Shown one piece after another: positions 1 to 25,850 of a stretch of DNA of 25,850 bases. A program made the position numbers and the translations under genes. How positions within the stretch are numbered: position 1 is the first letter of the stretch; the number at the start of each line of letters is the position of its first letter. Below the pieces are notes generated by a model. It worked only from the letters and a program-made list of their open reading frames with translations. It searched no databases and had not been told where the DNA came from. The stretch is taken from assembly GCA_002763225.1 (NCBI GenBank), contig PFAI01000055.1:1-25850 (forward strand), read 5' to 3'. Origin of the DNA: Candidatus Diapherotrites archaeon CG10_big_fil_rev_8_21_14_0_10_31_34 (GTDB lineage: Archaea; Iainarchaeota; Iainarchaeia; Iainarchaeales; 1-14-0-10-31-34).

Positions 1-521
1 TCTCCTGAAGTTAATTCAACTTTTTCCGGCCTGATTACTTCAATTGAAGTAGGACCATATAAAAACATTAACTGCATTAAAGCATGAAAGTCTTTAACTG
101 AAAGATTTACATCTAAATAAGAAGAATAATGTTCGTCTTGCTGTAATGGTTTTGCTTCAACTATGTCATAAATAGTGAAGTCTTTTTCTTTTCTAATCAT
201 TTCCTGGATTTCTCTTAATTGTTTTTTCAATAATATTTCTTCAATTGATTGAACTTCAATATTAACTCTTAATCTTATTTTATTTGAGTCTTTTTCTGCA
301 ACCATTTTTCTCTTCCTCACAGCATTAGATATTTCTTTTTTCAGCCAATATTTTGTTGGAAAACCTTGTTTTGAAATTAATTCAAGCTTTAACATTAACC
401 TTAATTCTTTCATTAAAGAATCATAAGGAATGTTTAATTGCTCACGTAGTTCTTCTGCAGTTTTAGGTTCATGCAAAAGCAATACTGCAATTCGCTTCTG
501 GTTTTCATTAAACTTTGGCAT
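1..521 (-). CDS. Partial CDS (runs off left edge): N-terminal winged-HTH fused to a conserved archaeal hypothetical domain; candidate transcriptional regulator
   Basis: Not in ORF track. Manual translation from ATG at 521 is open to the window edge: MPKFNENQKRIAVLLLHEPKTAEELREQLNIPYDSLMKELRLMLKLELISKQGFPTKYWL (wHTH pattern) ... KIRLRVNIEVQ...YSSYLDVNLSVKDFHALMQLMFLYGPTSIEVIRPEKVELTSG. TTTTTAAA box lies 23-30 nt upstream. Confidence 0.75.
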   Translation of the reverse strand, partial: MPKFNENQKRIAVLLLHEPKTAEELREQLNIPYDSLMKELRLMLKLELISKQGFPTKYWLKKEISNAVRKRKMVAEKDSNKIRLRVNIEVQSIEEILLKKQLREIQEMIRKEKDFTIYDIVEAKPLQQDEHYSSYLDVNLSVKDFHALMQLMFLYGPTSIEVIRPEKVELTSG

Positions 522-543
522 TAATAATTAGGACAAAAAATGG

Positions 544-580
544 TTTAAAAAGGTTTAGTCAAAGCAAAAGGTTTTAAATA
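544..580. promoter_or_regulatory. Divergent archaeal TATA boxes for the wHTH gene (minus, 544-551) and the BofA-like gene (plus, 572-580)
   Basis: TTTTTAAA on minus at -30..-23 from ATG 521; TTTTAAATA on plus preceded by purine-rich BRE-like GCAAAAG. Confidence 0.5.
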
Positions 581-609
581 GTAAGAAAAATAGAAGTTAT
601 AGGGAAATA

Positions 610-903
610 ATGGCTTTAGAACATGTTGTAAACACTGCAGGAGAAACTGCAAACAATTTTATTGGGGACCCGACAATACTGGTTATTGGAATAGTTTTGA
701 TTATTGCAGCAGTATTGATTTTTACGCTATTGAAAAAAATCATTGTAAACTCTATTCTGGGATTAATTGTTTTTGGGATAATCCATTTTGTTATAGGAAT
801 TCAACTGCCGTTTATTCCTACTTTGATTGTAACTGCAATTTTTGGTTTAGCCGGAATAGGAGTAATGCTTGTAATGCATTTCTTAGGATTTCTTGCTGTC
901 TAA
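610..903 (+). CDS. Small membrane protein, BofA-like (pro-sigmaK processing inhibitor family)
   Basis: Three hydrophobic segments with NSILGL...GIQLP...IVTAIFGLAG pattern resembling the BofA family, which has archaeal members. Confidence 0.6.
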   Translation: MALEHVVNTAGETANNFIGDPTILVIGIVLIIAAVLIFTLLKKIIVNSILGLIVFGIIHFVIGIQLPFIPTLIVTAIFGLAGIGVMLVMHFLGFLAV

Positions 904-1896
904 AACAAAATCAGCTTTTTTCCCACACTTAATGCATTTTCCTTTTTTAATTCCTTTTATTTCTGAATCAAAGTAAAGCCTGAAAACTAAGAGGTTTTTG
1001 CAGTTCGGGCAATAAGAATTTTCTTCATCTCTTAAGTTTCCTGCATAAACATATTTTATTCCTTTTTTTTCTGCTGTTTTTTTTGCTTCATGAACAGTTA
1101 AAGGAGAAGTTCTTGGAAGGAAATTCAGTTTATATGTTGGAAAAAAAGCACTAAAATGCAATGGAATTTCATCCGACATTGACAACACGAATTCGGCTGC
1201 TTCCTCAAAAAATTCTTTTTTGTCATTAAAAGAAGGAACTATAAGATAAGTCAGCTCTAAATGAATTTTGTTTTTATAAATCCATTCAATGGATTCTTTT
1301 ACTCCTTGGATGTCAACATTTCCACAAATGTTTTTGTAAAAATCAGAGCTTCCTTTTAAATCAACATTGATTGCATCAAGATATTTTTTGCTTTCTTTTA
1401 AGACTTCTTTTGTCATATAGCCGTTTGAAACAAAAACATTGAATAAATTGTTTTCTTTTGCCAGTTTCATTATATCCAAAGCATATTCAATGAAAATAGT
1501 TGGCTCAGTGTAAGTATAGGCAATTCCTTGAACTTTGTTTTTTAATGCTAATTCAATTACTTTTTCTGGGGAAGTAAATGGAATAGAATTAATCATTGAT
1601 TCATCAAATTCTTTTGAGATATGATAATTCTGGCAGTGCTGACAGGCAAAATTGCAGCCAAAAGTGCTTACTCCTAAAACTTTTGAACCAGGAAAAAAAT
1701 GAAATAAAGGTTTTTTTTCTATTGGATCAATTTCTGAAGTCAAGTTTTTGCCGTAAGACAAAGAAACTAGTTTTCCGTCAATGTTTTTTCTAACTTTGCA
1801 AAAACCAGTTTTTCCGTCTGAAATCAAGCAATGTCTTCTACAAGCATTACATCTGACTCCCTTGCTTTCAGTTTTCCAAAATAAAGCTTCTTTCAT
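883..1896 (-). CDS. amrS: AmmeMemoRadiSam system radical SAM enzyme (PflA-like)
   Basis: N-terminal CxxCxxxC...GFCKVR, DPIEKKPLFHF, radical SAM motif CNFACQHC, YTYTEP, C-terminal CPNC...CIKC zinc ribbon. Confidence 0.9.
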   Translation of the reverse strand: MKEALFWKTESKGVRCNACRRHCLISDGKTGFCKVRKNIDGKLVSLSYGKNLTSEIDPIEKKPLFHFFPGSKVLGVSTFGCNFACQHCQNYHISKEFDESMINSIPFTSPEKVIELALKNKVQGIAYTYTEPTIFIEYALDIMKLAKENNLFNVFVSNGYMTKEVLKESKKYLDAINVDLKGSSDFYKNICGNVDIQGVKESIEWIYKNKIHLELTYLIVPSFNDKKEFFEEAAEFVLSMSDEIPLHFSAFFPTYKLNFLPRTSPLTVHEAKKTAEKKGIKYVYAGNLRDEENSYCPNCKNLLVFRLYFDSEIKGIKKGKCIKCGKKADFVLDSKKS

Positions 1897-1977
1897 TAAA
1901 TAAAAAGTAATTAAAACAGGTTAAAATGATTTTGATTTGTTTTTGAATAACCTTTTTTCTTTTTTGGGCAACCTGCA

Positions 1978-2005
1978 CTTTTTCTTTTTCGGAAAAAAGA
2001 AAAAG
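1978..2005. repeat. 12-bp perfect inverted repeat in the amrS/endoQ divergent intergenic region
   Basis: CTTTTTCTTTTT-CGGA-AAAAAGAAAAAG read directly from the sequence. Confidence 0.7.
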
Positions 2006-2043
2006 GGGGGAGTTAAAATCATTTTCATTCTTTTTTCTTTTGT

Positions 2044-3315
2044 ATGAAAGAATTTAACTCTGATTTGCATTATCATTCACCTTACTCTGTCGGAGTAAGC
2101 AAAAACATGCGGATTCCAATTATTGCAGAACAGGCAAAATTAAAGGGACTGCATTTTTTGAGTTCAGCTGACTGCTTAAACGGAAACTGGCTAAAACATT
2201 TAAAAGAAAATTTAGTTGAAGAAGAAAACGGAGTATTTAAATCAAAAAATAATTCAATTAATTTTGTATTAGGAACAGAAGTCCAGTGTTCTGATAGACT
2301 GCATCATGTAATTTTTTTGCCTGATTTTAATGCAATAGAAGAAGTAAGAAAAAAATTCTCTAACCACACAAGAGAATTAGATTCAGTTATGGGTGGAAGA
2401 CCCAGATTAAGATTAAATGCAGAACAAACAGCAGAAATAATTTTGGATGCAAAAGGGTTAATTGGACCGGCGCATGCATTTACTCCTTATTTTGGAGTTT
2501 ATGCTTATTTTGATTCAATCAAAAAAGCTTATGGAGAACAAGGAAAAAATATTTCTTTTATGGAATTAGGTTTAAGCGCAGACACTTTTTTAGCAGACAA
2601 GATTCCAGAAAATCGGGGGTACTTGTTTTTATCTAATTCTGATTCTCATTCTCCTTGGCCTTTTAGATTAGGAAGAGAATTCAACAGAATTAAATTAAAA
2701 GAACCTTCTTTTAAGGAACTAAAAAATGCTTTAACCAAAAAAGAAGAAAAAAGAATTTCATTAAATGTTGGCTTGGATCCAAGGGAAGGAAAATACCATA
2801 GAACTGCCTGTCAATCATGTTATACTAAATACAAATTGAATGAAGCAGTAAAACTGAACTGGAAATGCATTGAATGCGGGAAAGAAATTAAGCGAGGAGT
2901 ATTAGAAAGAATTGAAATGCTTTCAGATGGAAAAGACAAAAGTCCGGAATTTCGTCCAGAGTATTTGCATTTATTGCCTTTACAGGAAATAATTCAGAGT
3001 TCAGTGAAAATTAAATTAATTACTTCAGGAAAAATACAGGTTTTGTGGAAAACTTTTGTTGAAAAATTTGGCACTGAAATAAATGTTTTGATTGACGAGC
3101 CAATTGAAAATTTACTTAAAGTTGATAAAGATATTGGAGAAAAAATTGATTGTTTTAGAAAAGGATTGGTTTTGTTTGAAGAAGGAGGCGGAGGGAAATA
3201 CGGTAAACCAGTTATCTGCAAAAATGAAAAAGAGTTTGAGAAAAAAAAGTTTGAATTAGGGGAAAAAGAAAAAAAACAGTTTAAGGCACAACAAAAAAAA
3301 CTTTTTGACTTTTGA
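2044..3315 (+). CDS. endoQ: Endonuclease Q (TIGR00375/COG1379-type PHP phosphoesterase with Zn ribbon)
   Basis: DLHYHSPYS, GPAHAFTP, MELGLSAD, SNSDSHS, LGRE, GKYHRTACQSC...CIECG, GGGGKYG; C-terminal PIP-like QKKLFDF. Confidence 0.88.
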   Translation: MKEFNSDLHYHSPYSVGVSKNMRIPIIAEQAKLKGLHFLSSADCLNGNWLKHLKENLVEEENGVFKSKNNSINFVLGTEVQCSDRLHHVIFLPDFNAIEEVRKKFSNHTRELDSVMGGRPRLRLNAEQTAEIILDAKGLIGPAHAFTPYFGVYAYFDSIKKAYGEQGKNISFMELGLSADTFLADKIPENRGYLFLSNSDSHSPWPFRLGREFNRIKLKEPSFKELKNALTKKEEKRISLNVGLDPREGKYHRTACQSCYTKYKLNEAVKLNWKCIECGKEIKRGVLERIEMLSDGKDKSPEFRPEYLHLLPLQEIIQSSVKIKLITSGKIQVLWKTFVEKFGTEINVLIDEPIENLLKVDKDIGEKIDCFRKGLVLFEEGGGGKYGKPVICKNEKEFEKKKFELGEKEKKQFKAQQKKLFDF

Positions 3316-3337
3316 CGAACCAAAACAAATAAAAACA

Positions 3338-3360
3338 ATAGTGCACCATAGTCTACTATG
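3338..3360 (+). promoter_or_regulatory. Putative autoregulatory operator of the TA pair (two overlapping palindromic boxes)
   Basis: ATAGTGCACCAT (3338-3349) and ATAGTCTACTAT (3348-3359) at 10-bp spacing; the second extends to CATAGT-CT-ACTATG and covers the start codon. Confidence 0.6.
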
Positions 3361-3576
3361 GCTACAACAATTCAGATCAGCAAGACTCTTCAGACTGCTT
3401 TGAAGAAAAAAAAGATGTATGAAAATGAAAGCTATGAAGAGCTTATTTGGAATCTCTTAGAGGATTCAATGAAATTAAATGAAGAAACAAAAAAAGATAT
3501 TAAAGAAGCTAGAGCTGATGTGAAAAAAGGTAAATTTTATACTTTAGAGCAGGTTGAGAAAGAAGCAGGACTTTAA
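3358..3576 (+). CDS. Type II antitoxin (archaeal RelB-like, RHH-type N-terminus)
   Basis: MATTIQIS...ESYEELIWNLLE N-terminus, acidic C-terminus GKFYTLEQVEKE; stop directly abuts the toxin ATG (TAAATG). Confidence 0.8.
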   Translation: MATTIQISKTLQTALKKKKMYENESYEELIWNLLEDSMKLNEETKKDIKEARADVKKGKFYTLEQVEKEAGL

Positions 3577-3834
3577 ATGTATCAAATTATTTTTAGTTCT
3601 AAAGCAAAAAAGCAATATTTAAAGCTTGAAAAATCTGTTCAAAAAAGAATTTCTAATTCTTTAAGAAGGCTTAGATTTAATCCTGAAAGGCATTTAACAA
3701 AATTAGTTGAAATTGAAGCTTACAGGTTAAGAGTCGGGGATTATAGATTAATTTTAGAGTTAGAAAAAGACAGGCTTATTATTACAATAATTCAACTCGA
3801 GCACAGAAAAAACATTTACAAAAAAATTGTTTGA
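3577..3834 (+). CDS. relE: RelE/ParE-family mRNA interferase toxin
   Basis: 85 aa basic protein with YRLRVGDYRLI and HRKNIY motifs. Confidence 0.9.
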   Translation: MYQIIFSSKAKKQYLKLEKSVQKRISNSLRRLRFNPERHLTKLVEIEAYRLRVGDYRLILELEKDRLIITIIQLEHRKNIYKKIV

Positions 3835-3841
3835 GTTTTAA

Positions 3842-4618
3842 TTATCTTACGTATGGCAATCCTTTTTCAGGCATGTCTTCTTGTTGCTGTTCTTCTAATT
3901 GCTTGTTTAACTGCTGGAAAGCATTTTCGATTTCTTTTGATTCTTTTTCTATCTGATCCATATTAAGTTTAAAACCGAATTTCAATGAAAGCACTTCAAG
4001 AACTTTTTTTGCCGAACCATGATCTCCATAAATTAATCTAGCGTTTGTTTCTCCCATTAAACATGCTCCAGTAATTTTGTGTTCTGCTGCTAATCCAACA
4101 ATTAATCCTGCTGCACCTGAAATTAATCCTTCCTGATGCCCTTCAATTGCCTTAATTTTTTTGAAACTTTCAAGAAGCTTTTTATCTGTTGAAGCAACAA
4201 CTACTTTTGGCTCTGAATTCATTCTTTTTTCACCTACATTAATTCCTGCTAAAGTATAAATTTCTTTTACTCCTAATTCTTTTGCTGCTAACACAATTTC
4301 TCTTGCAAATTCATAATGTTCTTTTGCTGAAGCAGTTGAAGCATCTAATGCAGGCTGAACTGGACCTGCAAGAAAAATATAATCTTTTTTCTTGTAATTT
4401 AAATGATAAAAATCATCTTTGATTAATTCAATTAAAGATTTTTTTGTGTGAACACTGGGAGGAAAAGAATCAGAAGTTATTTCAGCAATTCTTTCTGCTT
4501 TAAATTGTTTTAGCATGTAATCCACTACAATTTTTCCAACCAAACCTATTCCTGGAAGGCCGGAAAACATTACTGCATTCTTGAATTTTTTTTTCTTTAA
4601 AAATTTTACATTAGTCAT
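3842..4618 (-). CDS. PAC2-family proteasome assembly chaperone (COG2047-like)
   Basis: GLPGIGLVGKI, ISGAAGL, GACLMGET motifs, C-terminal YVR; usual position after aIF2alpha. Start taken as ATG 4618 (track start 4624 is GTG). Confidence 0.88.
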   Translation of the reverse strand: MTNVKFLKKKKFKNAVMFSGLPGIGLVGKIVVDYMLKQFKAERIAEITSDSFPPSVHTKKSLIELIKDDFYHLNYKKKDYIFLAGPVQPALDASTASAKEHYEFAREIVLAAKELGVKEIYTLAGINVGEKRMNSEPKVVVASTDKKLLESFKKIKAIEGHQEGLISGAAGLIVGLAAEHKITGACLMGETNARLIYGDHGSAKKVLEVLSLKFGFKLNMDQIEKESKEIENAFQQLNKQLEEQQQEDMPEKGLPYVR

Positions 4619-4627
4619 AAACACGCC

Positions 4628-5398
4628 TTAATCTTCAATTCTTTTGAATTCTCCTTTTCCGTTTGATTTTGCAATGGTTTCAATTACTTGTTCAACTGAA
4701 TCCTTTAATTTTTTTTCAGCTGACTTGTAGTCAGATGAAACAACTTTAACCTGATATTTTCCTGAACCCAAATAAATTATTTCTGAGTCTTTTCCTGTTT
4801 CTTTTTCTGCTTTAACTAAAACTTTTTTTATTGCTTCAACTCCATCTGGTTCAAAACAAGTTAATTCAAGAATCCCTTTAACTGTTTTAACCGGAATAAT
4901 AATATTTTTTTCAATTAACTCCAAAAGCTCTTTATCCCAAGGCTTTTTAATTACTGAAGGAACTTTTCCTGTTGAAGCAATTTCATTGAATGCTTCAGCT
5001 AAAGAATCAAATTCATCTAATAAAGGTTCAGCAGTGTTTTCCCACACTTCATCAAAAGACATTTTCTTGTTTTTAGCTAAAACTTCAATTAATTTTTTTG
5101 CTCTGAATAATCTATTATAATCTTCTATTTTTCTTCTCTGGACTCCGGAAGAAACTTTAGTTAAACTTAAATCAATCTGGTTTTTGCTTCTGTCAAGTGC
5201 AAGAACCTGAGCTGAACGAATCTGGTTTTCTTTAACATGATTTCTTATGTTTTTAATCCAGCCTGAAGCAACCTGAGAAATATGAATAAACCCTTTTTCA
5301 TTTCCATATTCCAGTAATTCAACAAAAACACCATAATTCAGCACTTTTATCACTCTTACTACTACAATTTCATTTACTTCAGGTAACTCATTTTCCAT
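4628..5398 (-). CDS. eif2a: Translation initiation factor 2 alpha subunit
   Basis: N-terminal S1 domain (PEVNEIVV...YGVFVELLEY...GFIHISQV...WIKNIR...IDLSL), C-terminal DGVEAIK...YLGSGKY...DYKSAE. Confidence 0.95.
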   Translation of the reverse strand: MENELPEVNEIVVVRVIKVLNYGVFVELLEYGNEKGFIHISQVASGWIKNIRNHVKENQIRSAQVLALDRSKNQIDLSLTKVSSGVQRRKIEDYNRLFRAKKLIEVLAKNKKMSFDEVWENTAEPLLDEFDSLAEAFNEIASTGKVPSVIKKPWDKELLELIEKNIIIPVKTVKGILELTCFEPDGVEAIKKVLVKAEKETGKDSEIIYLGSGKYQVKVVSSDYKSAEKKLKDSVEQVIETIAKSNGKGEFKRIED

Positions 5399-5413
5399 TA
5401 AAAAAACCTTTTC

Positions 5414-5605
5414 TTAATTTAAAACCTTAACCACTTTTGCTTCAATAAATGCTTTTGAAGCTGAAGGATAAACCAGAATCTGGCCGCAATCACATTTAAT
5501 TTCTGTGGTTGAAGCAGAAAAAACTTTTCTTTCATTTCCGCATTTAATACATTTTATCAGCAAAAACTTGGTTTTAGGGTTTGGAATAATATTTTTTTTA
5601 GCCAT
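5414..5605 (-). CDS. rps27e: Ribosomal protein S27e
   Basis: PKTKFLLIKCIKCGNE..VFS....IKCDCG..L..P...KA; ATG 5605 preceded by AGGTGA Shine-Dalgarno. Confidence 0.92.
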   Translation of the reverse strand: MAKKNIIPNPKTKFLLIKCIKCGNERKVFSASTTEIKCDCGQILVYPSASKAFIEAKVVKVLN

Positions 5606-5636
5606 GTGTTTCACCTTTTTTTAATTTTATCTTCTT

Positions 5637-6185
5637 TTAATCTATTTTTTCCCCAATTTTTCTTGAAATAAAAAGTTTTGCGATTTTTTGGGGCAATTCA
5701 ACTGTTTCATTTTTCTTAAATGGCCCGTATTCTTTCATATCAGTGCCAATAAAAGAAGGAACATCAGAAAGAACTTTCACTGAAACTTTATTTAAACCCG
5801 TTTCTTTTTCTTTGGTTTTTCCTATAAACACTGAATCAACTAAAGTATTATAAGAATTCAAAATTTTAAGCAATTGAATAAACATTTTTTTTTCTTCTTC
5901 TGCCATTAATTCATTGTTTTCTTCAGCTGTTTTTGAAGCAATTAATGCTTTAGATAAAATCTTTTTTTGTCTTAAACTTAAAATTTCTTCAACCATTTTT
6001 TTCAGGTTAGTAAAACTTCTTGTTTTAGCAAAATCCAAGTCTTTCATTGAATTAAAATAAGATTGTTTTTCCTGTAAAATGAATTCGCTTAAAGAATCAA
6101 AGAAATCTTCTTTTACTTCAACTAACTTGGAAGTGTTTTTTTCTAATCTGTAAATTTTTCTTATTTCGTCGTAATCCAATTCCAT
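5637..6185 (-). CDS. GINS complex subunit, Gins51/Gins15 type (A domain then B domain)
   Basis: Helical A domain (EK....L..V.EDFF, R..KI, EEKKMF) and B domain VLSDVPSFIGTDMKEYGPFKKNETVELP; directly downstream of priS. Confidence 0.88.
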   Translation of the reverse strand: MELDYDEIRKIYRLEKNTSKLVEVKEDFFDSLSEFILQEKQSYFNSMKDLDFAKTRSFTNLKKMVEEILSLRQKKILSKALIASKTAEENNELMAEEEKKMFIQLLKILNSYNTLVDSVFIGKTKEKETGLNKVSVKVLSDVPSFIGTDMKEYGPFKKNETVELPQKIAKLFISRKIGEKID

Positions 6186-6194
6186 TAAATCAAC

Positions 6195-7508
6195 TCAAAT
6201 TCTTTTTTGTTCAATCCCAGCCTTTTCAGAAAAGGCTGGCGAAAACTTTTTGCTCAAACTTTTTCCAAAAGTTTGTTTTTCTGAAAGGTTGGCTGAATTT
6301 CTTGCCATTAAATAAATTGCGGCAAATTCCGGCAAATCTGTTTCTTGTTCTTCAAATGGCCCAAAGTTTTCTCCCCCTAACGAAAATTTCGGGGCAGTTC
6401 TTACAAATACCTTCAGAGGATTAGTTGAAAAAATAATGCTTTCTTTTAAAGGATTAAATTTCATTAATTTTTCTCTTTCAAACTCTGTTGCAGTTAAACC
6501 AGTTGAACCATGAATGGTATTTGGAACACGGATTATTTTAGCTAAATCCACTGAAGTCTGCCTGTCTAAAAACAATTTTTCTTTTTCAACTAAATTAGAT
6601 AAAAGGGATTCCCAAAAATTTTTTGATGAATCGTCAGCCCTGGTTACAGGAAATAAAAAACCATTTTGCATTCCCTTTAAAACCAATTCTTTTTTTTCTA
6701 ATATTTTTTTTATTGTTGAAACCCTTGCATTGCCTAAAGCAGCAATTTTTTCTGCTTCATCTTTTTCAATCATGTTTTTAAGCGAAAAAAGGATTTTTTT
6801 GCTCCAGCCAAAAGCAGTTGATTCCATTGGGCACAACATTTTTTTGTTTGAATAAACAAATCCAAGCTGTTCTAAATCAATTTCCTGCGCCGTAAGAAAA
6901 TCAACTAATTCAATTCTTGCATTAGCATTTAATCCTTGTATTTTTTCACTTCTTAAATGCAGGTGATATCCTTTTCCTCCGGAAAAATTAACTGAAATTC
7001 CTTCAGTGAAATTAAAATCGTTTTCTAAAAAGTTGATTAGCTTTAAAGTCTGTTTTTTTGTTGCTTCAAGGCATTCATCACAAACCCATTCAGTTGTTTC
7101 AGTTGCAGAACCGCAAGAAGGGCATCTTTCAACTAAACCTTTTCCTTCTGCTTTACATTCCCTGCATTTCCATGAATCGTGTTTTTGCTTGCATTCAGTT
7201 TTCAAATCATCTGCATCAAATTCATAAATTATATCTGATTTCAAATATTTTTTTCTTTCCATCGGCCTTTTGTCAGGAAAATCATAGAATGCAGGAGAAT
7301 AAGAAACATAAAAAGGAGTTTTTTCTCTTAAAAAAGAATTGAATTCTTTTGCTGAACCAAAAGAATAATGCCTTGCAATAATTTTTTTTCCATATTCCCC
7401 ATAACCAAATTCTCTTCTTTCAATTTCAGGAACAGAATCAATAAAATTTTCTCGGTAAAAAGAACTGAATTTTTTCCTCAAAAAATCAATTGTCTTTTGC
7501 TCAGCCAT
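6195..7508 (-). CDS. priS: DNA primase catalytic (small) subunit
   Basis: REFG, EFDAD catalytic DxD, FSGGKGYHLH, D....D...IIRVP.TIHG.TGL, GINS-B-like C-terminal domain. Confidence 0.95.
   Translation of the reverse strand: MAEQKTIDFLRKKFSSFYRENFIDSVPEIERREFGYGEYGKKIIARHYSFGSAKEFNSFLREKTPFYVSYSPAFYDFPDKRPMERKKYLKSDIIYEFDADDLKTECKQKHDSWKCRECKAEGKGLVERCPSCGSATETTEWVCDECLEATKKQTLKLINFLENDFNFTEGISVNFSGGKGYHLHLRSEKIQGLNANARIELVDFLTAQEIDLEQLGFVYSNKKMLCPMESTAFGWSKKILFSLKNMIEKDEAEKIAALGNARVSTIKKILEKKELVLKGMQNGFLFPVTRADDSSKNFWESLLSNLVEKEKLFLDRQTSVDLAKIIRVPNTIHGSTGLTATEFEREKLMKFNPLKESIIFSTNPLKVFVRTAPKFSLGGENFGPFEEQETDLPEFAAIYLMARNSANLSEKQTFGKSLSKKFSPAFSEKAGIEQKRI
6217..6292. repeat. Cluster of short palindromes inside the priS 3' end
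   Basis: CCAGCCTTTT-CAG-AAAAGGCTGG (6217-6239), CAAACTTTT-TCC-AAAAGTTTG (6255-6275), and a degenerate half-copy TTTTCTGAAAGGTTGG (6277-6292). Confidence 0.75.
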
Positions 7509-7546
7509 GGAAATAATTCTGAAAGGAAATGATTAAAATAGAAAAA

Positions 7547-7612
7547 TAACCCTTTAACAAAGGGTTAAACCAAACAAAATTTTTAGCAATTGCCTTTTTC
7601 TGAAAAAAAAGG
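7547..7612. repeat. Two short palindromes upstream of priS
   Basis: TAACCCTTT-AAC-AAAGGGTTA (7547-7567) and CCTTTTT-CTGAAA-AAAAAGG (7593-7612). Confidence 0.65.
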
Positions 7613-7641
7613 AAAAGCTAAAGAAAAAAAAAGAAAAAAAA
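7603..7641 (-). terminator. Oligo-U tracts downstream of the acidic micro-ORF (candidate archaeal terminator)
   Basis: Several A8-A9 runs on plus, i.e. T8-T9 runs on minus, starting about 14 nt after the TGA at 7655. Confidence 0.45.
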
Positions 7642-7654
7642 GGAGTTAACAAAA

Positions 7655-7759
7655 TCAATAAGAGTCTTCTAAGTCTTCTGCCGGCTCTTCATCATCATCT
7701 GTTTTTTCGTCTTCTCCCCAATCTTCTTCTTCTTGGAATTTAAAAAAATCTAATTTCAT
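7655..7759 (-). CDS. Unannotated 34-aa highly acidic small protein
   Basis: MKLDFFKFQEEEDWGEDEKTDDDEEPAEDLEDSY; 17 of 34 residues D/E; GGAGG 8 nt before ATG; GAA/GAT-rich coding-like composition within otherwise A/T-run intergenic DNA. Confidence 0.65.
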   Translation of the reverse strand: MKLDFFKFQEEEDWGEDEKTDDDEEPAEDLEDSY

Positions 7760-7807
7760 TTTAACGTCCTCCACAAAATGATAAATTAAAAGTAAACAAT
7801 AGGTTAT

Positions 7808-8848
7808 TTATTTGGTTTCGGTTTGCTTAATTCCTGCCTTTTTAATGCTTTTGAGATTTCTGATGTAATAACCTAAAGGGCTTTTGATTCCTGAACAAGA
7901 ATCATTTCTTAAGCACAAACCATGTTCTACAACTTTATCGCAGGACGGAGAAGAATACCTTGGTTTTTCTTTTATTCCTTTAATGTTTTTGAAATGATAT
8001 AAAACCATGTTTTCTTTGAAGTTTGATGCCCTGGAATAAAGCTTTAAAAAGTCTTCTTGGGTTATTCTGCCGTTAATTAAAAAACAAGCTAAATCAAAGT
8101 TTGCAATATGAGGCAATTTAGAACCAGAAGAAAGCTTTTCATGCAAAAAGCTCATGCAAGGCGGAAAAACATCTGTTTTCAGATTTCCTGAAAACCTGAA
8201 TTCAGGAAGAGTTTTTTTAAGAGAAAACAAATCCTGTTTTAATTGTTTAGCGTTTTCTTTGAATGACTTTGGAATGTTTTTTGTTTCAAGAGGCAGTGAT
8301 AAAAAAATTTTGTTGTAAACTAAAGCAGAAATAAATCTCATTGCATCATTTTTGGTCAAAAACACTTTTCCTTTTGAAATATTCTGGTTAACTAACTTTA
8401 AATCTTTAAAAAAAGGAAGAGAAAGAAAGTTCATTAAATCAATTGAAACCAAAAAACCGTTTTTATCTGATAAAGAATATTTTACTCCAAAATCATCAAA
8501 TAACTCGAAAAGAGTTTCATTGTTTTTTTCTTTTCCAAGAAATTTAAATGTATTAAAAGAAAAAGTTAAAGCAAACTTTCTGTTTAAGTCAATTGAACGG
8601 ATTTCAGACAACAAGATTTTTGCCACAGGAAAAGCATAAATTTCATTTAACATTAATTCAGTTGAAGCAGAAATTTCATTCAAAAAATAAGTTTTCTTTT
8701 TAAATGAATTCAAAAGAAGTATTTTTGCTCTTTCATTTATTTGTTCTGAAACATCTTCTAACAAAAATTTTTCTTTTTTAATAATGTTTTTTGCCTTGTT
8801 TGAAAAAGGAAATCTTTGGGCAAAAATCAATTCCTGTTTTGTAGGCAT
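7808..8848 (-). CDS. priL: DNA primase large (regulatory) subunit with Fe-S domain
   Basis: RFPF N-terminus, LKLVNQ.I.KGKVFL, FPPCM, YSSPSC......LC....C..IKSPL.YY (four Cys). Confidence 0.9.
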   Translation of the reverse strand: MPTKQELIFAQRFPFSNKAKNIIKKEKFLLEDVSEQINERAKILLLNSFKKKTYFLNEISASTELMLNEIYAFPVAKILLSEIRSIDLNRKFALTFSFNTFKFLGKEKNNETLFELFDDFGVKYSLSDKNGFLVSIDLMNFLSLPFFKDLKLVNQNISKGKVFLTKNDAMRFISALVYNKIFLSLPLETKNIPKSFKENAKQLKQDLFSLKKTLPEFRFSGNLKTDVFPPCMSFLHEKLSSGSKLPHIANFDLACFLINGRITQEDFLKLYSRASNFKENMVLYHFKNIKGIKEKPRYSSPSCDKVVEHGLCLRNDSCSGIKSPLGYYIRNLKSIKKAGIKQTETK

Positions 8849-8903
8849 AAAAGAATTATGGATTAAAAGGAATAAAAATATAGGGTAAAGGGGTTTACAT
8901 GAA

Positions 8904-9629
8904 TTAAAGAATCATATGAGCTAAATGGAATTGAATTTGACTGCCTCCAATTGAATAAGAAACTTTCATTGGAGCATCACCTTTTAGCTCTAATTTGATT
9001 TTTGAGTCAGGCTCGGCTTCTTTAACAATATTTGAAAGGAAATTCAGAGAATATTTGCTTACTACTTCTGAATTAGTTTTAACTATAACTTTTTTTGCTT
9101 CTTTTGCAACAGTTTTAAGTGTTCCTGAAGAACCTCTTGCTTCAATCATAAACTGATTTCCTTTTGCTCTTAATACAACTGAACTGCCAAACAATGAAGC
9201 ATCTTTTAGTGCTTCTTTGAATATTCTTGCATTGATTTCAATTGTTGCATCAAACTTTGTTGAAGGAACATTAATTTCTTGTTCTGAAACATCAATTAAT
9301 GGTAATCTAAAACTTCTTGATAGTTCTCCTGCAAAATGAATTGACATTTCGTTTTCAGTTAAATCCAAAGTCATTCTGTCATTAGGCAATAATCTTGACA
9401 TTATTTTGTTTAATTCAACTAAATCTACTCCAACATAAGTTGGTTCAATTACATATTTGTCAAAAGAACTTTTGGTTATAGCATAATCAACTAAAACAAT
9501 TTGGCTTGGATCAATGGCTTTAAAGCTTATTCCTGAATCATTGAAACGAAAATTTCCTTCTGAAATAAAAGTTGAAATAGCATTAATTGCTTTAGCCCAG
9601 GAATCAGTTTTTTTTAATTCAATTGCCAT
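8904..9629 (-). CDS. pcn: PCNA sliding clamp, paralog B (divergent C-terminus)
   Basis: KAIDPSQIVLV, GVDL, FRLPLID, KYSLNFL, DAPMKVSY; ends QFHLAHMIL. ATG 9629 follows a G8 run that may act as SD. Confidence 0.92.
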   Translation of the reverse strand: MAIELKKTDSWAKAINAISTFISEGNFRFNDSGISFKAIDPSQIVLVDYAITKSSFDKYVIEPTYVGVDLVELNKIMSRLLPNDRMTLDLTENEMSIHFAGELSRSFRLPLIDVSEQEINVPSTKFDATIEINARIFKEALKDASLFGSSVVLRAKGNQFMIEARGSSGTLKTVAKEAKKVIVKTNSEVVSKYSLNFLSNIVKEAEPDSKIKLELKGDAPMKVSYSIGGSQIQFHLAHMIL

Positions 9630-9717
9630 TATATCCCCCCCCAACTACAAACCTAATCATATTATACTTAGTTAATCCTTTTAAATTATTCTGACAGCAA
9701 ATAAAAAGAGGAGAAAA

Positions 9718-10323
9718 ATGATTAAAGTGGTTTTATTTGATATTGACGGAGTATTAATTGAAACAACTGAAGCAAACAGGAAGTTTGTCAATGATTTGCT
9801 TAAAAAACAGGGAAAAACTGAATTAAATGAAAAAGAATACTTGAAAATACGTCATATGACAATCAAACAAGTAATACAAGAATTTTGCCCTGAAATAAAC
9901 GAAAAAAAAACAGAAGAAACCAGGAAATACTGGTCTGGAAAATACAAAAATTACCTAGGATTAACTAAAATAAATTCAGGAGCAAAAGAAATTTTAGATT
10001 ATTTAAAAGGAAAAGTAAAAATAGGAATAGTTACAAACAGAACCAAAACAAAAATACTGGATTATCATAAAATAAATGATTTCTTTGAAGTAATTATAAC
10101 TGCATTAGACGTCAAAGAACCAAAACCTTCTCCAGAAGGAATAAAAAAAGCATTAAATAAATTAAAAGTTAAACCAATAGAAGCAATTTTTGTTGGAGAC
10201 GCAGAAACAGATGTTCAAGCAGGAAACTCTGCCGGAGTAAAAATGATTTCATACCAAATTGAATTAAACGGAAACGCTGAAAGAATTGAAAGTTTTGAAG
10301 AACTGAAAAAGTTTATTGAATGA
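9718..10323 (+). CDS. HAD-superfamily hydrolase (phosphoglycolate-phosphatase-like)
   Basis: FDIDGVL, IVTN, KPSPEG, FVGDAETD motifs; GAGGAG SD. Confidence 0.9.
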   Translation: MIKVVLFDIDGVLIETTEANRKFVNDLLKKQGKTELNEKEYLKIRHMTIKQVIQEFCPEINEKKTEETRKYWSGKYKNYLGLTKINSGAKEILDYLKGKVKIGIVTNRTKTKILDYHKINDFFEVIITALDVKEPKPSPEGIKKALNKLKVKPIEAIFVGDAETDVQAGNSAGVKMISYQIELNGNAERIESFEELKKFIE

Positions 10324-10363
10324 AAAAAAAAGATTGAAGCAAAAAAATTATTGGAGAAAAAAA

Positions 10364-10912
10364 ATGAGTTTCAAAAAAAATTCTGCAGTGATTTTAATTG
10401 ACTTTTTGGATGAATTCATTAATGGAAACACAAAAGAAGTTTTGCTGCCGGAAAGCAGAAGCAGGAAACTCATTAAAAATACTGTTAAGCTGGTTGAAAA
10501 AGCCCGAAAGAAAAAAATTCCTGTAATTCACGTGCACTGCTTTCACGGAGAAACTGATTCAATTTTCAGGATAACAGGAAAGCATGCAATAAAAGGAAAA
10601 AAGAAAACCAAAGTGATTAATGAACTGAAAGGAAAAATTGATTTTACTGTATACAAAAAAACTTATGACGGGTTTTATAAAACCGGATTAGAAAAATTAT
10701 TGAAGAAATTAAAAGTGAAAAACTTGTTTTTAGCCGGAATTCAATCTGACTGCTGTGTTATGGCAACAGGCTTCAGCGCAGTATTTTTAGGTTTCAATAA
10801 TTTTATTGTAAAAGAATGCGTTGAAACAAGAACAAAAAAAAGACAGGAAATTGCAATAGAAAGATTAAATAAGTTAGTCGGGGAAGTTATTTCAATTAAA
10901 AGAATCAAATGA
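10364..10912 (+). CDS. Isochorismatase/nicotinamidase-family cysteine hydrolase
   Basis: Asp-Lys-Cys triad motifs ILIDF, KKTYDGF, GIQSDCCV; ATG 10364 with GGAG upstream preferred over track start 10316. Confidence 0.85.
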   Translation: MSFKKNSAVILIDFLDEFINGNTKEVLLPESRSRKLIKNTVKLVEKARKKKIPVIHVHCFHGETDSIFRITGKHAIKGKKKTKVINELKGKIDFTVYKKTYDGFYKTGLEKLLKKLKVKNLFLAGIQSDCCVMATGFSAVFLGFNNFIVKECVETRTKKRQEIAIERLNKLVGEVISIKRIK

Positions 10913-10918
10913 GAAAAA

Positions 10919-11812
10919 ATGAACCAGGAAAATGAAAAAGAAAAAAAAGTTGTTTCTATAGTAAATCTTGCGGGAAACATTTTCTTGTTTTTAATCAAAA
11001 TTTTTATTGGAATGCTTACTTTAAGTGTTGCATTGATTGCTGATTCATTGAATTCTTTAACTGATATTTTTTCTTCTTTGGTTGCATTTATTGCAGTTAA
11101 AATTTCAGGAAAAAAACCTGATGAAGACCATCCTTTTGGACACGAAAGAGCTGAATCAATTGCAGGATTAATTATCGGAGTGTTAATTGTTGTCATTGGA
11201 TTTGAAATACTTAAAGAAGGAATAATGAAATTACTTTTTGGAAATGAAGTAAGATTTGGTTTTATTGCAATAGTTGTTTTGTTGATTACAATTGGATTAA
11301 AATTATTTTTAGCTTACTATAATAAAAGAATTGCAGGAAAAACCAAAAGCATGGCATTAGATGCATTAAGCAGGGATGCCTTTGCAGATGTAGTCACTGC
11401 TTTAACTGCCGCAATAGGAGTTTTTGGAGCAATAAATGGTTTTCCTTTTTTGGATCCATTAATGGCTTTAGTTATTTCAGTTTATATTATGTGGAACGGA
11501 ATAAAAACCATTTTAATTAATACCGGGCAATTAATGGGAAAAGCTCCTCCAAAAGAATTAATTCAGAGAATAAGCAATAAAGCATTTGAAGTAAAAGGAG
11601 TTAAAGGAGTTCATGACATTAAAGCACAGTATTTAGGAGTATTAGTTCAGGTTGAAATTCATGTAGTAGTAGATGAAACTATTTCAATTCAAAAAGCTCA
11701 TTTAATCGGAAAAAATGTTCAGTATTCAATTGAATCAATGGAAGAAATTGACAGGGTTTTCATTCACTTGGATCCGTTTAAAGGAAACTATTTTTGGGAC
11801 AACAAAAAATAA
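10919..11812 (+). CDS. Cation diffusion facilitator (FieF-like) metal transporter
   Basis: ALIADSLNSLTD, KPDEDHPFGHERAE, DAFADV, C-terminal VHDIK...EIH...AH...FIHLDP. Confidence 0.93.
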   Translation: MNQENEKEKKVVSIVNLAGNIFLFLIKIFIGMLTLSVALIADSLNSLTDIFSSLVAFIAVKISGKKPDEDHPFGHERAESIAGLIIGVLIVVIGFEILKEGIMKLLFGNEVRFGFIAIVVLLITIGLKLFLAYYNKRIAGKTKSMALDALSRDAFADVVTALTAAIGVFGAINGFPFLDPLMALVISVYIMWNGIKTILINTGQLMGKAPPKELIQRISNKAFEVKGVKGVHDIKAQYLGVLVQVEIHVVVDETISIQKAHLIGKNVQYSIESMEEIDRVFIHLDPFKGNYFWDNKK

Positions 11813-11833
11813 TCAGAAAAAAAACGATTGTAA

Positions 11834-12028
11834 TTATGGTTCGTTTTTCTTTGGTTTATTTAAAACTAATAAAGAAAAAAACCATCCGACAATAAAAACC
11901 AAAGTCATTTCAAGAAACTGTGTTCCATTAAAATAAAACGCAGTAAAAGCTGAAAGCCAGATAACACTTAATGCAGCAGTTCTTTTCGCATAATTTTTTC
12001 TGATAAAAGGAACTTTAAAGAAATCCAT
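11834..12028 (-). CDS. Small hypothetical membrane protein (two TM segments)
   Basis: From ATG 12028: MDFFKVPFIRKNYAKRTAALSVIWLSAFTAFYF...MTLVFIVGWFFSLLVLNKPKK; fills the gap between convergent transporter genes. Confidence 0.5.
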   Translation of the reverse strand: MDFFKVPFIRKNYAKRTAALSVIWLSAFTAFYFNGTQFLEMTLVFIVGWFFSLLVLNKPKKNEP

Positions 12029-12071
12029 GATACAAATAACAGTCAAACTAGTTAATAAATTTTAACTAAGC

Positions 12072-13055
12072 TTATTTTGGCAGAATCATTACAAGAAATA
12101 AAAGGTAAATCAAAAGCAACACTATTCCCTCTGATTTTTTTATCTGTAAATCACTCCAGGCAAACAACATAAACACAGCTGAAACCACAACCATAAAAGG
12201 CCCCAAAATATATAAAGTGAATTCAGAAACATCTAATGGATTAACAAACGCAGCAAACCCGCCTACAAAAAGAATGTTAAAAATATTGCTTCCAACAATG
12301 TTTCCTATAAGCATATTATGAAAGCCTTTTTGTAAGGAAACCAATGCAACCATTAATTCAGGCAGGGAAGTCCCTAAAGCAATTAATGTAACCCCAATAA
12401 AAGTCTGGGAAAACGAAAAATATTCTGCTATTTTTACTGCATATTCAACAACAAAATTTGCTCCAAAAATCAGTCCAATCAAAGAAATAACCAAAACAAA
12501 TGATTCAACTATAAGAATTTTTTTGAAATTTTCTTTAAATAAATGCAGGAAATGCCTTAAATTAGAAATGTGTTCTATATACATTTTTACTTTAAAGAGT
12601 TCCTGAAACTGTAATTTAAATTTAAACATGAAAAGCATGTAAGCTATAAACAAAAAAATAAGTATAAGAGAATCAAAAAAAGAAATAACTGAATCCAATG
12701 CAAGAATATAAAAAAGAATTGTTACTCCAATCAAAATATAGCATTCTCTTTCAAAAAGGCTTTTATCTATTTTAAGCGTGTGAATTATTCCGCTTACCCC
12801 TAAAATCAATGCAATGTTTGCAATATTGCTTCCAATAATGTTTCCAACAGCCAAGCCAGAATTATGATAATAAGAAGCAGCAACAGAAGAAGCAAATTCA
12901 GGCAAGGAAGTTCCAATTGCTACAATAGTTAATCCAATGATTAATTCCGGTATTCCTAAAATTTTTGCTAAACGCGAAGCAGAACTAACAAATAAATCAC
13001 TTGACTTAACCAAAACAAATAATGCAGCAAAAAAAAACAAAAAAATTTCTATCAT
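12072..13055 (-). CDS. Ca2+/Na+ antiporter (YrbG/NCX_Mj family)
   Basis: Two alpha-repeats GTSLPE...GNI(I/V)GSNI; about ten TM segments. Confidence 0.93.
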   Translation of the reverse strand: MIEIFLFFFAALFVLVKSSDLFVSSASRLAKILGIPELIIGLTIVAIGTSLPEFASSVAASYYHNSGLAVGNIIGSNIANIALILGVSGIIHTLKIDKSLFERECYILIGVTILFYILALDSVISFFDSLILIFLFIAYMLFMFKFKLQFQELFKVKMYIEHISNLRHFLHLFKENFKKILIVESFVLVISLIGLIFGANFVVEYAVKIAEYFSFSQTFIGVTLIALGTSLPELMVALVSLQKGFHNMLIGNIVGSNIFNILFVGGFAAFVNPLDVSEFTLYILGPFMVVVSAVFMLFAWSDLQIKKSEGIVLLLIYLLFLVMILPK

Positions 13056-13102
13056 ACAATTAAAATAACGTTTACTTCCTTAAAATGTTTTTGGTAAAAA
13101 CA

Positions 13103-13849
13103 CTAAGATGATTCAATTCTTGGAGCCAAAAAGTACTGGATTTCAGCTTTTCCGATTGAATAATTTATTTTAACCGGAGCATTGCTTTTCAAAGACAACT
13201 CAATTAAAGTGTCTGATGTAGCTGCTTTCATCATGTCCTGCATGTAATCCAAAGGAAACATTGCATAACATTCTTTTTTTGCATTTAATTCCTTTAAGTT
13301 TTTGTCTTCTTTAGTTATTTCATTAACTGTTTCTCCTTTTGAAGAACCGGCTTTAATAAAAAAGTTTTTTGATGTAACCCCTAAAGTTACATGAGTGGAA
13401 ACCAAAGAAGAATCTTTTAATCCATCCTGAATTAATCCTGCATTAACTTTTATTACTGCATCAAACTCCACTTTAGGAGTAGGCAAATCAGAAGAAGAAA
13501 TATCAATTAAGGGAACAGAAAAATTTCTTGTTGAACTTCCTTTGAATTCAACATTTAGTCTTGAATCCTTTTCATTTAATTCAATAATCAATTTTTCTCC
13601 TGCTTTGCATCTGTTTAACACCTGGCTTAAATAATCTAAATCTAACCCAATTTTTGTTTCTGCTTCAATTTTGTATTCGCTGAAAGCTTCTTTTGGCATT
13701 CTGAAATCAATCATTGAAATCTGGCTTGGATCAGTTGCCTTTAATCTTAATCCATCTTTTGAAACAATTAATTCTGCTTCATCAATCAAAACAGAAACTG
13801 CATCAATTGCTTTCTTGAATTCTGCTGCATTATCTAAAACTAATCTCAT
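13103..13849 (-). CDS. pcn: PCNA sliding clamp, paralog A (canonical)
   Basis: KATDPSQISMI, IGLDL, FSVPLID, FPLDYM, YFLAPRIE; AGGTG SD. Confidence 0.96.
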   Translation of the reverse strand: MRLVLDNAAEFKKAIDAVSVLIDEAELIVSKDGLRLKATDPSQISMIDFRMPKEAFSEYKIEAETKIGLDLDYLSQVLNRCKAGEKLIIELNEKDSRLNVEFKGSSTRNFSVPLIDISSSDLPTPKVEFDAVIKVNAGLIQDGLKDSSLVSTHVTLGVTSKNFFIKAGSSKGETVNEITKEDKNLKELNAKKECYAMFPLDYMQDMMKAATSDTLIELSLKSNAPVKINYSIGKAEIQYFLAPRIESS

Positions 13850-13924
13850 TTATACACCTTTTTTGTTTTTCTTTTTTTGTCTTAAAAATTAGGAAGAGAA
13901 TATAATTTAAAGTATTCTAATTAG

Positions 13925-14728
13925 TCAGCATACACCATAAAAATCTTGAGGAAGACTTCCGTTTGAAAGCAAAAAAGGAATATTATCAAACACCCATAAT
14001 TTTACGCATCCAAGCAAAGGAATTTTCAGTATTGCCTTGCCTGTAATTTCTTTTTCTGGAATCGCATTTTTTGTAATGCAAGCCAAATAATTTGTCTGAC
14101 CATAAATATCTTTTACTGGAAAGCATTCCTGGTCAATTGAAGGATTTGCATCCCCTTTTGTAAGAAAAAAAGTTCCGTCAGAAGCATTGATTTTTGCTAC
14201 AGCACGATGAATTATTTCTTTTCCTGAATACTCAGAAAAATAAACTATTATATCTCCGTCTTTTGTTACCGGAATTCTTGTTTCCCCTAACTGGATTTCT
14301 TTTGCTGAACTTATTTTGATTTGATTTGAAGAAATCCATATAATTGGTTCAGGAAAAGTTTTTCCAAACTCAAAATACATTTTGTCTTTAATTGTTCCAT
14401 TAAAATCAATTTCTTTTGCAAGAATTTCATTCGCCCCATACAAAACAATTATGTCTCCTCTATACATTTCTGGAACCATTGAAGCACTTGAAACAATTAC
14501 CATAGGAGAAGAAGTGTTCAAAAAAAAAGCTAAAATTGAATACAATAAAAAAGCAAAAACTAAAGCTGAAACAACATAAACAACTGAATCAATTGCTTCA
14601 TCTGAAAAAGAAGGATTAGATTTTTTTGGATAAACTTTTCTTAAAAGAATTTCAATATAAGTAAAAGGGTCAATCCACTTCAAAAAAGAAAGTTTTTGTT
14701 TTAAAGCAGTGTATTTTTCTTTAATCAT
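13925..14728 (-). CDS. Signal peptidase I (S26, Sec11-like)
   Basis: TM anchor then VSSASMVP (catalytic Ser), GDII, IIHR (His), TKGDAN, IP.LG. Confidence 0.85.
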   Translation of the reverse strand: MIKEKYTALKQKLSFLKWIDPFTYIEILLRKVYPKKSNPSFSDEAIDSVVYVVSALVFAFLLYSILAFFLNTSSPMVIVSSASMVPEMYRGDIIVLYGANEILAKEIDFNGTIKDKMYFEFGKTFPEPIIWISSNQIKISSAKEIQLGETRIPVTKDGDIIVYFSEYSGKEIIHRAVAKINASDGTFFLTKGDANPSIDQECFPVKDIYGQTNYLACITKNAIPEKEITGKAILKIPLLGCVKLWVFDNIPFLLSNGSLPQDFYGVC

Positions 14729-14739
14729 TCAGACCAAAA

Positions 14740-15015
14740 TCATTTCAAAGTTTTTTTGATTTCTTTAATAAATTCATCTAAATCTGAGTCAATGTCTTTT
14801 AAGGCATTTAATAAAACTTTTTTTGGAGCTTTATCTTTTGTCCTTAAAACAAAAATTGAGTCCTGGTCTAATGGATGATTTAATTTGTATGCAACAAATT
14901 CAACTTCTTTGTCTTCCAATAACTTGGTTTTTAATAAATTTGGAAGGGTATGCCTTTCTCCTTTAATTCTGAATTCAAAAAGATTTTTTTCTTCTTTTAT
15001 TACTTCTATTTCCAT
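14740..15015 (-). CDS. rpoL: RNA polymerase subunit L (Rpo11)
   Basis: GERHTLPNLL...VEFVAY...HPL motif; follows csl4. Confidence 0.93.
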   Translation of the reverse strand: MEIEVIKEEKNLFEFRIKGERHTLPNLLKTKLLEDKEVEFVAYKLNHPLDQDSIFVLRTKDKAPKKVLLNALKDIDSDLDEFIKEIKKTLK

Positions 15016-15019
15016 TTAA

Positions 15020-15574
15020 TCACCTAAATTCACTTGATAATTTTCTTTGCTCAACTGAACCGCATTTAGAACATTTTAATGTTTTTCCATAAAGTTCTAA
15101 AGCATTTCTACATTGAAAACAAAAAGCTTTTATTACCCCAAATTCAGGGTATTTTGTTGTAACATCAATTCCAAATTTGTTTATTTTGATTACTTTTGCT
15201 TTAATTATGTCTCCTACTCTGAATTCATCTCTTAAAAACCTGATGTGATCCATTGAAACATTTGCAATCATTAATTGTACTATCCCAAAAGAACATATTT
15301 GTTCTTTTCCGTCTTTTTCAATTCTGGAAATCTCAATTGTAACTACAGGGTCTTTTATTCTCACAATTTTTCCTATAACAATGCTTCCTAACTCTATTTG
15401 GTTTATTGTGTTATTTGATTTAATTGAAACTTCTCTGTTAATATTATTGAAATCTTTTGTTCCAACAACTGAAGCAAAAATATTTCCTTCTGAATCCTCA
15501 AAAGTGTTTTTTCCTGCTCCAAATTCTTCTTCAACACTTAAGAAGTCTCCTGGTACAACAATTTCTTCAGCCAA
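15020..15574 (-). CDS. csl4: Exosome RNA-binding subunit Csl4
   Basis: VVPGDFL..EEEF..G, S1 domain FRVGDIIKAKV, GVIKAFCFQC...CSKCG..EQRKLS; TTG start. Confidence 0.92.
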   Translation of the reverse strand: MAEEIVVPGDFLSVEEEFGAGKNTFEDSEGNIFASVVGTKDFNNINREVSIKSNNTINQIELGSIVIGKIVRIKDPVVTIEISRIEKDGKEQICSFGIVQLMIANVSMDHIRFLRDEFRVGDIIKAKVIKINKFGIDVTTKYPEFGVIKAFCFQCRNALELYGKTLKCSKCGSVEQRKLSSEFR

Positions 15575-15654
15575 AATTAATCACTTTAATAAATAAAAAG
15601 AGTAATATTATTAAAGAAAGAAAACATATTTAAAACAATGAGAAGTGAACATAA

Positions 15655-16533
15655 ATGGTTTTAGAGTCATTAATTAAAGGAGAAGAAGCAAGAAAGCATC
15701 CGCTTGTAATGATGTTTTTAGCAGGAATTCTGGCAAGCATTGGGATTTGGGCAAGCTATGTTCTTTTTCCGGCTAATGCGAGTGTTTTAAGCATTGGATT
15801 TGTCACTATTGGGATTGTTCCGATTCTTTACACAATATTTATTTTAGAGGAAGCAGCAGAAGCCTCTGAAAAAGGAAAATGGTTTTCTTTTGCTTCAAGG
15901 CATTTTGATATAATCAAAATTTATTCATGGTTTTTTATTGGTCTTGTATTAACTTATAGTTTATGGTATGTGGTTTTGCCTGGAGATGAAAGAACAATGG
16001 TTTTTTCAGAACAAAACAAAGTAATTGGAAACATCTGGAATTTAAGGGAAAATTTAACTGGAAATTTTATTGGACCACAGGAAGTCTGCGGAGAAAACAT
16101 TTGGTGCTGGTTTAATGTAATTTTAAGAAATAATTTACAGGTATTGTTTTGGGCGGTAATGCTTTCATTGGTTTATGGTGTTGGGGCAATGTTTTTGATT
16201 GCATGGAATGCGTCAGTTATTGGAGCATTAATCGGCCAAAACACAATTCAATTAGTTGCAGGCTATGCTTCTTTCTGGCCATTTGAATATATTCTGGCTT
16301 ATGGTCATGCATTAATTAAATCGCTTGGATTAGTGCCCCATGGATTCTTTGAAGTAGTAGGTTATTTTGTTGGGGCAATAGCCGGAGCATTAATTTCAAT
16401 TGTAGTAACAAAAGGTCATTACAGAAAACACGAATTAGATTTGTTGATAAAAGATTCAATTGGATTAATTTTAATTGCAGTAATAATGCTGATTATAGGT
16501 GCATATATTGAAGCAGTTTTAATTGTGGGATAA
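15655..16533 (+). CDS. SpoIIM/DUF95-family integral membrane protein
   Basis: IL.NNL.V, WNASVIG, PHGFFE..GY..GA.AG, GAYIE motifs. Confidence 0.8.
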   Translation: MVLESLIKGEEARKHPLVMMFLAGILASIGIWASYVLFPANASVLSIGFVTIGIVPILYTIFILEEAAEASEKGKWFSFASRHFDIIKIYSWFFIGLVLTYSLWYVVLPGDERTMVFSEQNKVIGNIWNLRENLTGNFIGPQEVCGENIWCWFNVILRNNLQVLFWAVMLSLVYGVGAMFLIAWNASVIGALIGQNTIQLVAGYASFWPFEYILAYGHALIKSLGLVPHGFFEVVGYFVGAIAGALISIVVTKGHYRKHELDLLIKDSIGLILIAVIMLIIGAYIEAVLIVG

Positions 16534-16558
16534 AAAAAATCTTTATTCTTTTTCTGTT

Positions 16559-16813
16559 TTATTTATTATTTAAAGCTTGAATAATCGCGGTTTTACTTTT
16601 TTTAAGATTTTTTAATTTTTTTTGCACCATTATTTTTTCTGCAGGGTTATAAACGTTTTTATTTAAATTATCACTGAATAGTTTAATCCTTTTATCAATT
16701 AAAGATTTATCAGCCATCAAAGTATTTACTGTTATTTGCTGTTTAGAAAATTTTGCTTTAGGATAAACTTTGGGTATTAAAGTCTTTTTAGGAGAAAGAG
16801 TTTTTACATGCAT
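16559..16813 (-). CDS. Hypothetical lysine-rich small protein
   Basis: 84-aa ORF whose ATG lies 4 nt after the SPFH stop; fills the gap; no recognisable family. Confidence 0.5.
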   Translation of the reverse strand: MHVKTLSPKKTLIPKVYPKAKFSKQQITVNTLMADKSLIDKRIKLFSDNLNKNVYNPAEKIMVQKKLKNLKKSKTAIIQALNNK

Positions 16814-16817
16814 AAAA

Positions 16818-17798
16818 TCAGTCTTCTTTTTTCTTTTTCTTTTTTGCTTTTAAAAAAGAGTCAACCATATCAGGAGTAACCCCGATTGCACTTAAGTCAA
16901 GAGTGTTTTTTGCTTCTCCGCCGACTCTTTTGCTTAAAGAATCAGCAAACTTTGATAACTCCATTGGAAAAATAATTTTAGTGCTTTTTCCGTCAGCCAT
17001 TTTCTCCAAGGCATTAATGTAATAATAAGCAATTGTTTTGTCACTTAAGTTATCTGATGCAGCTTTAATTGCTTCAATCTGGTATTTTGTTCCTTCTGCG
17101 TCCTCAAACTTTGCTAGCTTTCTTTGTTCTGCTGCCTTTTGGTCATGCATTGCATCAAGCACTTCTTTTGGAATAATTACGTTAGTTATTTCAACTGCTT
17201 CAATTTTTACTCCCCATTGAATTGCAATTTCTTCCAGCTTTCTTTTTACTTCAGCATTAAGCAAAGCAATGTTTGAAATAACACTTGATAAGTCCATTGA
17301 ACCAACTACATCCCTTATAGTTGACCGAACAAAAAGTCTTGCAGCATTCCTGTAATCATCAATTTCAATCACTGAATTAATTACTGAATTCTTTGTTTTA
17401 TCAACAAACAAATAAATTACTGCATCAACTGTAAGCTTGATTTTATCTGTTGTAATTACTTCCTGAGGAGGAATATCAATTGTCTGGGTTCTTAAATCAA
17501 CTAAAACATATGATTGGAATAAAGGAACAATAAAAGTCCAGCCAGGCCCGCCTACTCTTGTTACTCGACCTAAAGTAAAAATTACTGCTCTTTCATATTC
17601 TTTTAAGGTAAGCAAAAAATCATATTGGCGAATTAAAAAAGCCATTAAAACAAAAACAAATAATACTCCTAACCAAATAAGGAACTGGTCTTTTTGCTGG
17701 TAAGCCATCCAGATTAATGCAACAAGTACAATGAAAACAAAAACAAAAACATATTGTTTTACTTTATAGCTTTCAGTTTTACCAAATCTTTTACCCAT
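16818..17798 (-). CDS. SPFH/band-7 (stomatin-like) membrane protein
   Basis: YERAVIFTLGR...GPG, VDLRTQTIDIPPQEVIT.D, WGVKIEAVEI, STKIIFPME; two N-terminal TM helices. Confidence 0.92.
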   Translation of the reverse strand: MGKRFGKTESYKVKQYVFVFVFIVLVALIWMAYQQKDQFLIWLGVLFVFVLMAFLIRQYDFLLTLKEYERAVIFTLGRVTRVGGPGWTFIVPLFQSYVLVDLRTQTIDIPPQEVITTDKIKLTVDAVIYLFVDKTKNSVINSVIEIDDYRNAARLFVRSTIRDVVGSMDLSSVISNIALLNAEVKRKLEEIAIQWGVKIEAVEITNVIIPKEVLDAMHDQKAAEQRKLAKFEDAEGTKYQIEAIKAASDNLSDKTIAYYYINALEKMADGKSTKIIFPMELSKFADSLSKRVGGEAKNTLDLSAIGVTPDMVDSFLKAKKKKKKED

Positions 17799-17883
17799 AA
17801 TACAACCTTAAATTTCTTCTTATATATAAATATAGATAGTAAAGACATATATTAAACTTAGGTATAGTTTTATAAGTGAAAAA

Positions 17884-19104
17884 ATGAATTCAAAGAATGT
17901 AATAGTTGTTTGTGTTGACAGAGACAATGATTTAGGTAGAAAAGCAAATATTTCTGGGCCAATAATCGGAAGAAAAAACAACTTAAATGCAGCAGCCAAA
18001 CTAGGAATAGCTGACCCAGGAGAAAGTGACGTTAACTGCATTTTTGGCGCAATAAGAAAATTTGATGAAGTCAAAAAATTTTATTCTGAAGTAGAAATAG
18101 TCACTTTAACCGGGGTAGGCAAACAAGACTTTGAATCAGATAAAGAAATTAATGAGCAATTAGATAAAGTGTTAGAAGGATTTCCGGTTGATGCATTTGT
18201 TTTGGTTACAGATGGAGCAGAAGACGATCAGGTAATGCCAATCCTTCAATCCCGTGCACCAATAATGTCAAAAGAAACAATAATAGTTAAACAGGCATCA
18301 GAAGTTGAAAGCACTTATTACACAATAAAAGAAGCTTTAAAAGACCCTTATTTAGCCAGAATTGTTTTTGGGGTTCCGGGAATAATCTTGATTTCATATT
18401 ACTTGTTCGGAGGATTTAGCTTACAGATTATTTCATTGATTTTAGGAATTTATTTATTATTAAAAGGATTTGGAATAGAAGAAAAAATGATTTCCACTTC
18501 AAGAGATTTTTTGAAAAACATTTCAATTTCACGGGCAAGCTTTATTTTTTATGTCGGAAGTTTATTTATTTTTGCTTTTGGTTTATACCAGATTTACAAT
18601 GGCTTTATTTCAAGCAGTGAAACAGACTTGTTTTTGAGAAGTATTAGTTCAATTCAGCAGACATATTTTGTTTTCCTGTTCTTGGTTCCTGTTTCTTTTT
18701 TGGTTGGAAAAACAATTGATGCAGTGCATTTCAAAAAAGCATTTTATTTAAGAAATTATTTAGTGTATGGAATTTCAACTATGCTGTTATGGTTTATCTT
18801 GGATTCCGGAACATTAGTGCTTACAGGGCAGGCTGATTTGGTTTGGTTTATTTTAAGCATGTTTTCAAGTTTTATTATTTTAATGGTTGCCTATAACTTG
18901 AGTTCAGTTTTTGATGTAAGAAAAAAAATAACTGATTTGCTTGTAGGGCTTCCAGTGTATGAAAAAGGAAAAATGATTGGCAAAGTAGAAAAAATCAATT
19001 CAAAAGAAAAAAGCATTCAGTTTCTTCCGGCAAAAGGAAAAGAATTAATTAAATTAACTAAAACAAAATTCAAAGTAAAAAAAGGAAGAATAATTGTAAG
19101 CTGA
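17884..19104 (+). CDS. DUF373-family membrane protein with C-terminal PRC-barrel-like segment
   Basis: VCVDRDNDLG, DPGESDVN, VTDGAEDD, IVKQA..VESTYY; C-terminal LVGLPVY..GK.IGKV. Confidence 0.85.
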   Translation: MNSKNVIVVCVDRDNDLGRKANISGPIIGRKNNLNAAAKLGIADPGESDVNCIFGAIRKFDEVKKFYSEVEIVTLTGVGKQDFESDKEINEQLDKVLEGFPVDAFVLVTDGAEDDQVMPILQSRAPIMSKETIIVKQASEVESTYYTIKEALKDPYLARIVFGVPGIILISYYLFGGFSLQIISLILGIYLLLKGFGIEEKMISTSRDFLKNISISRASFIFYVGSLFIFAFGLYQIYNGFISSSETDLFLRSISSIQQTYFVFLFLVPVSFLVGKTIDAVHFKKAFYLRNYLVYGISTMLLWFILDSGTLVLTGQADLVWFILSMFSSFIILMVAYNLSSVFDVRKKITDLLVGLPVYEKGKMIGKVEKINSKEKSIQFLPAKGKELIKLTKTKFKVKKGRIIVS

Positions 19105-21036
19105 TTAATTCAATTTAACTTTTTTTGCAACTTTTCCTAAAAATTGTTTGGGCAGTTCCAGATTTAACATTCTTTCCAGGTCTTTTAACAACTTATTTTT
19201 GCCTTGGCCTTTTTCAAATGCATTATTTAATACATCGCTTAAAGTTGAAACAGGAATTATTTCAATTCTTTGCTTTTCTTTTTCAGTTAAAATAATATCA
19301 GGAAGATTGCTTTTAGGGACAATAACTTGTTTGAATCCAGCTGAAATTGCTGCAGCAACTTTAGAGGTTACTCCCCCTATTGGAAGTACTTCTCCTCTGA
19401 CACTTAAAGAACCAGTCATTGCAAGAGACTGCTTTATTGGAATTTTTTCTAATGCAGAGATTACTGCTGTTGCAACTGAAACAGAAGCAGAGTCTCCTTC
19501 TACCCCTGAATAAGTCTGCAAAAACTGAATATGCAAATCATATTTTGATAAATCTTTTCCACTTATTTTTTTGATTATTGCAGAAACATTTTGAACAGCT
19601 TCTTTTGCTATTTCACCTAGTTTTCCTGTAGCAATAATTTTTCCTTCAGCTGAACTCTGGGCAGGAGTTATTTCTGCTTCAATTGGCAAAATCATTCCTG
19701 CGTCTCCGTCAGCTGAAACAGCCAAGCCATTAACTCTTCCGATTGCATGCCCTTCACTTAAAAATACATCATAGCCTTTTTTGTCTTCAAGCATTTGTCC
19801 AACCATTTGCTGTTCTAATGTTTTTGCATTAGTTTTTGCATGCAATACATCTTCTTCTTCAACTAATGAATGGCTTTTTTCTATTGCAATGTCTCCTGCA
19901 GCTCTGATTAAACCGCCTAAATCCCTTAACTTCAATGTAAGATTATTTTTTCTTCCAGCTCTTCTTTTTGCTTCAAAAATAATCATTTCAACTGCTTTCT
20001 TTGAAAAATGAGGAATTTTTCCGTCTTTTTTTACTTCTTGTGCAACAAACTGCATTATCTTGTTTCTGTTTTCCTGTGTGTCAGGCATATCAAGATTCAT
20101 ATATAATTCATATCCATAACCTCTGATTCTTGAACGCAAGGCAGGATGAACTTTTTCCAGGTCTTTATAGTTTCCTGCTGCAACCAAAACAAAATCAGTT
20201 GGAATTGCTTCAGTTCTGGTCATTGCACCAGAACTTAATTCACTTTGACCTGTAATAGAATATTTTTTTTCCTGCATTGCAGTTAAAAGTTCTTGCTGGG
20301 ATTTCTGAGAAAGAGTTGCAATTTCATCAACAAATAAAACTCCTCCGTTTGTTCTGTGAATATATCCTGGTTCAACCCTTAAATGAGGCGGAGTCCCTAA
20401 TCCTCCGGACTGCAATGGATCATGTCTAACATCTCCAAGTAATGCTCCGGCTCTTGATCCTGTTCCTTCAATAAAAGGAGCAATTTTTTTTCCTGCATTG
20501 TCAATTAAAAGTTTTGGCACATCATTTTCGCTTTTAGTTCTGATCTGGGAACCCAAAGCAAACCCGATTAAAATAAATCCACCTAAAATCAATAAAGCTG
20601 CAAAAGTTATTTCTCCGATAAAACCAAAATTAAATAAAATTGAAGCTAAAATAAACCATCCTAAAGGCAAAACAAATCCAAGCAGTCTTGAACCAGAATC
20701 TTTTTGAGCTTGGTTCAGGTTTGCCTGCTCCACGATTTTTCTTCCTTCCCCTGATTTTACAACTCTTACTTTAGGGTTATTTGGGTCAGCTTTATTTGGA
20801 TAAATTAATACATCACTTAATTTTCCTATTGGAAGAATTTCAGCCATTGCCTGCGCTAACATTGATTTTCCTGTTCCCGGAAGCCCTACAAGCAATACAT
20901 TTCTTTTTTGTGCTGCGGCTTTCTTGATTAAATCAACTGATTTATCCTGTCCGATAACCCGTTCAATTAATTTTTTTGGAACATCAATTTCTGCAGTAGA
21001 CTTAAAATTTAATTCTTTTGCTTCTTTTTCAGGCAT
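19105..21036 (-). CDS. lonB: Archaeal membrane-anchored ATP-dependent protease LonB
   Basis: Walker [11 protein letters not shown] hairpin, [12 protein letters not shown], Walker B LFVDE, GDSAS catalytic Ser, GGVTSK catalytic Lys. Confidence 0.96.
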
Positions 21037-21142
21037 AAAAAAACTCTCTTTTAAAATTACTCTCTTTAATAAAAATTATAGCTACACCTAGTATTAAAAT
21101 AATAATGAATTAAAATGGTATTTTACTGTAAAGTGATTTGAA

Positions 21143-22045
21143 ATGAGATTAACTGTTTTAGGAACAAGTGCTTCAACTCCCTCCAAAGAAAGGAATTTAA
21201 GCGCAATAATGCTGAACTTTGAAGGACTAAATTACTTGTTTGACTGTCCTGAAGGAACCCAAAGACAGTTAATGAAAGCAAAATCATCTTATATGAAAAT
21301 TCACGCAATTTTTTTAAGCCATTTTCATGGAGACCATATTCTTGGCTTGCCTGGTTTATTAGCTACAATGTCAATGCATCAAAGAGATTATCCTTTATTT
21401 GTGTTTGGGCCAAAAGGAGTCAAAGAAAAAGTGCAGAAAGCATTAGAAATCAGTTTATTAAAAGTTAATTTTGAAATAAAAGCAATTGAAGTAAAAGAAG
21501 GAAAAATTTTTGAAGAAGAAAAATTTTTTGTTGAATGCTTTAAACTAAATCATGAAATTCCTTGTTATGGTTTTGTATTCAAAGAAAAAGATTCTTTAGG
21601 TCAATTCCAAAGAGAAAAAGCATTAAAGCTGGGAATTCCTGAAGGCCCTTTATGGAGTCAGTTGCATAAAGGAATAAAAGTCAAAGTAGGGAAAAAAACT
21701 TTTAAGCCAGAAGATGTAATTGATGTAAGTAAAAAAAAGACCGGGAAAAAAATTTCTTTTGTTTTTGACACTCTGGCAAACAATTCATATATTAACAAAA
21801 TAAAGGATTCAGATGTATTGTTTCATGAAAGCACTTTTCTGGAAAAATTAAAGGACAGGGCAAAAGAAACAATGCATTCAACAGCCAAAGATGCTTCAAA
21901 GATTGCAGCAAAAGCCAAAGTGAAAAAATTAGTGTTATTTCATTTCAGCCCAAGACATAAAGACACAGAAAAATTTGATATTGAAGCAAGAGAATTTTTT
22001 GGAAATGTTGTTGCTGCAAAAGATTTAGAGGAAATTGAATTGTGA
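21143..22045 (+). CDS. rnz: Ribonuclease Z (tRNA 3' processing)
   Basis: LGTS..P...RN, FDC.EGTQRQ, SHFHGDH, GIPEGP flexible arm, HEST, HST, HFSPRH. Confidence 0.95.
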   Translation: MRLTVLGTSASTPSKERNLSAIMLNFEGLNYLFDCPEGTQRQLMKAKSSYMKIHAIFLSHFHGDHILGLPGLLATMSMHQRDYPLFVFGPKGVKEKVQKALEISLLKVNFEIKAIEVKEGKIFEEEKFFVECFKLNHEIPCYGFVFKEKDSLGQFQREKALKLGIPEGPLWSQLHKGIKVKVGKKTFKPEDVIDVSKKKTGKKISFVFDTLANNSYINKIKDSDVLFHESTFLEKLKDRAKETMHSTAKDASKIAAKAKVKKLVLFHFSPRHKDTEKFDIEAREFFGNVVAAKDLEEIEL

Positions 22046-22143
22046 AAAAATGGAAAGAAATTGGCTGAATGAAAAAAACAAGCTTGAATTAATACGGCCT
22101 GAAAAAATTGAATTTTAGTTGGAAACTTGATGTTGTTGGTTGA

Positions 22144-23601
22144 ATGGAAAAAGAATTTTTTGATTTAGTGGTAATTGGAAGAGGTTTAGCAGGATTAAGC
22201 GCTGCAGCTGAAACTCCTAAAAACAAAAACACTGCAGTGTTTTTTAGAGGAAAAGAATTCAAGGCAAACAGCTTTAAAGCACAAGGAGGAATTGCTTCAG
22301 CAATAAGTGAAAACGATTCAACAGAAAAACATTTTAATGATTCAATCAAAACAGGAAATGGTTTATCAAATAAAGAAGCAGTAAAAATTTTAGTTGAAAA
22401 AGGAAAAGAAAAAGTTTTGAATTTAATTGAAGCAGGATTTGAATTTGATGAAAACCAAAAAGGAATTGATTTTGCGTTAGAATCAGGTCATTCAGAAAAA
22501 AGAATTCTGCATTCAAAAGGGGATAACACAGGAAAAGAATTAACAAAATATTATATTAAGCTGGCAAAAGAAAAAAACATTCATTTTTTTTCTGAAAAAA
22601 AATTAACAAATCTGATTATAGAAAAAGGTTTAGGAAAACAAGCAGTATTTGATGATTTTACTGCTGAATTCAATTCAATTGTATTTGCTTCAGGAGGCTA
22701 TTCAAATCTGTATTCTAAAAACACTAATCCTGAAGCATCAAAAGGAGAAACACTTTCAATTGCATTAAAATCAGGAATTCATTTAATGGACTTAGAATTT
22801 GAACAATTTCATCCGACAACAATCAAAAACAACAATTTTTTGTTAAGCGAAACATTGAGAGGAGAAGGCGCTTTTTTAATTAATGATTTAAATGAAAAAT
22901 TTATGAAAAAAATTCCTGGAAACAGTTTGGCTACAAGAGATGCTGCTTCGGCTGAAATATTTAATCAAAATCAGTCAGGAAGACAAGTTTTTTTGGATTG
23001 CACTAAAATAGAAAACTTCAAAGAAAGGTTTCCTTCAATTTACCTCAAATTAAAAGAAATGAAATTAAACCCTGAATTAATTGAAGTTGAGCCTGCAGCC
23101 CATTATTCAATCGGAGGAATAAAAATTGACTTAGATACAAGAACTAATATAAAAAATGTTTTTGCTGCAGGAGAATGCTCTTGTTCAGGAGTACACGGAG
23201 CAAATAGGTTAGCAAGCAATTCATTGCTGGAAACACTTGTTTTTGGAAGCATTGCAGGAAAACAGGCTTTGAAAATTAAAAAAAATGAAAAAACAAAAAA
23301 AGAAATTAAATTAAGTTCACTGCAAAAAAAAGAAAATAATTCAGTTCAGTCTGATTCAGAATTCAATTTTTCTTTTTTGCAGAAAATAATGTGGGATTAT
23401 GTCGGAATCAAAAAAAACAGAAATGGATTAGAGTATGCATTAAAAGAAATAAATAAAATGAGTGAAAACAATTATACTTTTTTAGCTGAAAAAATTATTT
23501 CATCTGCTTTAAACAGAGAAGAAAGCAGAGGCTGTCATTACAGAAGCGATTTCAAAGAAAAAAAAAGAGAATTTGAAAAACATTCAATAATAGAAAAATA
23601 A
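22144..23601 (+). CDS. nadB: L-aspartate oxidase
   Basis: NSFKAQGGIA, ESGHS..RILH, QFHPT, LSETLRGEGA, PAAHY.IGGI, GVHGANRLASNSLLE, REESRG.HYR.DF. Confidence 0.88.
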   Translation: MEKEFFDLVVIGRGLAGLSAAAETPKNKNTAVFFRGKEFKANSFKAQGGIASAISENDSTEKHFNDSIKTGNGLSNKEAVKILVEKGKEKVLNLIEAGFEFDENQKGIDFALESGHSEKRILHSKGDNTGKELTKYYIKLAKEKNIHFFSEKKLTNLIIEKGLGKQAVFDDFTAEFNSIVFASGGYSNLYSKNTNPEASKGETLSIALKSGIHLMDLEFEQFHPTTIKNNNFLLSETLRGEGAFLINDLNEKFMKKIPGNSLATRDAASAEIFNQNQSGRQVFLDCTKIENFKERFPSIYLKLKEMKLNPELIEVEPAAHYSIGGIKIDLDTRTNIKNVFAAGECSCSGVHGANRLASNSLLETLVFGSIAGKQALKIKKNEKTKKEIKLSSLQKKENNSVQSDSEFNFSFLQKIMWDYVGIKKNRNGLEYALKEINKMSENNYTFLAEKIISSALNREESRGCHYRSDFKEKKREFEKHSIIEK

Positions 23602-23644
23602 AAAAAACAAATAAAAAAATAAAAAATAGAAAAAGGAAAGAAAG
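23602..23644 (-). terminator. T-rich tract downstream of the trxB-GGR pair
   Basis: Almost pure A/G run on plus between convergent stops, giving oligo-U on the minus transcript. Confidence 0.45.
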
Positions 23645-23653
23645 AATTAAATT

Positions 23654-24892
23654 TTAAGTGAAAAGTAATTTCAGGTAAAACAGAGGGGAAACAAATTCTT
23701 TTTTTGCTTCTTCGTTTGCAAGCATCCCTGAAATAACTTCTTGTATTTCCTTTTTTTTAGCTGCTTTATCTATAAGAAAATTCAATAAAAACCTGATTCT
23801 TCCAAGCCTTTGAAGCATAAAACTTGTTTTAATTTCCTGACCAATTTCTTTCCACAAAATTTCTTCATATTGTTTCAGGAATTCAGCAGAAAAATTATTT
23901 TCTTTTAATGCTTTTAAAATCGTTTCTGAAGCAATTTTTCCTGAAGTCATTGCGTTTCCTATTCCTTCTCCTGAAAAAGGGTCAATTAAAGAAGCTGCAT
24001 CTCCTACTAACAAAAAACCGTTTCCGGAAATCTTTTTTCTTTTGCTTCCCAAAGGCAGGGTCCAGCCTTTAACCGGAGAAACCATTTTTGCATCCTTAAA
24101 CCGTTCTTTAAACAAAGGATCTTTTTCTATTGCATCAAACATTGCCTGCTGTAAATTCACTTTATTTTTTTTCAAATCCTTGGTTATAATTCCTGCTCCA
24201 ACATTAGCTATTCCTTCTTCAACAGGAAAAATCCAAAAATATCCAGGCAACATTGAATCAATGAAATGAATTTCAATTGTTCCTTTCAAATCTTTTACTC
24301 CAGAATAATAAGTTCTTAAAGCAGTAATATGGTGATTAAAATCAATTTTATTTAATCCAAGACTTTTGGATACAATTGAAGTTGCACCATCAGCTCCAAC
24401 AACCATTTTTGACTTGAATTCTTTTTGGTTTCCTTTTGAATCAGTTCCTTTTACTCCCAAAACTTTTTCTCCATCTTTAATCAAACTGTTAACTGTAAAA
24501 CCTTCAATTGTTTTTACTCCAAAAGATTTTGAATTCTGAAACAAGAAGTTATCATAAAAAATTCTTTTGACTGCATAACCTTCTCCTTTAGATGAAACAC
24601 CTGTTTTTCCTGCTTTTTCCGGAAAAGGAATATTCACTACAGTTCCTTTAGGAGAAGAAAAAGTTACTCCAAAAATTTTTCCGTGCTTGACTGACTTGAT
24701 TTTTTCTTTTAAACCTAATTCTTTTAACACTTTCAAAGATTTACCGCTTATTCCGTCCCCGCAGGTTTTGTCTCTGGGAAAAACAGCTTTATCCAAAAGT
24801 AAAACATTTACTTTGTTTTTTGCCAGAAAAGAAGCACAAGTACTTCCTCCGGGGCCTGCTCCAACAACAATAACATCAAATTCTTCTGTCAT
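23654..24892 (-). CDS. Geranylgeranyl reductase family FAD-dependent oxidoreductase
   Basis: GAGPGG, FPRDKTCGDG, GADG, GYFWIFP, LVGDAASLIDPFSGEGI. Confidence 0.88.
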   Translation of the reverse strand: MTEEFDVIVVGAGPGGSTCASFLAKNKVNVLLLDKAVFPRDKTCGDGISGKSLKVLKELGLKEKIKSVKHGKIFGVTFSSPKGTVVNIPFPEKAGKTGVSSKGEGYAVKRIFYDNFLFQNSKSFGVKTIEGFTVNSLIKDGEKVLGVKGTDSKGNQKEFKSKMVVGADGATSIVSKSLGLNKIDFNHHITALRTYYSGVKDLKGTIEIHFIDSMLPGYFWIFPVEEGIANVGAGIITKDLKKNKVNLQQAMFDAIEKDPLFKERFKDAKMVSPVKGWTLPLGSKRKKISGNGFLLVGDAASLIDPFSGEGIGNAMTSGKIASETILKALKENNFSAEFLKQYEEILWKEIGQEIKTSFMLQRLGRIRFLLNFLIDKAAKKKEIQEVISGMLANEEAKKEFVSPLFYLKLLFT

Positions 24893-24906
24893 GATTTTAA
24901 AACCCC

Positions 24907-25812
24907 TTATTTTCTTCTTAAATATTCATTTACATGAATTGCTGTTTTGCAGCCTTCTCCTGCAGCAACAATTAATTGATGCACTGAAATATTTGTTACA
25001 TCTCCTGCAGCAAACAATCCAGAAATATTTGTTTCATTTTTATCATTAATTATTATTTCATTAAAAGAAGTTTTTTCTGCTTCAACAAAATCAGAGTTAG
25101 GCAATTCCCCAATATTAACAAAAATAGCTGAAACAGGAATTTCTTTTTCTTTAGCTGAATTTCTTTCTTTGAATTTTAGTCCTTTAACTGTTTTTTCCCC
25201 TAAAATTTCTTTTACTTCAACTTCTGAAAGTATTTCAATGTTTTTTTTCTGCATTAATTGTTTTTTGGTTATTTCTTCTCCGCCTAATTCTTTTCCATAC
25301 TCTAAAATGTAAACTTTAGAACAAATATTGCTCAAATACAATGCTTCTTCTATTCCTGAATAGCCTCCTCCGATAACTGCAACTTCTTTGTCTTTATACA
25401 ATGGGCCATCGCATACAGCACAATAATGAATTCCCTTGTGCTCTAATTCTTTTGCACCCTTAACTTCCAGCTTTCTTGGTCTTTTTCCTGTTGCAATAAT
25501 AACTGCTTTTGACTGGAATTCTTTTTTAGAAGTTTTAACTTTAAAAAAATCTTTTTCTTTTTCTACTTTTAAAACTTTATAGCCTTCAATTACTTCAATT
25601 TCTTTATATGAATGCAAGTGCTCTCTAAACTTCATTGCTAAATCAAAGCTTGGAATGCTTTTAAATCCGGTGTAGTTTTCAACTTTTTCTGTTAACAATA
25701 ATTGTCCACCAAAGTTTTCTGTAATCAAAGTTACGCTTAGCCCTGCACGAACAGCATAAATTCCTGCTGTAACTCCTGCTGCAGAGCCTCCTACTATAAT
25801 TAAGTCTTTCAT
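24907..25812 (-). CDS. trxB: Thioredoxin reductase (TrxB/AhpF-like)
   Basis: FAD motif GGSAAG, GGQL, IIATG, redox CAVC-DG, GGGYSG, GLFAAGD; ATG 25812 (alternative GTG 25821). Confidence 0.9.
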   Translation of the reverse strand: MKDLIIVGGSAAGVTAGIYAVRAGLSVTLITENFGGQLLLTEKVENYTGFKSIPSFDLAMKFREHLHSYKEIEVIEGYKVLKVEKEKDFFKVKTSKKEFQSKAVIIATGKRPRKLEVKGAKELEHKGIHYCAVCDGPLYKDKEVAVIGGGYSGIEEALYLSNICSKVYILEYGKELGGEEITKKQLMQKKNIEILSEVEVKEILGEKTVKGLKFKERNSAKEKEIPVSAIFVNIGELPNSDFVEAEKTSFNEIIINDKNETNISGLFAAGDVTNISVHQLIVAAGEGCKTAIHVNEYLRRK

Positions 25813-25850
25813 TTTAATCACTTGAATAAAATAAGCTTTAAGGAAAATTA

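Follow-up and report, generated by a model that had tools for sequence, protein, structure and literature searches.

A short acidic open reading frame (micro-ORF) was found on the minus strand between the primase genes priL and priS (positions 7655-7759 of the window, that is, the whole stretch of 25,850 nucleotides that was analyzed), and its product is MKLDFFKFQEEEDWGEDEKTDDDEEPAEDLEDSY. Comparison of orthologous loci indicates that the micro-ORF is very probably a real protein-coding gene. We prefer the reading, with a probability of about one in three, that this gene is genuine, translated and restricted to one genus and that its product is a disordered polyanionic ligand, co-expressed with PriL and docking on a basic nucleic-acid-binding surface, most likely that of the primase.

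Gene neighborhood of the micro-ORF

The window is contig 14 of the source assembly (1.04 Mb, 65 contigs, 30% G+C, 81% complete), whose organism, an Iainarchaeum-type archaeon with a small genome, we take to belong to DPANN. According to Pfam assignments of the neighboring genes, the order on the minus strand is PCNA, PriL, micro-ORF, PriS, GINS51, ribosomal protein S27e, aIF2-alpha and a PAC2-family protein. The features of the locus are as follows:

13103-13849, minus strand: second PCNA paralogue
8904-9644, minus strand: PCNA paralogue upstream of priL (Pfam PF00705 and PF02747; likely start ATG at 9629)
7808-8848, minus strand: priL, primase large subunit, 346 aa, net charge +22 (Pfam PF04104, E 4e-19)
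7781..7791, minus strand: TATA-like element TTTTAATTTAT, at -32..-22 from the micro-ORF ATG
7768..7772, minus strand: Shine-Dalgarno sequence GGAGG, exactly 8 nt 5' of the micro-ORF ATG
7655-7759, minus strand: micro-ORF, start ATG 7759-7757, stop TGA 7657-7655, 34 codons and a stop codon
residues 3-11 of the micro-protein: head L-D-F-F-K-F-Q-E-E, conserved, aromatic
residues 10-31 of the micro-protein: polyanionic middle; the C-terminus is D-S-Y
7641-7634 (T8), 7632-7624 (T9) and 7610-7603 (T8), minus strand: oligo-T tracts, the first one 13 nt 3' of the micro-ORF stop
7537..7567, minus strand: terminator-like hairpin TAACCCTTTGTTAAAGGGTTA followed by a T-rich tail (1 site versus a mean of 0.3 in shuffles)
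6195-7508, minus strand: priS, primase catalytic subunit, 437 aa (Pfam PF01896)
5637-6185, minus strand: GINS51 (Pfam)

In the region 3842-9644 (minus strand), PCNA, priL, priS and GINS51 adjoin the translation genes for S27e and aIF2-alpha and the PAC2-family gene; this is the replication-translation gene neighborhood that has been known for a long time from archaea. The two PCNA paralogues of the window are about 35% identical and lie 3.5 kb apart. Within the genus, the PCNA copy beside priL is 88-94% identical, while PriL is only 69-74% identical. Two PCNA matches were found in 40 of the 41 genomes of the order, and the PCNA pair is thus an order-wide trait. The preliminary description had suggested that the micro-protein forms a module with the atypical PCNA-B. 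This suggestion is weakened, since the micro-protein is limited to one genus and its slot in the sister genera contains an unrelated hydrophobic ORF; the PCNA pair and the micro-protein therefore do not make a co-evolving pair.

The PriS of the window is longer than that of the congeners (437 aa versus 405-407 aa) and has about 30 extra basic C-terminal residues (about 409-437; 6195-6281, minus strand), weak look-alikes of which were found on contig 6 of G000 and contig 56 of G003 (E about 1e-5). On the plus strand, an 85-aa ORF of the ParE toxin family (3577-3834; PF05016, E 8e-8) directly follows a 72-aa ORF without a family (3358-3576), and this pair resembles a type II toxin-antitoxin pair. 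Seven runs from seven groundwater-metagenome studies, with the possible source run excluded, contained 61-96% of the sampled words of the region 6195-9644, which indicates that this organism, or strains very close to it, can be found repeatedly in groundwater data.

Translation and transcription signals

The product of the micro-ORF consists of Asp and Glu in 17 of 34 positions, contains a single Trp (W14), ends in Tyr and includes no Cys or His residues. The elements listed in the preliminary description (GGAGG 8 nt before the ATG, 34 aa, 50% D/E, the LDFFKF head, a lone Trp, a terminal Tyr and downstream U-tracts) are all present, on the minus strand. The 60-nt regions upstream of 844 crude gene starts of the whole genome contain 47 GGAGG sites; 35 of these begin at -15..-10, with a mode at -12/-13, and the GGAGG of the micro-ORF begins at -13. 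As judged by its sequence, this ribosome-binding site is among the strongest of the genome. An in-frame GTG located upstream (7774) is an alternative start that would give a product of 39 aa, and the ATG is preferred because of its distance from the Shine-Dalgarno sequence.

The motif TTTAA[TA] has a peak at starts -31..-27 (90 of 408 occurrences in the 844 upstream regions), and the TTTAAT of the micro-ORF begins at -31. The TATA-like element is similar in five of the seven orthologous spacers (window, L041, L003, L004 and L005) and weaker in L002 and L006. Being placed as in the leaderless promoters of this genome, it could possibly add an internal start.

The distance between the priL TAA and the micro-ORF ATG is 48 nt and contains no T run of at least five, so priL transcripts should continue into the micro-ORF. 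We infer that the micro-ORF is the last cistron behind priL, its strong Shine-Dalgarno sequence serving internal initiation. Oligo-T is known to terminate archaeal transcription, and the tracts at 7603..7641 are likely to be the transcription end of the priL/micro-ORF unit, which they would close together with the hairpin. At least two T runs of at least five were found inside the 60 nt past the micro-ORF stop in all six orthologous loci having downstream sequence. Hairpins of other sequences were found by eye at the equivalent place downstream of the micro-ORF in L041 (about 1698-1722) and L003. Each of the three hairpins between the micro-ORF and the priS promoter (window, L041 and L003) is accompanied by T runs, and they look like bacterial-type intrinsic terminators in an archaeon. 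The priS gene has its own TATA-like element TTTTAAT at 7538-7532 (-30..-24), which is the modal position genome-wide, and no Shine-Dalgarno sequence. In five loci (window, L041, L003, L004 and L005), priS is located within about 90-400 nt of the micro-ORF; in the genome G001, a 191-aa ORF is located between them.

Orthologs within the genus and evidence for coding

DNA around priL was taken from 40 relatives; a match was obtained in 41 of 41 genomes, and 30 loci were read. An acidic ORF was found 47-48 nt after the priL stop in each of the five other genomes of the genus, whose PriL proteins are 69-74% identical (in G004, the contig ends within the copy), and a metagenome contig with an 85% identical PriL contains MKLDFFKFQEEDDSWEEEPTEEEEPKEDLEGSY in the same slot. 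The orthologs were found by their position after priL, and a tblastn search with the single micro-protein peptide against the 30 priL loci returned only the peptide itself. A scan of genome contigs with PriL alone gave no matches, while an alignment-based scan did. A profile search of a library of 1.84 billion proteins added an eighth sequence (P0008), in which the head is kept and the end reads ...VEDTEESF.

The alignment gives the head consensus [DE]-hydrophobic-[YFI]-[KR]-[FL]-Q-E, where the Gln and the next Glu are invariant. The middle is alike in composition only (D/E 41-54%, net charge -12 to -18, 0 to 6 Pro residues). The C-terminal S-F or S-Y is present in six of the seven complete sequences (window, L041, L004, L005, L006 and P0008); the L003 protein ends in D-E-V and lacks the terminal aromatic residue, and the L002 copy is cut by the contig end. 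The lengths of the orthologs vary from 33 to 43 aa, with the head and the C-terminal S-F/Y staying in frame, which means that several insertions and deletions have occurred and that every one of them preserved the frame.

The hidden micro-protein gene between priL and priS that the preliminary description had proposed is supported by the syntenic ORF, the open frame and the Shine-Dalgarno sequence. The in-frame ORF is present in all five congeneric genomes and in the metagenome contig, and its frame contains no stops in any of the seven orthologous loci, while each of the five other frames is stopped in at least four of the seven. This includes frame 2, which is as purine-rich as the micro-ORF frame and is stopped in five of the seven loci (60-69% of the region is purine). 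The (A)AGGAGG of the micro-ORF is kept in all seven loci. Frame-disrupting variation and codon-level conservation, which had been named as checks, gave results in the same direction. The sole public contig that covers the micro-ORF (from four DNA runs) has A>G at 7721 (plus strand), a synonymous change in the third position of codon 13 that is weak evidence at a depth of 3; this population variant leaves the frame intact. Between the micro-ORF and its closest relative, 33 codons show 12.5 non-synonymous and 5.5 synonymous differences, giving a dN/dS of 0.32 that is based on a small sample of 18 substitutions; the dN/dS of priL in the same pair was 0.14. A six-frame translation of the whole genome yielded 19,630 ORFs with a length of 25 aa or more. 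The head motif occurs once among them, in the micro-ORF itself, and one other ORF of 25-80 aa with an M start has at least 38% D/E (27 aa, contig C55).

Distribution of the family and the priL-priS slot in other genomes

A search of 196 genomes of the order with the family profile revealed six members, all from the genus, with E values from 4e-13 to 1e-5. Nothing credible was found in the 190 other genomes of the order, where four matches with E values of 0.06-0.6 span 10-19 residues and are regarded as noise; the same profile search indicates that the family is absent from all three sister genera. Of the named loci of the order, 57 extend 200 nt or more past priL; a small acidic ORF follows priL in four of these, and in all four, PriL is at least 69% identical. 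Two matches were obtained in a search of 5.8 billion proteins and four in the library of 1.84 billion representative proteins; the latter are all 37-45 aa long, so there is no fused long form in that library. From these data, the micro-protein family is confined to one genus, which is uncultivated. One of the database sequences, P0002, is a copy of the window micro-protein with 37 aa and the end ...SYWFC, in which the TGA was read as Trp. This looks like a gene-calling artefact on a low-GC contig, since the neighboring genes are full-length under table 11.

In 24 of the 57 loci, priL and priS abut or overlap, with a gap of -14 to +33 nt. In the sister genera (L007, L008 and L019), the slot contains an unrelated hydrophobic ORF of 68-78 aa, and in other families (L010 and L016), a different hydrophobic ORF of 74-75 aa is found there. 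The acidic gene is thus a genus-level novelty in a spacer opened between two once-coupled genes. The small ORFs found elsewhere are membrane-like and belong to two unrelated types, and the junction of priL and priS looks like an insertion hotspot for small genes.

Database searches and rejected origins

No match to any of the seven micro-protein members was found in Pfam (E up to 1), NCBIfam or PHROGs, and a PDB profile search with the family gave no matches at E up to 10. In the ESM Atlas, the best score was 0.78, which is under the level reached by shuffled proteins and gives no lead. The PIP pattern Q-x-x-[LIVM]-x-x-[aromatic]-[aromatic] and the APIM pattern [KR]-[FYW]-[LIVA]-[LIVA]-[KR] were found in none of the eight sequences, either forwards or reversed, in agreement with the preliminary remark that the head is not a canonical PIP box. 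The listed titles and abstract openings of papers on archaeal primase, on small acidic and DNA-mimic proteins and on PriL/PriS in DPANN contain no account of such a gene. By these searches, the micro-protein is a new small orphan family. Acidic disordered mimicry with aromatic anchors is already known, and here it would be free-standing and archaeal.

Several other origins were considered and rejected. An RNA gene at 7300-8000 was rejected because the five Rfam matches are all far under the gathering scores. By eye, the head L-D-F-F-K-F resembles I-D-F-L-R-K-K-F at the 5' end of priS, which could point to a duplication; PriS was absent among the 8,541 head-profile matches listed, and the DNA local alignment score of 21 was reached in 394 of 1,000 dinucleotide shuffles. 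The micro-protein was also not accepted as a split-off tail of the single-stranded DNA-binding protein (SSB), as the SSB of the same genome retains its own acidic tail. This SSB (177 aa, crenarchaeal-type, PF21473; G000 contig 44, 3602-4135, minus strand; L134) combines an OB fold with a long acidic tail rich in Asp and Ser. Among ORFs with 70 aa or more, the genome encodes just one other acidic C-terminal tail, that of a ParA/MinD-like ATPase (contig 32).

Predicted properties and possible mode of action

Modeling of the micro-protein using AlphaFold2 led to a model with a mean pLDDT of 61.4 and a pTM of 0.15, in which residues 4-11 alone form a helix; the low confidence cannot prove disorder. 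On this model, the micro-protein is probably intrinsically disordered. On a helical wheel of the head, residues L3, F6, Q9, F5 and F8 together form a single broad non-polar face centered on the invariant Gln, and D4, K7 and E11 are located opposite. Co-folding of PriS, PriL and the micro-protein, each supplied as an alignment, gave a score of 0.00, which counts neither for nor against binding. Net charges in the genus are +16 to +25 for PriL and 0 to +8 for PriS. An unusually high basicity of PriL in this genus was considered and rejected, since its range is not distinguishable from that of the sister genera without the ORF (+18 to +25).

By analogy with other acidic proteins, the micro-protein may bind a replication protein by mimicking nucleic acid. 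It would act in trans as a disordered, nucleic-acid-like ligand anchored by the head, as a short amphipathic helix, and by the carboxylate of the C-terminal aromatic residue, with the acidic chain placed over a basic DNA- or RNA-binding surface of the partner. The strongly basic PriL or the co-expressed PriS-PriL primase would be the likeliest target, because PriL is so charged and the micro-ORF has a fixed place behind its gene and is probably co-transcribed with it. The micro-protein could compete with the template or primer, or tether or modulate the primase, in the way that the acidic, aromatic-ended tails of SSB proteins act on their partners. The DNA-mimic or clamp/primase-regulator role of the preliminary description is likewise a conditional reading.

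Several observations speak against a ligand of the primase. The family is found in one genus only, and the sister genera, with equally basic PriL proteins (+18 to +25), lack the gene; hence, the primase does not require the micro-protein. In addition, the L003 protein ends in Val, and the SSB of the organism is already acid-tailed. A middle alike in composition only, with 0 to 6 Pro residues, also fits a weakly constrained young gene. In a further step, the micro-protein could be seen as a free "SSB-tail-like" mimic of nucleic acid that acts in trans, as a third primase subunit with a regulatory role in this archaeon, and that was born de novo in the spacer after the ancestrally overlapping priL and priS parted; we consider this rather unlikely.

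Alternative explanations

The same type of ligand may have another basic partner: a PCNA paralogue, the OB fold of the SSB (as a mimic of ssDNA or of the tail), a polymerase, or chromatin or ribosomal proteins for which it would be an electrostatic chaperone. The place behind priL would then reflect only the site where the gene originated, and adjacency by itself indeed says little about a partner. The two genes upstream are PCNA and priL, S27e and aIF2-alpha are encoded in the same cluster, and a free tail-like peptide could compete with the acidic tail of the SSB. As for PCNA, the eight sequences contain no PIP or APIM motif, and the paralogue pair is found across the order (40 of 41 genomes), in contrast to the micro-protein, which is limited to one genus. 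Another partner is possible, if doubtful. A ligand of the primase has also to be weighed against explanations in which the peptide itself matters little. Translation of the acid-rich ORF at the end of the priL message could act in cis, for example by setting the flow of transcription or translation towards priS. The genes priL and priS ancestrally abut or overlap (24 of 57 loci) and are apart in this genus, so the micro-ORF sits exactly at the point of the lost coupling; the T tracts begin 13 nt after its stop, and D/E runs are known to destabilize translating bacterial ribosomes. A translated spacer of this kind nevertheless appears unlikely. The 191-aa ORF before priS in G001 speaks against a dedicated priS leader, priS has a TATA-like element of its own at the modal position, and the head motif, the invariant Gln, the C-terminal S-F/Y and the middle kept in composition would be expected from selection on the product.

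A recently arisen ORF, specific to this lineage, with hardly any function or none and kept open mainly since a purine-rich (GAA/GAT) spacer seldom makes stops, would account for the restriction to one genus, the purine content of 60-69%, the middle that is alike in composition only and the unrelated small ORFs in the slot of the sister genera. It would not explain why the equally purine-rich frame 2 is stopped in five of the seven loci, why every length change preserves the frame, why the strong Shine-Dalgarno sequence is found at the optimal distance in all seven loci, or why the head and the C-terminal S-F/Y persist down to 69% PriL identity, and we regard it as quite improbable. The micro-ORF could also be a C-terminal extension of PriL produced by read-through of the priL TAA, as it lies 16 codons further on in the same frame as priL. 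A single TAA is all that separates the two in-frame sequences in the window, L041 and L003. The priL frame is shared in six of the seven loci; this is a by-product of the conserved 48-nt spacing. Read-through is blocked in four of the seven loci, by extra in-frame spacer stops in L004, L006 and L002 and by the 47-nt spacing in L005, which puts the micro-ORF out of frame. Its own Shine-Dalgarno sequence and ATG are present in all loci, and no fused long form was found among 1.84 billion proteins, so this reading, which has a negligible likelihood, was rejected.

Comparison with known systems

Contacts of the bacterial SSB with primase are known. One of the two nearest analogies of the putatively disordered micro-protein is provided by the disordered acidic tails of SSB proteins (T7 gp2.5 and the C-terminal tip of bacterial SSB), which likewise consist of a D/E run ending in a C-terminal aromatic residue and are encoded among replication genes. 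According to PMC12339929, SSB-type acidic tails attach to basic patches on replication enzymes and are competitors of ssDNA; T7 gp2.5, for instance, contacts a basic patch on the polymerase through its acidic, disordered C-terminal tail, and titles cited there describe the terminal Phe of gp2.5 as essential. Unlike these tails, the micro-protein is a stand-alone product with its own Shine-Dalgarno sequence and stop and no OB fold attached, the SSB being encoded by a separate gene on another contig. It also has an extra conserved aromatic head at the N-terminus, its terminal motif is S-F/Y versus P-F in bacterial SSB, it comes from an archaeon, and searches of PDB, Pfam, NCBIfam and PHROGs revealed no homologous sequence.

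Eukaryotic complexes contain small subunits, DSS1/Sem1 and CSNAP, that are acidic and disordered; the micro-protein is also similar to these in being small, highly acidic and probably disordered, with a few conserved aromatic residues. PMC11329725 describes how DSS1, a small acidic protein, shuts off DNA binding of BRCA2 HD-OB1, and blocking of a partner's DNA binding by DSS1 is also mentioned in PMC7641332 and PMC8442969. However, the micro-protein is half the size of these subunits and is found in one archaeal genus, and none of its seven members matches Pfam, including DSS1_SEM1, at E up to 1. With the folded DNA mimics Ocr and ArdA, it shares dense carboxylates that could fill DNA-binding sites. 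Mimics of the Ocr/ArdA type have about 10-20 kDa and fold into a shape resembling B-DNA, whereas the micro-protein has 34 aa and no confident fold (pLDDT 61, pTM 0.15) and is encoded in a cellular replication cluster, not in a mobile element.

Like PIP-box and APIM peptides, the micro-protein has paired aromatic residues with an invariant Gln beside them, and its gene is one gene from a PCNA gene. The order of these residues is aromatic-aromatic-K-aromatic-Q and not Q-x-x-h-x-x-a-a as in the PIP box. The acid-rich leader peptides of the MgtL type in bacteria are likewise encoded by very short, D/E-rich ORFs with termination signals close behind, and their mechanism is, to our knowledge, found in bacteria only. 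In contrast to these leaders, the micro-ORF appears to be located at the 3' end of an operon and not directly before a regulated gene (one congener has an intervening gene), and its product has conserved terminal motifs.

Significance

Should the micro-protein prove to bind the primase, or some other protein of replication, and to modulate it, then archaeal replication would have its first stand-alone acidic "tail" regulator, and the gene would be a clean case of a functional micro-protein overlooked by annotation cut-offs. Its origin can be bracketed between the sister genera, from an ancestral overlap of priL and priS to a spacer and then to a new gene. If there is no partner, the micro-ORF would still be a well-documented, conserved orphan micro-ORF in a reduced genome. 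If the micro-protein is a third primase subunit, it would represent a rare, datable replication regulator that arose from non-coding DNA within a single DPANN genus.
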